From positions 2,656,001 to 2,720,000 of the forward strand of contig OY761158.1 of the NCBI GenBank assembly GCA_963664405.1: 64,000 nucleotides of DNA, read 5' to 3'. The position numbers were made by a program, and so were the translations under genes. Position 1 is the stretch's first letter. Each line of letters begins with the position of its first letter. The notes under the pieces are model-generated. The model did not search any database and was not told where the DNA came from. It worked only from the letters and a program-made list of their open reading frames with translations. This document shows positions 1 through 64,000 of the stretch, in pieces. The stretch is from Thermoanaerobaculia bacterium (lineage in GTDB: Bacteria; Acidobacteriota; Thermoanaerobaculia; Multivoradales; Multivoraceae).

Positions 1-1242
1 GGCCTCGGGGCTGCCACCGTAGGTCATGCTCGCAGCGAGCACGTCGGAACGGCCGCCGAATCCGCCGAGGCGCTCGGTTCCGCGGACGAAGGAAGCAACG
101 ATACGCGCACGCGCTCGCAGCAGCTCTTCGTCCGTCGGGCCGCTGCGGTGGAACTGGTCGAGAATCGCATCCATCTCGCGCTCGACTTCGGCCGTATCAA
201 CACCCGGTCTCACCGTAGCGGTTACAGAGAACAGGCCCGAAAGCTCTAGATCCTCCATATCGGCACTGACCGAGGTCGCGAGCCTCTTCTCATAGACCAG
301 CGCGCGGTCCAGGCGGGCGCTCTTGCTGCCACTCAGGACGCTCGCGACCAACTGCAGATGCGCCGACGCGTCGCTCCCCCATCCAGGAACGTGGTAAACC
401 CGATAAATTCGAGCCTGAGGTACGCGGTCCTCGAGCACATCTCGAAGGTCGTCCTCCAACCTCGGCACCCACCGCTGGTAACGAGGAACAGGAGGCCCCG
501 GCGGAATGGCCCCGAAGTACTTCTCGACCAACTCGACGGCTCGATCTACCGTGATATCTCCGGCGAGAGAGAGCACGCAATTTCCCGGACCGTAGAAAGT
601 GCGGTACCAAGTGCGTACGTCTTCGAGAGTTGCCGCTTCGAGGTCCTCCATGCTGCCGATCGTGGGCCAGCTATAGGGGTGGGAGTAGGGATAGATCGAC
701 TCGACCACGCGAGTGAATACGCGGCCGTAGGGGCGGTTCTCGCCCTGGCGTTTCTCGTTCTGAACCACGCCACGCTCGCGCTCCAAAGACTCAGGGGTGA
801 TCCGAGCGGCGAGAAATCCCATCCGGTCTGATTCCAAAAATAGCGTCCGCTCCAGCGCCGAGGTTGGGACATCCTCGAAAAAATTCGTGCGGTCCCCGTT
901 GGTGGTGCCGTTGCGGTTGTTGGCTCCGAGGTCATCCATCGCCTCACGGAAGCCGTGCGGATAGTTCTCGCTGCCGTTGAAGAAAAAGTGCTCGAAGAGG
1001 TGCGCAAATCCTGTCCGGCCCCGACTCTCGTTGCGAGAGCCGACGTGGTACCAGGTATTCACCGAGACGATGGGCAGACTGTGATCTTCGTGGACAAGAA
1101 GTACCAGACCGTTGGGCAGCACCCGGGTCTCGTGCTCGATACGCAGTAGGCCGAGATCGAGAGGGTCCAGACCCTGTGCACCGGTGGCAATGGCCCACGC
1201 CGCACCCAAGACCGCAAGCACAAATGACTTCCACGACGCCAT
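1..1242 (-). CDS. M16 family zinc protease (PqqL/insulinase-like), runs off the window edge
   Basis: Manual translation of minus strand: signal peptide MASWKSFVLAVLGAAWAIA, then YHVGSRNESRGRTGFAHLFEH (HxxEH), NGTTNGDRTNF, HPYSWPTIGS. Absent from the ORF track because there is no stop in the window. Confidence 0.9.
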   Translation of the reverse strand, partial: MASWKSFVLAVLGAAWAIATGAQGLDPLDLGLLRIEHETRVLPNGLVLLVHEDHSLPIVSVNTWYHVGSRNESRGRTGFAHLFEHFFFNGSENYPHGFREAMDDLGANNRNGTTNGDRTNFFEDVPTSALERTLFLESDRMGFLAARITPESLERERGVVQNEKRQGENRPYGRVFTRVVESIYPYSHPYSWPTIGSMEDLEAATLEDVRTWYRTFYGPGNCVLSLAGDITVDRAVELVEKYFGAIPPGPPVPRYQRWVPRLEDDLRDVLEDRVPQARIYRVYHVPGWGSDASAHLQLVASVLSGSKSARLDRALVYEKRLATSVSADMEDLELSGLFSVTATVRPGVDTAEVEREMDAILDQFHRSGPTDEELLRARARIVASFVRGTERLGGFGGRSDVLAASMTYGGSPEA

Positions 1243-1250
1243 AGACAGAT

Positions 1251-1284
1251 GCCTCCGAAAGTGATGAATATCACTTCCGGAGGC
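1251..1284 (-). promoter_or_regulatory. 15-bp stem-loop covering the Shine-Dalgarno of the M16 protease gene
   Basis: Minus strand gcctccggaagtgat-attc-atcactttcggaggc; the GGAGG in the 3' arm lies 9 nt before the ATG at 1242. Confidence 0.55.
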
Positions 1285-1370
1285 GCCCTGTCTCTCTCCT
1301 GCGGCTGCGCCGTCCCCGGCGCACTGATTGCTAGCCGAAGGAAACAGTACCGATCACTTAAAGAGAATGG

Positions 1371-1712
1371 CTACCCGATGGCTACGGTCCCGGTCTCCCC
1401 GGTGCGGATGCGAACGCACTCGGCCATATCGAAGACAAAGATCTTCCCGTCGCCGATGCGACCGGTCTTCGCCCCGCCTGTTATCGCCTCGACGACGGTA
1501 TCTAAGTACTCGTCGTTCACAGCCACCTCGAGTTTCACTTTACGCAGCAAGCTGCCCGACTCTTTGTGGCTGCGGTAGACCTCTGAGACGCCCTTCTGCC
1601 GGCCCCGCCCCATCACATTGGAAACGGTTACCAAATGAATATCGCTGTCCTTCAGCCTGTCGAGGACCTCGTTCTTACGGTCCGGCTGCACGATGGCGAT
1701 GATGTATTTCAT
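1371..1712 (-). CDS. glnK: P-II nitrogen regulatory protein
   Basis: MKYIIAIVQP...GRGRQKG...TGRIGDGKIFV...RIRTGE; directly downstream of amtB. Confidence 0.92.
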   Translation of the reverse strand: MKYIIAIVQPDRKNEVLDRLKDSDIHLVTVSNVMGRGRQKGVSEVYRSHKESGSLLRKVKLEVAVNDEYLDTVVEAITGGAKTGRIGDGKIFVFDMAECVRIRTGETGTVAIG

Positions 1713-1728
1713 GATCTCTCCTCCCGCC

Positions 1729-3048
1729 TTAGTCGACCAGAGTGTAGGCAGACTCTCGATGCGATGTGACATCGAGGCCGACTCGCTCGTCGTCTTCGTC
1801 GACGCGAAGACCGACGATCTTGTCAATCACCTTGAGCAGAATGAACGAAACTACGCCAGCCCACACGATCGTGAAAACGACAGCTTTGAGCTGGATGGCG
1901 ACCTGACCTGCATTGCCGTAGAAAAGGCCATTGGTGTCGTTGCCCGGCACCATGTCGGTGGCCCAGAGACCGGCAGCGATGGCCCCCCACATTCCGGCGA
2001 CACCGTGGACGCCGAAGACGTCGAGGGAGTCGTCGTATCCGAACTTCTCTTTGATGACGGCCAAAGCGAAGTAGGCGCAGATTGAGGCACCTAGACCCAC
2101 GCCGAGAGCGCCCATCGCGTTGACCGAGCCGCAAGCCGGCGTAATCGCCACAAGCCCGGCGACAGCTCCGGTAATGACCCCGAGCAGGGTCGGCTTCGAG
2201 TTGAGGACCCAGTCGAGAGCACCCCAGGTGACAGCGGCGGTCGCGGCGGCAATATGAGTGACCACGAAAGCATTCGCCGCCGAGCCGTTCGCGGCGACGG
2301 CGCTGCCGGCGTTGAAGCCGAACCAGCCGAACCAGAGCAGACCGGTGCCGAGCACGGCGAACGGGAGGTTGTGTGGCGGCGAGATGCCCCTCGGAAAGCC
2401 CTGTCGTTTGCCGAGCAAGAGCGCAGCGACCAGGGCTGATACTCCGGCGTTGATATGCACCACAGTGCCGCCTGCAAAGTCGAGTGCGCCGTCGGCGCCA
2501 AGGCCGAAGAAGCCACCAGCGCCACCCCAGACCCAGTGACAAACCGGCGCGTAGACCACCAACAGCCACAGGCTCATGAACAGACAGATGGCACTGAACT
2601 TCATGCGCTCGGCGAACGCACCGATCATCAGCGCAGGGGTGATAACGGCGAACATCGCCTGAAAGATCATGAACAGCTGGCCGGGGATTGCGGTGCCGTC
2701 CCAGGCATCGAAGCCCACGTCGCGGAGGAACATGTAGTCCAGGCCGCCGACGACTCCACCGAGGACGTCAGAGCCGAAGGCCAGGCTGAAACCGACCAGC
2801 ACCCAGAGAATGGTCATCAACCCCATGCACAAGAAGCACTGCATAAGGATGGACAAGACGTTCTTGCGTCTGACCAGGCCGCCGTAGAAGAAGGCGAGGC
2901 CCGGTGTCATCAACAGCACTAGTGCGCAGCTCGTCAGCATCCACGCCGTATCTCCGCTGTCAATACCCTCCTGGGCCGCCGCCGGAGGCGCCAGACCGAG
3001 GAACATGAAGAGCGCTATCAGGAGCAAGGCCCCGCGCGGTGAACTCAT
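1729..3048 (-). CDS. amtB: Ammonium transporter
   Basis: DSGDTAWML, PGLAFFYGGLVR, DFAGGTVVH, WFGWFGFNAGS, DDSLDVFGVHG; GGAGG RBS before ATG 3048. Confidence 0.97.
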   Translation of the reverse strand: MSSPRGALLLIALFMFLGLAPPAAAQEGIDSGDTAWMLTSCALVLLMTPGLAFFYGGLVRRKNVLSILMQCFLCMGLMTILWVLVGFSLAFGSDVLGGVVGGLDYMFLRDVGFDAWDGTAIPGQLFMIFQAMFAVITPALMIGAFAERMKFSAICLFMSLWLLVVYAPVCHWVWGGAGGFFGLGADGALDFAGGTVVHINAGVSALVAALLLGKRQGFPRGISPPHNLPFAVLGTGLLWFGWFGFNAGSAVAANGSAANAFVVTHIAAATAAVTWGALDWVLNSKPTLLGVITGAVAGLVAITPACGSVNAMGALGVGLGASICAYFALAVIKEKFGYDDSLDVFGVHGVAGMWGAIAAGLWATDMVPGNDTNGLFYGNAGQVAIQLKAVVFTIVWAGVVSFILLKVIDKIVGLRVDEDDERVGLDVTSHRESAYTLVD

Positions 3049-3206
3049 CGCTACCCTCCTTCGAATCGTGATGTACGGAACAACAGCATCGTACTCGCAA
3101 CAAAAACTCTCGCGCAACGACGAACAAAAACGTCGCATTGGAGGCGCGAAGGACTTTTTTTGAGCACTCGCATCAAAGCAGGCCGAGGGCGACCCTGTAC
3201 GAGTTG

Positions 3207-4559
3207 ATGACACACAGCCGCCTTGAACCCACCCCCGCTAGACAAACTCGACCCCCTCAGAGGCGTCGTCCTCGAGCGATCGTCGCTGCCCTCATCGCTC
3301 TCTCGCTGTCGGCAGTCATAGCCGAAGCGCAGATCTACCTCCCCGATTCAGACTCGGTCGCCTACTCGGCGTACGCCGCCATCGCCGGCACCAAGATCAC
3401 AGCGCACCGCGGGAGCTCGGTGAGGGGAGACCTCCACTCCAACAATAGAGTGACGATCCGTCTCCGAGCCACCGTCGATGGAGACGTCACGGCCGGGCTC
3501 AGGATCAGGCAGCAGGGTGTAGTCACCGGGACAGCCACCGAGGGGGCGCCGCTGGTCGATCTCCCATCTCCGCCGAGTCGGAAAGCGGCAGTCGCCATCG
3601 CAGACCGCACTTTCACGGGTGACCAAGTCTTTGTCGACGAGGTTTTCAACGACGTCATCTATGTCGATGGCAACGTTTCGATTCGGGGCTCGATCAACGG
3701 TGTCGGTTCCGTCATCGCGAGCGGGAAGATCGTGGTCGAGCGCCTCGATTTCGCCGGAGAGGTCGCTCTCGACGCGACGACGCGGCTCGCCCTGATCGCA
3801 TCGGGCAAAATCGAGGTGGGCCGATACCGAGCTCTGCGAGGGGCCCTCGTGACTGGCACGCGTCTCGTTCTGAACCAGGATTGTCGGTTCGAGGGTGTGC
3901 TTGTCGCCTCGAAGAGGATCGTGATCGCGAGCGACTCAGTGGTCAGCTTCGTCGATCCAGTCGGCGACACAGTAGAGCCCGCGCTGAGCTTGGTGGCTCC
4001 GAGCTCTCCCCTCGTCACCGCCGTGACTCGGATCGACCTAGCCTTCTTCTACGCCGACGACGGCACCGGATTGGATCTGGCGAGCCTGCGGGTACTCTTC
4101 AACGGCGCCGACATCACCGATGCTTGCCTGCCCGAGGCGGTCGTGGCCTCCTGCCCTGCGACTCTAGCGGGATCGGGCGAACAGACCGTAGAGGCAACCA
4201 TCAGCGACTTCGCGGGCAACATAGCGAACAAGACCTTCCACTTCGAGGCCACTCTGGACGAGGCGGCGCCCACCGTAGTCATCAACTCGCCCGCTTCGGG
4301 TGCGATCGTCTCCACCCCCCTGCTCCTGATCTCGGCGTCCGTGGCGGACGACGGCGAGGTCACGATCGTCACTGTGAACGGCAGGGTCATCGAGCCCGAG
4401 AACGGACAGATCTCCAGCCAAGTGAATCTCCGTGAAGGCGCGAACCGAATTGAGCTAACCGCCAGAGACGGCACCGGCAAGACCGCTGCTGCGGAAGTCG
4501 AAGTGACCCTCGACACCCCCAGCTCACACTTTCTAGACCCATCGAAGAGGCTTTCATAA
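3207..4559 (+). CDS. N-terminal part of a large secreted Ig-repeat protein (frameshifted near 4520)
   Basis: Signal-like RRRPRAIVAALIALSLSAVIAEAQ, a beta-rich region, then bacterial Ig-like repeats (DxxxP...DxAGN). Confidence 0.7.
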   Translation: MTHSRLEPTPARQTRPPQRRRPRAIVAALIALSLSAVIAEAQIYLPDSDSVAYSAYAAIAGTKITAHRGSSVRGDLHSNNRVTIRLRATVDGDVTAGLRIRQQGVVTGTATEGAPLVDLPSPPSRKAAVAIADRTFTGDQVFVDEVFNDVIYVDGNVSIRGSINGVGSVIASGKIVVERLDFAGEVALDATTRLALIASGKIEVGRYRALRGALVTGTRLVLNQDCRFEGVLVASKRIVIASDSVVSFVDPVGDTVEPALSLVAPSSPLVTAVTRIDLAFFYADDGTGLDLASLRVLFNGADITDACLPEAVVASCPATLAGSGEQTVEATISDFAGNIANKTFHFEATLDEAAPTVVINSPASGAIVSTPLLLISASVADDGEVTIVTVNGRVIEPENGQISSQVNLREGANRIELTARDGTGKTAAAEVEVTLDTPSSHFLDPSKRLS

Positions 4560-7462
4560 GTAACAGCGCCTCCCTCAGAGTGGTCGGAGTCGCCGCCGAT
4601 GCGACCGGCATCTCTGCCCTGAAGATCGGCAACACCTCGGTCAACCCGACCGAAGGAGCGTTCGATGAAGAAGTGGCGCTCGCCGAGGGCGCCAACAGCA
4701 TTCGGGTCACCGCTGAGGATGGGGCCGGCAACCAGACATCTGTCGAGCTGGAGGTCCATCGATTCACCTTGCCGGTGATCGCGATTCTGGCGCCCGAAGA
4801 CGCCACTCTTGTTCTAGGGACGACAACCGAGGTCAGCGGAACGATCAGCGACCCAACCGCCACGGTCGAGGTGAACGGTATCCCCGCACAGGTCGTCGGC
4901 TCCGAATTCGTCGCCCAAGATCTACCGATCGGTAGTGGAGCCAACCTGTTCAAGGCGGTCATAACAACCGCGAGCGGGCGACAGGCGGCCGACTCGATCA
5001 CCCTGTTCCGTGATCTGACGCCGCCAAGAGTCGTCATTGAAGAGCCGAGGAACGGCTCACGTGTCTTTGAGCCGACCCTCTCCGTGACCGGCATGGTCAA
5101 CGACATCGTCGTCGGAACCGTGAACTCAGAGCAGGCCACGGTTACCGTCAATGGTCAGCAGGCTGAGGTGTCGAACCGCTCATTTCGCCTTGACCGAATC
5201 ACTCTGAGCCCGGGTGAGAACGTGATCACCGCAACAGCGGTGGACCCCAGCGGCAATAGGAGCCAGGAGACAACGACCGTTCACTTCGAGGCACCCGATG
5301 GGCCCACGATCGCCATCTTCGGCGGCGACGGCCAGAGCAGCGTTATCGGCTCGCTTCTACCCGCGCCCCTATCGGCCATGCTTCGAGATCGGAATGGCGC
5401 ACCGGTGGCGGGAGAGCTGGTCACTTTTCGCGCGGTCGGCAACGACGGCTCTCTCGATGTCGGTCTCAGACAAGTGGCTCTCAGCACCGATGGAAACGGC
5501 CTGGCACAGGTGGGCTTCACCCTCGGGCGACGAGCGGGCAATCAGACCATCGAAGCCACCGCGGTCGGTTTCAGCGGCCGGGCGGTCTTCAACGCGATCG
5601 CGCTCCCGGCCCAGGCCGCGCTCCTGGTCCCGGACTCCGGCGATCAGCAGGTCGGAATCAGCTCACGGGAGCTCCCTGAACCACTGGTAGTTGTCGTCAC
5701 CGACAGTGGCTTCAACCGGCTCGGAGGGATACCCGTGACTTTCGAGATCGTCGAGGGGGAGGGTCAGCTGGAGAATGGTCTCGAAAAGTGGGTCGTGGTA
5801 TCTGACAGCGACGGGCGCGCCGCTGCCCGCCTGACTCTGGGCGCACCGGAGGGAGTCGCCAATAACGTGGTCCAGGCGCGCCTCGGAGACGAGCCTGATG
5901 ATCCGGCCGTCGCCTTCACCGCGGCCGCTCAGATCGCCGGGCACCCGAGCCTCACAACGATTAGTGGTCTGGTTCTCGACAATACAGACTTGCCGGTCCC
6001 CGGCGTAACCGTGACGGTGGCAGAGAACGCCGCAGCCAGCCAAAGCGATAACTCCGGCTTCTTTCACATCATCGGCGCACCGGTTGGGGCCCTGCACCTC
6101 ATCGTCGACGGAAGCACGGCCCAGCGGCCCGGCTCGTGGCCAACGCTCGAGTTCACGCTGACGGCGGTGCCCGGGCGCGACAATTCGCTGGGCCGACCCA
6201 TCTTCCTACTTCCGCTCGCCACTCAGAACGCACTCTTCGTCGACGAAGGGAGCGGAGGCGTACTCACCATAGCCGAGATTCCCGGCTTCTCGCTGGAAGT
6301 GGCGCCGGGGTCCGTCACGTTCCCCGATGGCTCCAGTACGGGGGTCGTCACCGTCACTCCCGTTCACAGCGACAAGATCCCGATGACCCCAGGCTTCGGT
6401 CAGCAGCCGCGCTTCATCGTAACCATCCAACCGGCCGGAGCGAAGTTCGACCCACCCGCTCCACTCACCCTACCGAACGTAGACGGCATGGTGCCCGGCG
6501 AGGTAACGGAGCTCTATTCCTTCGACCATGATCTGGGGCAGTTCGTCAGCATCGGGCCAGGTACGGTCAGCGACGACGGTACGCGCATCACTTCGAACAA
6601 GGGGGTCGGCATAGTGAAAGCCGGCTGGCACTGCGGTGGCAACCCGGGGCCGCCGGGCTGGCCCCACGACTGCCCCCTCTGTCGACGCTGCGTCTCCGGG
6701 ATCTGCGTGCCGGACTCGAGTCAAACCCCGCTCCAGTTCGCCGACGACGACTGTCTGTTTCAGGGCTGCGCTCACGGCACTCTTCTCGACTTCGAAACAG
6801 ACCTGGAGACACCTCCGCAGATAGCCGACAACTGCTTCAATGAGATCTGTCCCCGCGACGAGAAGCGGCTCGACCTCAACGACGCGCCGCTCCCACTCGA
6901 GTGTTGTGGCAATCTGAAGATCGATCTCCCCGAGGGTAGACTTACCGGCATCTACGATCCCGATAATGAATGCTGTGTCGACGACGGACTACTGATCGTC
7001 GACAAAGGCCCACCGCTGGACGATATTGAGCTATGTCCGCAGAGGTCGCGGCCACCGCTCAGCGAGCTGCCCTACGACTACCAAGGCTGCAGCGTTCCCG
7101 CCGTGGTAACCATGATCGCGGGCTTTCACTCCCCGAACAACCCCGCGGGCGGGCAGAGCACGCACTTCAGCGACTTCGACCTCGGCCCTGCCGCACAGCA
7201 CAACCTGCCCTGCGACGTCCACGACGCGTGTTTTCAATCATGCAAAACCACCGAAGCAGAGCGCACGATGTGTGATGACGACTGGCAAGACGCTCTGCTC
7301 CGTGTATGTGAGCTGGCGATGAGCCACCCGGTGGACGGTCAGGACCTCTCAATCATTCATCGCTGCTTTGTGGCCGCAAACGTCTACTTCCAAACAGTTA
7401 GCACCTTAGGGAAGTTCTTTTTCGAAGCGAACCAGAAGGACTTCTGTCAATGCTGCGACTAG
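4520..7462 (+). CDS. C-terminal part: Ig repeats, carboxypeptidase-regulatory-like and ZU5-like module, Cys-rich linker, group XII phospholipase A2-like C-terminal domain
   Basis: Frame is open from 4520 (QLTLSRPIEEAF...). C-terminus reads QGCS...CDVHDACFQSC...CDDDWQDALLRVC...C...FQTVSTLG...QKDFCQC. Confidence 0.72.
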   Translation, partial: QLTLSRPIEEAFISNSASLRVVGVAADATGISALKIGNTSVNPTEGAFDEEVALAEGANSIRVTAEDGAGNQTSVELEVHRFTLPVIAILAPEDATLVLGTTTEVSGTISDPTATVEVNGIPAQVVGSEFVAQDLPIGSGANLFKAVITTASGRQAADSITLFRDLTPPRVVIEEPRNGSRVFEPTLSVTGMVNDIVVGTVNSEQATVTVNGQQAEVSNRSFRLDRITLSPGENVITATAVDPSGNRSQETTTVHFEAPDGPTIAIFGGDGQSSVIGSLLPAPLSAMLRDRNGAPVAGELVTFRAVGNDGSLDVGLRQVALSTDGNGLAQVGFTLGRRAGNQTIEATAVGFSGRAVFNAIALPAQAALLVPDSGDQQVGISSRELPEPLVVVVTDSGFNRLGGIPVTFEIVEGEGQLENGLEKWVVVSDSDGRAAARLTLGAPEGVANNVVQARLGDEPDDPAVAFTAAAQIAGHPSLTTISGLVLDNTDLPVPGVTVTVAENAAASQSDNSGFFHIIGAPVGALHLIVDGSTAQRPGSWPTLEFTLTAVPGRDNSLGRPIFLLPLATQNALFVDEGSGGVLTIAEIPGFSLEVAPGSVTFPDGSSTGVVTVTPVHSDKIPMTPGFGQQPRFIVTIQPAGAKFDPPAPLTLPNVDGMVPGEVTELYSFDHDLGQFVSIGPGTVSDDGTRITSNKGVGIVKAGWHCGGNPGPPGWPHDCPLCRRCVSGICVPDSSQTPLQFADDDCLFQGCAHGTLLDFETDLETPPQIADNCFNEICPRDEKRLDLNDAPLPLECCGNLKIDLPEGRLTGIYDPDNECCVDDGLLIVDKGPPLDDIELCPQRSRPPLSELPYDYQGCSVPAVVTMIAGFHSPNNPAGGQSTHFSDFDLGPAAQHNLPCDVHDACFQSCKTTEAERTMCDDDWQDALLRVCELAMSHPVDGQDLSIIHRCFVAANVYFQTVSTLGKFFFEANQKDFCQCCD

Positions 7463-8823
7463 ACCAGCGTTTCCAAAGTTCGTGCTGCATAGCTCGAGCT
7501 CATTCTGTTCGCTGGCCAGGCGCGCCGACGCAGGCATATTGGGCAATATTCGAGGAGCGCGGGGGCGCCCAGCCAACGCCGGCAGCGGGCAGAAGGGGCC
7601 GAGATATGTGCGCGAACTTTGGAAACGCTGGTCTAGCTATCAGAACGGGTCTCTTTCTGTTCGGTCTCTTCGCTTTGATCGTCGCGGCGAGGCCCCAATC
7701 GCTCCGAGTCGAGTGGTCTGAGCTGATGGATCACCCGGGCATTCGAGCCACGGTAGAGTGCGTCGCCGCGACTCCCCAAGGTGGCGTGCGCATACTGTTC
7801 TCACCTCAGCGCTCGGCCGCGGCGGAAGGGAGCCAACAGTTTTCCCTCTTGAGCGTCGGGCCCGATGGCCGGGCTACCGCGCCAGGTCTGCTGCCGGTGG
7901 CGACCGCCCCGAGTCTCATCCTAAGACGTGGAGGGTGTGCAAGCCTTTCAAACGGCGATCTCTTCGTGGTGGGCTCACTGCGATCGACGGGCGAGCTTGC
8001 CTTCTTCTCCGTCGACGAGCGCGGGAGGATTGCCGCTTCAGGGAAGCTTCTCGGACCTTCGGACGGTTGGAGCCCCGACAAGGTCATCCGCACCTCCCGG
8101 GACCGCCTCCTAGCGGTCGGCAGCAGGGCCTCCTCCGATGCGAGATTCGCCCTCGTCTTCGACTCCCAGGGGAACATCGAATGGAAGCTCGACGCCTCGG
8201 CCGCTCGCGGCGTCACCTTTCAAGACGTACTCGAAATGCCGAATGGCGACTTTGTTCTCTGCGGTTTCGAAAACTCGGATCCACAGGCCATCGCCGAGTC
8301 CTCCAACAGCATCTTCGGACTCCTTCCCAAGAACCTCTGGGTGGGGAGAGTCAGCAAAGAAGGGAAGCTGCTCGCGGAGCGTCGTCCGGAGGGACTCGAG
8401 TGCCGTCTCATGCTGCGGGGCGCCACCCCCATTCTCATCTTCGACCGCGGCCAGATCGGCACCGGCGAATTGGTACAAGCGGAGCTTTCAGAGAGCCTCG
8501 AGATCGTCGAGGAGCACGTCATGCTCGAGTCCTTCGCGCGGGCCTTCTCGCTGCCTGTGGCAACGTTCGCTGACAGCTCGGTCCTGGCTCTCGAAGCCCG
8601 GGGAGAGCAAGCTCCCGTGCTCTATCTATTCGGTCCCAAGGTGGGCAGAAAGCTGGACGAGCTTGCCGAAGAAAGGCTTCAGGCCGCTCTTCCGCTCCTC
8701 ATCGCATCCGGAGAGAGCGTCTTCGATGTGGCGACGGACTTCCAGTTTGCAGACGAGACAGAGGCTCGGTCGATCGTAGCGAAAACGCGAGTGACGAAGA
8801 TTGTTGTGGAAGTAGATCCCTGA
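7450..8823 (+). CDS. Secreted beta-rich protein, candidate immunity/partner protein; 5' end interrupted in frame by a MITE
   Basis: ATG overlaps the last 13 nt of the upstream gene; removing the MITE restores the signal peptide MLRLAIRTGLFLFGLFALIVAARPQS. Alternative start at 7606. Confidence 0.65.
   Translation: MLRLDQRFQSSCCIARAHSVRWPGAPTQAYWAIFEERGGAQPTPAAGRRGRDMCANFGNAGLAIRTGLFLFGLFALIVAARPQSLRVEWSELMDHPGIRATVECVAATPQGGVRILFSPQRSAAAEGSQQFSLLSVGPDGRATAPGLLPVATAPSLILRRGGCASLSNGDLFVVGSLRSTGELAFFSVDERGRIAASGKLLGPSDGWSPDKVIRTSRDRLLAVGSRASSDARFALVFDSQGNIEWKLDASAARGVTFQDVLEMPNGDFVLCGFENSDPQAIAESSNSIFGLLPKNLWVGRVSKEGKLLAERRPEGLECRLMLRGATPILIFDRGQIGTGELVQAELSESLEIVEEHVMLESFARAFSLPVATFADSSVLALEARGEQAPVLYLFGPKVGRKLDELAEERLQAALPLLIASGESVFDVATDFQFADETEARSIVAKTRVTKIVVEVDP
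7459..7636. mobile_element. MITE/palindromic element copy 1
   Basis: 24-bp perfect terminal inverted repeat ctagaccagcgtttccaaagttcg including CTAG at each end; near-identical copy at 46011-46188. Confidence 0.9.
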
Positions 8824-8940
8824 CAAGACGCCGGCGAAGCGCCGGCCGGTCTAGAAAACATCGATAGCGCCCTCAGTTGAGGAGGTCGGACGAGCCGACT
8901 CTTGGCGGGAGCTGTGGCTAAACGAAGGGAGCAGTACGCC

Positions 8941-11900
8941 GTGAACCATTCAATGCAAAGGATCTTGACTCTACTTCTGGCGGTCGTTGCTGCAACGCTC
9001 GCGCGAGCCCAGGATCAGCCTCCTTCTCTAGACGAGACCTGCCTTGTCAGCGCGCTCAATCGAAGCGCACGGGTCCGCGAAGACGGTAGCTGGGTGCTCC
9101 CCAATGTGCCCTCAAACTTCGGCCAGATCCGCGTCCGCGCCACCTGCCTCGACGGAGGTGTCTCGCGCTCAGGGCAGTCGGGATTCTTCACTCTTCCCTT
9201 CGGCGGCGTCGCTCGGGTCGCGGACATCGCATTCGACAGTCCACAACAGATCCCCTCTACACTATCGATCGCATCGCCGGTCGCCGTGCTCAACGCCGTC
9301 GGTGAGACCGTGGCGCTACTCGTCACAGCCACCTTTGCCGATGGGTCGACAGGCGACGCAACTCCCAGCGCGTCGGGCACCAACTACCGGAGTAGCAACC
9401 CTGCAACCGCGACGGTGAGTGCGCAGGGCCTGGTCAGCGCGGTTGCCAGCGGAACAGTCTTGATCAGCGCTACGAACGAGGGAGCGCTGGCGCTGCTCCA
9501 GCTCCGCGTGTCAGCCGGGGCCGACTCCGACGGCGACGGCCTTCCGGACGACTTCGAGATCGACAACGGACTGGACCCCAACAACCCTGCCGACGCCCTC
9601 GAGGATCGCGACGGCGATGGCCTTGCAACTCTGGACGAATTTCAAAGGGGGCTGGACCCCTTCAACCCCGACACCGATGGTGACGGCCTCTTCGACGGCG
9701 CCGAAGTCAAGGATCTGGGTACCGACCCGCTTCTCTTCGATAGCGACGACGACGGGATCTCCGATGGCCTGGAGCTCAGCACCGGAACAGACCCTCTCGA
9801 CTCCAACAGTTTCAACTACGCGGCGGTGCTCGTCTCGCTCGAGGTCCAGCCGCCGACCTTCGCCCTGATCTACGACACCATCAGGCCCGAGGCTTCGATC
9901 CAACTGACCGCGATCGGTCGACTCACCGACGGAACCTCGGTCGACCTCAGCTCACCGAGCCGAGGCACGTCTTATCTGTCGAGCGACCTCGGTGTCTGTA
10001 GCTTCAGCGCTGAGCCCGCTCGGATCTTTGCAGGCATTCCGGGCGATTGCACGATCAGCGCCGTGAACAGCGGATCGGTCGGTACCGCACACGGGCTCGT
10101 ACAAACCTTCTCGCCGGTGCTCGTCGGCAGTGTGGAGATTCCGGGAGGCGCCAACGATGTCGCCGTGGTGGGCGACTACGCGTTCGTCGCCGCCGGCGCC
10201 GCCGGCCTTCAGGTAGTAGACATCTCTGACCGACGCCTACCTACTGTCACTTCCGCAGCGGCCACTCCCGGCACCGCCAACGCCGTCACCGTCGACGGCC
10301 CTCTCGCCTACCTCGCCGATGGCGCTGGCGGGCTGCAGATCGTCGATGTCTCAGATCCTCTGTTCCCCTCTCCACTCGGCGGCCTACTCTTGCCCGGCGA
10401 CGCGCTAGGCATCGCAAACGCGCCCCCGATCACCGTCCTCGCCGACGGTAGCGGAGGGATCCAGATCGTCGACACCTCGGATCCTCAGCGCCCGACTTTG
10501 CTGGGAAGCGCGGCGACCTCCGCACCTGCCTTGGACGTAGAACTCGATGAGACCGCGACCACGGTCTTCGTCGCTGTGGGTGCGGCCGGTATCGAGGTGT
10601 TCAGCCTCGCGGTCCCGACGAACCCAGTGCGCTCAGGCGGCCTTCCGACTCCGGATGCGCGCGCGGTCGCCGTCAGAGGTGACTACCTCTTCCTCGCCGA
10701 TTTCGTCAACAGCTTCAGCGTCATCAATGTCCTCGACCCGGCTCTGCCCTTTCTCGAGGCGTCGACGAGCCCGCAGCTCACAGGGCTCGCGGTCGACATC
10801 GCCACCTACGACGACTTGGCTTTCGTCGCGGACATCGGCTTCTTTGCCAACGACGCCATTCCGATCGTCGACATCTCGACACCCCAAAGCCCAGTACCGA
10901 GGGCACTACTTCCGTTGGGCAGAGATGACCCCGGGCGTGCGGTTGTAGCGGATCAGAACTACGTCTACCTCGCAGCCGGGCGCCCTGGGACCGGCCGGCT
11001 CCACATTGGCCAGTACCTCTCACTCGACGATCCCTTCGCCGAGGCACCGACGATCACGATCACCTCACCCGACGACGGAGACCGAGTGTCGCCAGGGTCG
11101 GTGCTTCAACTCCGGGCCACCGCCGACGACGATGTCGGCATCCTGGCCGTCGACTTCCTCGTAAACGGCTCTCGGGTCGGGCGAGATCAGTCGCCGCCGT
11201 ACGGGGCGGGGTTTGTCGTCCCCGACGCAACAGGAGTCCTCAGCATCGGCGCCGAGGCCTTCGATTTCGCGGCGAATCGAACCCGCGCGAGGGAGGTTGA
11301 CGTGGCGATACTCGGGGTGGGGCAAACGACCATCACCGGCACTGTCGAAGACGCGCTGGGAGCCCCGGTGGCGGAGGCACTCGTGGTTCTGCCACAGGCG
11401 GCAAGCACGGTCTCAGACAGCGACGGAAATTTCACCCTGCTCGATATTCCGGTGGCCGGCGGCGCGGTCGTGGTGCTTGCCTCCGCCTTCATCGATGGCG
11501 CCAAGCACCGCGGCGCCTCCGCGCCGACCGTACTGGCAGTTGGGGGCACTACAGACGTCGGAGCCATCGCTCTGGAGCCCTTGGAGCTTCTGTACCCAGG
11601 TCCGCGGATTCTGAGCAGGAACGCCATCGCAATGGCTGAAGCGGACTTCGATCTCGACGGTCTCCGAGATCTCGCGATCGTTCACTCCACGGCGCAAGGC
11701 GGCGTTGAGATCCTGAGAGGGCGCGGCGATGGTCGGTACACGACCCCGCAGCGACAGGCCATCGTCGGCGCCGACTTCCTCGTCGCCGGCGATCTCGACT
11801 TGGACGGCGCTCCCGATCTCGTTGTCGGGTCGTCAACGAGCGGGCAGTTGAGTGTGCTCGTGAATGACGGCCTCGGCGCGCTCGAGATCCGCCAGGGCCT

Positions 11901-13677
11901 CGCCGCGGCGGGCTCACCTCGAGGCGGGAAGATGGGCGACTTTGACAGCGATGGGCTTGTTGACCTGGCGGTGGTTAACCGTGTCGGCAACGATGTGTCG
12001 ATTTTCCTCGGCAACGGCGACGGGTCTCTTCGAGCCCCGATCGAGATTCCAGTTGGCGGCTCCCCGGAAGATCTGGTCGTCACTGACTTCGATCACGATG
12101 GCCGTCTCGACCTCGCAACGCCGAATCGAGACGACCTGACCCTGAGCGTCGTACTCGGCGACGGCAAAGGCGCTTTCTCGAGCACAGGGCCGATACCGGT
12201 CGACTCGCTGCCGCTTCGTCTCGGAAGCGGTGATCTCGATGTCGACGGGATCACGGACCTCGTCTTTGCAACCGGAGACTCAGGCGCCTCCTCCGGCAGG
12301 AGAAGATTGTTCGTACAACTCGGGCTCGGCGACGGGTCGTTCGCCCTAGCCTCGACCGTCGGCGGCTCGATCGGCGGCACTCCCATCGCGATGGCGGTGA
12401 GCGACCTCGATGTCGACGGTTTCCTCGACGTCGTCGTCGCTCGTGACACGACGGCCGCCTGCGACGACCTTCGCATTCTCCGAGGCGATGGACGGGGCCA
12501 ATTCCCGTTCGGAGATATCCGAACCCTAGCCGACGGGTGTCGAATCCGCGATGTCGTCACCACTACCTCAGACCAGGACACCTTCCCGGATCTGGTGGCC
12601 CTCGACGAATGGGGTGCGACCACATATCTGGGCATCGGCGACGCCCTCTTCGAGTCCCTGACCGCAATGGGCAATGTCGGCGCCCCTCGCCAAGCCATTG
12701 CCAGCTTCGACATGGACCTCGACAGCCACCTGGACATCGTGAGCTTTCCCCTCTTCGGCTCTCCCCTGCTGTCGAAAGGCAACGGAGACGGCAGCTTCGA
12801 GAGCGCCGTGCCCGCCGGTGCCGGTCTCTCCAGTCGATCGATGGCGATCGGCTACATCGATGGGGACGGCGTTCCAGACATCATCGTCGCGCAGCTCGGC
12901 GACCTGGCAGTGCTCTTGGGTAACGGGGACGGCACATTCTCCTCGCCGATCTTGACTCCGACCCCGAGCGGGATCGGCTCTCTACTTCTCTCGGACCTCA
13001 CCAGTGACGGCGGGGTCGACGTCGTGGCCACGATCTCCAATCTCGATGCGGTGTTTGTCTTCGAGGGCCAGGGAGGCGGGGCCTTCGCGCTCGCAACGAC
13101 CCTGTCGACCGGGCTCTCTCCTCAATCAGCCGTGATCTCAGACTTCAGCGGAGATGGCCGCCAAGACCTGGCAACCGCGAACAAGGCCTCCGAGGACGTG
13201 TCGGTCTTCCTTGGTAACGGAGACGGCAGTTTCGGGCCCGAGCTTCGATTCGCGGCGGGAAACGACCCGGTCTCGATCACCTCGGCGGACTTCAATCTCG
13301 ACGGGATCCAAGATCTCGCTGTCGCCAACGGCCCCACTCGCGCGACCGAGTCCGATGGAGCATCTATTCTGCTGGGAAATGGCGACGGGAGCTTTCAGGC
13401 CGCCTCTCACCTCTCTGCGGACGGTAATCCAAGGCGAGTCACGGTCACCGACGCGGACGGCGACGGCGTCTCCGACCTCGTTCTGGTCAATAACGAAACC
13501 GACGACCTCACCCTAATCCTCGGTCGTGGCGACGGGAGCTTCGCGGCCCCTGAGCGCTTTCGCACCGGACAGGGGCCGGTCTGGATAGATGCGGCCGACA
13601 TCAACCATGACGGTCGCCCGGATCTGATCACCGCAGATGAGGATCACCGCCGCATTTCGATTCTTCTTCATCGCTGA
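8941..13677 (+). CDS. Giant secreted/surface protein: Ig-like, Asp-rich TSP3-like repeats, LVIVD repeats, FG-GAP/VCBS repeats
   Basis: Signal peptide [28 protein letters not shown] repeats, [19 protein letters not shown] repeats, many DFDxDGxxDL...LGNGDGSF repeats. Start at 8941 or 8953. Confidence 0.88.
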
Positions 13678-13986
13678 AGCGGAGGGAGACAGCGCAATGA
13701 AAGTAAAAACCGGCGCCACCGCTCCGGGACAGGCGTGGGGCCGATTTGATCCCGCGGCGGCGAAACGCGCCCCCGGGGGCTCTACGAGCGAGATCGCCCA
13801 GGCCGGCAGTGCCCAGCGCGACAACGCGCAAGAGCAACCCCGAGAAACGAGACTCGTAACGGTCCCTCAAGAGTCGATGGTACGCTGAACCTCGATTCGA
13901 AAAACCAACGGCCCGAGCGCACACGCCACGGCTCTTGATCCAAGGTTCACGCCCAATAAGCTTCCAAGCGAGCGGTACACAACAAG

Positions 13987-14367
13987 GTGCACTCGAGCTC
14001 CCTGATCGCGCCGCTCTGGCGTTTGATCGAAGAGGCTCCCAACATCCTCGAGCTGAGGACCCAGAAGATCCTTCACCTCGACAACGTCCGTAGCGTCGTC
14101 AAGAACTCCTTCGTCATAAATTACGAGCGGCTCGCGGATGAGCCCGATCTCTTGCACGCAATGGCTCGTAACTTCGGCCTTCAGACAAAAAACTTCGCAA
14201 TCACCCCAGAGCCCAACTATCTCAGAGCGGGAGGTCGAAGGGATGAGCGGTTCGCACCGAAAGTCTATCCGCCGATCTCAGCGACCGATCTTCGTTTCGT
14301 CGACGAGACTCTCGACTGGGATGTCGAGCACGGCATCGGGTACAGCTCGAGCGACTATCGACGATGA
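13987..14367 (+). pseudogene. Probable 5'-truncated gene remnant, possibly the C-terminus of a sulfotransferase-like fold
   Basis: Protein-like composition (FVINYERL...LDWDVEHGIGY) but no convincing start. Confidence 0.35.
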
Positions 14368-14425
14368 GATCCAACGCCGACGTAACAGGCCATAGTCTGA
14401 CGGCCTCAATCCCAGGAGATCCGCG

Positions 14426-15517
14426 ATGAGCAACGAGTTCCTCTCTATCGAAGCCGAGCCCCTGCGCCGCCTCGCCGAGGCCATCGTTCGTGAAGGAGGT
14501 AGCAGCACCGAAGAAGCGGCCATCGTCGCTGATCATCTCGTGCGTGCCAACCTCGCCGGCCACGACAGTCACGGTGTCGGCATGTTGCCGGCCTATGTAC
14601 ATCTCCTCGGTGTGGGCCTGCTCAAACCCGGTGACGGCCCTGAGCTGATCAAGGATGACGGTGCCATCCTCCAATTCGACGGCTGCAGGGGGTACGGTCA
14701 GCGGGTTGGGAAAGAAGCCATGGAGGCCGCGATCGCACGATGCCGCGATACCGGGGTTGTGCTCATGTCGCTGCGCAACACCAGTCATCTGGGTCGGATC
14801 GGCACCTACGGAGAGCAGAGCATCGCCGCAGGGCTGGCCTCGATCCACTTCGTCAACGTAACCGACCACGCACCCTTGGTCGCGCCTTACGGGGGCAGCG
14901 ACGCTCGCTTCTCCACCAATCCCATCTGCCTTGCCATGCCCGGCACCGCAACGACAGAGCCAACTCTGCTCGACATGGCGACCAGCAAAGTGGCAATGGG
15001 GAAGGTACGAGTGGCGCACAACAAGGGGGTCGAGATGCCTCCCGAGTGCATCATCGATACCGAGGGCCAGCCCACCAACGACCCCGAGATCATGTTCCAA
15101 CAGCCGCGAGGTGCGCTACTACCCTTTGGTGCCCACAAAGGCTACGGCCTAGCGCTCTTTTGCGACCTCTTCGCCGGAATTCTCAGCGGCGGCTCCACCT
15201 TGCAGCCAGGGATCAAGAAGCAGGGCGGCATCATCAACCAGATGCTGACCATCGTCCTCGACCCTGAACGCCTGGTCGCTCGCGACTGGCTGGAGGAGCA
15301 GCTCGACGCCCTCATCGCTCACGTCAAGGGATCTCCGGCCGCCCAGCCTGACGAGCCGGTCCTGGTTGCCGGCGATCCGGAGCGCATGACCAGGAGCGAG
15401 CGGCTACGAGATGGCATCCCCATCGATGCACGTAGCTGGGATGAGGTCCTGGCAGCGGCGGAAACAGTAGGGATCGCGAGAGAGAAATCTCTGAGCCTCG
15501 CCGGACTCCAGGACTGA
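14426..15517 (+). CDS. Malate/lactate/ureidoglycolate dehydrogenase (Ldh_2 family, YbiC-like)
   Basis: ANLAGHDSHG, HLGRIG, STNP, LDMATS, GAHKGYGLAL. Confidence 0.92.
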   Translation: MSNEFLSIEAEPLRRLAEAIVREGGSSTEEAAIVADHLVRANLAGHDSHGVGMLPAYVHLLGVGLLKPGDGPELIKDDGAILQFDGCRGYGQRVGKEAMEAAIARCRDTGVVLMSLRNTSHLGRIGTYGEQSIAAGLASIHFVNVTDHAPLVAPYGGSDARFSTNPICLAMPGTATTEPTLLDMATSKVAMGKVRVAHNKGVEMPPECIIDTEGQPTNDPEIMFQQPRGALLPFGAHKGYGLALFCDLFAGILSGGSTLQPGIKKQGGIINQMLTIVLDPERLVARDWLEEQLDALIAHVKGSPAAQPDEPVLVAGDPERMTRSERLRDGIPIDARSWDEVLAAAETVGIAREKSLSLAGLQD

Positions 15518-15612
15518 TCGACTGACAGCATCAGTGTCTACGAGGTCGAATAACACCAGGCGCACACACGTAGTATTCAGTTGAGAACCCGGCACGTCAG
15601 TCCCGCCAATCT

Positions 15613-17046
15613 ATGAGCGACGCAATAAAGCTCGAAGGAGTCACTAAGACCTTTGGCAGAAAGGTCGCTGTCAGGGATCTGAGCCTCTCGGTTCCCAGCG
15701 GAGCCCTATACGGGTTCATTGGCCCCAACGGGGCCGGCAAGACGACCTCGATCCGCATGATCATGTCGATCCTGTTGCCCGACCGCGGCGCGGTGAGCGT
15801 GCTAGGCCACGGCTCGGCGTTCGAGGCCAAGGATCGCACCGGCTACCTTCCCGAAGAACGCGGCCTCTATCGAAAAATGAAGGTCGGCAGTTTCCTGCGC
15901 TTCCTCGGCGGCCTCAAGGGTCTGGGTGGCAAAGACCTGCAGCGGCGCATCCGCCGCTGGCTCGAGCGGGTCGAGCTCGGATATGTCGAGCACAAGAAAT
16001 GTGATGAGCTATCGAAGGGCATGCAGCAGAAGCTGCAATTCATCGCCGCCGTGATTCACGAGCCCGAGCTCCTCATTCTCGATGAGCCGTTCAGCGGCCT
16101 CGACCCCATCAACATGCGTCCACTGCGCGATCTCATCGCCGAGCAGCACCGGCAAGGAGCAACGGTCATCTTCTCCACCCACGTCATGGTGCATGCCGAG
16201 GAGATCTGCGATCACCTGGTCATGATCGACGGGGGCGAAAAGGTGCTCGACGACTCGCTTGCAAACATCCGGCAACGCCACGACCCGCGCTCCATCTGGT
16301 TCGAGCCGCTCGATGCCGCGGCCGATATCGAGCCTCTGGGGCGCATCCCAGGGGTCGAGCGGGTCGAGGCGGTTGACGAGCGCTACGAGATCGGTCTGGC
16401 GGAGAGCGCCGATGTCGCCAGGATCATGCGCGATCTGGTCAACGCCGTTCCGACGGCGGCAGTCGAACTGCGGCGGCCGACACTCGAGGATGTCTTCGTA
16501 GAGATCGTCGGCCTCCGGCCTAGAGCCGGAGGCGGTGCAGAGACTGACCGCGGTGCGTCGCACCCGTTCGATCACGGTCACCGCGGAAGGCGAGCAGGAG
16601 ACCAACAAAGTGCTGAACACTCTGCTGCCTGGAGCGTTCATGGTGTTGCTTCTGATGTCGGTCTTGACCAGTGGGCAGAACATGATGACCAACACCATCG
16701 AAGAGAAGTCCTCGCGAGTCGTCGAGGTGCTGCTCAGCGCGGTCTCACCGATGGAGCTAATGACCGGCAAGATCTTCGGCCAGATGCTGGTCGGCTTCGT
16801 CGTGCTGGCCCTCTACGCGGCGATGGGAATCGCGGCGCTCGTCAGCTTTGCCGCCCTCGGCCTTCTCGATCCGATGCTGCTGATCTATCTGCTCCTCTTC
16901 TATCTCATCGCCTACTGCTACATCGCCTCGATGATGGGCTCGATCGGCGCCGCGGTCAACGAGCTACGCGAAGCTCAGGCGTTGATGACACCGGTGATGC
17001 TGGTGATCATGATTCCGTGGCTGCTGTGGCTACCGATCACTCGTGA
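15613..17046 (+). CDS. ABC-2 transporter ATP-binding protein; the recognisable domain ends near 16510 and the tail is read-through
   Basis: GPNGAGKTT, LSKGMQQK, ILDEPFSGLD, PTLEDVFVEIV, then low-complexity sequence overlapping the permease frame. Confidence 0.85.
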   Translation: MSDAIKLEGVTKTFGRKVAVRDLSLSVPSGALYGFIGPNGAGKTTSIRMIMSILLPDRGAVSVLGHGSAFEAKDRTGYLPEERGLYRKMKVGSFLRFLGGLKGLGGKDLQRRIRRWLERVELGYVEHKKCDELSKGMQQKLQFIAAVIHEPELLILDEPFSGLDPINMRPLRDLIAEQHRQGATVIFSTHVMVHAEEICDHLVMIDGGEKVLDDSLANIRQRHDPRSIWFEPLDAAADIEPLGRIPGVERVEAVDERYEIGLAESADVARIMRDLVNAVPTAAVELRRPTLEDVFVEIVGLRPRAGGGAETDRGASHPFDHGHRGRRAGDQQSAEHSAAWSVHGVASDVGLDQWAEHDDQHHRREVLASRRGAAQRGLTDGANDRQDLRPDAGRLRRAGPLRGDGNRGARQLCRPRPSRSDAADLSAPLLSHRLLLHRLDDGLDRRRGQRATRSSGVDDTGDAGDHDSVAAVATDHS

Positions 17047-17290
17047 TCCGAACTCGACCTTCGCAACCGTCACCAGCTTTGTGCCCCCTATCAACAGCTT
17101 CGTGATGTTGCTTCGCATCACCTCTACCGACCCGCCGCCGACCTGGCAGATCTGGCTCTCGATCACAATCGGTGCCGTCGGCGTCTACTTCGCCCTACGG
17201 ATCGCCGCCAAGATCTTCCGCATCGGGCTCCTGATGCACGGCAAGCCACCCAACCTCGCCACCCTCCTGCGCTGGGTGAGGCAAGCGTAG
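16511..17290 (+). pseudogene. ABC-2 (NatB-like) permease lacking its N-terminal part
   Basis: IEEKSSRVVEVLLSAVSPMELMTGK and C-terminal TM helices are present; the first TM helix and most of the extracellular domain are absent. Confidence 0.75.
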
Positions 17291-17324
17291 CCAGCCGCCG
17301 ATCCCACCTTCTCTCTGAAGCGCA

Positions 17325-18089
17325 TCACCCTCTCGGGCGAGACTTCGGGCCGCCTTCGAAAGGTGCTGAATGGAGCAACATGTGGGCCGGGCCATGAGGG
17401 CCGTTGATGGCGGCGTTCTCGCCGTAGATGTGCTCCTTCATAGTGCGGAACACTTCGCGGTTCTTTCCCAGCCGGGCAAGCTCCTGTGCTGTCTCGACCG
17501 CGCGCTCCCGAATCTCCTCGAGAGAGGCAGTCTGCTGAACGATGCCGGCGTCGAGGGCGTCGGGCCCGGTCCATCGCTTGGCGAGCTGCACGGTCTGGAG
17601 GAAGGCGCCGGCAGGCACTTTGGCGCGGAAGAGAGCGAGCTCTTCATCGGGGATCGTCATACCGAGCTCCACTTCGTTGGCGCACACGAAGCCGCGGTCC
17701 TCGCGCATGACGCGCAGGTCATGGCTCAGCGCGAACATGAAGCCGGCGCCGAAAGCATGGCCGTTGATCGCTGCGACGGTGGGAATGGAAAACATCATCA
17801 GCCGACCGAAGAGCGCCATCACCTCCACACTGAACACACTCCGATCGCCACCCGGGTGCTCGCTCGAAGGCTCCGACATCATCCACTCGAGATCGAGCCC
17901 ATTGGAGTAGAACTTGGCATTGTCGGAGGCGGTGACCAGCGCTGCGGGTCCCTCGGACGCCTCGACCTCGTCGAGTGCTTGGACGACCGCGCGTGTGAAC
18001 GTCGTATTCCAGCGATTCTCGTCAGCCGCCATCGTGAGGACGAAGACGTCGCCCTGCTTCTCCAGTCGTATCAGCTCCTGGTCGCTCAT
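17325..18089 (-). CDS. Enoyl-CoA hydratase/isomerase family protein
   Basis: KFYSNGLDL, PTVAAINGHAFGAG. Confidence 0.9.
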   Translation of the reverse strand: MSDQELIRLEKQGDVFVLTMAADENRWNTTFTRAVVQALDEVEASEGPAALVTASDNAKFYSNGLDLEWMMSEPSSEHPGGDRSVFSVEVMALFGRLMMFSIPTVAAINGHAFGAGFMFALSHDLRVMREDRGFVCANEVELGMTIPDEELALFRAKVPAGAFLQTVQLAKRWTGPDALDAGIVQQTASLEEIRERAVETAQELARLGKNREVFRTMKEHIYGENAAINGPHGPAHMLLHSAPFEGGPKSRPRG

Positions 18090-18367
18090 CCCTTCTCCTC
18101 AACGAGGAATGCGAACCAACCCCGACTCGGTGTCATCGGCGAAGGGTAACACCTGACCGTCACGAGTCTCGACTTTGACCCCCTGTCGTCCCCGGATTAT
18201 CCCTGCGACGCTCACCGCTAAGCGCCCAGAACGGGGGACTCACCAAGCGCACGAATGTTTAGGCGGTTCGATCTATGCGTGTCGTGTGCCGCCACATTTT
18301 GCGACATCTCGACAGAGCTAGACCGTGCCCGACTTCTAGTCACTCACCCAAGAATCTCCCGGGGCCC

Positions 18368-19417
18368 TCAGCGTGCGGAGGGTCGGTAAGGATCTGGAGT
18401 TCCTGGCTCGATCGGCGGCTCGGCCTGTAATGAGGTCAGATGCTCCGTGAGGATCTCGCTCATAGGCCAGCGAACCCAGAAGTGGCCGGCCGTTGCCTTG
18501 GTCAGGGGGTACTCCTCTTTCGGATCGCTGTACAGGTTGTAGAAGCGCGGAAAGTCGTAGGTCCTCTTAGCGTCCGTGCCGCGCTCAACTTCCTTGAACA
18601 TCATCTTCCAATTACGCCACTTCACGCCAAAGAGATCGTTTCCCACGTAAACGATCAAAGCATCTCGGTTCGACTTCTCTTTCTTCCCCATTAAGAAGTC
18701 TGATTGGTCGATACTGTCGATGGCGCGATCGGTCGGCACTTCCCCTCCGGCGAGGTTTGGGAAGGTAGCGAACATGTCGATCTCGTGCACGATCTCGTTG
18801 GAGACGGCTCCAGCTGGCACCATCCCTGGCCAGCGGATGATGAAGGGCACCCGTAGACTGCCTTCCAAACCGGTGAAGTAGCTGCCGCGCCAAGGCCCGC
18901 CCCATCCGTTGTGTCCCGGTAGCATCTCTGGCCCGTTGTCTGAGGTAAAGACGAAGATCGTCTCGTCCCGGATGCCGAGCTCGTCCAGAGTGTCCAGCAG
19001 TTCACCGGTATAGGCGTCAATCTGCATCAACACGTCCCCCCAGTCACCGTTGCCACTCTTGCCGCGAAACTCCTGACTCGGCACGACGGGCATGTGGGTC
19101 TGGGTGTACGGCAGGTACGCGAAGAAGGGTTTCCCCGCCCCCGCCTGTTCTCGGATGAACGCCTTCGCTCGGTCAGTAATCTCCCGGTCGATCTCGGGTC
19201 GCAGCTTCGAATCGAAAATCTTGACCTGCGTAGGCTCCTCGCCCTTCTTGCCGTCATAGACGTACTCAGGTACGACATAGGGGCTGAGCCCCTCGGCAAC
19301 GACTGCATTGAACTGGGCCTGGTCCGGTCACAGGCTCTCGTCGGTCGAATTCGGGATTCCGTACCATTCGTCGAAGCCCTGATCCGTTGGGAAACGCCCT
19401 TCGGTGTGGCCGAGGTG
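18368..19417 (-). pseudogene. Arylsulfatase, 5'-truncated with an internal TGA
   Basis: HLGHTEGRFPTDQGFDEWYGIPNSTDESL*PD..., KPFFAYLPYTQTH, FTSDNGPE, EGSLRVP; the N-terminal CxPxR region is missing. Confidence 0.85.
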
Positions 19418-19420
19418 TGC

Positions 19421-20048
19421 GCTCGGCTACCTCTCGCGCGAGGAGATCCAAGCACTCCTCGAAGCCCCCGATCGCTCCACACCGTCTGGACGGCGCGACG
19501 CGGTCCTCTTCGCCGTCCTCTACAACACCGGCGCACGGGTCTCGGAGATCACGGGCCTGCGCGTCTCCGACGTCCTCCTCGATCGCGCCTCCCTCCTACT
19601 GCACGGCAAAGGACGCAAAGAGCGCGTCGTCCCCCTCTGGAAATCCACCGCCAGTCAGCTGCGTGCGTGGCTATCACGCATCGAGCGGAGCCCTGACGCG
19701 CACGTCTTCCCGAATCGCACCGGCAAACGACTGTCGCGCTCCGGTGTCGAACACCGACTACGCGTCGCGGTCTCGACCGCCACGCTGCGATGTCCCTCTC
19801 TCGCCGCCAAACGGGTCTCGCCCCACACCCTGCGACATACCACCGCCATGCACCTGCTCCAGGCCGGGGCCGACATCACCGTCATCGCCCTGTGGCTTGG
19901 CCATGAAAGCACCGACACCACTCATCTCTATATCGAAGCCGATCTCAAGATGAAGCAAGACGCCCTCCAGCGCATCGATGACCCCGCACCCGCGCCGTTG
20001 CGCTTCCAGGCGTCTAATCGACTCCTCGCCTTCCTTGAGGCGCTCTGA
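19421..20048 (+). pseudogene. Tyrosine recombinase catalytic domain, 5'-truncated third gene of a RIT element
   Basis: LYNTGARVSE, HGKGRKER, PHTLRHTTAMHLL, WLGHES, TTHLY; ends LLAFLEAL. Confidence 0.82.
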
Positions 20049-20131
20049 CTATGCCGAGTACTACTCCTCTCAAACGCCCGCAAATACGCGCTCCACCAGC
20101 TCAACTCCGCATAGTCAGGAACTCGGCATAG
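20049..20131. repeat. RIT element terminal motifs
   Basis: ctatgccgagt (20049-59) inverted to actccgcatag (20104-14) and actcggcatag (20121-31). Confidence 0.65.
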
Positions 20132-20246
20132 CACCCAGAAAGACGACAAAACCGCTCAGCGAGGACTTATGCAGTTCCAGCTATTGGTGGTCGAGTACCT
20201 AGGCCATTCGGCTTCGGCCTCACAGATCCGTGCTCGAAGATTTCCC

Positions 20247-20830
20247 TCACACGGCTCTTCTCGAAGGTAACCCAAGGCTAGCAAAGAGATCTCCCTGGAC
20301 GGTGGGTAGTCGAGGTCTCGGAAATGGAAATCGGCGCAGGACCTGCTTCTTGTAAGTCTCCCAGTTCAGCGACCGTCGGCTTCGACGACGAAGCCATCGG
20401 TACCAGATCCGGGTCACCTGGTAGTGAAACGAGGCCAAGGCCCGCTGGTTGTTCGGCAAACCGTAGTACCGGTAGTGACCGCGCAGCACGCTGCAGAGCC
20501 AGCGATGCTGCTCGGCCAGGGGCCGATGCATCCGGCGCCGGGCTTCCAGTCGGACCTCCCGCAGTTTCCGCGACAGCCGCTTCGACTGCGTCTTGCGCTT
20601 GCAGACGAATCGCCCATCCCGAGTCCACCCACAGTAGTGCGTGAGGCCCAGGAAGGCGAAGGTCGAGGGGCGACGCTGCCCGAGCCGCTGTCGGCGCAGG
20701 GCTGGAAGCCGACCGAATTCGATCAGCCGCGTCTTCTCCGAGTGGAGCTCCAGGGAAAACTCCCGAAGGCGTTTCTCCAAAGCCACCCGCAGTCTTTCTG
20801 CATCGTCCCGGTACTGAAAGCCCATCACGA
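20247..20830 (-). CDS. Intron A RT/maturase, exon 2
   Basis: (F)VMGFQYRDDAE...EKTRLIEFGR...TFAFLGLTH...LRGHYRYYG. Confidence 0.85.
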
Positions 20831-22712
20831 GTCGAGTAGGGCGGGGGAATCTCACCCCCACCCCCTCACAGAACCGGACGTGAATGTCTCCACTCATCCG
20901 GCTCTTACCATCCAGCCTTCGCCTGAGACGACATGAAGCGCCAATGCGCAAAGAGATGTGGATCCCGGTCACGGACTTTCCGCACCCACTGATCCGATCT
21001 CCTTCGATGTCTCCGCAGACGTTTGTATTTCGCCCTCGCCCAGCGAGCCAGATGACGATCAAGATGGCAAAGGGACGGATAGAGCGCCGACTTGTAGTAC
21101 CGACCGTAGTAGTTGATCCAGCCCTGGACGATCGGATTGAACATCCGAGCCAGGTCGTCCACTTGCTTGTCGATCCGACAGTCGAGACGCCAGCCCCGAA
21201 TGGTCTGACGCATCGCTTTACCCGCCGCGTTGCTCACGCCGGGACTGAAGTTGACGAAGTACTTACCCCAGCGATTCTTCGATCGCCGAGCACGAAACGT
21301 GTAGCCCAAGAAGTCAAACTTCTCGTTCTCGTACGTCCCCCGTCGGTCGTCATCCTTGCAGTAGACGATCTTCGTCTTGCGCGGATGCAGCTCAAGCCCA
21401 CATGCCGCAAAGCGACCCGCGAGCTCCTGCTTCAGTCTCTGCGCTTGCTCCGCCGTTCGGCAATGGCAGATCGCATCGTCAGCAAACCTCTCGAACGGAA
21501 TGTCCGAGTGGTGACGCGCCATCCACCGGTCGAACGCATAGTGCAAGAAGAGGTTCGCCAGCAGTGGTGAAACCACCGACCCCTGGGGAGTCCCCCTCTC
21601 CCGAGACTCAAGAGTGCCATCCTTCAACTGAACGGGGGCACGGAGCCACCGCCCAATGTAGAGCAGCACCCAACGGCAATCCGTGTGGTAACGCACCGCC
21701 CGCAGCAGAAGATCGTGATCGATCGCGTCGAAAAAACCTTTGACATCGAGATCCAAAACCCAGTCGTAGCGCCAGCATCGCTGCCGCGCCACACCCAACG
21801 CACCAAGCGCTGATTTCCCGGGCCGGTACCCGTAGGAGTCTGGGTGGAAGTGTGTCTCCACCTCGGCCTCCAGGATCCTCTTCACGACCGTTTGCGCGAT
21901 CCGATCCGCCACGGTTGGCACACCCAGGGGACGCGTTCCACCGCCGGGCTTCGGGATCTCTACCCGCTTGACCGGCGGCGGCATGTAGCTCCCTGATGAC
22001 AGCCGATTCCACAGCTTGTACAGATTGTCTCTCAGACGCTCCTCGAAAGCTGCCAACGACTGCCCATCCACGCCTGCCGCGCCTCGGTTTGCCTTTACCC
22101 GCTTGTACGCCTCCCAAACCCACCGCTTGGGAATGCGAAAGGGCTTTGCCTTCGCCAAAGACTCCTCCCGTTGCCGGTTGGCCTCCGGACCCGGCTGGTT
22201 GGTGCCGCGCCTTCGCTCCGGCCCCATTACAGGACCTTCCTCACTACTACGCGCGACTCCGCCCCTGTGCCCCGCATCGGTACTCTCTTCCTCATGGGTC
22301 GACCACTTGGAATTCTCCCTTCGCATCGGGACGACAGGTTCCCACGTTCCACACGAGAGCCTGCATCGAGGTCACGCCGCCTTGCTGCCGGACGCCGCCT
22401 GGGCTGTAGGCAGGTAACACCCAGACTCCTCCCGGAGTAACGACTCCCTCCGGTTTTGACGTCGTCCCTACGCTTTCGACAGGTCATCGACGGTTCGCTT
22501 GCGCTCGTCTCCTCGATCCACACCTGACGGAATCTTGTCCCGCCTTTTCCAGCGACGCTCACCACCCGGGCTCTTGACCCGCGCAGCTCGTGGCGGTTTG
22601 AAGCCTGCACCTGCATGCCGGCTCCGAGGGGCCCACCCTCATCTCTCGTGTAGCAAGGCTGCTCTAGAACACCCAATTACATGAGTACTCCTTTCGCGCC
22701 GTCGTGGCGCAC
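20831..22712 (-). mobile_element. Group II intron B inserted after the FADD codons of the intron A RT
   Basis: 5' GTGCG at 22712; domain V GAGCCGGATGAGTGGAGACATTCACGTCCGGTTC; 3' ctactcgac at 20831. Confidence 0.92.
20905..22326 (-). CDS. ltrA: Intron B RT/maturase (resembles class D, RmInt1-like); true start may be near 22157
   Basis: VWEAYKRVKANRGAAGVDG, GTPQGSVVSPLLAN, RFADD, FDFLGY, GWINYY; no endonuclease domain. Confidence 0.92.
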   Translation of the reverse strand: MRRENSKWSTHEEESTDAGHRGGVARSSEEGPVMGPERRRGTNQPGPEANRQREESLAKAKPFRIPKRWVWEAYKRVKANRGAAGVDGQSLAAFEERLRDNLYKLWNRLSSGSYMPPPVKRVEIPKPGGGTRPLGVPTVADRIAQTVVKRILEAEVETHFHPDSYGYRPGKSALGALGVARQRCWRYDWVLDLDVKGFFDAIDHDLLLRAVRYHTDCRWVLLYIGRWLRAPVQLKDGTLESRERGTPQGSVVSPLLANLFLHYAFDRWMARHHSDIPFERFADDAICHCRTAEQAQRLKQELAGRFAACGLELHPRKTKIVYCKDDDRRGTYENEKFDFLGYTFRARRSKNRWGKYFVNFSPGVSNAAGKAMRQTIRGWRLDCRIDKQVDDLARMFNPIVQGWINYYGRYYKSALYPSLCHLDRHLARWARAKYKRLRRHRRRSDQWVRKVRDRDPHLFAHWRFMSSQAKAGW

Positions 22713-23565
22713 AGTCGTCAGCAAAGCGCACGATGGACACTCGTCCTCGCGCGTGTCGCCTACGCCACTGATGGACCCACAGATCCAGCACGTAGTGCAG
22801 AAAGACGTTCCCCAGCAACGGACTAATGCCCGCCCCCTGGGGCGTTCCCCTCGTCGTCTCTGTCCACTCCTTCTCCTCCACAACGCCGGCCCGTAGCCAC
22901 CCACGGATCAACCGCAGGATCCTCCGGTCGGCGATCCGATGCGCAAGCATCCGAAGCAACCACTCGTGGTCTACCGAGTCGAAAAAGCTCCGTATGTCCG
23001 CGTCCAGTACCCAGTTCACGTTCTGCGACATCACCGCCGTGTGAAACGCCTTCAGAGCATGGTGCGGGCTGCGGCCTGGCCGAAACCCGTACGAGAAGCC
23101 CAGAAAGTCCGCCTCGTACACCGCACTCAGCACCTCGGCCACCGCTCCCTGGACGATCTTGTCCTCCAGAGCCGGCACACCGAGAGGCCTTGATCCACCC
23201 TCCACCTTCGGTATCCACACCCGCCGTACCGGGCAGGCCCGGTATCGACCTCGATGGATCCGAGAGTGCAGTTCCTCGAGCTTGCGCTCCAGATCCTGCT
23301 CGTACTCTGAGACCGTCACTCCATCCACGCCCGCCGCCGCTTGGCGGCGAAGGCGACGAAATGACCGCTCCAAGGCTTCGGGTGTTACGTGATGCAACAG
23401 CGCCGTAAACCCCGCCCTGCGATCCCTCTTCGCTGCCTTGTTCACCCGAGTGAGACGATGCCTCCAGGCTACCCGGCTCTGCGTCCGGACTTGGGACCTC
23501 TCACCCGGAATCCCTTCGAGCTGGCCGCTTCCCTCCACGCGTCTCGTTTCCTTCGACGGTTTCAT
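22713..23565 (-). CDS. Intron A RT/maturase, exon 1
   Basis: FTALLHHV, RPLGVPALEDKIVQ, GTPQGAGISPLLGN, IVRFADD. Confidence 0.88.
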
Positions 23566-23569
23566 CAGT

Positions 23570-25602
23570 GTCGGGTCGGAGGAGGCGCCCGCGGTTACCC
23601 GCAGGCTGGCCTCCGTCCGCCGCTCAAACCGGACGTGCAGATTTCCCGCATCCGGCTTTCACGAAGACGCCCCCTTGGGGGAAGAATCGATGGAAGGAAT
23701 CAGACCGACAAGGTTCACCAAGCCCATCTCGCCGTACAGCGTGGCCTTGGGCAGGCTGTCCCACCCTTTACAGCGCCAGCGCTTGTGACGGTGCGACCAG
23801 AGGCGCCGCACCACCCATGGGTCGAGCTGGTGAAAGAGCCGTCGGACGTGGGCACGTTTGTAGTAGTGCCCCCATCCACGCAGGACCGGATTCAGCTGTT
23901 CGATCAGCTGCTCGGTGGTAACCGGTGCCTTCCGCCGCGTCCGACCGCGAATCTGCTGCTTGAAGTGCTGGATCGACTTCTGAGTCGGGTAGGCATACAG
24001 GGCGCCCGAAAGGGCACCGCTGCGGATCTTCGCCCGCGGCAGCCGAAGCTGCTTGCCGAGCTTGATCTTGTACCCGAGAAACTCGAAACCATGCTTCACG
24101 TGCACGATCCGCGTCTTCTGCGGATTGATGGAGACACCGAGCCGCTCCAAGATCCTCGTCGCCACAGCCAAGGCTTTACGAGCCTCAGCCGCGGTCGAAG
24201 AAGTGAGGACCCAGTCGTCGGCATACCGCGTGAGTCGAAACCCTCTGCGTCGCATCTCCTGATCAAAAGGAGTCAGAAGAATGTTGCTCAGCAAGGGCGA
24301 TACGACCCCGCCCTGCGGAGTCCCACGCTCAGTCGGAAACAGGCGACCCTCCGCGAAGCTCCCGGCCTCGAGTACGGAGCGCAAAAGCCTCAGCACCCGA
24401 CCGTCGGAAACCCGTTGGCTCACGAGCATCAACAGCTTCTCGTGGTCCACGCTCCCGAAGAAATCCCTCAGGTCCGCGTCCACGATCCACTCCTTGCCCG
24501 ATTGGATCTCCTTCCAAACCTTGCGCAGAGCCCCGTGTTGGGATCGCCCTCGACGGTATCCGAAGCTGGCAGCATCGAATACCGGCTCGAAGATCGGCTC
24601 CAACCGGTTCAGCATCGCTTGCTGGCAGACACGGTCATAGACCGTGGGGATGCCCAACGTGCGGTACTTCCCCGGCTGGCCCGCCTTCGGGATCCGCTTC
24701 TGCCTCACGGGTTGCGGTCGGTACTCATCACGACACAGCTCCTCGTGAAGTCTGTCGAGGTGCTCAGAGAGCCCCTCGGAGAACTCCTCGATGCTCTGGC
24801 CGTCGATGCCGCCCGCGCCCCGATTGGACTTGACGCGTTCCCAGGCGATCTCCAGGTTCTTGCGCTTGTACACCTTGTCGATCAGAGAGTGAATCTTCCT
24901 CTCTCCCGACGGGTTGATCCAGTCAGCCAGTCTCCTCGGCTGTCGATGTTCGGGTTTTTCACTCATGGAACTATCCAGCCTCGACCGCCTTACTCGCTCG
25001 CCTTCCTTCTCTCCCCTACCGTCTTCGCCGGCCGCCTTCCCCAGCTCACACAGCTGCCGCTCCTCGCGGTCACACGGCTTTCACCGCGCTTGAAGTACTA
25101 CTCGACCGTCCGACTGCTCGCCGCGCATCCCTTCCCACTTCGCTTGCGCTTATAGGGTCCGTTACCGCGGTGCCACCCGCAGACACGACGAGCTCTCCCA
25201 GGGTCACACGCTGATCTTCCGTACCGTGCCGTCCGCAAACACCTTGGTGCGGTGGGTGGATGAAAAATGCCTTCGCCTCCATACTGCAGGCTCGACCTTG
25301 TCCCACCTTTGGCCGACCGGTTCGTCTTCGGGGTGGCCCCCATCGACTACGGCCCGGTACTTCTCCGCAAGCCCTTCGGATCCCACCTCGCGGTGGACAC
25401 CCTGCCCTCCGAAGTCTCACGAGAGCTGGCTCCAGGTCACCCTTGGCTGTTTCCGGGTTTCCCCTTCGTGCCCGTTTAGAGCTCTCCATACCTGTCTCCC
25501 ACTTCGGCCAGCGAGGCATTACCCCCGCTTTTGGATACGACGCCCCTCATCCGAGCGCCGGAGGGACTCAAACCCTCCCGATCAACGCGCTGCCTGGCGC
25601 GC
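23570..25602 (-). mobile_element. Group II intron C inserted in the ribozyme part of intron A
   Basis: Domain V AAGCCGGATGCGGGAAATCTGCACGTCCGGTTT; 3' gacccgac at 23570; 5' GCGCG at 25602 (or GTGCG at 25604). Confidence 0.85.
23659..24966 (-). CDS. ltrA: Intron C RT/maturase
   Basis: HSLIDKVY, GTPQGGVVSPLLSN, TRYADDW, FEFLGY, LRGWGHYY. Confidence 0.93.
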   Translation of the reverse strand: MSEKPEHRQPRRLADWINPSGERKIHSLIDKVYKRKNLEIAWERVKSNRGAGGIDGQSIEEFSEGLSEHLDRLHEELCRDEYRPQPVRQKRIPKAGQPGKYRTLGIPTVYDRVCQQAMLNRLEPIFEPVFDAASFGYRRGRSQHGALRKVWKEIQSGKEWIVDADLRDFFGSVDHEKLLMLVSQRVSDGRVLRLLRSVLEAGSFAEGRLFPTERGTPQGGVVSPLLSNILLTPFDQEMRRRGFRLTRYADDWVLTSSTAAEARKALAVATRILERLGVSINPQKTRIVHVKHGFEFLGYKIKLGKQLRLPRAKIRSGALSGALYAYPTQKSIQHFKQQIRGRTRRKAPVTTEQLIEQLNPVLRGWGHYYKRAHVRRLFHQLDPWVVRRLWSHRHKRWRCKGWDSLPKATLYGEMGLVNLVGLIPSIDSSPKGASS

Positions 25603-26065
25603 ACTATCAGCCAGTCCGACTCCCGACCTCAGCTCAGCGCCGCGCTGTGGTTCTCCCTCGCGCGACGCCCCCGACGGGGACCAGCCCGTCGGACCCGGTC
25701 GGGTCTCCTGGGTTCCGATGACGACCTTTCGTACGTGACACAGGCCACGACCCCGGTGGAGCGACACCGCCTCGCGCTAGCGGCGATGCACATGCTGCCT
25801 TCATGCTCACGAAAACACTCGGCCTCCACGACTTCGCTTTCTTTCGGGGCTGACTCCCTGCACCCTGCACGACTCCTGTCTACGCTTCGAACACGACGTT
25901 ACCGGCGCGCCCGCAAGACTCGGTTCTCACCTGCCCGCTACGGCTTTGGTGAAAGAGGACTTGCACCTCCATGTCATACATCAGCTTTGCCCAGCACACT
26001 CGTGGTCCGCCAGAAACTACGACACACCGGCGGCGTTCCCACGCCCACGCAGCGAGCAAGGCCAG

Positions 26066-26761
26066 CTACGGAGAACCGCCCTTCACTAGGACCAACAGCT
26101 TGTCGTTCTTCCAGCCGCCTGCGAGCTCAGGGTGCTCGGGGAGCACGAAGGCGGCGAAGTCGAGAGCGAGCGGCTCGAGCGCTGCTTCGAAGATCTCCTC
26201 TGGTTGGCTCTCGAACACGTCCTCGACGATCAGCGCCCCGCCGTCTGGGAGGAAGGGGAATATGACGCGCACCTGGTCCTCCGGTTGGTGGGTCGAGTCA
26301 TCGATCACGATGTCGAATCGGCCCTCGGCGGTCCGAAAGGCAGACTCAATGCTCGCAGCACTTCGCACATCGATCGACAGGTAGCGAACACCTGCCAGGC
26401 CGAGCGCTTCGCTTAATGCGATGTGCCTAGCGTTCGCATCGAACCCGATCAGATCTGCGTTGGGGAAGTAGGCGCGGAGCATCTGGATACCAGCACCCGC
26501 TTCGATTCCGATCTCGGCGATGTGGATCCTCTCTAGTCGCCGGGTCGCAAAGAGCAATTCGTATACGGGTGTGTAGGCGTGCCGGTGGGGGGCGGGTTGG
26601 CCCGAGCGCACGAAGGTGTTGAGTACGCTCTTGTCGGTCCCAAACGCACCGCCGAGGCGACAGAGCTCCCCCTCGAAGCCACTGGAATCGATCCTGAGTC
26701 GCGGGATCGTCAAGGATCTCCAGCCCTTACACTCCCGGATAGGCGCGTCGGCTTTGACCAA
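26066..26761 (-). CDS. Class I SAM-dependent methyltransferase-like protein (start uncertain)
   Basis: GTDK...HAYTPVYE, IAEIGI, LIGFD, FDIVIDDSTH. Confidence 0.7.
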   Translation of the reverse strand: MVKADAPIRECKGWRSLTIPRLRIDSSGFEGELCRLGGAFGTDKSVLNTFVRSGQPAPHRHAYTPVYELLFATRRLERIHIAEIGIEAGAGIQMLRAYFPNADLIGFDANARHIALSEALGLAGVRYLSIDVRSAASIESAFRTAEGRFDIVIDDSTHQPEDQVRVIFPFLPDGGALIVEDVFESQPEEIFEAALEPLALDFAAFVLPEHPELAGGWKNDKLLVLVKGGSP

Positions 26762-27011
26762 GTGGAGGGGGCGGGAGATCAGCCGTCAGCATGACGGAGT
26801 CTGCCCTGGAGCTCGACAAAAGCGCACCCATGCCCCCTCCACCCAAGGAGGAGACCACCTCATGGTGGCCGGGCTTCGTGCCTGCTTCTAACGCCATTGA
26901 ATGGCCGCCATTGTATCGGTTGCCTAGCCGAGGCTATTCAGAGCCGAGAAATCGGGTGTCGCCTTCCACCCGCTATGTGAAGTTTCACATAGGTGGTGCA
27001 TCGCGACAGGC

Positions 27012-27848
27012 TCAATTCGACCCCTGCACCTCCACGTTCGAGAGCTTCACGGTCGAGAGCAGCTCCATGTTCTCGGCGACGAAGTCCGACGTCAGCTGGA
27101 GGACCGAGAAGCCCTGCCCGTCGATCGCGTAGTTCTCCTGATCCGTGAAGAGCACACCGCCAACCCGCTGCGACCCGCTGACCTTGCGCAGGCGAAGGCC
27201 GTTCGTGAAGTCGTACCCGAACATCGCCATCTCGCCGGTCTCCGGATCGAACCAGTACATGTATTGGTCGTCGGCGTCCGTCGACGTGCCCGGCTCGAAG
27301 CTCACTCGAACCTTGTGTAGCTCTTTGCCCTCCCAGATGTCGAGCCCGAGATCCTCCCGGTAGACCTCAGCGCCATTGATCCCATACGGCAGGAAGGGGA
27401 AGTAGACCCTGGCGTTCACGAAATTGCGGGCCCGCTGCGCCGTCTCCTCGTCGAGCTCGAACGGTTCACCATTGTCCCAACGCTCCACCGATGTGTTCGT
27501 GTAGTGGACCTTGCGCTCGACCTGGTCGCGGCCGACCTTTCCCGTCACGGTGTAGTCGAACTCGCCGCTGTTCCTCGTCACGAGGAGGTCGAAACTTCCC
27601 GACCGCGACGTCACCGTTAGAGCCGTCCTTGAGGCCTCGTAGATGTCGCCGCCGTGGAATTCGATGGCTCGGTCGACGATAGGCAAGCTTGTGGGCTTTT
27701 CAGCTCCCGATGCCGGGACCGGTGACGCGACGTCGGCCCCTCCCTGTTCTCCCTTCTCGGCCTCTGGCAAAGCATCCGAGCAGCCCATCCCCAGCGCCAG
27801 AACGAGACCGCCAAGCGGGATGAGAAAGGTCGGTTGTTTGAGCTTCAT
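27012..27848 (-). CDS. Lipoprotein of unknown function
   Basis: Lipobox LALGMG-C; IVDRAIEFHGG and YFPFLPY; GGAGG RBS. Confidence 0.75.
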   Translation of the reverse strand: MKLKQPTFLIPLGGLVLALGMGCSDALPEAEKGEQGGADVASPVPASGAEKPTSLPIVDRAIEFHGGDIYEASRTALTVTSRSGSFDLLVTRNSGEFDYTVTGKVGRDQVERKVHYTNTSVERWDNGEPFELDEETAQRARNFVNARVYFPFLPYGINGAEVYREDLGLDIWEGKELHKVRVSFEPGTSTDADDQYMYWFDPETGEMAMFGYDFTNGLRLRKVSGSQRVGGVLFTDQENYAIDGQGFSVLQLTSDFVAENMELLSTVKLSNVEVQGSN

Positions 27849-28231
27849 TCTCTGGCCTCCCTCTGGCATCGGATCACGAGATCATCGCTTGTCGCAAATG
27901 TGAATCCATTCCTCTACGCGCTCGCGTGCCCGAGCGAGCATCTCTGTGCTGATGTCGACACCGACGAACACACCCTCTCTGGACCAACGGTCTCGGCAGC
28001 CCGCAGGGCAATTGGAGTGATCGTGCTGTCGTGAAATCTGGCGGTTTGCGACAGACGCCGCTCCCACCAGCAAGCGGCTCATTGCATTAGCCACGGCGGT
28101 AAGATCCCGCTCAACATGCGACCGGCGGAAGCCATCTCGGCGACCTCCCGGACAGAACGTAAGTGTGACACTAGACACCGAAGAGGATCGCGTCCACGGC
28201 TCGATTCTCTTCGTAAATCATTGAGGCTAAG

Positions 28232-28307
28232 TGGTAGGCCGTGAGGGGATCGAACCCCCGACCCGCGGATTAAAAGTCCGCCGCTCTACCAACTGAGCTA
28301 ACGGCCC
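28232..28307 (-). tRNA. tRNA-Lys(TTT)
   Basis: GGGCCGTTAGCTCAGTTGGTAGAGCGGCGGACTTTTAATCCGCGG...GGTTCGATCCC...ACCA. Confidence 0.97.
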
Positions 28308-28351
28308 CTCTGCAGTATAACTATCTCGCCAGTGGGCTGAAACTCCGGTGC

Positions 28352-29638
28352 CTATTGCAGCAGCGGGTGCCCTTTGAGCACGGTTTCTTCTCGCCTCGGT
28401 CCCGTCGAGATCAAGCCCGCCTCGGCTCCAACGAAGGTCTCGATATAGCGCACATAGTCCTTGGCCGCATCGGGCAGGGACTCGTAGGTGACCAGGCCTT
28501 CGGTCTTCTGCCCCCAGCCAGACAACACCTCCAAAATAGGCTCGACCTCATCGAGGGTGGCGGTGTCGGCGGGGAAGTCCACCACTTCCTTGCCGTTGAT
28601 CAGGTAGCCGACACAGACCGGGATCTCGTCGAGAGAGTCGAGTACATCAAGTTTGGTCAGGGCGATCGCTCCAACGCCGTTGACTCGGCGGGCGTAGCGA
28701 GCAGCGACCAGATCCAGCCAGCCACAACGCCGCGGACGACCCGTGGTGGTGCCGTATTCGTTTCCGCGCTCGCGGATCTTCTCCGCCGAACTGCCTTCGA
28801 GCTCGCTGGGAAACGGGCCTTCGCCAACCCGGGTGGTGTAGGCCTTGAGCACCCCAACCACCCCTTCGATCGAAGTGGGTGGCACCCCGCTTCCGGTGGC
28901 GGCGAAGCCCGCGGTGGTGTTGGAGCTGGTAACAAAGGGGTAGGTCCCATGGTCTACGTCGAGCAAAGCTCCCTGGGCGCCTTCGAAAAGTACCCGGCGG
29001 CCTTCGTCGAGCCAGTCGTTGAGCAGACGCGAGCCATCGCAAGCGTAGGGCTCGAGTCGACGGCGCCACTCTCCCGCCGCTGCGACGGTCGTGCTGAGAA
29101 GCCTTTCTCGCTCCGCCGGGTCGGAGATCTCCGGCCCCTGCCGCGATACCGAAGCCCTCAGGCGATCCTCCCAATTCTCACTCATGAGATCGCACAGCCG
29201 GAAGCCTGAGCGCGCCACCTTCGCTTCATAGGCGGGTCCGATCCCTCGCGAAGTGGTGCCGATCTTGTCTTTGCCCAGGGCCTTTTCGCGCGATCCATCC
29301 AACGCAACATGAATGTCGAGCAGCAACTGCGCTCGATCCGAGATGAAGAGCCGATCACGAGTCACGACATCCGCCTGCTCCAACTCGTCGACCTCGTCGA
29401 GGAAGGCCGGCGGATGAATGACCATGCCGTTGCCGAGAACGCAGACCGTCTCCGCACTGAGGATTCCGGACGGGATCAGATGCAGAGCGAAGTGGCGATC
29501 GCCGAACTTCACTGTGTGACCGGCATTGTGGCCACCTTGATAGCGAACTACGCCGTCGAAGTTCGGCGAGATCAGGTCTACGACCTTCCCCTTCCCCTCA
29601 TCTCCCCACTGCATGCCGACGACTACAACCCCGCTCAT
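28352..29638 (-). CDS. purA: Adenylosuccinate synthetase
   Basis: GMQWGDEGKGK, GGHNAGHT, EYGTTTGRPRRCGW, TKLDVL. Confidence 0.98.
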   Translation of the reverse strand: MSGVVVVGMQWGDEGKGKVVDLISPNFDGVVRYQGGHNAGHTVKFGDRHFALHLIPSGILSAETVCVLGNGMVIHPPAFLDEVDELEQADVVTRDRLFISDRAQLLLDIHVALDGSREKALGKDKIGTTSRGIGPAYEAKVARSGFRLCDLMSENWEDRLRASVSRQGPEISDPAERERLLSTTVAAAGEWRRRLEPYACDGSRLLNDWLDEGRRVLFEGAQGALLDVDHGTYPFVTSSNTTAGFAATGSGVPPTSIEGVVGVLKAYTTRVGEGPFPSELEGSSAEKIRERGNEYGTTTGRPRRCGWLDLVAARYARRVNGVGAIALTKLDVLDSLDEIPVCVGYLINGKEVVDFPADTATLDEVEPILEVLSGWGQKTEGLVTYESLPDAAKDYVRYIETFVGAEAGLISTGPRREETVLKGHPLLQ

Positions 29639-29783
29639 TCTGGCTCCTCTCGCAACAAAGCAGCAAACAGTAACACAGCCATCCAACCCCTCGATCGTGG
29701 TCAAGCGAGCCCCGTCTCCGGATGCTGTCGAGATGCTCGACCCCGCCTCTGAACTACCCTCGGACTGCTAAGATGAGAACTCG

Positions 29784-30608
29784 ATGGAGTCCCTCCTCGA
29801 CGCTGCGGTCATCTTGCTGCCAATCGCCTACCTACTGGTAGCGGTGGACTATGGATTCCTGTTCTTCGCCGGCCGCTCGCTGGCTCCTAGAAGCGCGAGC
29901 TTCGGGCTGCGAGGAACCCTTATTCTTCACATCGTCTACCTGGGTTTGCTCACCGCCCACTGGAAGCAGTTCCCGGCCGCAACGGTGCCCCAGGCTCTCT
30001 CGATCGTGGCCTTTGCCATCATTACCGTCTACGCCCTCGTCGAATGGTTCGGCAAGGAGCGCTCGACCGGCTTCTGGATGGTGTCTCTCGCCTTCGTCTT
30101 CACTCTGATCGCTTCCCTGATGTCGGGGGGGCCTCCAGAAGATCGGGAGCTGTTCCACAATCCCTTCTTTTTTGGTCATGCCTCACTTGCACTCCTCGGC
30201 TATGCCGCATTTGCCGTCGCGGCGAGCTACGGCTTTCTCTTTCTTCGCCTCTACCGCGAGCTCAAAGCGGGCCGCTTCTCGCTCTTCTTTGGCAAGCTTC
30301 CACCTCTCGAGGTCCTCGAGCGCATGATGTCCGGTGCCTTGATGGTCGGCTTTGTCGCCCTGACCGGAGCAGTCTGCACCGGCTTCATCTGGGCCCGGGA
30401 CGTGCTCCCAGGGCAATGGCTGAGCGACTCGAAGATCATCGCCACGCTACTCACCTGGGGCCTCTACGCTGCAGCCCTGGTGCTTCGACGTTTGCGTCGC
30501 TGGCAGGGCCGAGAGATGGCTATAGTCAGCCTTGCCGGCTTTGCCGCCGTTTTGTTCTCCTTCTTTGCGGTAAACCTCTGGTTCTCGGACTTTCACTCCT
30601 TTCGCTGA
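29784..30608 (+). CDS. ccsA: Cytochrome c assembly family (CcsA/HemX-like) membrane protein
   Basis: Multiple TM helices, LPPLEVLE, TGFIWA, W..D.K; upstream of hemA. Confidence 0.8.
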   Translation: MESLLDAAVILLPIAYLLVAVDYGFLFFAGRSLAPRSASFGLRGTLILHIVYLGLLTAHWKQFPAATVPQALSIVAFAIITVYALVEWFGKERSTGFWMVSLAFVFTLIASLMSGGPPEDRELFHNPFFFGHASLALLGYAAFAVAASYGFLFLRLYRELKAGRFSLFFGKLPPLEVLERMMSGALMVGFVALTGAVCTGFIWARDVLPGQWLSDSKIIATLLTWGLYAAALVLRRLRRWQGREMAIVSLAGFAAVLFSFFAVNLWFSDFHSFR

Positions 30609-30609
30609 G

Positions 30610-31914
30610 ATGCCAGCAACCAAGCAAAGCCAAACGCAAGGTGAGATACCCACGCTGCTCGTCGGCGTCGATCATCACTGCGCGCCTCTCGAGCTGCGCG
30701 AAAGGGTCGCCTACACGTCGGAAAGCGCCGAGGAGGTGCTGGTGCACCTGGTCGCGCAGAGCCATATCGAAGAGGCGCTGCTGCTGTCGACGTGCAACCG
30801 GACCGAGGTCTACCTGCGACATCACGACGAGCAGAAGGCCTTCCAGCGAGGACTCGACCTGGTGTTTCTTGATCGCGCCAAGGAGGTCAAAGAGGAGGGG
30901 CGCTTCTATGTAAAGCACGGCACTGAGGCGGCCCGGCACCTGCTCAGCGTGGCGGCGGGCCTGGAGTCAATGGTGCTCGGCGAGCCCGAGATTCTCGGCC
31001 AGGTCAAGCAGGCGGCGGCGCTCGCCGAAGGCATCGGTACGTCGGGCGTCATTCTCAGACGCCTGGCTCGAAGTGCCGCCACGGCCGGACGCAGGGCTCG
31101 CGGCGAGACTGCCATCGGTGAAGGCGCGGTCTCCTTCGGGTACGCAGCCGTCGACCTCGCTCGGAGTATTTTCGTCAATCTCGAGAGCAACTCGGTCCTG
31201 ATCCTGGGAGCAGGAGAGACCTCGGTAACGGTCGCCAGAAGCCTGATCGAGAAGGGTGCGAGGAAAGTGCAGGTCGCCAACCGCGGCCAGGATCGAGCCG
31301 ACGCCTTCCTTCAGGAGTTTCCACTGGCTAGCGGAGTCGCCTTCGATAGGCGCCTGGAAGCACTGGGAGACGCCGATCTCGTAGTGGCGGCAACGAGCGC
31401 GCCGGAAGCTATCCTCAGAAGAGAGGATGTGGAGCAGAGCTTGCGGCATCGCAAGAACCGACCCTTGCTGATAGTCGACCTCGGGGTGCCGCGTGATGTG
31501 GACCCGGCGGTCGGCAACCTCGCCAACGTCTTCTTGCACGACATCGACTCGTTGGAGCAGCTCATCGAGCGCAATCTCAAGCGGCGGCGCCAAGAGGTAC
31601 CGCGCGTCTCCCAGATCCTCGAGGAAGAGCTCGAGCGCTTACTGATCTGGTACGCAAGCCTCGCTGCCGCTCCCTTGGTCGCGCAACTGCATCGGCGGGC
31701 GGAGGAGATTCGGGCGCGAGAGATCGCCGATCATCACCATCATTTTCCGGAGTCCACACACGAGCATCTCGCCAATCTCACCAGATCCATCGTCCGCAAG
31801 ATCCTGCACCATCCGAGCTCGCAGCTGCGCGAGGCATCCAGCACCGAGAACCTCCATCACCTCGCCGCCCTCAAGGACCTCTTCCGCCTCGACGAGGACG
31901 ACGAAGAGCGCTGA
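30610..31914 (+). CDS. hemA: Glutamyl-tRNA reductase
   Basis: LSTCNRTE, GLESMVLGEPEILGQVK, DLGVPRD. Confidence 0.97.
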   Translation: MPATKQSQTQGEIPTLLVGVDHHCAPLELRERVAYTSESAEEVLVHLVAQSHIEEALLLSTCNRTEVYLRHHDEQKAFQRGLDLVFLDRAKEVKEEGRFYVKHGTEAARHLLSVAAGLESMVLGEPEILGQVKQAAALAEGIGTSGVILRRLARSAATAGRRARGETAIGEGAVSFGYAAVDLARSIFVNLESNSVLILGAGETSVTVARSLIEKGARKVQVANRGQDRADAFLQEFPLASGVAFDRRLEALGDADLVVAATSAPEAILRREDVEQSLRHRKNRPLLIVDLGVPRDVDPAVGNLANVFLHDIDSLEQLIERNLKRRRQEVPRVSQILEEELERLLIWYASLAAAPLVAQLHRRAEEIRAREIADHHHHFPESTHEHLANLTRSIVRKILHHPSSQLREASSTENLHHLAALKDLFRLDEDDEER

Positions 31915-31920
31915 TTCGAG

Positions 31921-32838
31921 ATGCGTCTGCGCCTAGGCACACGCCGCAGCCCACTGGCTCTGGCTCAATCCACCCTCGTCGCCCGCAAGCTGGAAGGTCT
32001 CCACAGCGATCTCGAGGTGGAGCTCGTGCCGATCATCACCCGGGGTGACACCACTCCAGGCTCACTCGCAGCCCTTGGAGGGAAAGGTCTCTTCACAGAA
32101 GAATTGGAAAAAAGGCTACTCCAAGGTTCAATCGACCTGGCCGTGCACAGCCTCAAGGACCTGCCGGTGATGCTGCCCAGCGGTCTTCTCATCGGCGCCT
32201 ACCCGGAACGGGCGGACCCCCGCGACGTTCTCGTCAGCGAAAGAGCCGACAGCACCGAGGGACTGGCTCCCGGAGCGCGTGTTCTCACTGGGTCCTTACG
32301 CCGCCGGGCACAGCTCCTCGCCCAGCGCCCCGACCTGCAGGTGGAGGACATCCGAGGCAACGTCGACACCCGCTTGCAAAAGTGGCGCGAGTCGGGAGCC
32401 GACGGCCTGATCCTCGCGGCAGCCGGTTTGGCGCGCCTCGGCCTTGGCGCTCCCGACGTCCCCGCCCATCCTCTGCCGCCGGAGGTCATGGTCCCTTCCC
32501 CGGGTCAGGGAACTCTGGCAATCGAGGTCGCCAACGGCTCCAAAGCCCACGAGCTGAGCGGTCTACTCAACCATCCGCCGACCGCACGCGCCTCCGAGGC
32601 CGAAAGAAGAGTCGTCGAGAGCTTCGGTGGCGACTGCGCGCTCCCCCTTGGAGCGTGGGGGCGATGCGACGGTGAAGCGGCGACGATGAGCCTCACTGTC
32701 TTCTTGGCCGCCGTCGACTCGGAACGATGGGTCTCCGCTACCGTCAGCGCCACAGGGCCCAGCGACACAGCCGACCTCGCCGTCTACGAGCTCCGCCAGC
32801 AGGGGGCGCATGATCTCCTGAAACGTCACGGACCATGA
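31921..32838 (+). CDS. hemC: Hydroxymethylbilane synthase
   Basis: GTRRSPLALAQ, AVHSLKD, RGNVDTRL, GGDC. Confidence 0.97.
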   Translation: MRLRLGTRRSPLALAQSTLVARKLEGLHSDLEVELVPIITRGDTTPGSLAALGGKGLFTEELEKRLLQGSIDLAVHSLKDLPVMLPSGLLIGAYPERADPRDVLVSERADSTEGLAPGARVLTGSLRRRAQLLAQRPDLQVEDIRGNVDTRLQKWRESGADGLILAAAGLARLGLGAPDVPAHPLPPEVMVPSPGQGTLAIEVANGSKAHELSGLLNHPPTARASEAERRVVESFGGDCALPLGAWGRCDGEAATMSLTVFLAAVDSERWVSATVSATGPSDTADLAVYELRQQGAHDLLKRHGP

Positions 32839-33605
32839 GCAGCGGCTCGCTCGACGGCGTTCGCGTGGTCGTAACCCGAGCGACAAAACAGGCCGCGAAC
32901 TTGATTTCGCTGTTTCAGGCAGAAGGAGCCCGGGTCGAGCCACTTCCACTCCTCGAGATCGGTTCGCCGGCAGATCCGAGGGCACTCGAAAGAGCGCTCT
33001 CAGAGCTCCCTCTCTATGACTGGATCGTCTTCACTTCGGCGAACTCGGTGGAAGCGCTGCTTGGCTCGGTCGCCGGCCATCTTCCCTCTCGCTCTCGAGT
33101 CGCCGCCTTGGGCGATGCGACTTCGAGAGCCCTCGCAAGGCTCGGCATCGAACCGGACCTGGTTGGTGCCAAGCCGCGGGCCGAAGGACTCGTCACTACC
33201 CTGGGCCCCCACGTGGCCCGCCGACGAAGGGTCCTCCTGCCGCAGGCCGAGGACGCACGCAACACACTAGAGAAAGGGCTCAGTGCAGCTGGTGCGGATG
33301 TGGTCCGCGTCGATGCTTACAGAAAGGTCATCCCGCAGGCGACACTCGAGCGCGCGAACCAGATCTTCGCAGATGGGCCCTGGGGGTGGGTGACTTTCAC
33401 CAGCCCCAGTACCGTGCGGAACCTGGCCCGACTTCTCCACACGCAGTGGGAGGCGGGCAGAGAGAGCCTCTTGTCGGCTTCGATCGGTCCGATCACGAGC
33501 ACCGAACTGAGAAAGTGTGGCCTCGAGCCCACAGCGCAGGCGAGCGCCCCCTCAGACGAGGATCTACTGAAATCCGTTCTCGAAGCCGCGGCCGAGAGAA
33601 ACTAG
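32835..33605 (+). CDS. hemD: Uroporphyrinogen-III synthase
   Basis: VVVTR, WIVFTSANSV, TFTSPSTV, IGPIT. Confidence 0.93.
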   Translation: MSSGSLDGVRVVVTRATKQAANLISLFQAEGARVEPLPLLEIGSPADPRALERALSELPLYDWIVFTSANSVEALLGSVAGHLPSRSRVAALGDATSRALARLGIEPDLVGAKPRAEGLVTTLGPHVARRRRVLLPQAEDARNTLEKGLSAAGADVVRVDAYRKVIPQATLERANQIFADGPWGWVTFTSPSTVRNLARLLHTQWEAGRESLLSASIGPITSTELRKCGLEPTAQASAPSDEDLLKSVLEAAAERN

Positions 33606-33910
33606 CGAAGAGCTTCTTGGCAGCTGCGAAAGCGGCCGAAGAAGGTCTGCATCGACTCTGCCAGGGCCTCGTCATTCAGACGGTAGATCACGTTCTGACC
33701 ACGACGCTGATCAAGAACGAGGTCTGCCTCCTTCAGGACGGAGAGGTGGCGAGAGATCGTCGGCTGCGACAGGCTGAATTTCTGGACGATCTCACCGACC
33801 GTGCGCTGTTCGCCCTCTAGAAGCTGAAGAATCTGTTGCCGTGTTCCGTCCGACAAGGCCTTGAAAACCTTGGTTACGTGACGATCATTCAAACTGGGCC
33901 AAGTGTCCAT
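33602..33910 (-). CDS. ArsR/SmtB family transcriptional regulator
   Basis: FKALSDGTRQQIL, LSQPTISRHLSVL. Confidence 0.92.
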   Translation of the reverse strand: MDTWPSLNDRHVTKVFKALSDGTRQQILQLLEGEQRTVGEIVQKFSLSQPTISRHLSVLKEADLVLDQRRGQNVIYRLNDEALAESMQTFFGRFRSCQEALR

Positions 33911-34208
33911 ATTAATATCTCCTTGCATCCCTCATTGGAAGAGCAGTGTACGCCCACCTCTTGAGATATTCTTGAAAAATAGCTCATCTGAGCGTCCTTA
34001 CATGCTAACTCAATTGGCGGTTACGTGCAAGCTTCTCAATATTCGAACTTTAGCCGATGGCGATTTGCCCCTGTATCCAACTCTCAAGATAGGAACCAGA
34101 AGAGAGAACGTTGCCAAAACGCAGATCGGGCACCCCTACTCCGCACTGATTTGCGTTTCGGGACGCCCGAAGGTCGGTCACGACCGGCTGCAGCGGAAAA
34201 CTGTGGCC

Positions 34209-34817
<609 letters not shown>

Positions 34818-35001
34818 CGCGAATCTCCCTTTCTACGTATTTTCGGGTTGCGGTCGAAAGCAGAAAACCAGTGCTGTATTGTGTCACGGCGTAGGAAGTG
34901 ATCGCTATCGCTTCCTCACGAGCATTCGTCGGCACAGAGATCACAGAGCTCGATTGACTTGCGGATCGAGCCTCCCTTATCATTGGCCGCCCTGGCGGTG
35001 A

Positions 35002-35078
35002 GGGAGGTTAGCTCAGCTGGTTAGAGCACCTGCTTTACACGCAGGGGGTCGCGGGTTCGAGTCCCCCACCTCCCACCA
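35002..35078 (+). tRNA. tRNA-Val(TAC)
   Basis: Cloverleaf, anticodon arm cctgc-tttacac-gcagg, CCA end. Confidence 0.96.
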
Positions 35079-35112
35079 GGCAGTTCAGACGCGAGGACGC
35101 TAACAAAGAAAC

Positions 35113-35189
35113 GGGGCCGTGGTTTAGCTGGTTAGAACGCCGGCCTGTCACGCCGGAGATCGCGGGTTCGAGTCCCGTCGGCCCCGCCA
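35113..35189 (+). tRNA. tRNA-Asp(GTC)
   Basis: Anticodon arm ccggc-ctgtcac-gccgg, CCA end. Confidence 0.96.
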
Positions 35190-35243
35190 TCACCCCTCGC
35201 ACGGATGTAGACCGAACGAAAAGATAGAGAGAAGGGGCCTGAA

Positions 35244-35399
35244 ATGCGCGAAAAGATCAAGCTCGTCTCGAGTGCCGGCACGGGCTACTTCTATACAACG
35301 ACCAAGAACAAGAAGCTCTCGAACGAGAAGCTCAAGTTGAAGAAGTACGACCCCAAGATCCGTAAGCACGTCGAGTTCGTCGAAGAAAAGATGCGGTGA
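35244..35399 (+). CDS. rpmG: 50S ribosomal protein L33 (Cys-free form)
   Basis: [24 protein letters not shown]...[19 protein letters not shown]; too short for the ORF track. Confidence 0.96.
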
Positions 35400-35401
35400 C
35401 G

Positions 35402-35430
35402 AAAGGAGTGGTGGGATGCGCCACTCCTTT
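35402..35430. terminator. Hairpin terminator after rpmG
   Basis: aaaggagtgg-tgggatgcg-ccactccttt between convergent genes. Confidence 0.7.
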
Positions 35431-35469
35431 GCCCTGAGGCTTCCCGCGCCGAGGACGCCGTTGCGCAGG

Positions 35470-36099
35470 CTAACGCCGCGGAACGGCGACGCCTCGCTGT
35501 TCGAGACGTCGACGCTGTCGTGAGACGACGGAGTCGATGCTTCCGGCTTTCAGGCCAAAGTCACATCCCTCGGCGATCTCGCGGCTAGTCCAGCCGTCCA
35601 GGACCGCAAGCTCGAAGATGGCGAGATCTCGGTCGCGGTCCGGTCCGCTGACCACCTCGCCACAGCTGCGCACCAAGGCATCGCGTATCTCGCGTCGTAA
35701 GCAGACCACCTCTGGGGAGGCGCTCTTGTCGACGATTCTCTCCACGTTCGCGGGCGCCAGCGCCCCCATCAAGGCACGCCTCTTTACCGCTCGCCGAGAA
35801 CGAGAGCGATCTTGGACCGCGCTGTCGCACACGCACTGCAAATAGCGCTTCACCTGCCCCTCGGTCTCACCTCGGAAAGAAGAGCGCCCGCGCCGAGTTC
35901 TCTCCAGCAGACGGTAGTAGACATCCTGCACCAGATCTTCCACGTCCTCCGGCACACAACTCTCGGCCAAGCGACGCAGGGCTCGGCGAACACCCTGTCG
36001 AATGCGCGGGCCGAAGCAATCGACGAAGGCCTCCCAGGCCAACTCGTCCTGGCTCCTGGCACACAAATGGAACAGCTCCACGGCGGGGACTACGCTCAT
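35470..36099 (-). CDS. ECF-type sigma-70 factor
   Basis: AWEAFV, DVEDLVQDVYYRLL, DGWTSREIA. Confidence 0.82.
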   Translation of the reverse strand: MSVVPAVELFHLCARSQDELAWEAFVDCFGPRIRQGVRRALRRLAESCVPEDVEDLVQDVYYRLLERTRRGRSSFRGETEGQVKRYLQCVCDSAVQDRSRSRRAVKRRALMGALAPANVERIVDKSASPEVVCLRREIRDALVRSCGEVVSGPDRDRDLAIFELAVLDGWTSREIAEGCDFGLKAGSIDSVVSRQRRRLEQRGVAVPRR

Positions 36100-36235
36100 T
36101 TTCCACTCCCTGAGAATGGGAGCGGAGGGCCTTTTAGAACGAAAGATGCCGGGCCGAAAGAGCCACAGCAGGAGGGAGAAGCAGTGTAGCAGACGGAAAA
36201 CGGCTATAATGGCCTGCTCCAACCCACGTTCGACA

Positions 36236-36265
36236 TTGACTTTTTCGGCTATTCATCGATAAAAT
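36236..36265 (+). promoter_or_regulatory. Putative sigma-70 promoter
   Basis: TTGACT-N18-TAAAAT in an AT-rich intergenic region upstream of 36387. Confidence 0.5.
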
Positions 36266-36386
36266 GCATAATTCGTATAAGGTAATACATACGCGCGGCT
36301 GCACACGAGACCTCTATTTCGACAGCGCTGGAGCGCCCGGTCAGTAGCGTCTAGCAACCCTCACGGGAGTCAAGGAGAGAACAAAC

Positions 36387-37634
36387 ATGAAGGCACGAGC
36401 ACACCTCCCAGCATTGGCGATGGTTCTGGCCTTACTCGCAACCCCCGTGTTGGGAGGCGATGTTGGACCGTGTACCGATGGCGGCTTGCCAAACGTCGAC
36501 CCCAGCGCTCCTTTCGGTTACTTCGGAGGCGCACTCGGCGGAGGCAACTCAGCTGCGGGCTCGCAGCCCGTCCTCGGCTGGGCCATGTCCCAGGCCGGAG
36601 TCGCGTACGTACAAATCCTCGTCGACGGCACGTCCGCCATGACCGCCGCCTACGGACGAAACCGGCCGGGCCTTTCGAACCTCTTTCCCGGCTTTCCCGG
36701 CGGTGACAACGTGGGCTTCGGCGCCCGCCTCGACACCACACGCTACCTGAACGATATGCACCAGGTTACGGCGAAGGTCGTTGCCAACGACGGCAAAGTG
36801 ACCATACTCAACACGCAGGACATCGAGTTCCTCAACACCACTCACAATCTCGTGCCTTTCGGGCTGATCGAGACGCCTCAAGAAAATGCCACCCTCCTCG
36901 GCCGTTGTGATGTCGGCAACCAGAACCGCTTCTACACCATCGTAGAAGGCTACGCCTTGGACTCGGGGTTGGAGACCGGAGATCACGGAGTCGGGTACGT
37001 CGAGCTCTTGATCGACGGAGTCATCCAGTTCAACACCAGGCGTGATTGCACCGTAAATCCCGACGCAGGCGGCCTCATGAACTGCTACGGGTTGGTCCGC
37101 CTGAACCTCTCGAACCAGTTTCCGAATCTCAAAGATGCACCGAACGCCGGCTACCGATTCGCCATCGACGTGGGCTGGCTGATCGATTTCGGTCTGGTTC
37201 GCGGGCACCACACTCTGACGGTTCGCGCTGGCGACATCTCGGGCCAGACTGCCAACATCGACGAGATCCCGGTTACCTTTTCCTGCATCGAGGACACACC
37301 GAACCACGACGCCTTCGGCCGAGTGGAAATACCTGGCCGCCTCGTTTCCGGAACGATCACGCCGCAAGGCTGGGCTCTGGACCTAGAAGGGATCAACAAG
37401 CTCCAGGTCTTCATCGACGGCCAGCTGGCAGGCGACGCCACTCTCGGCTTTCCACGCCCCGAAATCTCGGCGGCCTATCCTGGCTACCCGGACAGCGCGG
37501 CTCCCGGATGGATGTACCTGCTCGACACAGCGACTCTGGCGAACGGTCCGCACCGGATCCAGGCACTCGTTCAGGATCTAGTGGGCTTCGTCACCCTCCT
37601 GGGCGAGGTGCAGTTCACCGTCGACAATCAGTAA
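36387..37634 (+). CDS. Secreted protein with three tandem Ig-like repeats
   Basis: Signal peptide; three copies of G(W/Y)A...V...(V/I)DG...YG..R.....P.......G(F/Y/W)...D.....G.H. Confidence 0.75.
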   Translation: MKARAHLPALAMVLALLATPVLGGDVGPCTDGGLPNVDPSAPFGYFGGALGGGNSAAGSQPVLGWAMSQAGVAYVQILVDGTSAMTAAYGRNRPGLSNLFPGFPGGDNVGFGARLDTTRYLNDMHQVTAKVVANDGKVTILNTQDIEFLNTTHNLVPFGLIETPQENATLLGRCDVGNQNRFYTIVEGYALDSGLETGDHGVGYVELLIDGVIQFNTRRDCTVNPDAGGLMNCYGLVRLNLSNQFPNLKDAPNAGYRFAIDVGWLIDFGLVRGHHTLTVRAGDISGQTANIDEIPVTFSCIEDTPNHDAFGRVEIPGRLVSGTITPQGWALDLEGINKLQVFIDGQLAGDATLGFPRPEISAAYPGYPDSAAPGWMYLLDTATLANGPHRIQALVQDLVGFVTLLGEVQFTVDNQ

Positions 37635-37786
37635 CAGCTTTGAACGACGGCAAACCGCGACTGCACGAAGCCACGGCGAATCCCTAAATACGGCTGAGAC
37701 CTCTTCTGCTTCCCGGGATCGGGAAGAGAAGGGGTCTTCGCTTTTCTACCCGAGGCTTCGAGCCCGGGGAGCGAGCCCCGCCCGCC

Positions 37787-39394
37787 CTAGTGGCCGGCAG
37801 CGACCTGTCCGCCGCCGGTTCTCTCGATGGACTGCACCGCTCCCCTGGTCTCGAGCAGCTCTTTAGCTTCGGGAAAGCTCTCGAAAGCTCTCTTGATCTG
37901 GATGTCGTTGCGGGCAAGCACTCGATGTCCATCGGTTACGCCGAAAGCGGCGTTGAAGATCTCGTAGTGGATCTGGACCAGCGCGTGACGCTCAGCCTCG
38001 GGGTCCGACAGAGCTTCTTCGATGTCTTCGTCGCTGCCCAGAGACTCTCGCTTCAACCACGTCTTGAAGGCCGAGGTCACTTCCGCCCCAGGCTCCCAGT
38101 CTCGGCTGGTCACGGGGTTCTTGGCGAGGTAGTCGACGGCGAAATTGAGAAAAGCGGCACGGCTGCGAAGGAATTGGAGGAAGACCGGTAACAGCTCGGG
38201 CTGGGCCGAAACGTCTGGGGTGATGCCACCGCCGCCGTAAACCTTGCGCCCGAGGTCGGTCTCGTAGACCTCCTCCTCTTCGCGCTCTTCGGTCTCCTCG
38301 GCCCCGTAGTCCGCGTAGTAATCCCAATAGGAGCTGTAGTCCCTCTGGATCAGCCGCCCCGAGGGGGTGTAGTACTTCGCCGTTGTGAGTGCGACGGCGG
38401 CGCCGTAGGGGAGGCTGAAGACCGTCTGAACGAGGCCCTTGCCCCAGGTGTCGTCGCCCACGACCAATCCGACGTCGTGATCCTGAATCGCGCCGGAGAG
38501 AATCTCCGCCGCCGATGCCGTCCCCCCGTTGACGAGTACGACCACCGGCAGGCCGAGCTCTTCGTACTTGCCAGAAGAGAAGTAGGTGCTGTGAGAGGTA
38601 CGGAGGCGCCCGCGAGTCTCGACAATCTTGCTCTCCCCCGGCACGAACTGGTCAGCCACCTCGATGGCCTGGTCGAGCAGGCCTCCGCCGTTGTTGCGCA
38701 GATCGAGGATGAGTCTCTCCATTCCCTGTTCCTTGAGGCCCTTGAGAGCCTCGGCAACCTCACGGCCGGTCGAGCGAGAAAAATCACGAATCATGAGGTA
38801 GCCGGTCTCCGGCGTCAGCATGTATTCGTAAGAAACGGTGTCCTGAGTCACTTCAGCACGAGTCACGGTCAGCTCGAGCGGGTTGTCGAGACCGCGACGA
38901 ACAATGCTGATCCGCACCTGGGTATCTTTCGGCCCTTTGAGCTTTCTGACGGCCTCATCGAGGGCCATCGTCTCGGTCGGCTCGCCTTCGATTCGACCGA
39001 TAACGTCTCCCGCGCGCATGCCCAGGCGATGGGCCGGGCTGCCCGGGATCGGTGTGATCACGGTCAGCTTCCCACCTCTCACGCCCACCAGGATGCCGAG
39101 GCCGTAGAAGCTGCCCTGCTGGCGATCCCTCATCGAAGTGTAGGCGTCGGGACTGAGAAAATTGGTATGCGGATCGAGACCTCGAAGCATTCCTCGGATC
39201 GAGGAGTAGACGAGGTCCTTGTACTCGACCTCGACACCGTAAAGCTCGCTCGACTTCTCGAGCAGCTCGGTGTACAGCCGGAGCCGATCCCGGGTTTGCT
39301 CGTTGAGCGCGAGAAGGCTCTCGCCCGCGAAAGCACCCACCAGAATCGCGATCAGAAAGAGTGAAGCAGCGGCGAGACGCCAAGTATTGCGCAT
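37787..39394 (-). CDS. ctpA: S41 carboxyl-terminal processing protease
   Basis: LDPHT, PDZ domain, LDLRNNGGG, TASAAEI, TWGKGLVQ. Confidence 0.93.
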   Translation of the reverse strand: MRNTWRLAAASLFLIAILVGAFAGESLLALNEQTRDRLRLYTELLEKSSELYGVEVEYKDLVYSSIRGMLRGLDPHTNFLSPDAYTSMRDRQQGSFYGLGILVGVRGGKLTVITPIPGSPAHRLGMRAGDVIGRIEGEPTETMALDEAVRKLKGPKDTQVRISIVRRGLDNPLELTVTRAEVTQDTVSYEYMLTPETGYLMIRDFSRSTGREVAEALKGLKEQGMERLILDLRNNGGGLLDQAIEVADQFVPGESKIVETRGRLRTSHSTYFSSGKYEELGLPVVVLVNGGTASAAEILSGAIQDHDVGLVVGDDTWGKGLVQTVFSLPYGAAVALTTAKYYTPSGRLIQRDYSSYWDYYADYGAEETEEREEEEVYETDLGRKVYGGGGITPDVSAQPELLPVFLQFLRSRAAFLNFAVDYLAKNPVTSRDWEPGAEVTSAFKTWLKRESLGSDEDIEEALSDPEAERHALVQIHYEIFNAAFGVTDGHRVLARNDIQIKRAFESFPEAKELLETRGAVQSIERTGGGQVAAGH

Positions 39395-39514
39395 TGGCCG
39401 ATTCTAACATCGCCGCCGACAGGCCGGCGACGACGGAGACCGAGGAACGACTCAAGGGCCCTACGGAGGCGGCCGACTTGACTTTCCCGACCTCCGAGCC
39501 CATGATCTTTCGGC

Positions 39515-39748
39515 ATGTTTGGCTCGCTCGGCTTTCAAGAGATCCTCATTATCTTGGCGCTGGCCCTATTGATCTTCGGGCCGCGGAAGCTGCCGGAAAT
39601 CGGCCGCACCCTAGGCAAGAGCTTGGGCGAGTTCCGCCGTGCCACCAACGAGCTCAAGCGTTCCATCGAGCAAGAGGTACGAGCCGAGGAAGTCAAAACG
39701 CCCCCGCAGCCCTCGACGACTACCACCGACTCCTCCTCCGACCCCTAA
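39515..39748 (+). CDS. tatA: Twin-arginine translocase TatA/TatB subunit
   Basis: LLIFGPRKLPEIGRTLGK. Confidence 0.88.
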   Translation: MFGSLGFQEILIILALALLIFGPRKLPEIGRTLGKSLGEFRRATNELKRSIEQEVRAEEVKTPPQPSTTTTDSSSDP

Positions 39749-39763
39749 CCGACCGACAGCGAA

Positions 39764-40555
39764 GTGACCGAGCTCGAATCGCAGCCGCCCGAGCTGCTTG
39801 ACGGGGACGCCCCAGACGAGCCGGTCGAAGAGCTCACCAGGATGACCCTCCTCGGCCATCTGGAAGAGCTCCGCAGCCGCATCATCCGCTGCCTGATCGC
39901 GGCGATCATCGCCTTCGTCGCCTGTTTTGCATTCGTCAAAGACATCTACCGCTTCCTCGAGAGGCCGATCCTCAATGTGCTCCCCGAGGGAGAGAAGCTG
40001 GTCTTTCTCAAGATCACCGACCCGCTGTTTCTGTACGTCAAGGTCTCCGCGCTCGTCGGCCTGTTTCTGATTTCACCTTATCTACTCTTCCAGGTCTGGC
40101 GCTTCGTGGCTCCGGGGCTCTACAAGAACGAAAGACGATACTCGATACCCTTCGTCTTCTTCGGCTCCACCTTTTTCCTCGCCGGCGGCACCTTTGCCTA
40201 TCTCGTTGCCTTTCCTTTCGCGGTCGAGTTTCTGATCAAGGTCGGCGAAGATAACTTCAAGGCCGCAGTGACGGGGCACAGCTACTTCAGCTTCCTCATG
40301 ACCGTGATCCTGGGCATGGGCCTGATGTTCGAGCTGCCGATCTTCATCCTCGTCCTCTCCCAGATCGGCCTCGTCACTCCACGCTTCCTACTGAGGAACT
40401 TCCGCTGGGCTGTCCTGATCATCTTCGTGGTCTCCGCCATCATCACCCCGACCGGAGACCCGATCAACCTGCTCATCTTCGCCGTGCCGACGATAGTTCT
40501 CTATCTATTGGGCATAGCCGTAGCTGCCGTCTTCACCAAAAAGCAAGCAGAGTAG
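39764..40555 (+). CDS. tatC: Twin-arginine translocase TatC
   Basis: HLEELR, WRFVAPGLY, FELP, ITPTGD. Confidence 0.96.
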   Translation: MTELESQPPELLDGDAPDEPVEELTRMTLLGHLEELRSRIIRCLIAAIIAFVACFAFVKDIYRFLERPILNVLPEGEKLVFLKITDPLFLYVKVSALVGLFLISPYLLFQVWRFVAPGLYKNERRYSIPFVFFGSTFFLAGGTFAYLVAFPFAVEFLIKVGEDNFKAAVTGHSYFSFLMTVILGMGLMFELPIFILVLSQIGLVTPRFLLRNFRWAVLIIFVVSAIITPTGDPINLLIFAVPTIVLYLLGIAVAAVFTKKQAE

Positions 40556-40568
40556 CCGGTTCGGCCCA

Positions 40569-41549
40569 CTACTTCTGAGGCTGCTCTACGCGCAACAGAT
40601 CGTGAATATGCACGATACCTTCTAGGCGCCCCTCATCGTCGCAGACGAATAGGCTGGTGATGAGCCCCCCCATTCTCTCGAGGGCCGTTGAAGCGAGCTC
40701 TTCAGCATCGATGGTCTTGGGGTTCGGAGTCATACAGGAGGCCGCATCGCGATCGAGAAGATCCCGCTCTCTGACAAGCACTCGCCGCAGGTCGCCATCC
40801 GTGATCGCTCCAAGCAACACCCCGTCGTCGTCGGTGACCGCGGTGATGCCAAGTGCCTTGCTGGACATCTCGAGAAGCGCCTCGGGCATTCCAGTGCCTA
40901 CGCCCACGCGCGGCACCCGATCGCCCGTGCGCATGGCGCCTCGCACCCGCATCAGTCGACGCCCAAGCGCCCCTCCGGGGTGAACGCGAGCGAAGTCCTC
41001 TTGCGTAAAGCCCTGAGCCTCCTGCAGCGCCATCGCTAGAGCATCGCCGAGAGCGAGTAGCGCCGTAGTCGAGGCCGTCGGAGCGAGGTTGAGAGGACAG
41101 GCCTCTTGATCGATGGCAGTGGCGAGATGAATGTCGGCGAGCTGCGCCAGAGGGCTCGTCGCATCTCCGGTGAACACCACGAGTGGGACCGAGAGCACCT
41201 TCAACACTTCGGCGAGTCGGAGGAGCTCATCCGTCCGCCCGGTGAAGGAGGCCGCAAGAACGACATCTCCTTCGACGATGGCGCCGAGATCACCGTGGAT
41301 AGCTTCGGCGGGATGGAGAAAAAGAGCCGGGGTTCCGTTGGACGAGAACGTCGCCGCCACTTTTCGCATCACCAAGCCGCTCTTGCCCATACCCGTGCAG
41401 ACCACCCGGCCGGGGGCTCCGCTGATGAGCTCGACCGCATGCTCGAATGCCTCATCGACCTGCGGCAACAAGCCCAGAATAGCGGCGGCCTCGATCTCGA
41501 GAACATTCCGCGCCACTTCCAGCGCGCTTCGCTGCGGCTTCTGACTCAT
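40569..41549 (-). CDS. kdsD: Arabinose-5-phosphate isomerase
   Basis: GMGKSG, HPAEAIHGDLG, APTASTT, HPGGALG, CBS pair. Confidence 0.95.
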   Translation of the reverse strand: MSQKPQRSALEVARNVLEIEAAAILGLLPQVDEAFEHAVELISGAPGRVVCTGMGKSGLVMRKVAATFSSNGTPALFLHPAEAIHGDLGAIVEGDVVLAASFTGRTDELLRLAEVLKVLSVPLVVFTGDATSPLAQLADIHLATAIDQEACPLNLAPTASTTALLALGDALAMALQEAQGFTQEDFARVHPGGALGRRLMRVRGAMRTGDRVPRVGVGTGMPEALLEMSSKALGITAVTDDDGVLLGAITDGDLRRVLVRERDLLDRDAASCMTPNPKTIDAEELASTALERMGGLITSLFVCDDEGRLEGIVHIHDLLRVEQPQK

Positions 41550-42382
41550 ACCCGGGGGCCCTGCGCCAGCAAGGCACGGCGCAGCGCGATCACCGACTCG
41601 AGGAGTACCTCCGCGCGTGTAGGATCGAGTTGTGTCGCGCTGTCCGACAGTGCCTCCTCCGGGCGCGGGTGCACCTCCAAGAAGATCCCGTCGGCACCAG
41701 CCGCGACCGCGGCGCGCGCCAGCGGTTCGGCAAACTCTCGTTGCCCCCCGCTCCCGCGCTCACCAGCGCCGGGTAGCTGCAGGGAGTGAGTCACGTCGTA
41801 AATGACCGGGATTCCGTCTCGTTGCATCCGGGCGAAGGCTCGCATATCGACCACCAGATTACGATAGCCGAACGAGGTGCCACGCTCGATAACGACGACA
41901 CGCTGGTTACCGGTCTCTCGCACCTTCTCGACCACACGCAGCATGTCCTCCGGAGCCATGAACTGGCCCTTCTTGATCGCAATGCCTCGCTTGGTGCGGG
42001 CGGCCGCCACCAAGAGATCGGTCTGGCGGCAGAGAAACGCGGGGATCTGCAAAACGTCGCAAACCTCGGCAACAGCCTCGCACTGCGCCGGCTCATGGAC
42101 ATCGGTCAGTACCGGCAAGCCCGTAGTGGTCTTGACCACCTGCAAGATACGTAGCCCTTCGACGAGACCCGGGCCGCGAAAACTCTCGAGCGCGCTACGG
42201 TTCGCCTTGTCGAACGACGACTTGTAGATCAGAGGAGCGCCCAGGCGATGGCTGATCGCCGCCAGGGTCTGCGCCGTCTCGATCGCCGTCTCTTCCGACT
42301 CGATCACGCAAGGGCCCGAGATCCATGGAAAAGACTCCCTCCCGGTCGTAACTCCCGGTGCAAGATCGACCTCGAGGGTCAT
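41546..42382 (-). CDS. kdsA: KDO8P synthase
   Basis: GPCVIES, SFDKANRS, QIPAFLCRQTDL, KKGQF. Confidence 0.97.
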   Translation of the reverse strand: MTLEVDLAPGVTTGRESFPWISGPCVIESEETAIETAQTLAAISHRLGAPLIYKSSFDKANRSALESFRGPGLVEGLRILQVVKTTTGLPVLTDVHEPAQCEAVAEVCDVLQIPAFLCRQTDLLVAAARTKRGIAIKKGQFMAPEDMLRVVEKVRETGNQRVVVIERGTSFGYRNLVVDMRAFARMQRDGIPVIYDVTHSLQLPGAGERGSGGQREFAEPLARAAVAAGADGIFLEVHPRPEEALSDSATQLDPTRAEVLLESVIALRRALLAQGPRV

Positions 42383-44047
42383 TCAAGAAGGCTCTTCGGC
42401 CGCGATCTGTTCCGCCGCTTGGCGCGGCTCCCCACGCTCCACCACCCGGCGCAGACGCGCCTCTACCGCAGCGCGGATATAGGAAACAAAAAGCGGGTGA
42501 GGGTCAAAGGGCTTCGACTTGTACTCGGGATGGAACTGACACCCGAGAAACCAGGGATGATCCGGCACCTCGACCATCTCCACGAATTTGCCATCCGGGC
42601 TGAGGCCCGAGACCACTAAACCGCTGGAGTTCAGATCATCGAGATACTTCTGGTTCACTTCGTAACGGTGACGATGTCGCTCGCTGATCTGTGTCGTGCC
42701 ATAGACGCGATGCGCCAGGGTGCCCTCTTGAATGTCGCAGGGATAGGCGCCGAGTCGCATCGTACCGCCCATTTCTTCGACGCCCAGAAGGTCCCGCAGC
42801 TTGTAGATGATGGGGTCGGCCGCCTCTGGATCGAACTCCGCCGAGGTCGCATCTGCGAGCCCGCAGACATTGCGCGCAAACTCAATCACCATGCACTGCA
42901 GCCCAAGACAGATGCCAAAAAAAGGCACGCGATGCTCGCGAGCGTAAGCGATGGCCCGAATCTTTCCTTCGGTTCCCCGAGAGCCGAAGCCGATGGGCAC
43001 CAGGAGAGCATCGACGTCGAGAAGATCGGTCGACAACCCCCCGGTCTCGATCTCCACCGCATTCAGGTAGACCAGCTCCACCGAGACGTCGTTGGCGATG
43101 CCGCCATGCACCAGGGCTTCATTGAGGCTCTTATAGGCATCAGGAAGCTCGACATATTTGCCGACGATACCGACTCGTACTGCCCCCTTGGGGTTCTTGA
43201 TGCGGTCGAGAAGGCTCTCCCAACGCGAAAGATCTCGCTTGTGCTGGGTCAGATTCAACAGATCGAGAAGGATCTGATCCAAGCCCTCGCTGCAGAAACT
43301 GAGGGGCACCTCATAGACCGAGTCGACATCGCGCGCCGCGATCACATGATCCGGCTCGAGGTTGCAGAACAGAGCGATCTTGGCCTTCAGCTCGCTCGAC
43401 AGAGGGCGGTCGACGCGGCACAGCAGAACATCCGGCGAGATACCGATGGCGCGGAGCTCGCGCACCGAGTGCTGCGTAGGCTTTGTCTTCAGCTCGTCTG
43501 CCGCCGCGATATAGGGCACCAGTGTCAGGTGGAGATTGGCGGCGTTGTTGCGACCCAGCTCCAGGCGAAGCTGCCGAATCGCCTCGAGGAAGGGGAGAGA
43601 CTCGATGTCGCCCACGGTTCCGCCGATCTCGACAATGACCACGTCAACATCGTGGGCCTGGCGCTGCATGGCAGCTTTGATCTCGTCGGTGACATGGGGA
43701 ATCACCTGAACGGTGCTGCCGAGGTAGTCGCCCCTGCGCTCTTTGTTGATCACCGCCTCGTAGATCTTTCCAGTGGTGTAGTTGCTCCCTTTCGAAGTAA
43801 GGGCGTGAGTAAAGCGCTCATAATGACCCAGATCGAGATCTGTCTCGGCGCCGTCGTCGGTCACGAAGACCTCGCCGTGCTGGTAAGGAGACATGGTGCC
43901 GGGGTCGACGTTCACATAAGGGTCGAGCTTCATCAGCGCGACGGAAAACCCCCGCGATTCGAGGATCGCACCGACCGAAGCGGCGGCGACCCCCTTTCCC
44001 AGAGACGAGACCACGCCACCCGTTACGAAGATGTACTTCGTCGCCAT
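42383..44047 (-). CDS. pyrG: CTP synthase
   Basis: [32 protein letters not shown]. Confidence 0.98.
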
Positions 44048-44811
44048 CAATCTCCTCCTACGACGATCAACCGTTCCACTCGTTTCAGATCTTCGAGAGT
44101 ATCGACTCCCATCGACGGGCGTGCGGCACGCAGCACGCGGATGCGGTAGCCGTTCTCGAGCGCGCGCAGCTGCTCGAGCGACTCGCTCTCTTCCAGCGGT
44201 GAAGGCGGCAACGCGGCGAGCTCGAGCAGCGTCTGCCTCTGGTAGCCATAGACCCCGACGTGAAGCAAGTACGGCGCGTGGCCGACGTTGCGCAGGTAGG
44301 GAACTCGGGACCGGCTGAAGTAAAGAGCGTAGCCCTCACGATCTACCACCACTTTGACCGCATTGGGGTCATCAACCAACTCTTCCGGGCACTCGACCGC
44401 CAGGGTCACGATCGGGTCATCGGGGTGCTCGACCAGATGCTCGATGACCGAGGTCAAGTCGCCGCCATCGACCAGAGGCTCGTCACCTTGCACATTGACT
44501 ACCGCCTGTGCCGCCCAGCTCTTCGCCGCCCAGGCCACCCGGTCGGTGCCGCTGAGACAGTCCTCAGGAGTGAGCTCGCAACAGCCGCCGAACCGCTCGA
44601 CCGCGTCGACGATGCGAGCGTCATCGGTGAGCACGACCACCTGGTCGAAGGCCTCGACGTCACGCACCCGACGGTAGACATGCTCGATCAAAGAGCGCCC
44701 GGCGAGCAGTCTAAGTGCCTTACCCGGCAAGCGGGTAGAACCGTAGCGAGCTGGAATCGCACCTACCACCGAGCGTTCACTTTGAGTTGTTACGGGAGCT
44801 GCAGAGGACAC
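44047..44811 (-). CDS. kdsB: CMP-KDO synthetase (start approximate)
   Basis: [35 protein letters not shown]. Confidence 0.95.
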
Positions 44812-44959
44812 GTTCAACTGTACAAGGGTCGGTACCCAGAGTCCAGAGTTCGGCGCTCGGAAATAGCAAATATCACTTCCTAGCGCTGAAGAGCGTGGCG
44901 CGCACCTTGGGAAGCGAGGAAGTTCCATTCCTGGGACCCCTAAATGCTAGTGTCGCCGC

Positions 44960-45991
44960 ATGAGCAACGCGGGGCGCGCATTCCGCCTCGACCGACGCCG
45001 CAGCTTGATTTTGCTGGGGGCTCTGATACTGCTCGGCGCTGCGGAGCGAGGGGTGCGGCCGCTCGTCTCCCGCTTTCTTCTACCGACACGGGGTAGTCAG
45101 TGGATCTGGGCTCCAGGTGGACTCGAGAGTCCCGACGGGCTCGCTTTCTTCGCCGTAGGCGACTTCCACATCGACCGAGCGCCAACAGAAGCGCGGCTGC
45201 AGATCCTGGCGGACGAAGAGTACTTCCTCTTCGTCAATGGCCATCGGATCGGCTCGGGCGCCTATTTTGCCGGAGCGCATCTGGATAGCTACGGGCTCCA
45301 AGGGGAGCTGCGAGCCGGTTGGAACCGAGTCGCGGTCGAGCTGCGAAGCGGGAGGGGCGCCGGTGGACTGCTCGTCACGCTGACCGGCGACGAAGACGAA
45401 ACCCTGCTCTTGAGCGACGGATCTTGGCGCACCTTCTACGACGACGCCGGAGTGGTCGAAGGCTCTCGCCGCCTAGGAGACGGGGTTCCAGTGGTGGTCT
45501 GGCAGTCTCCTCCCACCGGTGGATGGGGGATCCCGCGTATCGGCCCGGATCGCCCCCGGGCCAAGGAACCGTTCCCCCGCTCTCTACCCATGATCTCCCG
45601 AAGTGAGCTGGTAGAGCCGGCAGGAGACGGAGTGAGCCCTCCCATCCCCTTTACCCTCTTTGACTTTGGTGAGCCAAGGGTCGGGCACCTCGTCCTCCAA
45701 GAGTTGCTGAACGAGCCGCGAAGGTTCGAGGTCTCGCTCGGAGCCACCCCAGAAACGATCGACGAAAAATGGACCGTTCTGCTCAGAGAGGGGCAAGGTC
45801 TGTGGCGGCATAGCGAGGCCCGGAGCCTCCGCTACGTCCGCGTCGAAGGCTACCCGATCAAGATGCGGGCGGCACTCATACCAGCTCCCTCCGAGCTCCT
45901 CGCGCAAGACGAGGCGAGGGCGACCCGCCGGCGGATAGGCGTCTTCGGCCTCGACAGGCCCAGCAGAAGCGCCCACCTCGCTCTTCCGTAA
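44960..45991 (+). CDS. Hypothetical protein with a jelly-roll domain like the alpha-L-rhamnosidase N-terminus
   Basis: QWIW, ILADEEYFLFVNG, LRAGWNRVAVE, SDGSWR, FDFG. Confidence 0.6.
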   Translation: MSNAGRAFRLDRRRSLILLGALILLGAAERGVRPLVSRFLLPTRGSQWIWAPGGLESPDGLAFFAVGDFHIDRAPTEARLQILADEEYFLFVNGHRIGSGAYFAGAHLDSYGLQGELRAGWNRVAVELRSGRGAGGLLVTLTGDEDETLLLSDGSWRTFYDDAGVVEGSRRLGDGVPVVVWQSPPTGGWGIPRIGPDRPRAKEPFPRSLPMISRSELVEPAGDGVSPPIPFTLFDFGEPRVGHLVLQELLNEPRRFEVSLGATPETIDEKWTVLLREGQGLWRHSEARSLRYVRVEGYPIKMRAALIPAPSELLAQDEARATRRRIGVFGLDRPSRSAHLALP

Positions 45992-46010
45992 AGACTGTGT
46001 CCCCCACGCA

Positions 46011-46188
46011 CTAGACCAGCGTTTCCAAAGTTCGTGTACATAGGTCGAGGTCATTCTGTTCGCTGGCCAGGCGCGCCGACGCAGGCATATTGGGCAATAT
46101 GTCGAGGAGCGAGGGGGCGCCTAGCCAACGCCGTCAGCGGACAGAAGGGGCCGAGATATGTGCGCGAACTTTGGAAACGCTGGTCTAG
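46011..46188. mobile_element. MITE/palindromic element copy 2
   Basis: Same 24-bp TIR and 178-bp length as 7459-7636; lies between convergent genes. Confidence 0.9.
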
Positions 46189-46203
46189 GAGGCGAGGGTC
46201 GAG

Positions 46204-47226
46204 TCAGAAGCGTCGGCGCAGGATGTACTCGGGAGCGTATTCCAGAGCGAAACGGGCCGGCACCGCGGGAAAGATGTCGAGAACCCGACGCGCTTCTTCA
46301 GCCCGAGCTCGAGCCATCGCCTCTACTTCGTCCAGGGTGCCGGCTGAGTGGACCAGCTCGAGAATCTGGTCTGGCCCAACGCGATCGAAGCTGCGGTCTT
46401 CGAGCACCTTCGCGACCAGCCCCCTTTCCTTGGCGCCACTGCGATTGAGGACGAGAATCAGCGGCAGGGTCAGCTTTCCTTCTCGGAGGTCGGTCAGCAC
46501 AGGCTTGCCGAGCTCGTCCTCACTGGCGGTGAAGTCGAGAAGATCGTCGACCAGCTGAAAACAGGTCCCCAACTGCCGGCCATAGGTATGCAGGGCCGCG
46601 CCCGCGCCGTTCGATGACGGAGCAATGAGCGAGGGGATTGACGCGGCAGCGGCAAAGAGGTGGGCCGTTTTCCGGTCGGTGATCTCGAAGTACTCCTCCA
46701 CCGAGATGTCGATCGAACCCAGACGCTCCAAGGTCCACAACTCGCCTTCGATCATCTTCAGAGTCGCTTCACAGAGCCGACGGATCACCTCCAGATTGTT
46801 GTGGACCAGCGCCATTTTCATCGCGGTGGTGTAGATCCAATCGCCGAGAAGAACCGTTCTGCTGTTGCCCCAGAGCTCGTTCACACTGGCCGCGCCCCGT
46901 CGCAGGGTGGCGTGATCGATGATGTCGTCGTGCACCAGGCTGGCGGTGTGGATGAACTCGATCACCGCGGCATAGGTGATCTCCTCCTCGCCGTCATGGC
47001 CAAGCAGCCGTGAGGCGAGGAGTAATAGCGCCGGCCTCACTCGCTTGCCACCGCTCGAAGCGATGTAATCGCCGGCGTTGGCTATGAAGGGGACGTCGGA
47101 TTCGAGATAGCGCCGAAAGACGACCTCGGTAGCCTCCAGCTTGTCATCGACGAGAGCGAGAAACTGCTGCTGGAGACTGGCGAGGTTCTCTTCCTCGCGT
47201 TCAGCCAGAGAAATATCGTGAGACAA
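46204..47226 (-). CDS. ispB: Polyprenyl diphosphate synthase
   Basis: GGKRVRP, HTASLVHDDIID, FQLVDDLLD. Confidence 0.9.
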   Translation of the reverse strand: MSHDISLAEREEENLASLQQQFLALVDDKLEATEVVFRRYLESDVPFIANAGDYIASSGGKRVRPALLLLASRLLGHDGEEEITYAAVIEFIHTASLVHDDIIDHATLRRGAASVNELWGNSRTVLLGDWIYTTAMKMALVHNNLEVIRRLCEATLKMIEGELWTLERLGSIDISVEEYFEITDRKTAHLFAAAASIPSLIAPSSNGAGAALHTYGRQLGTCFQLVDDLLDFTASEDELGKPVLTDLREGKLTLPLILVLNRSGAKERGLVAKVLEDRSFDRVGPDQILELVHSAGTLDEVEAMARARAEEARRVLDIFPAVPARFALEYAPEYILRRRF

Positions 47227-47269
47227 GCGCGAAATCCTTGCCTAGTGTCGCTTTCCGGAAAAGCCCTGT

Positions 47270-48067
47270 TTAGGGTTCAGGTACCGCCTCAAATTCCACC
47301 GTCTGGTACAACTGACCGTCACGAAAGTAGTACGAAACTCCATCAGAGAAGTACCACCAGGTCACTTCTTCGGCACTGCTCAGCTGAAGCCGGTCGACTC
47401 TATCCGGTTTGCCCATCTGATCATAGATTCCTCTCTGGTCCTCGCCAGAGACTGTCATAGAGGGTCCAGGATCGCCCGAGGCCGAGACCGCGTCATCGGT
47501 TGTGGGTTCGGGAGCGGCTGCGGGCCGCGTCGGCGTAACGGCTGGTGACTCGCTCGAGACCTCGGACGAGGCCCTGGGCACTGCCTTGGACGACGCCTTG
47601 GACGGCCCCTCCAGACCCACCGCGACGACCACCGGGCTCCCTTCCAGAATACGCCGGCTGAGATCTACCTCGCCCAGAAGGCGCTCGACCGATGCGCCGT
47701 TCGGCTGCTCACTCACTTCTACCACGTGCACGCGGAAGAAGTTGTAGTAGGGATTCCACTTCCAATCGAAGCTGAAGCGGCCGTTTTCGTCGCTGAGTGT
47801 TGAAACGCGTACAAGACCCTTCCCCTCGGGGCCCCCGCCTTTCTTGGACACCAAGAGATCGATGCGGAGGCCCGCGATCCTGCCTTCCCCGAAGGGGTCG
47901 GAGACCGATCCGGTGACGGTCACCATCGCTCCGCGTTGGTAGGTCTTGGCGGCCGCGGCGGTGGTGGCCGACAGAGCCACCGCTGCCGCGAGAAGAAGCA
48001 GCTTGACGGTGGGATTGGAGCTGCCCAGACGCACTCGATCCTCGGAGGAGACTATATCGCTTACCAA
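47270..48067 (-). CDS. Hypothetical exported protein
   Basis: Signal-like KLLLLAAAVALSATTAAA, beta domain, Pro/Ser linker, C-terminal GKPD...WWY small domain. Confidence 0.6.
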   Translation of the reverse strand: MVSDIVSSEDRVRLGSSNPTVKLLLLAAAVALSATTAAAAKTYQRGAMVTVTGSVSDPFGEGRIAGLRIDLLVSKKGGGPEGKGLVRVSTLSDENGRFSFDWKWNPYYNFFRVHVVEVSEQPNGASVERLLGEVDLSRRILEGSPVVVAVGLEGPSKASSKAVPRASSEVSSESPAVTPTRPAAAPEPTTDDAVSASGDPGPSMTVSGEDQRGIYDQMGKPDRVDRLQLSSAEEVTWWYFSDGVSYYFRDGQLYQTVEFEAVPEP

Positions 48068-48708
48068 TCGTCCAACCAGGTGATTCCGTCGGGTGGGTTG
48101 AAGAGACCGGCGACTCCGCCCGCTCGGAACCTGGAGATTCTAAATTCGGTCAGATTGCCCTCAGGATCGAGGTATCGCAAACTCAGGAGCCGGTCGAGGC
48201 CGGCATTGAGACGGAGCGTGGCCTGGGAAACGAGCTCGTTGGGCTCTTTAGGAACGAGAGTAATCTCCACACCGCGACCCGCGCCCGTCGCCACGCTTGC
48301 AGAATAGCGAGCCTCGAGCTCACCGACGGAGACGAGCAGTAGATCGAGGCCCGGCTCTCTCTGCGCGTCGATCTCCGCGACCCGTCCTTCATCCTCCCCG
48401 GGATTCCAGTAGTGAATGACGTCGCCGCAGAGGATGAAGGCCTTCGGGTAGGGCTCGCTGTAGTCCCAGCGCATGCAGTCCGGAAGGGATAAGGCGAGCC
48501 GACCCGACTCCTCCTCACCGGTGGAGAATCCCTCGGGTACGAAGCTCTGGGTGAACTCGGCGGTAAAGGGGCTCTGCTCACTCAGATTGCCCCGAAACTC
48601 AGCCAGAACCGACCAGGGATCCTCGGCGCCACAGAGAGTAGACGCCAAGAGCAAGTGCAGGGCCCCTCCGACAGCGGCGGCTTTCAATGTCCCTGGCTTT
48701 CGAGCCAA
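48061..48708 (-). CDS. lolA: Outer-membrane lipoprotein carrier LolA family protein
   Basis: [27 protein letters not shown]. Confidence 0.8.
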
Positions 48709-49280
48709 GCCGTGATCGCGGCGTCATAGGCCTGCGTATGACCAAAGGCCTTCAATGCCAGTCGCTGGCGAAGGCTCTCCGGGACCACTAGATCTCCCTC
48801 ACGAAGTGCCCCGAGAACCGTCGGATAGTCGCTCGGATCGACCACGACTGCAACGCCGGCGTGGTTCTTGGCGGCGGCGCGAGCCATACAGGGTCCGCCG
48901 ATGTCGATGTTCTCGATGATCTCCAGGGGCGTCGCCCCCTCACGGGCAACCGTCTGCTGGAAGGGGTAGAGGTTCACCGCGACGATATCGATCGGCACAA
49001 TCCCCTGCTGCTCGAGCTCTTCCAGGTGAGCGGGCTTCGAGCGATCGGCAAGGATGCCGCCGTGGATCTTGGGGTGGAGTGTCTTAACCCTCCCTTCGAG
49101 GATCTCGGGAGAGCCCGTGACATCGGCTACCGCCATCGCCTCGACACCGCCTTCGCGCAGATGGCGCAGAGTTCCTCCGGTCGAGATCACTTCGATGCCG
49201 AGGTCGTTCAGACCCTTGGCGAACTCCGCCACCCCGGTCTTATCCGACACCGAAACCAGCGCCCGTCGAGCTTGTAGCAT
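48684..49280 (-). CDS. purH: IMP cyclohydrolase (N-terminal domain of PurH only)
   Basis: [42 protein letters not shown]; stops after YDAAITAWL. Confidence 0.85.
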
Positions 49281-49308
49281 GAGATCTCCCGTTAGAAAGT
49301 CGGTGCGC

Positions 49309-50067
49309 TCAGTGGAGGCGCGGGACCTTGATCAGACGGTCAACGGACTGCGGCAGACGGGGTACAGGATCGGCGCCCCCGGCCTCGAGCCACACCAGGC
49401 GCAGCATCGCCACCGCATCGGTGAGAGCGCGGCTGAAAGAGACCGCGGCGACACCGAAAGCTGTGGAGCGGTCATCGAAAGCACCCACGCCGGAGCGGCC
49501 GCCGATGCGGCTGTACTCGTGCCCTATGAACGGATAGAGAGCACGAGAGCGCTGCAAGGTTCGCTGCACGAAGGCGGGCACCGTCTCGATGCCATCGAGA
49601 CGCTCGTCCACTCCGTAGAAGGCGACGGCGAATCGAGGCTCTGCGCTCGACACATAGCGAACGAAGTCGTCGGCGTACTTACTCTCGGCAGGATCGGCGG
49701 TCGAGGTCCGCAGCGGGTAGTTGGCGTCATTGAGGTAATGAACCAGCACACCAAGCTGTTCGACGACATCCTCGAACGGTCGGTGCCCCACGATATAGCT
49801 GACAGCGCGCTGCGCCTCCTGACCGATCACGAGGTCGAGGCTACCGCTGCCGTCCGCGTTCTTTTCATGCCTTCGCTCGTCAGAATCATCGAACGGCGCT
49901 ATCAGCCCATCGCGGAAGGCGAGCTTGTGGCGAAGAATTTGGCGATAGAGATCGGGGGGTGCGAGGCGAGCCGCTTCCCAGCCGATCTGCACCTGATTCT
50001 CCTTGCTCCACGCCGAGAGCGGCGTCGGCAGAAGGAGAACGAGCAGTAGGATAGTTCGTGGAGTCAT
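49309..50067 (-). CDS. Exported zinc-dependent PLC/S1-P1-like fold protein
   Basis: Signal peptide followed by Trp (LSA-W); [15 protein letters not shown]. Confidence 0.55.
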
Positions 50068-50104
50068 ACTGTCGGGTCGTTAAATTAGCAGAGAAGAGGC
50101 CTCG

Positions 50105-50350
50105 ATGGACCCCCGAGACGCTACGATCATTGAGAGACTGGACACCCGCGGCACATTTTGTCCGGTGCCGATCCTGCTAACAGCGCGTCGAATCAAGCTT
50201 CTGCCACCGGGTGAACGGCTGGAGGTCCTCGGCGACGATCCCGGGATCCTCGAAGACATGCCGGTCTGGTGTCAGGAGACGGGCAATACTTTGGTGGCTA
50301 TCAAGCACGAACAAGGCGAGATATGCTGCGTCGTCGAAAAGGCGGGGTAA
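50105..50350 (+). CDS. tusA: Sulfur carrier TusA family protein
   Basis: LDTRGTFCPVP, DDPG...D...WC. Confidence 0.88.
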   Translation: MDPRDATIIERLDTRGTFCPVPILLTARRIKLLPPGERLEVLGDDPGILEDMPVWCQETGNTLVAIKHEQGEICCVVEKAG

Positions 50351-50402
50351 AGCTCACCGATGCTTGACTCCCGTTGCGGTCGCTGCTACAAATCGCGCCC
50401 AT

Positions 50403-50478
50403 GCCCAGGTAGCTCAGTCGGTAGAGCACGTGACTGAAAATCACGGTGTCGGTGGTTCGATTCCGCCCCTGGGCACCA
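50403..50478 (+). tRNA. tRNA-Phe(GAA)
   Basis: Anticodon arm cgtga-ctgaaaa-tcacg, CCA end. Confidence 0.97.
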
Positions 50479-50581
50479 CGATCTAAAGGACTTAGAAGCC
50501 GACACCAAGCCCGTCTCGAAAGTCCAGCAATCAGATAGCAATCAGGATTTTCTGATTCGCCTGTTGGGGCGGATGTTTTGT

Positions 50582-50616
50582 TTTTTGTTTTGGTCCGGAT
50601 GAGGACCAAAACAAAA
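50582..50616. repeat. Inverted repeat at the island edge
   Basis: ttttgttttggtcc-ggatga-ggaccaaaacaaaa. Confidence 0.7.
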
Positions 50617-50930
50617 GCAAGATCGGCCGTAGCGAGTTCCTTCTGCTCTCGAACCGGGTTCGGACCGGCACGCTCCAAGGATTCGAGGAGGTGCTGGGGA
50701 GCGTCGGTCGGGACGAGGTGGACGCCCCGAAGGCTCCGGCGAGCGTCGACTCCCACTCGTCTCAGCGGTCCTCGGACCGGTACGCGCCACGCCCCCGCTC
50801 ACGGAAAGTCGTCCACCAGGATCTCTTCAAACCCGGCACGGAAACCTCGACAGGGATCCCTGTCCCTACCAGAAACTCCATCCGCGCAGCAGTTTCGGAC
50901 GTCACACTTGCCAGGAGTATCCTTGGTGTG

Positions 50931-51706
50931 ATGATTCGTCTTCTAGGAGTATTGCTTCGCTCAGTAGTGGCGGCACTCCAGACTCGCCGCCAGCTCGCCC
51001 TCGAAAACCTGGCTCTTCGGCAGCAGCTCTCAGTGCTTCTGTCGGCGCGGCGGCCGTCTTTGACCAACCTCGATCGGGTCTTCTGGACCATTCTCCGGCG
51101 CCGATGGAGTCATTGGACGCACGCGCTCGTGATCGTGCAGCCCGAGACCGTCGTCCGCTGGCACCGGCAGGGATTCAGGCTGTACTGGCGATGGAAGAGC
51201 CGAAATGGCAGCGCTGGACGGCCGAAGATAGACCCGGAGGCCCGAGCCTTGGTTAGAAGGATGAGCTTGGCCAACCCGTTCTGGGGCGCACCGAGGATTC
51301 ATGGCGAGCTCCTCAAGCTAGGGATCGAGATCTCGGAGACGACGGTCGCCAAGTACATGCCGAGGTCGCGCCGGCCACCCTCTCAGTCCTGGCGAGCATT
51401 TCTGGACAACCATCTCAAGGATCTGGTCTCAATCGACTTCTTCACGATCCCCTCGGCGACATTCCACGTCCTTTTCGTCCTCATCGTCCTCCGCCACGAC
51501 CGCCGGCGCATCCTTCACTTCAACGTTACCGAGCATCCCACCGCGGAGTGGACCGCCCAGCAGATGGTTGAAGCGTTTCCTTGGGACACAGCACCGCGCT
51601 ATCTCCTCCACGATCGCGATGCGGTTTTCGGAAACAACTTCCGGTCGCGTGTGGCTGGGCTCGGAATGGCCGAGGTGCTCATAGCACCACGATCGCCTTG
51701 GCAGAA
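50931..51706 (+). pseudogene. DDE transposase, N-terminal part
   Basis: NPFWGAPRIHGEL, SIDFFT, YLLHDRD, APRSPWQ. Confidence 0.87.
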
Positions 51707-51709
51707 GGG

Positions 51710-53803
51710 CTACGCTTCACACTGCACCTCCTCCGTAGGGTTCGGTTCGACGTCGAGGCGGCGCCGTCGTTTCGAGAGTTTTCGGCCCTGCATTTTGACG
51801 GGCGGGTCGTCGCCGGGATGCTCGTAGAGGCACTCGTTCTTGTCGTTGTAGGCATGGGCACGCAGCAGGCCGTGGTTGCGCCATGTCTTCACCGTGTGGG
51901 TCGCGACACCCAGTAGGTCAGCCATCTCTTCGAGGGTAAGCATTCCCCCCTCACGCAGTCGGTCGTACCTCTTCTTGATGTCGTAGTCACGGCGCAGGCG
52001 CCGGACGATGCCGGCGTGAAATCGTTTGCCCTCTCCGGAGAGATGGCCTCTGTCGTTGAGGATGCTCGCAATCTCGGCCTCGGTGTAGTCATCAAGCAGG
52101 GTATCAATCTCGGCAACGACCTGTTTCGAGGTTTGGCGTAACTCCCATGCTGTCGGCGGAATGGGCAGTTTGAGACTTCGTGTCGCGCCACCTCGGAAGC
52201 GGACACCGACAACGATCTCGTCGCCCTTCGTCAAGGTGACGTCCTCGATGAGCAAGCGCACCATGCGCTTGCGCTCGCGTTGAGGCGTCTTCGGGTCGTT
52301 CCACAACCGCGGGAAGTCGGTGGCGAGGGCGAGGATCTCTTCTCGTTGCTGGTCGCCGAGCTGTTGGTGATCTTGCTGGCGGCGCTGCTCGAGCTCCTCC
52401 TGTGCGTCGTGCAGCCCGCGCAGCCTCTCGTTCCACTCGGCCTCGAGGACATCCACCACGAGGCGGTTCCCCGGATCGACCTCCATGAAGCGACGCCGAG
52501 CCAAGTCAGCCTCCTGTCGAGCTCGCTGTACGTGCTGGCGCCGCAGGGAATCGGCCTCGTGGATCCGTGCATCGAGCTCGACCTGGACTTTCAGTGCAAC
52601 CTCCAGAGTCACAGGCGTAACCGTCTCCACAAGCAGCTCTCCGATGGCCCGATCGATGCCCTTGCCCGGGATCGACTGACACTTGGGTGTCGCGGTGTCG
52701 ATGCCCTCGCGCTGGCAGACGTACTCGGGCCACTGAGTGCCCCTGCGCGTGTGATAGCGGACCGTCATCCGATGGCCACAAACGCCGCAGAGGACCAAGC
52801 CCTGCACCAGCGCTGGCCCCTCGCGCGGTGGGCTCTTACGCCGGTCTCGGCCGTGGGCCTGGGCGTTGTCTCGTAGTCGTCTCAGGTTTTCTTCGAATCG
52901 TTCCCAAGGAATGTAACCGGGGTGCGCGTCGAGCAACAGCGCGGTCCACTCCTCCCGCGGAAGCGACTTGACCTCGACGGTGCCGTTGACGCGCTTTTGC
53001 GTGTGAGTGCGACCGAAACAGAAAGCACCTGCGTAGCGGGGATTGTGCAGCACCCTCAGGACGCGCCAGTGGCGCAGCGACTCCCACAGCAGCTCTCCCT
53101 TGTGGGGGCCGAAGCGCGGCCGGCGCGGAAACCGCAAGCCTTGCTCGCGGAAGTGTTTGACCGTCGCCGAGGCCGAGCCCGTACGCTCGAAGGTCTCGAA
53201 CAGGTGCTCGAAGCTCCGTTGGACCTGGCCGTCGGGATCTAACACGACGTTGCCGGCCGGGTCGTAGAGTAGGCCGACGGGTAACGGGGTTTGCAGCGCA
53301 CCTCGGCGCGCCTGATTCAGAATGCCTCCGCGCAGCCGAGCCCGCATCACGTGAAGCTCCGCCTCGCTCATCGTGCCCTTGAGCCCGAGCAGAAGGCGAT
53401 CGTTGAAATCACTCGGGCTGTAGACCCCGTCCTCGTCAAGGATCAGCGTGTCGGTCAGCGCGCAGATCTCCAGCAGTCGATGCCAGTCCGTGCTATTGCG
53501 TGCCAGGCGCGAAACCTCCAGCCCGAGAACGATCCCGGCTCGGCCCATACCGACCTCGCCGACGAGCTTCTGAAAGCCCTCGCGGTCGACGCTGGAGGCT
53601 GCGGACTTACCCAGGTCCGAGTCGATCACGAGGACTCGCTCGATGGGCCATCCCATCGCCACCGCGCGCTCTCGCAACGCGTACTGCCGTCTCGTGCTCT
53701 CCGTATTCTCGAACACCTGGCGCACGGTCGACTGGCGAACGTACAGGTACGCATCGCGTCGCAGGTGGCTTGGGGTCACCTTCTGGTGGGCGCTTGCGCT
53801 CAT
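51710..53803 (-). CDS. Large serine recombinase (resolvase, recombinase, zinc ribbon, coiled coil, C-terminal HTH)
   Basis: YLYVRQST, EVSRLARN, LHNPRYAG, GLVLCGVCG...YVC. Confidence 0.95.
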   Translation of the reverse strand: MSASAHQKVTPSHLRRDAYLYVRQSTVRQVFENTESTRRQYALRERAVAMGWPIERVLVIDSDLGKSAASSVDREGFQKLVGEVGMGRAGIVLGLEVSRLARNSTDWHRLLEICALTDTLILDEDGVYSPSDFNDRLLLGLKGTMSEAELHVMRARLRGGILNQARRGALQTPLPVGLLYDPAGNVVLDPDGQVQRSFEHLFETFERTGSASATVKHFREQGLRFPRRPRFGPHKGELLWESLRHWRVLRVLHNPRYAGAFCFGRTHTQKRVNGTVEVKSLPREEWTALLLDAHPGYIPWERFEENLRRLRDNAQAHGRDRRKSPPREGPALVQGLVLCGVCGHRMTVRYHTRRGTQWPEYVCQREGIDTATPKCQSIPGKGIDRAIGELLVETVTPVTLEVALKVQVELDARIHEADSLRRQHVQRARQEADLARRRFMEVDPGNRLVVDVLEAEWNERLRGLHDAQEELEQRRQQDHQQLGDQQREEILALATDFPRLWNDPKTPQRERKRMVRLLIEDVTLTKGDEIVVGVRFRGGATRSLKLPIPPTAWELRQTSKQVVAEIDTLLDDYTEAEIASILNDRGHLSGEGKRFHAGIVRRLRRDYDIKKRYDRLREGGMLTLEEMADLLGVATHTVKTWRNHGLLRAHAYNDKNECLYEHPGDDPPVKMQGRKLSKRRRRLDVEPNPTEEVQCEA

Positions 53804-54087
53804 GCGTGGTTCTCCCGTACATGGCCGAGAGCCATCGCAGCCAACACGTTGATCAGATCCGCGCTCGTATCGTGAGGCAGCGCGGACGGCCTGGCTATCT
53901 CGGCGGACGGTGCCTGCGTCGGCGCGGGCATCTTGGACCCCTGTTCAACCCAAGCGGCCAGCCCTTGTCGCAGGAGAACGGCCAAGCCGAACCGAACCGA
54001 TAGGAGCTGCCGCTTCGCCGCATGTCCTCGGAGCTCCTCGTAGCGAGCGACATGGGCCGGAGCGTTCTGCTGGGGTGTCGCGCTCAT
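53800..54087 (-). CDS. Small accessory protein of the recombinase element
   Basis: RYEELR...GLAVLLRQGLAAW...LINVLAAMAL; 4-nt overlaps with both neighbours. Confidence 0.75.
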   Translation of the reverse strand: MSATPQQNAPAHVARYEELRGHAAKRQLLSVRFGLAVLLRQGLAAWVEQGSKMPAPTQAPSAEIARPSALPHDTSADLINVLAAMALGHVRENHA

Positions 54088-54551
54088 GGCCGGCGTTTTT
54101 TTTCCTGGCGAGCCAGGGCTCGCTCAATGCTGCGCGGATGGATCGAGATGCCAAAGCGCTTCTGCACCCACTCGGCCAGGGCGGTTGCATCTGCGTCCGG
54201 CTCCCCCTCCAGCCTGTCGTGCAGGGCCTCGACGACCTCCTCGGATAGCTTGTGGGCGCGGCGCGGCCCCGGCTTTCTTGGCAGCAACGCGGGTAGGCCG
54301 CCTTCTTCGTAAACCACCTGGGCGTGGTAGAAGGATGGGCGCGACAACCCGAAGCTTGCCGCGCTCCGGCTCACCGTGTGTCTGTCCACCCGGACACGGC
54401 GCAGCATCTCGTACTTGACCTGCACGAGGTCTCGAGGGTCGAAGAACTCGCTCGAGGTGAACAAATCGTCCGAGACCTTCTCCGGCTGGGGATGAAGGCA
54501 CCCTCGTTGACGGAGGGCCTCGGCTTTCGGGTCGGGTCTGCGTCGCGGCAT
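54084..54551 (-). CDS. Helix-turn-helix protein of the recombinase element
   Basis: FFDPRDLVQVKYEMLR, FGLSRPSFY, KPGPRRAHKL, IHPRSIERAL; GAGGAG RBS. Confidence 0.82.
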   Translation of the reverse strand: MPRRRPDPKAEALRQRGCLHPQPEKVSDDLFTSSEFFDPRDLVQVKYEMLRRVRVDRHTVSRSAASFGLSRPSFYHAQVVYEEGGLPALLPRKPGPRRAHKLSEEVVEALHDRLEGEPDADATALAEWVQKRFGISIHPRSIERALARQEKKRRP

Positions 54552-54579
54552 GATCGTCTCCTCATGGAATGTAATTCTA

Positions 54580-54607
54580 ATTATACCTCTCATGGATCCT
54601 CTGTCAA
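54580..54607 (-). promoter_or_regulatory. Consensus sigma-70 promoter driving the HTH-ORF-recombinase operon
   Basis: TTGACA (54607-54602), 16-nt spacer, TATAAT (54585-54580). Confidence 0.8.
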
Positions 54608-54766
54608 GGGGTGTCCACCAAGAGAGTACCGATAGATCGTGCATTAAATTGGCCTATCTCTACACTCCTGGTCACACTCCGGCACTCTTCCCGACATAAT
54701 TGTGATTACATTCACGGCATAATCTCCTTTACGCACGGTGCCCCTCAACCGTCCTCACGCAGGTCT

Positions 54767-55061
54767 TCATCGCTCGCTCTCCCGGGTCAGCTTGGCGAGC
54801 TCGAGCAGGTCGGCCAAGCGGTACATCGATCTGCCTGCGGAGATGACAACCACGGGGTCCTCGGCCACCGCACTCGTCCAACGCGCTGGAAGGGAGCGTA
54901 GCTCCTCGCATTCATCCAGGTAGAAGACCCGGTCCTCGCCCCAGCACTGGCGATAGTGAGCCAGCTCGTACTCACGCCCCAACAGCGGGTGGAACGGATG
55001 GGTTACCCGAAAACGTCGTTGCTCACAATCTGTATCGGGTGCATTCGACCATCGAGCCCAA
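54767..55061 (-). CDS. DUF5372 (Y4bD/Y4pK-like) protein; the frame extends to the att core without its own start codon
   Basis: FRVTHPFHPLLGREYEL...WGEDRV...SLPARWTS...DP...GRS..R.ADL. Confidence 0.72.
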
Positions 55062-55311
55062 TCCCTATGCTGAGCGCGTCATCGGCTCCATGCGGCGAGA
55101 ATGTCTCGATCACGTTATCGTGCTGAACGAGGCCCATCTCCGCCGGATTCTGCGTTCCTTCGTCACCTACTACCATCGCTCAAGAACCCATCTCTCCTTA
55201 GACAAGGATGCTCCTGAGGCACGAGAGGTGCAGGCTCCGAGGATGGGACGCGTGGTGGAGTTGCCCGAGGTCGGTGGGCTCCATCACCGGTACGAACGCC
55301 GGGCGGCGTAG
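55062..55311 (+). pseudogene. DDE transposase, C-terminal part
   Basis: NPYAERVIGSMRRECLDH...GGLHHRYERRAA. Confidence 0.87.
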
Positions 55312-55656
55312 TCATCCAGCGGGGTTTTCAGAGCCGTCGGGAATCTTGCTGCGTGTTCCGCTGCTACTCGGGAGGCGTGCTCTCGCACGTCGTCCCGTTA
55401 TTCGATTGCTGAGCCTCCACGCCGTTCACCCTGAACCTGCAGGCCCCGGAGAAAGTGCTGCCATCGTGTGCAAGATCCGGTGCGCCAAACGCCCGGACGG
55501 GTTTCTTGGTAGGCACACGTCGACCTCACTCACCGCGGCGCGACCTCCTGCTGATCTCTCTGTTCGCCGAGCCCCGAACCACGCAACACGGCGCAGAAGT
55601 TCACCTTCGCCCGCTTGGCAAGCGCGATACGATCGGTTGACCCGAAAAGGAAATCC

Positions 55657-56061
55657 CTATCCCTTTCCAAAAGAAGCGTATGGCTCTCGCCGATTGCGCC
55701 GGGACTGCACCAGAATGTCGATCGCATCGCCGTCGTCATCGACAGCCCGCCACAGATACTGCCGCCGCCCCTGGATCTTCGCGAAGACCTCGTCCAGATA
55801 CCAAAAGTCGCCCATGCCGCCGCGGCGGCCCCGCAACGGCCGAGCGTAGTCGATTCCGAACATCACACACCATGGCCGAATCGCCTCCTACGTCACCGTG
55901 ATATACCGTTCTGCGAGGTCTCGGAAGCTGAGACCGAAACGGTGATAGAGCCAGACGGCGTCACGGATGATTTCAGGGGGAAACCGGTATCCAAACGATA
56001 GCTGGGTGGTGGGTTCGCCATCGACGTACTCTGCCAGCCACGGCCTCAACTTGCCAGCGCC
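55657..56061 (-). pseudogene. Degenerate IS6 family element
   Basis: YRFPPEIIRDAVWLYHRF and WYLDEVF...YLWRAVD in different frames; IR ggcgctggcaagttga at 56061. Confidence 0.8.
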
Positions 56062-56090
56062 GCTGCTGGCCAACCAACGAGACGGCACAA

Positions 56091-56597
56091 GTGGAGACAC
56101 TACCTTTGACTAACTCACTCGAATCCAGCATCGGAGCTCGCGGCTTTCATTTTGTTGCTTTGTGTTTCTGTCTAATTTTTCCCGCTTGTGCGTCGGCGCC
56201 TGTCGAGTGGGTAGACGTACCGCTGGCCGATAATGTCTACTTTGAAGCCAGTCCTGTTTATCAGACGGACCAGGTTGAAATTCCAGTTCCTGCCAATTCG
56301 GATCTCGAATACATGCTGGACATGAAACAAGGTCATTCAGTGTCCTATCAGTGGAGATCCACAGACATCTCGAATCCTGAACTTCTTCTTGCAGAATTTC
56401 ATGGTCACACGGTAAGAGATTCTGAAGAGCCTGGAAATGTCATGTTTTTCAAGCAAGGCCGTGGCGACACGTCAGATGGCTATCTGGTCGCGCCTTTTGA
56501 CGGTGTACATGGCTGGTATTTTTCGAACGAAACGGACACTGATATCCATATCGCTCTTTCACTGTCTGGTTTCTACACAATACCTGACCCTGAATAA
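56091..56597 (+). CDS. Hypothetical exported/lipoprotein, lower GC
   Basis: Hydrophobic stretch plus Cys; LEYMLDM.QG, EFHGH, APFDGVHGWYF. Confidence 0.65.
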   Translation: METLPLTNSLESSIGARGFHFVALCFCLIFPACASAPVEWVDVPLADNVYFEASPVYQTDQVEIPVPANSDLEYMLDMKQGHSVSYQWRSTDISNPELLLAEFHGHTVRDSEEPGNVMFFKQGRGDTSDGYLVAPFDGVHGWYFSNETDTDIHIALSLSGFYTIPDPE

Positions 56598-56794
56598 GCA
56601 CTTCTTCTGGGGGCTAGATGAAGGGACATCGATGTAGTCGCCTCAAGGGCGTCGAGGGGGCACTGTCAAGTTGAGTTGACGAATTCGCGGGTATCGTTAC
56701 GCCCGAGACGATTCTGCGCTGGTACAGAAGACTGATCGCGAAGAAGTACGACGGTAGCGCCCGAAGAGGTCGAGGACGACCGATGACGCCGGTT

Positions 56795-56850
56795 GTCAAC
56801 GCCGGATGAAAATGTCCCATTTGTGGCGGGTGAAAATGTCCCACTCGACT
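56795..56850. repeat. IS21-type terminal repeat remnant
   Basis: tgtcaacgccggatgaaaatgtccca...gcgggtgaaaatgtccca: TG start with tandem transposase-binding repeats. Confidence 0.65.
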
Positions 56851-57001
56851 CCGGGATGACCGGTCCCGACTAGGTCGTCTTTCCTCCCTTCGATCTTCTG
56901 CGGGCTCTGGACGCCGGAGGGCGAGGCGAAGCCGAGCCCGTAGGCTCCAAGGAGGGCCCGTAGAAGATCGGCGTGTTCTCGCATGCGGTAGCTGTTTCGT
57001 C

Positions 57002-57805
57002 GGTACTGTCAGGTTGAGCCGATGGGTGGCAGAGTCGGCCCATGAAAAGCAGCACGCCCAGCTACCGCGGTCACCGGTTTCCGCCCGAGATCATCACTCA
57101 CGCAGTCTGGCTCTACCACCGCTTCTGCCTGAGCCTTCGCGACGTCGAGGATCTCTTGGCGGAGCGAGGAATCGTCGTCTCCTACGAGACCATCCGTCAA
57201 TGGTGCCGGAAGTTCGGCACGGAGTACGCCCGCAAGCTGAAGCGGCGAAGCGGCCGACTGGGTGACACCTGGTTCTTGGACGAGCTCTTCGTGACCATCC
57301 AGGGCAAGAGGCAGTACTTGTGGCGTGCCGTCGATCAGGATGGCGACGTCATAGACATCCTCGTGCAGCCACGCCGTGATCGAAAAGCAGCGGAACGCTT
57401 CTTCCGCAAGCTCTTGCAGGGCCAAGGGGCAGAGCCGGTGCTCCTGGTGACCGACAAGTTGAGGAGCTATGGCGCAGCGCACCGGACCACTATGCCCTCT
57501 GTCAGGCACGATACGAGCCAGTACGCCAACAACCGTGCCGAGGTCTCCCATCAGCCGACCCGGCAGCGAGAGCGACAGATGCGCCGCTTCAAGTCGCCCG
57601 GCCAGGCGCAGCGATTCCTCTCCGCTCACGCAGTCATCCAGAATCTGTTCCGGGTTGGGCGGCACCTCGTCAGCTCAGCCAACTACCGGACGCTGCGAGA
57701 TCGCTCCTTCGGCGTTTGGCGACAGGAGACGTGCGTCTGCTGAACTCGGAATCAAGGCCCGTCCGCGGCACAAGCTCGCACCGGCAGGATTAACTTGACA
57801 GTGCC
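57002..57805 (+). mobile_element. IS6 family element, apparently intact (transposase 57042-57743)
   Basis: IRs ggtactgtcaggtt / aacttgacagtgcc; WFLDE, YLWRAVD, VTDK, NNRAEVSH. Confidence 0.93.
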
Positions 57806-57834
57806 CTGTTTCCCCTTGAAGGCGAAGGCCGGCT

Positions 57835-58299
57835 TTACTCTGTGCGCCCCCAGCCGGGCCCGAAATCGGACTTGTAGTTGGAGACCACGAGCCACGCACC
57901 GTCCTGTTTCACCCAGGCCCGAACATAGCGATACGAGTTGCCCTGGCCTACTCTGTGTCCGGTCTCGAAAACGTGGTTTTCATCCTGAACGAGGAACTTC
58001 TGGTCGGTGATCTTCGCGGGCCTGGGGTTCGCCGCGCTGCGGTTACCGCTACTGAACTCCGCGGCGAGTCTCTGCTTGCTTGGGGCGATCTTTCCGCTCC
58101 CGGCCCGGTTGATGGCCCCCCTGCCGACGTTGACGCCCACGTAGTTGTCGGCGGTCTGCTTCAGCCAGGTCTCAGCGTCGCCTGTGCCGACCGCGGTTTC
58201 TCTAGCCTGGGCAAGCGACTCGACCTCGGCCACCGGGTCCGACTCGGCAAGAGCCGGCACACTCATCGTGCATGTCAAGGCCACAACCAAGGCTCGCAT
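57835..58299 (-). CDS. Exported NTF2-like (DUF4440-like) protein
   Basis: Signal peptide; RYVRAWVKQDGAWLVV. Confidence 0.65.
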   Translation of the reverse strand: MRALVVALTCTMSVPALAESDPVAEVESLAQARETAVGTGDAETWLKQTADNYVGVNVGRGAINRAGSGKIAPSKQRLAAEFSSGNRSAANPRPAKITDQKFLVQDENHVFETGHRVGQGNSYRYVRAWVKQDGAWLVVSNYKSDFGPGWGRTE

Positions 58300-58375
58300 T
58301 ACTCCTCCTCCCTCTCGGCCCAAGGAAGATCCGTTCACCGAGACTATACCGCAGACAGCTAGCAGCCTTCGGCTG

Positions 58376-58849
58376 GGTACTGTCAACTTGAACCTAGGGC
58401 TGCCAGAGTCGGCTCATGGACAACAGCGCATCCAGCTACCGAGGCCATCGCTTCCCAGCCGAGATCATCGGTCATGCCGTTTGGCTGTATCACCGGTTCT
58501 GCCTGAGCTTCCGAGACGTCGAGGATCTCCTGGCAGAGCGCGGCATCACCGTCTCATACGAGACGATCCGTCAGTGGTGCAGAAAGTTCGGTGGTGAGTA
58601 CGCGCGCACGCTGAAGCGCCAACAAGGCCGCCTCGGCGATACCTGGTACCTCGACGAGCTCTTCTCTGCAGCTGCGCACGCCCAAGGCCGTGGTTTGAGC
58701 AGTCTCCGCGTCGGACCAGCAGCCATGAGGATCCCTGAGAGATCGTTCCTTCCGCGTTTGGCGGCAGGTGACATGTGCCTACTGAATCCGAGCCGACCGA
58801 CCTTCGACCGCGCCACATCTCGCCTCGACGACGATAAGTTGACAGTACC
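58376..58849 (+). mobile_element. IS6 family element with an internal deletion
   Basis: IRs ggtactgtcaactt / aagttgacagtacc; transposase similarity stops after WYLDELF. Confidence 0.85.
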
Positions 58850-59000
58850 TGCTGGCGGCTTCGGCACAGCTCTACGCGGCTTCGGTTGGCTGACGTCGCG
58901 CTTCGATCTCACCAAACCGGTCATCGCCGCCGTCAACGGCGTCGCAATGGGAGGCAGGTTCGAGATCGCCCTGGCCTGCGACCTCATCGTGGCGTCGCTC
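58850..59000 (+). pseudogene. Enoyl-CoA hydratase fragment
   Basis: KPVIAAVNGVAMGGRFEIALACDLIVAS. Confidence 0.7.
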
Positions 59001-59024
59001 GATTCGGGCTCGTGGAACGCCCCC

Positions 59025-60062
59025 TCAGTCGGCGTCAGGGTTGTCGAGGCGGTGGTAGATCCGTGCTACGTTCGCCAGCCCCACGCCTACGTTTCGGATC
59101 GGAATCTCGGTGTGATTCGTCATATCGATGGTGGGGGCTGCTTCTTCGGCGCTGACGCCCGCCGCGTGCTTGGCCGACACCTTCTTCCACAGATCCCGGT
59201 AGTACGCCTGCACCAGATCGATCCGTCTGCGATCGGTGACCGGTTGACCGTGCCCCGGAACGAAGACGTCGAAGTCGAGCGCCTTGAGGTTCTCCAGAGT
59301 CTGGGGCCACTCGTCGACGTAGCCGTCACCGAGAAACGAAGGCCCGCTGAGCGCCATGTCGCCGGTGAAGACGAGTCGGTCCTGCGGGAAATAGACGGCG
59401 ACGTCGCCACCGGTGTGGGCACGGCCGAGAAAGATGATCTGGATCTCCCGGCTCCCTCGAAACAGCGTCAAACGCTTATTCAGGGTCACATCGGGAGGCA
59501 ACGGATCGACCTCTTCGAAGTCTTTGGCGTGAGCGGCGAACATCTCCAGGTAGGCCTGAAGCTCCGACTTCTTCTCGCCGTTCTCTTCCGCCGCGACCTG
59601 CTTTTCGAGGCGGGCGAGAGTCGCCTTGTTTCCAGCGAGGGTGCCTGTCCAGGTCGGCTCTTCGAGTGGTGCGCCCGCCATCTTCTTGCGGGTGAACTCG
59701 TGGCCGATGATAGGGATGCCGGGGAACGCTTGATTGCCGTCGGAGTGATCGAAGTGGAAGTGGGAGTTGATCAGCGTGGTCACGGGTTTCGGAGTCAACA
59801 CCGCGATCGAGGCGATGAGATCCCGCGCCTTTGAAGGCGTGATGTGGGAATCCACCAGCACGACATCGTCGTCGTTGACGATGACCAGTGCATTGCTGTT
59901 GAAGAACTGTGCCGTGGTCTGGGCCAGGTAGATCCCGTTGCGGACCTCCGTCAGCGTGTGGGTGTCCGTTGTGACCGGATCGGCAGCGCCGAGCAACCCG
60001 GCGGTCAGAATTGTGGTAGCCAGTATCGCCGTTGCGCGAAGCGTGAATCGAGTAGTCCTCAT
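59025..60062 (-). CDS. Exported MBL-fold metallo-hydrolase
   Basis: INSHFHFDHSDGN, AHTGGD, FTGD, VPGHG; signal peptide. Confidence 0.9.
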   Translation of the reverse strand: MRTTRFTLRATAILATTILTAGLLGAADPVTTDTHTLTEVRNGIYLAQTTAQFFNSNALVIVNDDDVVLVDSHITPSKARDLIASIAVLTPKPVTTLINSHFHFDHSDGNQAFPGIPIIGHEFTRKKMAGAPLEEPTWTGTLAGNKATLARLEKQVAAEENGEKKSELQAYLEMFAAHAKDFEEVDPLPPDVTLNKRLTLFRGSREIQIIFLGRAHTGGDVAVYFPQDRLVFTGDMALSGPSFLGDGYVDEWPQTLENLKALDFDVFVPGHGQPVTDRRRIDLVQAYYRDLWKKVSAKHAAGVSAEEAAPTIDMTNHTEIPIRNVGVGLANVARIYHRLDNPDAD

Positions 60063-60108
60063 GGAGAAGGAGTATGCACCAACTCGAATGCGATTTCTCA
60101 TGGTGAAG

Positions 60109-60752
60109 GGCGTTGGTGCATGAATCGACTTCGGCCCCGACGGTAGCATTGGCTCGGGATCCCGACCATTCATGGAGGGGGGGCGATGCCATGGCCGCAC
60201 GCAAGTCGAGCCGAGTCAACCGCGAGTACAAGACGAAGTACAGAGTCCGGAACTGGAGGGAGTACGAGCGTGGCCTCAGGAGCCGTGGCGATGTCACGAT
60301 CTGGTTGAGCGAGGCGGCGATCGCCGCGTGGACGCCACCGAAGAACGGTCTCCGCGGGGGCCAACGACAGTACTCGAACCTCGCGATTCTGACTGCGTTG
60401 ACGCTGCGAGTCGTCTTCCGGCTGCCGCTTCGCCAGACCGAGGGATCCCTGGGCTCGCTGCTGAGCTTGATGGGCCTGGGCCTCAAGGCCCCGGACCACA
60501 CCACACTCTCGCGCCGGAACCAGGACGTTGAGGTGCCGCCCCTGATCCGAGCCCACGATGGCCCGATCCACCTGGTCGTCGACTCGACTGGGCTCAAGAT
60601 CCTGGGTTCTGGCGAGTGGAATGTGCATAGGTACAAGGCATCGAGGAAGCGCCGGGACTGGCGGAAGCTGCACATCGGAGTGGATGATGAGGGCTTTATC
60701 GTGGCGGCCGAGCTCACGGCGAGCAGCGAGGGCGACGCCTCCACGCTCCCTG
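60109..60752 (+). pseudogene. IS5 family (IS903-like) element interrupted by IS21
   Basis: IR ggcgttggtgcatgaat; NWREYERGL, LPLRQTEG, VDSTGLK, WRKLH; ATG at 60191. Confidence 0.85.
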
Positions 60753-60777
60753 TGTTACCGGCTACGAGAAAGCGCAC

Positions 60778-61119
60778 TTAGTTGGCTGCGAGTCGGTTTT
60801 TTGTCCCCGCGAGGCGTGACTCAGGGTGTGGCGCAGATAGTCGAGGTACCCCTTCGGGGGGTGGCGTCGTGGGGAGTTCTCGGAGGATGGGGAGAAAGTA
60901 GGCGAGGGATCGGATGGGCTGGAGCTTTGGTAGGCGCGGATCTCGGCATGCGCGTCGGGCGGAGCCGAGGAGGAGGGCGGCCTGGAGGACGGTGAGAGGC
61001 AGGTCTTGGTCGAAGAGCTGGTCGACGATGACGCGGTCGCCGTGGTGGAAGCGGTGCGGGGTGTCGGGAAGGAGTCGATAGAGGCGGAGGAGCTGGCGCC
61101 GATAGTGGCTTCGGGTCAT
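60778..61119 (-). CDS. IS21-associated hypothetical protein
   Basis: ATGA overlap with istB; PIRSLAYFLP; possible frameshift near 60850. Confidence 0.6.
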   Translation of the reverse strand: MTRSHYRRQLLRLYRLLPDTPHRFHHGDRVIVDQLFDQDLPLTVLQAALLLGSARRACRDPRLPKLQPIRSLAYFLPILRELPTTPPPEGVPRLSAPHPESRLAGTKNRLAAN

Positions 61120-61910
61120 GAGCGTCGTCGTGCTGCGCTCCGCCTTTTGGCGCGGTCCTTGGCCTTTTTTTCAGCAGCCTCCTTGGCCTCCTTGCGGCGA
61201 TAGGAGTTAGCCTCGATCTTGACGATCTCGGCGTGGTGGGTGAGTCGATCGACGAGAGTGACGACGCAGGAGGCGTTGGGAAAGACCTCGGCCCATTCGG
61301 CGAAGGGCTTGTTGGTGGTGAGAAGAATGGGCTTGTTGCCGTATCTCCTGGAGACGACCTCGAAGAGGAGATCCGCGTGGCGGTGGTCGTAGGAGAGATA
61401 GCCGAGCTCATCGATTGCCAAAAGCGAGGGTCGGGTGTATTTGGAGAGCCTTCTCTGGAGCGCCGAGGGGGTTTCCTGGACGGCGAGATCGTTGAGCATG
61501 TCGGAGGCGGTGACGAAGCTGGCGGTGGCCCCTCGTTGCAGCGCCTGGTAGAGGAGGTTCTTGGCAATCATGGTCTTGCCGACACCGTTGGGTCCGAGGA
61601 GGATGACGTTGGTGATGTCGTCGAGGAATTGGAGGGTGAGCAGATCCTGGATCTGCTCGCGGTCGATGCGCTGGGGCCAGGAGAAGTCGAAGTCGGCGAT
61701 GCTCTTGAAGAGCCCGACGCGGCTGGTGCGGATGCGCCGTTCGAGGCTGCGCCGTTTGCGCTCGGCCTCTTCTTTGCGCAGCAGCTGTTCGAGCCAGGGC
61801 TGTTCTCGGTAGGTGCCCCAGTCGTCGACGAGGGCGTAGAAGCCGAGGGATCGGGCGAGCTCTCGTAGTGGTTCGTCAGGGATCGTTGGACTCTTCCTGG
61901 GTCGGGCCAT
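61116..61910 (-). CDS. istB: IS21 helper ATPase
   Basis: GPNGVGKT, LAIDELGYL, LTTNKPF, VDRLTHH. Confidence 0.95.
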   Translation of the reverse strand: MARPRKSPTIPDEPLRELARSLGFYALVDDWGTYREQPWLEQLLRKEEAERKRRSLERRIRTSRVGLFKSIADFDFSWPQRIDREQIQDLLTLQFLDDITNVILLGPNGVGKTMIAKNLLYQALQRGATASFVTASDMLNDLAVQETPSALQRRLSKYTRPSLLAIDELGYLSYDHRHADLLFEVVSRRYGNKPILLTTNKPFAEWAEVFPNASCVVTLVDRLTHHAEIVKIEANSYRRKEAKEAAEKKAKDRAKRRSAARRRS

Positions 61911-63384
61911 CGTCGTTGCCTCCAAGTTGGTCGTAGTCCTCGAGGTTGTGCGGTCTCACGGAGAGATCTCGCTGTTGGAGCTCCTGGCTGAGCGGCACCG
62001 GTAAAGCCGGGGGCTGACCGAGGCCGCGCTGGTGCCGTTCGAGTAGGAGCCGGACGGACTGGAATCGCGGTGCGTGGTTCAGGAGCGCTTCGCGCACGGC
62101 TTTGTCGAGTCGCTGGGGGCCGTACTGGCGCAGGAGTCGGAGCAGGCCGGCGGTCTGCGTTCCGAGGTTCTCGCCTCGCTCGGCGAGCTGCTGCATCAGC
62201 TCTTCGCATCGAGGCACAGCGGAAAACAGCCGATGGAAGCCCCGGTGTCGTCGGGCCCTGCGTTTGTGAGCGAGGAGCTCCTCGAGGTGTTGAGGATCGA
62301 GGATCTGCTCGCCCCGGGAGTACGAGCGAGGGTGCTCGGCGAGGAGCTCCTGGCCATCGAGGATCCGCACCCGATGCTCGCTGGCGAGGAGCGTGACGGT
62401 CCTCTGCACATGACTGTGCGGCACCGAGTAGTCGTTGAGGTCGAAGCGCACGATCGGCGTCTTTCTGACCTTGATCTCCAGTCGCAGGTCGGTTTCGAAG
62501 TCGTCTCCGGGAAGCTCAAGCAGTCGAGGTCGTTCCTGGGCCAGGGCGCTTTTCACGGTTCGCTGTCGGTCCTGCGGCCAGGGTCTGCGCTGCGACCTCT
62601 GGCACCATTCCAGGACCTGCCGATTCAGACGATCCAAATCGCTCACCGTTCGGGCGCCGAAGAACGAGCTTCGCAGGAAGCGGATTGCGCGCTCGACGCG
62701 GCCTTTCTCATTTCCCCGAGCCACCGCGGCGACGGTGGGAAGGAAGCCGTAGTGGCTGGCGAAATCGAGCAGCACGGGATGGAAGCGCACCGCGGTTCCC
62801 TGCCGCTCGATCACCGCGGTTCGCAGGTTGTCGTACAGAACGGTCCTGACGACGCCGTCGACGTAGTGGAAGGCCAGCTGGTGAGCGTGCAAGAAGGTTT
62901 CGAGACGAGTGTCGAGGGTGAAGTGCACGAAGACCGTGCGCGAGAACGACAGCACGAAGACGAAGGCATAGAGCCGACGATGTGCCCGGCCGACGCGGAG
63001 CCGACCGAAGTGGCCCCAGTCGACCTGCGCCTGCTCTCCTGGCAGCATGCGCAGCGAGAGAAACGCCTCGCGCTGGGGCTTCGGTCGCATCGAGGCCACC
63101 AGGTGGCGAAACTGATCCGGGCCTCCTGGATAGCCGCGCTCCACCACCATGGTGTAGAGACGGCTCGCCGGCAGTCGTGGGTAGGTCCCGAGCACCTGCT
63201 CGATGAACGGCAGGTAAGGATCGATCATCCTCCCTCGTCGCTGCTGGGGTAGCACGCCGGACTTCTCCAGCGCCCGGCGCACGGTTGAGGGGTGCAGCTG
63301 TAGCTGTCGAGCGATCGTGCCGACTTTCCACTTCTCGACCAGGAACAGACGACGGATCTCCCCGCGCAGCTGTGCGTCGATCAC
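61876..63384 (-). CDS. istA: IS21 transposase
   Basis: PGEQAQVDWG, VLYDN, NEKGRVER, FDLNDYSVP. Confidence 0.95.
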   Translation of the reverse strand: MIDAQLRGEIRRLFLVEKWKVGTIARQLQLHPSTVRRALEKSGVLPQQRRGRMIDPYLPFIEQVLGTYPRLPASRLYTMVVERGYPGGPDQFRHLVASMRPKPQREAFLSLRMLPGEQAQVDWGHFGRLRVGRAHRRLYAFVFVLSFSRTVFVHFTLDTRLETFLHAHQLAFHYVDGVVRTVLYDNLRTAVIERQGTAVRFHPVLLDFASHYGFLPTVAAVARGNEKGRVERAIRFLRSSFFGARTVSDLDRLNRQVLEWCQRSQRRPWPQDRQRTVKSALAQERPRLLELPGDDFETDLRLEIKVRKTPIVRFDLNDYSVPHSHVQRTVTLLASEHRVRILDGQELLAEHPRSYSRGEQILDPQHLEELLAHKRRARRHRGFHRLFSAVPRCEELMQQLAERGENLGTQTAGLLRLLRQYGPQRLDKAVREALLNHAPRFQSVRLLLERHQRGLGQPPALPVPLSQELQQRDLSVRPHNLEDYDQLGGNDDGPTQEESNDP

Positions 63385-63388
63385 GCCC

Positions 63389-63784
63389 CTATCTCCGTCG
63401 GCAACGACGAAAGCTCGTTCGCACAAACTCTCGGCAGGCCTCTCCACACTGCATGCATCGCGGATTCCTCGGGTCGTAGCGCACTTCGCGCCTCGGAGTC
63501 TCGATCCGACACAGTGTCCTCCCCGAAGTACCGCCTGGGGTACCCTGATGCGTCACTTTCTCTGCCCGCTCGCGCTGGCGCCGACGGTAGCGGGCCTGAC
63601 GGGCGGCATGACAATGCCGACCTCGGAGGCTTCGCTGGTACCGATGGCCGGCCGCCCGAGTCGATTCCCGACGAGCCACCAGAGCACAAGCCCGGCAGTA
63701 ACGCTGGCCACGGTCACAGTGCGAGCACAGCGAGATACGCCGACGGCATCGAGCACAGTCGAAGAGTCGGTAGTCCGGTCGCAT
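63389..63784 (-). CDS. Cys-rich putative zinc-binding protein upstream of istA
   Basis: CARC...CSHCDRGQRYCRAC...CMQC; stop is 4 nt before the istA GTG. Confidence 0.65.
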   Translation of the reverse strand: MRPDYRLFDCARCRRRISLCSHCDRGQRYCRACALVARRESTRAAGHRYQRSLRGRHCHAARQARYRRRQRERAEKVTHQGTPGGTSGRTLCRIETPRREVRYDPRNPRCMQCGEACREFVRTSFRRCRRR

Positions 63785-64000
63785 CGTCGCCTCCCATTCG
63801 ACGACGACCCCGACTCTCTGCCATACTGCAAGCGCAGCTAATGCTGCGGTTTGGGGCAGAGCCCGGGGCGTTTTCTACTTCGCTTTCCCGGGCTCTCGCC
63901 GTCTCTGGTCGGCCTGCTCTATCAGAGCAGAGCCCGCACTGCAAAGCCCTACACCGACTCACGCATCTCTTCCGACCGCAAACACGCCGCCGGGACCACG

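What the first reader, a model, noticed from the sequence alone, without database searches (positions are those of the whole stretch)
51705..55061. Excision builds a gene: the DUF5372-like ORF gains its RBS and start codon only in the circular form of the recombinase element
Seen: in the integrated state the minus-strand frame containing VTHPFHP is open to the att core. It meets a TGA a few codons inside the host IS, and there is no ATG/GTG/TTG ahead of the motif. Joining the two ends at the shared dinucleotide gives GGAGG-tgcagt-GTG AAG CGT AGC CCT TGG GCT CGA TGG TCG AAT..., in frame, encoding a 102-aa protein MKRSPWARWSNAPDTDCEQRRFRVTHPFHPLLGREYEL. The RBS and GTG lie in the last codons of the recombinase gene. 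The promoter at 54580-54607 would read HTH, small ORF, recombinase, attP, DUF5372 only in the circle. Inference: a recombination-state switch making a circle-specific factor for directionality, targeting or maintenance. The four-gene layout recalls the NGR234 y4bA-y4bD repeat (from memory). I do not know of this switch being described.
Basis: partly seen in the sequence, partly recalled or inferred. Interest (0 to 1): 0.88.

Follow-up and report, generated by a model that had tools for sequence, protein, structure and literature searches.

The report
Mobile-element gene completed only after excision
A small, widespread bacterial jumping gene keeps the start signals of one of its four genes at its far end, so that gene is whole only when the element's two ends are joined, which looks like a built-in sensor of "excised" versus "inserted".

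Summary
Window 51705-55061 (minus strand) is a 3357-bp IS-like element present in 5 copies (99% identical), bounded by TT. It carries DUF5372, an HTH gene, a small ORF and a 697-aa large serine recombinase. It sits inside a DDE transposase gene. In the integrated form the DUF5372 frame has no ATG/GTG/TTG ahead of HPFHP. Joining the ends puts GAGG-N6-GTG plus four codons, from the recombinase 3' end, in frame with it.

I rebuilt the junction in 58 loci from many phyla, including the 5 own copies. The ends could be placed in 56, and 55 of those gave an in-frame open ATG/GTG start. In 11 of 37 lineages the recombinase stop overlaps this start as ATGA. The codons upstream of HPFHP evolve as coding sequence, yet 34 of 46 distinct left ends have no internal start. 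A consensus promoter lies downstream of DUF5372 and points away from it. One metagenome contig carries the joined form.

A complex model places DUF5372 at the zinc-domain/coiled-coil junction of the recombinase, where directionality factors bind (score 0.71, best control 0.00). No circle or expression data exist for this organism. The closest known analogues are archaeal "suicidal" integrases and IS circle-junction promoters.

The parts
51705..55061 (-). Whole element: 3357 bp counting the TT at both ends, 3355 bp as a circle. Gene order is DUF5372, HTH, small ORF, recombinase.
   Evidence: 5 copies at 99% identity with these same ends; contigs that skip 3355 bases with a 2-base overlap in 4 of 4 runs.
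55060..55061 (-). Left-end crossover dinucleotide TT. Its second T is the first base of the W codon of the DUF5372 frame.
   Evidence: The same dinucleotide sits at both ends in 52 of 56 resolved loci as TT; the others are AT (2), CT (1) and GA (1).
55040..55059 (-). Left arm of attP (P'): 16 nt, then TGCA (55043-55040). It doubles as codons 1-7 of the DUF5372 body (W..SNA).
   Evidence: The spacing dinucleotide-N16-TGCA is mirrored in the right arm.
54767..55060 (-). Body of the DUF5372 gene (97 codons plus stop). It has no start codon of its own.
   Evidence: Pfam PF17342, E 9e-21; no ATG/GTG/TTG upstream of HPFHP.
54580..54607 (-). Sigma-70 consensus promoter TTGACA-16-TATAAT. It lies downstream of DUF5372 and reads into HTH, the small ORF and the recombinase.
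   Evidence: 12/12 match. A match of at least 10/12 sits at the same place in 31 of 45 distinct foreign elements; controls inside the recombinase gene scored 8 or less.
54084..54551 (-). HTH protein, 155 aa from the ATG at 54551. It resembles the N-terminal DNA-binding part of IS630/IS481 transposases.
   Evidence: Pfam HTH_32, HTH_29 and HTH_28; NCBIfam partial matches; GAGGAG lies ahead of the ATG.
53800..54087 (-). Small ORF of 95 aa with no family match. Its ends overlap its neighbours by 4 bases.
   Evidence: Conserved in place in many loci.
51710..53803 (-). Large serine recombinase, 697 aa.
   Evidence: Pfam Resolvase, Recombinase and Zn_ribbon_recom; 54-84% identical to 37 relatives.
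51707..51734 (-). Right arm of attP (P). It also serves as the translation start region of DUF5372: GGAGGAGG (51734-51727), TGCA (51726-51723), GTG start (51720-51718) and four codons.
51705..51706 (-). Right-end crossover dinucleotide TT.
50691..51704 (+). 5' part of the host IS transposase gene that the element interrupts.
   Evidence: An intact copy lies elsewhere in the genome.
55062..55311 (+). 3' part of the host IS transposase gene (rve_3 domain). The break falls in the codons for SPWQ|NPYAER.
   Evidence: Pfam rve_3; rebuilt empty site.

Best explanation
This is an IS-like transposable element that moves by a large serine recombinase through an excised circle. Its attP site lies inside the 5' end of its fourth gene, DUF5372. 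Integration therefore cuts that gene. The ribosome-binding site, the start codon and four codons stay at the right end, just after or overlapping the recombinase stop. The remaining 97 codons go to the left end, about 3.3 kb away, upstream of the element's only recognisable promoter and facing away from it. When the ends are joined (circle, attP), the promoter reads HTH, small ORF, recombinase, attP and then a complete DUF5372, probably translationally coupled to the recombinase. So DUF5372 is made only by the excised form. Shown here: the anatomy, its conservation, and the coding signature. Inferred: DUF5372 is a cofactor that binds the recombinase at the junction of the zinc domain and the coiled coil, the place where directionality factors act. 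My preferred reading, by design logic only, is that it biases the recombinase toward insertion and away from further excision, and that it switches itself off once insertion splits its gene again.
For: (1) The element has 5 near-identical copies with exact ends, and the joined ends give SD-N6-GTG in frame in all 5.
(2) I examined 58 loci with a complete recombinase: 53 foreign loci from many phyla and the 5 own copies. The ends were placed in 56 using the mirrored arms (right arm motif-N11-dinucleotide; left arm dinucleotide-N16-TGCA). Of these, 55 are in frame and open to HPFHP. The start is ATG in 32 and GTG in 24, and there are 47 distinct junction peptides.
(3) The end rule was checked independently. 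Multi-copy comparisons confirm it in 3 other lineages, contigs that begin or end at the element ends agree with it, and so does the skip joint in the own genome.
(4) Length changes between the left end and HPFHP are -3 (4 loci), +6 and +9. There is one +1, in L053.
(5) The stretch upstream of HPFHP is coding. Stops occur in 0 of 40 distinct left arms in this frame, against 29 and 27 of 40 in the other two frames. The F-R-V-T codons are fixed at positions 1 and 2 and free at position 3. Differences at codon positions 1/2/3 number 80/74/136. Single-base codon changes are 78 synonymous against 52 non-synonymous.
(6) Of 46 distinct left ends, 34 have no in-frame ATG/GTG/TTG before F-R-V-T, and 21 have none at all before HPFHP.
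(7) In 37 lineages the recombinase stop lies at +1 relative to the junction start (an ATGA overlap) in 11, at +8 in 15, and at -11 (TGA over the SD) in 8. GAGG is therefore conserved across different recombinase frames and even after the recombinase stop.
(8) The promoter is conserved between the DUF5372 stop and the HTH start. Nothing of the element lies upstream of the gene body.
(9) One metagenome contig (L099) runs recombinase C-terminus, right arm, TT, left arm and a full DUF5372 ORF in one piece.
(10) Complex model of recombinase plus DUF5372: score 0.71 in 3 runs, best of 3 controls 0.00. This mark was reached by 58 of 80 solved complexes and 2 of 110 mismatched pairs; the counts hold only roughly because my own alignments were used. 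The runs agree in at least 80% of contacts and the partner pLDDT is at least 69. The interface is recombinase 338-343, 394-413 and 482-541 with DUF5372 21-26 (HPFHP) and 68-95. Verified RDFs are predicted to bind at the DBD2-CC junction (PMC12286644, passages read).
Against: There is no direct evidence of a circle, a junction-spanning transcript or the protein in this organism.

The right-arm motif (GGTGCA) mirrors the left-arm TGCACC, so part of the 'SD' and of the SNAP codons is conserved as a recombinase binding site. R-T-G was also part of the motif I used to find the right arm, so 56 of 56 start codons is not an independent count.

Frame agreement is mostly inherited: 49 of 56 loci share one spacing. 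The independent events are only the few indels.

Twelve of 46 left ends have an internal TTG or GTG, and 13 more have GTG at the V codon. Gene callers use these starts: 57 of 120 database proteins start at the L/M of LSNAPD and 15 at V/M-T. Some members may therefore also be translated when integrated.

In the own element the joined frame is open 47 codons further upstream to another GTG, so the exact start is not proven.

The exceptions are L053 (out of frame), L078 (right arm 2 nt longer) and L058 (no right arm found).

Only 1 real joined contig was found, and it could be a tandem pair. The binding is a model only. The direction of DUF5372's effect is my inference; a classical RDF would push toward excision, which fits circle-only expression poorly.
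Confidence: 0.68

Rival explanations
1. By-product of the att site. The GAGG-TGCA-NN-RTG block at the right end is conserved only because the recombinase binds it. DUF5372 is really translated in the integrated state from an internal or non-canonical start (TTG at the L of LSNAPD, GTG at V, CTG or similar), on transcripts that read in from flanking DNA.
For: The two arms are imperfect mirror images with TGCA 16 nt from the crossover. Twelve of 46 left ends have an internal start and 13 more have GTG at V. Database gene calls mostly use these starts. One lineage inserts in the same direction as its IS91-type target gene, so read-in transcription is possible there.
Against: Twenty-one of 46 left ends, including all 5 copies here, have no canonical start at all before HPFHP. 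The codons F-R just upstream of V are under protein-level constraint, so V cannot be the general start. GAGG is kept in 35 of 43 right arms, while the mirror position in the left arm varies (CCCG, GGTT, GATG and others). ATGA stop-start overlaps occur in 11 of 37 lineages. Indels keep the frame. Most members insert antisense to the target gene.
Confidence: 0.15
2. Decaying accessory gene. DUF5372 in this genome has lost its start (TTG to TGG at the L position seen in close relatives) and is dispensable. The in-frame junction start has no function.
For: Close relatives often have TTG where this element has TGG, one base apart. The element has spread to 5 copies without an internal start.
Against: The frame is intact in all 5 copies. 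Across the family there are no stops in 40 distinct left arms and synonymous changes are in excess. Most lineages lack TTG at that codon, so it is not the ancestral conserved start.
Confidence: 0.07
3. The gene is completed in the joined form, but DUF5372 is not a recombinase cofactor. It could be a repressor of the operon promoter that shuts the element down after excision, or a circle-maintenance or target-choice protein that acts on DNA.
For: The fold is a small SH3-like barrel plus two helices with no informative relative: 0 PDB hits at E <= 0.001, and weak likeness to eS4/NdhS barrels. Such barrels often bind nucleic acids. The complex is only a model.
Against: The model's interface uses the family's invariant HPFHP motif and lands on the known RDF site with all controls at 0.00. 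The HTH protein is the more obvious regulator.
Confidence: 0.1

Closest known systems
Archaeal 'suicidal' (SSV-type) tyrosine integrases of SSV1, pTN3 and pT26-2 (PMC8371274, passages read)
   Same: attP lies inside a gene of the element. Integration splits that gene and only the circular form carries it whole. The review itself likens this to control by a directionality factor.
   Different: There the split gene is the tyrosine recombinase itself, and the review states such cases are found only in archaea. Here the recombinase is a serine enzyme that stays intact, the split gene is a small accessory protein, only the start region plus four codons is detached, and the hosts are bacteria.
Promoters created at the circle junction of insertion sequences (IS1111/IS110 family: PMC11187229, passages read; IS911, IS2, IS30: recalled)
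   Same: Joining the ends of an excised element turns on a function needed for the next step.
   Different: There a -35 box and a -10 box are brought together. Here no promoter forms at the joint (best 6/12 on the gene strand). Instead an internal promoter, a ribosome-binding site and a start codon are connected to a coding body.
Recombination directionality factors of large serine integrases (gp3 of phiC31, PMC5814800 title and abstract seen in a search listing; virtual pulldown study PMC12286644, passages read)
   Same: A small element-encoded protein with no common fold, predicted to sit at the junction of the zinc domain (DBD2) and the coiled coil of its recombinase.
   Different: Known RDFs are made from the integrated prophage to trigger excision. 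This protein can be made only after excision, so its role is probably the reverse or a feedback. No activity was tested.
Large-serine-recombinase transposons Tn4451 (TnpX) and Tn5397 (TndX), and split-operon control of phage P2 int (all recalled, no call)
   Same: Excision to a non-replicating circle by a large serine recombinase. For Tn4451 I recall a circle-specific promoter for the recombinase. For P2, integration separates int from its promoter.
   Different: Those cases concern transcription of the recombinase. None, as far as I recall, splits a coding sequence of an accessory gene.
ISEc21 (IS110 family), which targets codons of the DDE motif of IS3 transposases (PMC11187229, passage read)
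   Same: A mobile element whose target is the conserved catalytic-motif codons of other transposase genes.
   Different: ISEc21 uses an RNA-guided DEDD enzyme. Here a protein-only serine recombinase is used, and different lineages hit rve, IS21, IS110 and IS91 genes and an HNH gene.

Membership tests
Pfam DUF5372 (PF17342) | Match to the family HMM above the curated cut-off | tested here: met
   74.1 bits against a cut-off of 25, profile 1-73 of 78. All 5 genome copies are over the cut-off.
Large serine recombinase | N-terminal resolvase catalytic domain, recombinase domain (DBD1) and zinc-ribbon domain (DBD2) in that order | tested here: met
   PF00239 at 18-169, PF07508 at 199-312, PF13408 at 334-389.
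Large serine recombinase | Conserved catalytic-serine motif near the N-terminus | tested here: met
   R23, Q24 and T26 are invariant and S25 is nearly invariant in 38 aligned family members. That S25 is the catalytic serine is my reading of the motif. Activity was not tested.
Large serine recombinase | Crossover at a 2-bp core flanked by imperfect inverted half-sites, with no target duplication beyond the core | tested here: met
   TT at both ends, a 2-base overlap at the empty site, and mirrored arms.
Insertion-sequence-like transposable element | Several identical copies with the same ends at unrelated sites, and an empty version of a target | tested here: met
   5 copies; an intact copy of the host IS; a skip joint in 4 of 4 runs.
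Recombination directionality factor (functional class) | Binds the cognate recombinase at the DBD2/coiled-coil junction | tested here: inconclusive
   Model only: score 0.71, best control 0.00; the mark was reached by 58 of 80 solved complexes and 2 of 110 mismatched pairs, roughly, because my own alignments were used.
Recombination directionality factor (functional class) | Stimulates attL x attR and inhibits attP x attB | not testable with these tools
   Needs in vitro or in vivo recombination assays.
Suicidal (SSV-type) integrase elements | attP inside the recombinase gene, so that integration splits the recombinase | tested here: not met
   The recombinase ORF 51710-53803 is whole in the integrated copy. 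The crossover lies 4 bases past its stop.
Circle-junction promoter elements (IS911/IS110 type) | -35 and -10 boxes brought together by joining the ends | tested here: not met
   Best sigma-70 match across the joined ends is 6/12 on the gene strand and 8/12 on the other strand.

The most novel reading that the evidence does not exclude
A large, so far undescribed family of bacterial serine-recombinase transposons uses a physically split accessory gene as a sensor of its own state. DUF5372 would be an 'inverse' directionality factor that exists only while the element is a circle. It would lock the recombinase into insertion and then erase itself by being cut in two on insertion. The same family would live as a parasite of other mobile elements, homing to the catalytic-motif codons of their transposase genes.
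Probability: 0.35. Interest if true: 0.9.

Novelty: new variant of a known kind. Interest (0 to 1): 0.8.

Why it matters
Large serine recombinases are prized genome-engineering tools because they are one-way, and the few ways known to reverse or steer them all rely on directionality factors made from the integrated state. A cofactor whose gene is whole only in the excised form would be a new, self-resetting logic for steering such an enzyme. It would also give DUF5372 a function; the family has 1229 clusters at 50% identity and no paper in the library searched. There is a practical annotation point as well. Gene callers give this protein arbitrary starts, with 1 to 128 residues ahead of HPFHP, because the true start is 3.3 kb away. 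Finally, the family's habit of inserting into the conserved motif codons of other transposase genes makes it a clear case of one mobile element parasitising others.

Tried and rejected
Circle in the own organism. Only assembled contigs were on offer, no raw reads. Contigs of X1, X2, X5 and X7 laid on 51500-55260 showed no end-to-end joint. Contigs drop rare forms, so this says nothing either way. The 3355-base skip in those runs cannot be read as excision. In X5 the skip contig carries the T at 51557 that marks the other, intact IS copy. In X7 it carries the window's C, which may simply be a strain without this insertion. No RNA run held the stretch, so expression could not be looked at.

Joined form elsewhere. 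The junction motif scan of metagenome contigs gave 3 hits. Two are chance matches in an AT-rich unrelated gene, and one is real. The same scan of viral contigs gave 0 hits. The own genome has no joined form. None of the 80 genome loci has a recombinase directly upstream of DUF5372. None of 270 database proteins has the junction-type N-terminus.

Finding the ends. A generic inverted-repeat score for the ends did not discriminate, and I replaced it with the anchored arm rule.

Function by likeness. NCBIfam gave nothing for DUF5372 or the small ORF. A PDB sequence profile gave 0 hits at E <= 1. Foldseek against the PDB gave 0 hits at E <= 0.001, with only weak SH3-like barrels.

Literature. Searches for DUF5372 and for y4bA, y4bD, y4pH and y4pK (the 5 hits are unrelated chemistry, mathematics and cattle papers) found nothing. 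Searches for serine-recombinase IS with circle and start codon, for large serine recombinases in transposase genes, for nested or hyperparasitic insertion and for circle-only expression found no description of this family or switch. Subscription journals and supplementary files were not searchable.

Not done.

Full report
WHAT IS THERE. On the minus strand of window 51705-55061 lie four genes in one direction. The first is an ORF that matches Pfam DUF5372 (74.1 bits, cut-off 25). The second is an HTH protein related to the N-terminal DNA-binding part of IS630/IS481 transposases. The third is a 95-aa ORF with no family. The fourth is a 697-aa large serine recombinase with resolvase, recombinase and zinc-ribbon domains. 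The block interrupts a plus-strand DDE transposase gene (rve_3) within the codons for SPWQ|NPYAER.

The own genome holds five copies at 99% identity. All start with TT plus the same left arm and all end with the same right arm plus TT, and their flanks are unrelated to each other. An uninterrupted copy of the host IS exists elsewhere. Contigs from 4 of 4 public runs hold a form that skips exactly 3355 bases, with two bases that fit either side. So this is a 3355-bp mobile unit that crosses over at a TT core, as a serine recombinase would.

THE OBSERVATION. The frame that holds VTHPFHP is open from a TGA six codons into the host IS (55081-55079) and has no ATG, GTG or TTG before the motif. The Pfam profile starts at the V of VTHPFHP. 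Joining the two ends at the TT, done in a script, places GAGG (51730-51727), six bases, GTG (51720-51718) and four codons in frame with the body. This gives 102 residues in all five copies. The recombinase stop TAG (51712-51710) lies within those four codons.

Two qualifications apply. In copies C and D the flank happens to supply an in-frame TTG. In the joined form the frame stays open for 47 more codons inside the recombinase 3' end, up to another GTG.

IS IT GENERAL? A scan of one genome per species found 231 stretches that encode a relative, and the best 80 were kept as loci. Of these 80 loci, 67 show HTH and recombinase downstream on the same strand. Seven are cut by contig ends, five are lone DUF5372 remnants, and one has a recombinase on the other strand. 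The hosts span Planctomycetota, Acidobacteriota, Actinomycetota, Spirochaetia, Myxococcota and several proteobacterial classes.

Pairs of copies within one assembly fixed the ends independently in three further lineages: Accumulibacter L062/L063, L054/L055 and L083/L086. They revealed a rule. The right arm is GAGG-TGCA-NN-(A/G)TG-N11-dinucleotide, and the left arm is the same dinucleotide-N16-TGCA. TGCA therefore sits 16 nt from the crossover on both sides.

I applied this rule to all 58 loci with a complete recombinase (53 foreign, 5 own). It placed the ends in 56. In 55 of these the rebuilt junction is in frame and open to HPFHP, with ATG in 32 and GTG in 24 and with 47 distinct junction peptides. 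The exceptions are:
- L053, which has a 1-nt insertion and comes from a MAG (its sequencing platform was not checked).
- L078, whose right arm is 2 nt longer.
- L058, where no right arm was found.

The NGR234 symbiotic plasmid carries the same four genes and obeys the same rule. Its RefSeq DUF5372 gene is annotated from a GTG eight codons before the H of HPFHP.

IS THE JUNCTION START MORE THAN AN ATT-SITE BY-PRODUCT? The caveat is real. GGTGCA in the right arm mirrors TGCACC (the codons for N-A-P) in the left arm. R-T-G was part of my search motif. And 49 of 56 loci share one spacing, so frame agreement is largely inherited. Several independent lines nevertheless point to coding use.

(a) The stretch between the left arm and HPFHP behaves as protein-coding. 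Stops occur in 0 of 40 distinct arms in this frame, against 29 and 27 of 40 in the other two frames. The four codons F-R-V/I-T are fixed at positions 1 and 2 and free at position 3. Differences at codon positions 1/2/3 number 80/74/136. Single-base codon changes are 78 synonymous to 52 non-synonymous. Translation must therefore begin upstream of F-R.

(b) Thirty-four of 46 distinct left ends have no in-frame start there, and 21 have none at all before HPFHP.

(c) The length changes seen are -3 (four loci), +6 and +9, with a single +1.

(d) The recombinase stop sits at +1 of the junction start (an ATGA overlap) in 11 of 37 lineages, at +8 in 15, at -11 (over the GAGG) in 8, and further upstream in 3. 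This is the pattern of adjacent, coupled genes in an operon. It also shows that GAGG is conserved in different recombinase frames and even beyond the recombinase stop.

(e) GAGG is kept in 35 of 43 distinct right arms, while the mirror position of the left arm varies freely.

TRANSCRIPTION. The only strong promoter is a perfect TTGACA-16-TATAAT at 54607-54580. It lies downstream of the DUF5372 stop and reads toward HTH, the small ORF and the recombinase. A match of at least 10/12 sits at the same place in 31 of 45 distinct foreign elements, whereas controls inside the recombinase gene never exceed 8. Upstream of the DUF5372 body the element has nothing, because the gene starts at the second base of the element. 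Most lineages insert antisense to the target gene, so read-in from that gene is excluded for them. No promoter is created at the joint. In the joined form the promoter would read all four genes in a row.

DIRECT SIGHT OF THE JOINED FORM. A degenerate motif spanning the joint found three metagenome contigs. Two are chance hits. One (L099, 1068 nt) runs from the recombinase C-terminus through right arm, TT and left arm into a complete DUF5372 ORF that begins with the junction ATG. This shows the joined form exists as DNA somewhere, either as a circle or as a tandem pair. For the window's own organism nothing could be shown, because only contigs were available.

WHAT DUF5372 MAY DO. The modelled fold has mean pLDDT 77.6. 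Residues 1-13 are disordered, followed by a four-stranded barrel and then two helices. It has no significant structural relative.

A complex model with the recombinase, using paired alignments of 38 elements, scored 0.71 in three runs against 0.00 for the best of three controls. This mark was reached by 58 of 80 solved complexes and 2 of 110 mismatched pairs; the counts hold only roughly because my own alignments were used. The runs agree in at least 80% of contacts and the partner pLDDT is at least 69. The interface joins the invariant HPFHP motif and the C-terminal helices of DUF5372 to recombinase residues 338-343, 394-413 and 482-541. These are the zinc ribbon and the proximal parts of the segment after it, which I take to be the coiled coil. 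That is where verified directionality factors are predicted to bind (PMC12286644, passages read; PMC5814800, listing only). This supports, but does not show, a cofactor role.

The direction of the effect is inference. A factor that exists only while the element is a circle makes most sense as one that favours insertion or blocks further excision, and that is then shut off when insertion splits its gene. A classical excision-promoting RDF would fit this expression pattern poorly.

COMPARISON WITH WHAT IS KNOWN. Splitting an element's own gene by integration is known for archaeal SSV-type 'suicidal' tyrosine integrases. A review states these are exclusive to archaea and compares the effect to an RDF (PMC8371274, passages read). 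Circle-specific functions are known from junction promoters of IS1111/IS110 (PMC11187229, passages read) and, from memory, from IS911, IS30, Tn4451 and the split-operon control of P2 int. What is new here is the combination: bacteria, a serine recombinase that stays intact, a split accessory gene, and detachment of only the translation start region. The element family as such is also new. I found no paper on DUF5372 or on this four-gene element. Subscription journals and supplements were not searchable.

VERDICT. I rate it as a new variant of a known kind, with interest 0.8.

Noticed in passing
window 51690-51720 and 55045-55080; loci L023-L096 flanks: The family inserts into conserved-motif codons of other mobile-element genes. 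Rebuilt empty sites read, antisense to the element, as ..SPWQNPYAER.., ..ARGNEKGRVER.. (IS21-like), ..RPRTNGKAERF.. and IS3-like ..DNxxxER.., that is, the run just before the catalytic E of DDE transposases. One lineage (L054/L055, core AT) hits an IS110-type ..TGVYW.. motif. Another (L066, L067, L072, L080, L090, L094, L095) hits an IS91-type CPxCGG zinc ribbon in sense orientation. The Spirochaetia copies hit an HNH-like gene. The transposase family names are my reading of the motifs, not a search result. A similar habit is reported for ISEc21 (PMC11187229, passage read).
   Followed up: partly
own genome copies C (C1:3059614-3062970) and E (C1:3326269-3329622) compared with D and B: Copies C and D share the left flank but not the right, and B and E likewise share the left flank plus 9 bases of the right. 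The rebuilt 'empty site' of C is a chimera of an IS21-like half and an IS3-like half. This suggests exchange between element copies, or rearrangements after insertion.
   Followed up: no
window 51557; runs X5 and X7: The skip contig of run X7 carries the window's own variant (C at 51557) without the element. The skip contig of X5 carries the T of the second IS copy. The insertion at this site may therefore be absent in a related strain.
   Followed up: partly
window 51679-51861 (minus strand): A 60-aa ORF overlaps the recombinase 3' end in the same frame as the junction start, so the joined DUF5372 frame is open for 149 codons from a GTG at 51861. I take it as chance openness in GC-rich DNA. 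Whether it is conserved was not checked.
   Followed up: no
window 54084-54551 (minus strand): The HTH protein of an element that targets transposase genes is itself most like the N-terminal DNA-binding part of IS630/IS481 transposases (NCBIfam partial matches, E 6.5e-12 and 4.8e-08, far below the family cut-offs).
   Followed up: no
loci L039, L052, L056, L068, L073: These are lone DUF5372 reading frames with at least 5 kb of downstream sequence but no HTH or recombinase. They are probably remnants of decayed elements.
   Followed up: no
database proteins P0002-P0271: Public gene calls for this family start anywhere from 1 to 128 residues ahead of HPFHP, and many read into host flank. The annotation of this family is systematically unreliable at the N-terminus.
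   Followed up: yes

Follow-up and report, generated by a model that had tools for sequence, protein, structure and literature searches.

The window, i.e. the whole 64,000-nucleotide stretch of a Thermoanaerobaculia bacterium analysed here (GCA_963664405.1 OY761158.1:2656001-2720000), contains a mobile element that is very probably a cargo-less insertion sequence belonging to the NGRIS-4 family, able to move autonomously by means of a large serine recombinase (LSR) and not a DDE transposase. As this element jumps into the transposase genes of other jumping elements, it is a parasite of parasites. The features delimited are the following.

50922..51706, plus strand: left part of the host insertion sequence (IS), N-terminal ~260 codons of an IS481-like (rve_3-type) DDE transposase, ending ...APRSPWQ
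51705..51706, plus strand: crossover dinucleotide AA of the left junction (attL), read directly; a single AA in the empty twin site
51707..55059, minus strand: mobile element of the NGRIS-4 family, 3,353 bp; five near-identical copies, synteny kept in relatives
51707..51728, plus strand: left-end attP arm, GGGCT (51707-11), 11 nt, TGCACC (51723-28)
51710..53803, minus strand: large serine recombinase, 697 aa; Pfam Resolvase, Recombinase, Zn_ribbon_recom, HTH_17, MerR_1
51718..51734, minus strand: DUF5372 start signals, Shine-Dalgarno (SD) GGAGGAGG (51734-51727) and GTG (51720-51718)
53800..54087, minus strand: 95-aa helical protein (orf95), conserved, of no known family
54084..54551, minus strand: 155-aa helix-turn-helix (HTH) protein; Pfam HTH_32, HTH_29, HTH_28
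54567..54713, minus strand: regulatory region, consensus sigma-70 promoter and 18-nt inverted repeat
54767..55057, minus strand: DUF5372 gene body, frame open to the right end of the element, no start codon upstream of the domain
55038..55059, plus strand: right-end attP arm, GGTGCA (55038-43), 11 nt, AGCCC (55055-59); kept in relatives
55060..55061, plus strand: crossover dinucleotide AA of the right junction (attR), bases 1-2 of the Asn codon in N-PYAE-R
55060..55517, plus strand: right part of the host IS, C-terminal 83 transposase codons, then the IS end
62690..62725, minus strand: unoccupied target in an intact IS21-family copy, ...ARGNE-K-GRVER, AA at 62706-62705

The four genes of the element (DUF5372, HTH, the 95-aa ORF and the 697-aa LSR) all lie on the minus strand and, from gene calls and Pfam, only mobility genes and no cargo are present inside it. 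The genome carries five intact copies (E1 to E5) of this 3,353/3,350-bp unit at 99-100% identity, each bordered by AA on either side, and in every copy the four genes are intact and the LSR is a stop-free 697-aa frame. Near-identical copies at different places, with mobility genes only, are the mark of an insertion sequence. The hosts of the five copies are four different elements, i.e. an IS481-like element of the rve_3 type, another IS481-like element, IS21 and IS3. Both flanks of E1, E4 and E5 match the N/K-x3-E of a DDE transposase gene; for E2 the match covers the right flank and the last bases of the left flank. E3 is chimeric, with IS3 on its left flank and IS21 on its right, which shows a reshuffling of copies by homologous recombination. 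The genes of the element run antisense to the host transposase, an orientation constant across copies and relatives, and IS copies with and without the element coexist in the genome.

At the window locus, similarity of the host IS to an intact twin copy begins near 50922 and stops near 55517. The left part exhibits Pfam HTH_32 and HTH_21 domains, and the NCBIfam IS481 profile reaches position 228 of 284 at the left junction. In the right part, residue 1 aligns to position 16 of the Pfam rve_3 profile and the catalytic Glu is codon 5 (55072-55074). The host frame reads ...SPWQ until 51704 and N-PYAERVIGS from 55060. Since the insertion separates the catalytic Glu from the two Asp residues, the transposase is broken.

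The initial annotation had described a serine-integrase element with a 2-bp core, bounded by AA at 51705-06 and 55060-61, with a rebuilt symmetric attP and a rebuilt attB, inside an IS transposase that reads SPWQ|NPYAERVIGS once the element is removed and is disabled by the insertion. Each of these points was recovered: the frame reads so across the junctions, the catalytic Glu is cut off, the AA crossover is read directly at both ends, and the LSR has the Resolvase, Recombinase and Zn_ribbon_recom domains. The joined ends form a symmetric attP, complementary at 11/11 specified positions at fixed distances from the core (chance ~4^-11). A natural empty site is provided by the second, uninterrupted copy of the host IS at C1:5155862-5156663, the sequence of which, GATCGCCTTGGCAG-AA-TCCCTATGCTGAGC, is identical to the rebuilt attB; the left and right flank matches to it have exactly 2 nt in common. 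Single-AA empty sites were found in this twin and in about 22 IS21 copies of this genome. As judged from the sequence, the AA being present once in empty sites and once per junction, the exchange would be conservative, with a 2-bp core and without target-site duplication. An IS21 site of the type at 62690..62725 is occupied by copy E4 at C1:6340685. The left end is conserved across 79 junctions of relatives, and the recombinase gene extends into its arm with the final codons and the stop codon. At positions 2, 5, 6, 8 and 9, the innermost 9 bp of the element's arms are similar to the right arm of attB. The junction alignment exhibits little information in the left half-site of attB.

The recombinase contains a Resolvase domain (2.8e-17, residues 18-169), followed by Recombinase PF07508 (1e-11), the zinc ribbon PF13408 (2.2e-7) and a C-terminal MerR/HTH_17-like helix-turn-helix, and it matches the PHROG 95 integrase at 2e-48. 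Among 50 sequences, S25 in the YVRQST stretch and the zinc-ribbon residues C339, C342, C363 and C375 are invariant; by its position, S25 is the putative nucleophile. An XisF-type developmental excision recombinase was rejected, NCBIfam NF041201 giving 73.4 bits, below the cut-off of 375. In Durrant et al. 2022 (PMC10083194), TndX-like enzymes fall in a multi-targeting clade rich in DUF4368; assignment to this TndX/TnpX-like clade is not supported, no DUF4368 match to the recombinase being found (Pfam, E<=0.01).

The relatives comprised 30 loci from genome contigs and, for metagenome contigs, the best 80 of 159 relatives. Counted non-redundant at 26 nt, with related IS copies among them not independent, AA ends 71/74 left junctions and starts 30/31 right junctions. 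Among the 30 AA right junctions, the +1 residue is Asn in 20 and Lys in 10, +5 is Glu in 29 and +6 is Arg in 25; in 29/30, AA opens an Asn/Lys codon and the catalytic Glu follows four codons later. Considering that a Glu codon stands at +5 after 4.66% of AA in this genome, 29/30 has P ~7e-38. The conserved PWQN motif before the catalytic Glu had been proposed as the target, with tabulation of the flanks of homologous recombinases as the check. Insertion is indeed recurrent, and the target is wider than PWQN, i.e. the N/K-x3-E of several transposase families. With regard to the suggested use as an integration tool with defined sites, attB is degenerate and multi-target, not a single defined site.

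The Pfam rve_3 profile matched 13/27 right flanks, all 13 aligning residue 1 to profile position 16, and six further right flanks matched Mu-transpos_C or Mu-transpos_C_2 about 65-77 residues downstream. On the left, rve was found in 25/61 flanks, 24 of which extend to profile positions 95-102 of 102. Pfam gave no match for 25/61 left and 8/27 right flanks, most of them short. In the same way, NCBIfam profiles place the junction in one column: for IS3 the left flank ends at 313 and the right starts at 314, for IS21 the left ends at 225-226, and for IS481 the left ends at 226-228 and the right starts at 229. The target position N/K-x3-E is homologous across IS3, IS21, IS481-like, ISNCY-like and Mu-like transposases. 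The hosts of the relatives belong to many bacterial phyla, although the taxonomic assignment of short repeat contigs from MAGs may be mistaken; in cultured strains, besides the NGRIS-4 copies treated below, a Burkholderia plasmid copy is inserted at GDCYD|NAPMESF. A position weight matrix built from the junctions of other genomes puts the transposase sites of this genome at the top of 467,596 AA sites, in a test that is partly circular. Exceptions are L058, where the interrupted gene encodes a luciferase-like monooxygenase, L060, which uses a different kind of site in an IS256 transposase, and L015, in a gene without family where the DNA consensus is kept, including GAG at +11 to +13. The left flanks of L023, L024 and L027 are not transposase-like and may be rearranged. 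Three distant relatives (L020, L021, L116) have no AA.

A weak site preference of the TndX/TnpX type (AA and a few bases), with insertions outside transposase genes lost by selection, would fit the off-target loci L058, L015 and L060 and the little information of the left half-site. Such survivorship could give enrichment in IS but not single-codon precision, and the 29/30 right junctions at N/K-x3-E, the rve_3 matches starting at profile position 16 in 13/13, the single profile column per IS family and the constant orientation all make this explanation very unlikely. It is somewhat less improbable, but still unlikely, that the target is chosen by an accessory protein, such as DUF5372 or the transposase-like HTH protein, which would bring the recombinase to transposase genes or insertion sequences. 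The HTH protein does resemble the N-terminal DNA-binding part of IS630/IS481 transposases (NCBIfam IS630 6.5e-12 and IS481 4.8e-8, at N-terminal positions only), the three accessory genes stay in conserved synteny throughout the family, and the attB half-sites are unusually degenerate for an LSR. Yet the site is base-pair precise and identical across IS families whose ends and N-termini are unrelated, and a comparison of the HTH protein with the host transposase here gave no similarity (E=10). Moreover, the likeness between the innermost 9 bp of the arms and the right arm of attB is what ordinary attP/attB pairs show, and the off-target L015 retains the DNA consensus with its GAG.

The copies could also be relics that lost their own movement and were spread passively, by duplication or host-IS transposition. 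Neither a circle nor a fresh insertion was seen in the contigs of four runs, and the chimeric flanks of E3 reflect homologous recombination between copies. Against this, every ORF is still intact at 99% identity, one IS is present both with and without the element, and LSRs 75-93% identical exist in other phyla while none above 53% identity was found among 40 relatives of this genome. As the five copies reside in four different host elements, passive copying cannot explain them, and we regard the relic explanation as scarcely credible.

The element is a new member of NGRIS-4, a family named long ago but barely studied, which was reportedly first described by Perret et al. in 1997 (J Bacteriol). 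NGRIS-4 of Sinorhizobium fredii NGR234 carries, on pNGR234a, y4bD/y4pK, y4bC/y4pJ, y4bB/y4pI and y4bA/y4pH, annotated at source as 'putative transposase number 1-4 for insertion sequence NGRIS-4'; these are the four genes of the element, in identical order. Both are cargo-less units of ~3.3 kb (3,318 bp for NGRIS-4 vs 3,353 bp here) with a four-gene module and a recombinase of roughly 695 aa. NGRIS-4, too, has an AA at each junction, its recombinase-side arm reads TGCACC at positions 17-22, and it inserts at the K-x3-E of ISNCY-like and IS21-like transposases, the three pNGR234a copies (TPQA|KGRVER, PRRPRD|KAKVE and PRRPQA|KAKLE) being 3/3 at the target motif; N/K-x3-E insertion as a family criterion is our working criterion, not a published one. 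The recombinases share only 52.8% identity (tblastn, residues 1-685, E=0), and the core-proximal arm bases differ.

The clostridial Tn4451/Tn4453 (TnpX) and Tn5397 (TndX) likewise use a large serine recombinase as transposase, form a circle on excision and cross over at 2 bp. Unlike the element, they carry cargo (catP, tetM), have a GA core and many loosely defined targets without a known preference for transposase genes, and DUF5372, HTH and orf95 are not reported for them. Phage integrases such as phiC31, Bxb1 and the A118/LI type show the same order of Resolvase, Recombinase and zinc ribbon, an attP inverted repeat around a non-palindromic 2-bp core, and inner arm bases shared by attP and attB. 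They work for a phage and recognise a single attB within a host gene, whereas the element is cargo-less and multicopy with a degenerate, multi-family attB, and its C-terminal MerR/HTH_17-like domain is extra. IS607 elements are insertion sequences that also rely on a serine recombinase and leave no target-site duplication, but this enzyme, TnpA, is of the small type: its MerR-like HTH is N-terminal, its target specificity is low, and it has no zinc ribbon or recombinase domain. The group II intron RmInt1 in ISRm2011-2 and IS1111/IS110 elements in repeats also take advantage of other mobile or repeated elements, which give them a safe target present in many copies. Their mechanism is retrohoming or an RNA-guided DEDD recombinase, and each uses a single target sequence, in contrast to a protein motif common to several transposase families.

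Over 110 loci, the LSR is present in 110, HTH in 90, orf95 in 76 and DUF5372 in 71, the misses falling mostly at the end of the locus or of a short contig. The start and the stop of the 95-aa ORF each overlap the adjacent gene by 4 nt, which suggests translational coupling. An alignment of 47 sequences showed Y16, R20, G34, G42 and W46 of its product to be invariant, and the structural model (pLDDT 75) has helices at 9-51 and 76-94. The promoter, TTGACA-16-TATAAT at 54607-54580, matches the consensus at 12/12 positions and is retained in 48/66 distinct relatives. The 18-nt arms of the inverted repeat (54567-54584 and 54696-54713) are 83% complementary, one of them overlapping the -10 hexamer. 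HTH, orf95 and LSR would form one operon under this promoter, probably auto-regulated via the flanking repeat.

In the integrated state, the whole element lies between the DUF5372 SD/GTG and the gene body. Because the ribosome-binding site and start sit at the far end from the gene body and overlap the stop codon of the recombinase, full translation is expected only from the circle. The SD and a start codon 14 nt before the core were found in 26/26 distinct elements, and start codon and body are joined only in the excised circle in 26/26; in NGRIS-4, likewise, the DUF5372 frame continues without a stop through the circle junction, and a GTG lies at -14. The start-less frame scores 74.3 bits over Pfam DUF5372 profile 1-73, vs 50.8 bits over 11-73 for a TTG-started ORF. 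An internal GTG or TTG could yield a shortened DUF5372 in 16/26 elements, so that 'circle-only' may be a matter of degree; in NGRIS-4 the internal GTG is annotated as the DUF5372 start. In Tn4451 the circle junction creates a promoter for tnpX, the signal made there being a promoter and here a complete gene.

In the proposed mechanism, the recombinase would act on attL x attR to release a circular form of the element, and on attP x attB to re-insert it. No circle junction was found in the contigs of four runs, and one contig gives a weak hint that host disruption is reversed in vivo. The candidate attB is a degenerate DNA motif of ~40 bp (AA, right nGsnWAnGYnGARCG, left C-10 and A-7), which the coding sequence of N/K-x3-E-R would happen to supply, the motif being inseparable in these data from protein-level conservation of the target; its core-proximal bases would be shared with the arms of the element itself. 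The probable role of DUF5372 is to signal that the element is excised and to shift the reaction towards integration. Transposase genes would offer landing sites that are multicopy, dispensable and horizontally travelling, and that nearly every new host contains.

No description of the target rule was found in the literature searched, the original 1997 NGRIS-4 account lying outside that coverage, and both the rule and the DUF5372 switch appear to be unpublished. On a broader joint reading we are evenly divided: NGRIS-4-type elements would be obligate hyperparasites of DDE transposons whose attB specificity evolved to match the DNA of the catalytic N/K-x3-E-R, sister lineages would target other transposase motifs (e.g. 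FYN of IS3, or Y-x3-N of IS200-like Y1), and the circle-complete DUF5372 would be a topological switch from excision to integration. If this view of attB specificity is true, one enzyme would be able to enter transposase genes of the IS3, IS21, IS481, ISNCY and Mu-like types, whatever the phylum.

The region around the element (window 50800-56200) was read directly, and all the sequence details of the initial annotation were borne out. The host gene encodes an IS481-like DDE transposase whose frame, on the plus strand, is open to ...APRSPWQ at 51704. The features of the insertion are the following.

51705-06, left AA (2-bp crossover core), directly after the SPWQ frame
51707-55059, the element, 3,353 bp with four genes, minus strand, opposite to the host transposase
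51710-53803, minus strand, large serine recombinase of 697 aa with Pfam Resolvase, Recombinase, Zn_ribbon_recom and C-terminal HTH_17/MerR_1
53800-54087, minus strand, small ORF of 95 aa (orf95) without family, conserved in 47 relatives and helical by prediction
54084-54551, minus strand, HTH protein of 155 aa, like the N-terminal DNA-binding part of IS630/IS481 transposases
54767-55057, minus strand, body of the DUF5372 gene (Pfam DUF5372)
55060-61, right AA core, where the transposase frame picks up again as N-PYAERVIGS...

The element ends are GGGCT-N11-TGCACC on the left and GGTGCA-N11-AGCCC on the right, so that the attP site formed by joining them is symmetric. The empty target site (attB), rebuilt on paper in the initial annotation, was found to exist naturally: an uninterrupted twin of the host IS, 99% identical and located at C1:5155862-5156663 on the single contig (C1) of this genome, carries the site as predicted, and the left and right flank matches overlap there by exactly 2 nt.

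The HTH, orf95 and recombinase genes overlap their neighbours by 4 nt and are preceded by a perfect sigma-70 consensus promoter (54607-54580), which 48 of 66 distinct relatives retain with no more than one mismatch in either hexamer. The -10 hexamer is overlapped by one arm of an 18-nt inverted repeat, with the second arm some 90 nt upstream of the -35. No Rfam family was found in window 50800-55600. The HTH protein has no similarity to the N-terminus of the host transposase, and neither orf95 nor DUF5372 matched NCBIfam or PHROGs; a protein atlas search returned only DUF5372 clusters for DUF5372 and none for orf95. A prophage or ICE remnant was ruled out, the element being 3.35 kb long, with four genes and no cargo. 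Fragments of IS6-like transposases on the minus strand (55657-55866 and 55888-56100) adjoin the element region, and an intact-looking IS6-like copy of 233 aa is present on the plus strand (57042-57743), both read by eye from ORF translations; judged in the same way, the region around 55650-57743 resembles an IS graveyard.

The 6.78-Mb one-contig genome contains five copies of the element (E1, the window copy, to E5) with 99-100% identity, which differ by substitutions and one 3-nt indel only. The four genes are intact in every copy, the recombinase being a stop-free frame of 697 aa, and AA flanks all five copies on both sides. Their hosts are listed below, with a slash at the junction.

E1, SPWQ/NPYAER, IS481-like host with rve_3
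E2, ...RPRT/NGKAERF, IS481-like; the left side keeps only about 13 nt of the IS, with another repeat beyond
E3 (locus L003), C1:3059616-3062968, left flank GDCWD of an IS3 transposase (244.6 bits), right flank KGRVER of a diverged (98.8%) IS21 transposase
E4, ARGNE/KGRVER, IS21 family (178.6 bits, curated cut-off 160)
E5, RPYRPRT/NGKAERF, IS481-like host

The partner halves of the IS3 and IS21 flanks of E3 are absent from the genome. These chimeric flanks suggest a deletion through recombination of one element copy with another. The target is unoccupied in about 22 IS21 copies, including one inside the window with AA at 62705-62706. Some 8 kb ahead of the window, at C1:2648190-2648210, one IS21 copy out of a set of about 23 that are otherwise identical has a single extra A and reads ATGAAGAAAGG vs ATGAGAAAGG in the others. 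The extra base is 1-3 nt from the AA target core, frameshifts the transposase and is the sole difference in the approximately 800 nt compared; possible explanations are a scar, selection of the change and coincidence.

The flanks of homologous recombinases were then tabulated, the check proposed in the initial annotation, using 30 loci from a genome collection and the best 80 of 159 from a metagenome collection. Together with the five own copies, these 110 loci gave 79 left and 34 right junctions past an end-motif filter, reduced to 74 left and 31 right by removal of identical 26-nt flanks. Insertion recurs at N/K-x3-E codons of transposases. The left junctions end in AA in 71 of 74 cases, the exceptions (L020, L021 and L116) being distant relatives whose ends may have been mis-set, and on the right AA opens the flank at 30 of 31 junctions, the remaining one (L033) probably being a spurious end match. 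In these 30 right junctions, the +1 codon is Asn (20) or Lys (10), the +5 codon is Glu in 29, with one Lys, and the +6 codon is Arg in 25. As a Glu codon stands at that distance after only 4.66% of the 467,598 AA sites of the genome, the probability of such an outcome is about 7e-38, a value that overstates the significance because related IS copies are not independent.

Pfam searches place the junction within the transposase domain. Among 27 right flanks, 13 match rve_3, all with residue 1 at profile position 16, and 6 have Mu-transpos_C or Mu-transpos_C_2 downstream, while 8, mostly short, have no match. Among 61 left flanks, rve is present in 25, of which 24 reach profile positions 95-102 of 102 and end 2-9 residues before the junction; 9 show transposase-type HTH domains only, 25 have no match and 2 match something else. 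With NCBIfam profiles, run on 22 chosen long flanks, the junction falls in one profile column per IS family: IS3 left flanks end at 313 of 369 (L003, L028, L051, L131) and the right flank starts from 314, IS21 left flanks end at 225-226 of 294 (L004, L026, L079, L114), and IS481 left flanks end at 226-228 of 284 with the right flank from 229. We take this Glu, with a Lys/Arg seven residues later, to be the third catalytic residue of the DD(35)E signature.

There are exceptions to this rule. The element at L058 is inserted in a luciferase-like monooxygenase gene, and that at L015 in a gene of no family. At the metagenome locus L060, for which there is a left flank only, the interrupted gene codes for a Mutator-type (IS256-family) transposase and the insertion point corresponds to profile position 250 of 338 (280 bits); this class differs from the usual rve targets. 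The left flank of L023 is mismatched with its right flank, and those of L024 and L027 are not transposase-like. Separately, three metagenome loci (L051, L090, L102) have 0.5 to 2.8 kb of extra DNA between orf95 and the matched part of the recombinase, which may represent secondary insertions into the element.

A protein search of a plasmid collection detected recombinase relatives in 456 records (Rhizobium 124, Sinorhizobium 99, Bradyrhizobium 76, and others). Plasmid pNGR234a of Sinorhizobium fredii NGR234, a model strain that is in culture and not pathogenic, carries the same four genes in unchanged order (y4bD/y4pK, y4bC/y4pJ, y4bB/y4pI and y4bA/y4pH in the source annotation), labelled there 'putative transposase number 1-4 for insertion sequence NGRIS-4'. 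The element is thus a new member of the NGRIS-4 family, named but uncharacterised; the name reportedly goes back to Perret et al. 1997, who may have noted the nested insertion. The three pNGR234a copies, of 3,318 or 3,300 bp, are bounded by AA and inserted at TPQA/KGRVERANQTLQDRL, PRRPRD/KAKVE and PRRPQA/KAKLE, and a copy on a Burkholderia plasmid (62.6% identical) interrupts an IS3 transposase at GDCYD/NAPMESF. The target rule is therefore valid down to 53% recombinase identity, cultured strains included.

More distant recombinases are found in other transposase motifs. A second element of this genome (C1:~3816822-3819455; L117 ~2323-4956), with a 696-aa recombinase (a 37% identical paralogue, C1:3817159-3818940) and a 157-aa ORF upstream, represents a lineage that splits an IS3-like transposase at its conserved motif near the C-terminus, ...DYIEIFY/NRSRRHSTLGYVSP; both junctions have AA, and NRSRRHS stands on the right. 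In two genomes of the same family (L121, G007:C105; L122, G004:C38), recombinases 52-53% identical to that of the window interrupt transposase genes of the IS200-like (Y1_Tnp) type directly behind ...VERLVYLLR, close to the Pfam profile end (position 116 of 121), and this sister lineage therefore targets another transposase class. These two lineages suggest that a larger group shares the tendency to home into conserved motifs of transposases.

The junction alignment indicates how attB may be read. The right half has the DNA consensus nGsnWAnGYnGARCG..T..T after AA, and in the left half conservation is limited to a C at -10/-11 and an A at -7. The element arms and the attB right half have positions 2, 5, 6, 8 and 9 in common (GGGCTACGC vs nGsnWAnGY), a relation usual for the attP and attB sites of large serine recombinases, and T5 and G8 are present in all four half-sites of this clade. 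An attempt, by eye, to read the outer attB bases as the attP TGCACC shifted by 5 bp gave no fit. The off-target site L015 retains T5, G8, Y9 and GAG at +11 to +13, bases that would favour recognition of DNA over that of a gene class. A position weight matrix built from junctions outside this genome, a partly circular test, gave transposase sites the highest ranks among all AA sites (mean -25, sd 9.4; occupied sites 12.7 to 27.2). In NGRIS-4 the inner arm bases differ from those of the window element, and details of recognition are therefore clade-specific.

The frame of DUF5372 extends without a stop as far as the element's right end but contains no start codon ahead of the domain; without a start, it scores 74.3 bits across Pfam profile positions 1-73, compared with 50.8 bits over 11-73 for the TTG-started ORF. 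In the circle form, the frame runs across the junction to a GTG (51720-51718), located after GGAGGAGG and overlapping the stop codon of the recombinase. The HPxHP motif occurs in 26 of 29 distinct two-ended elements, and each of these has, exactly 14 nt before the core, a start codon (GTG in 24, ATG in 2) with a Shine-Dalgarno sequence. The right end is without in-frame start in 10 of the 26, including the own copies L001, L002, L003 and L005, which are not independent (L004 was left out of the count as redundant, four distinct own copies being covered); in the remaining 16, the right end contains a start ahead of the motif, either a GTG at a distance of 6 nt or a TTG at 51 nt. For NGRIS-4, the copies show GTG at -14 and ATG at -11. 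With this start across the circle junction, the excised element would constitute one four-gene operon, the last gene of which, DUF5372, would be severed from its start by integration. DUF5372 could then act as a signal of the excised state. Its model (pLDDT 84) is a small three-stranded sheet with two helices, without significant match in Foldseek (E>=0.35) or VIA (Z<=3.2; small barrels of chromo/Tudor/SH3-like type).

Our literature search, with the original NGRIS-4 description (Perret et al. 1997) outside its scope, found no account of a serine recombinase targeting the DDE motif, no papers on DUF5372 and nothing relevant for y4bA and related gene names; for NGRIS and NGRRS-1 it returned citations and gene tables only. 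The passages of Durrant et al. 2022 (PMC10083194) do not name transposase genes as targets, and its supplements may list some. As far as searched, the target rule and the circle-only gene are new to print.

No circle junction was found in contigs of four sequencing runs. A joint skipping 3,355 nt with a 2-nt overlap is present in contigs of three of the four, as the twin IS predicts. The bridging contig of run X4 has the alleles of this copy at all five twin-discriminating positions, and may reflect either an empty site in the sample or a chimera of contig or assembly. Recent movement is better supported by the copies, the empty sites and the spread than by the runs, since five near-identical intact copies occupy four host elements, empty copies coexist with occupied ones, and recombinases of 75-93% identity occur in MAGs labelled as many phyla. 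The hosts of close relatives include a 7.0-Mb Spirochaetia chromosome and long contigs of Gemmatimonadetes, Gammaproteobacteria and Polyangiaceae; by contrast, none of 40 genomes of the same family or order as this genome has a recombinase above 53% identity. The initial reading of a serine-integrase element targeting a conserved transposase motif is supported, with excision, integration, reversibility and travel inside the host IS as inferred steps.

For annotation, it is probable that many 'pseudogenised' transposases, and gene sets listed as 'recombinase family protein / DUF5372', represent this element; the 456 plasmid records come mostly from rhizobia, and the 3.3-kb repeats break assemblies. 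The element could serve as a tool, since its serine recombinase is compact, its attP readable and its attB sites natural ones. The DUF5372 split would be a natural case in which DNA topology gates expression. The element is itself mobile and lives on other mobile elements: the catalytic coding sequence that they conserve most serves as its address, a landing site that is dispensable, multicopy, spreads horizontally and exists in almost every bacterium. This may explain recombinases of 75-93% identity in MAGs with many phylum labels, against none above 53% in the 40 relatives of this genome. Recombination between copies may drive rearrangements, as E3 suggests, and because each insertion inactivates a transposase, the NGRIS-4 family may damp IS activity.
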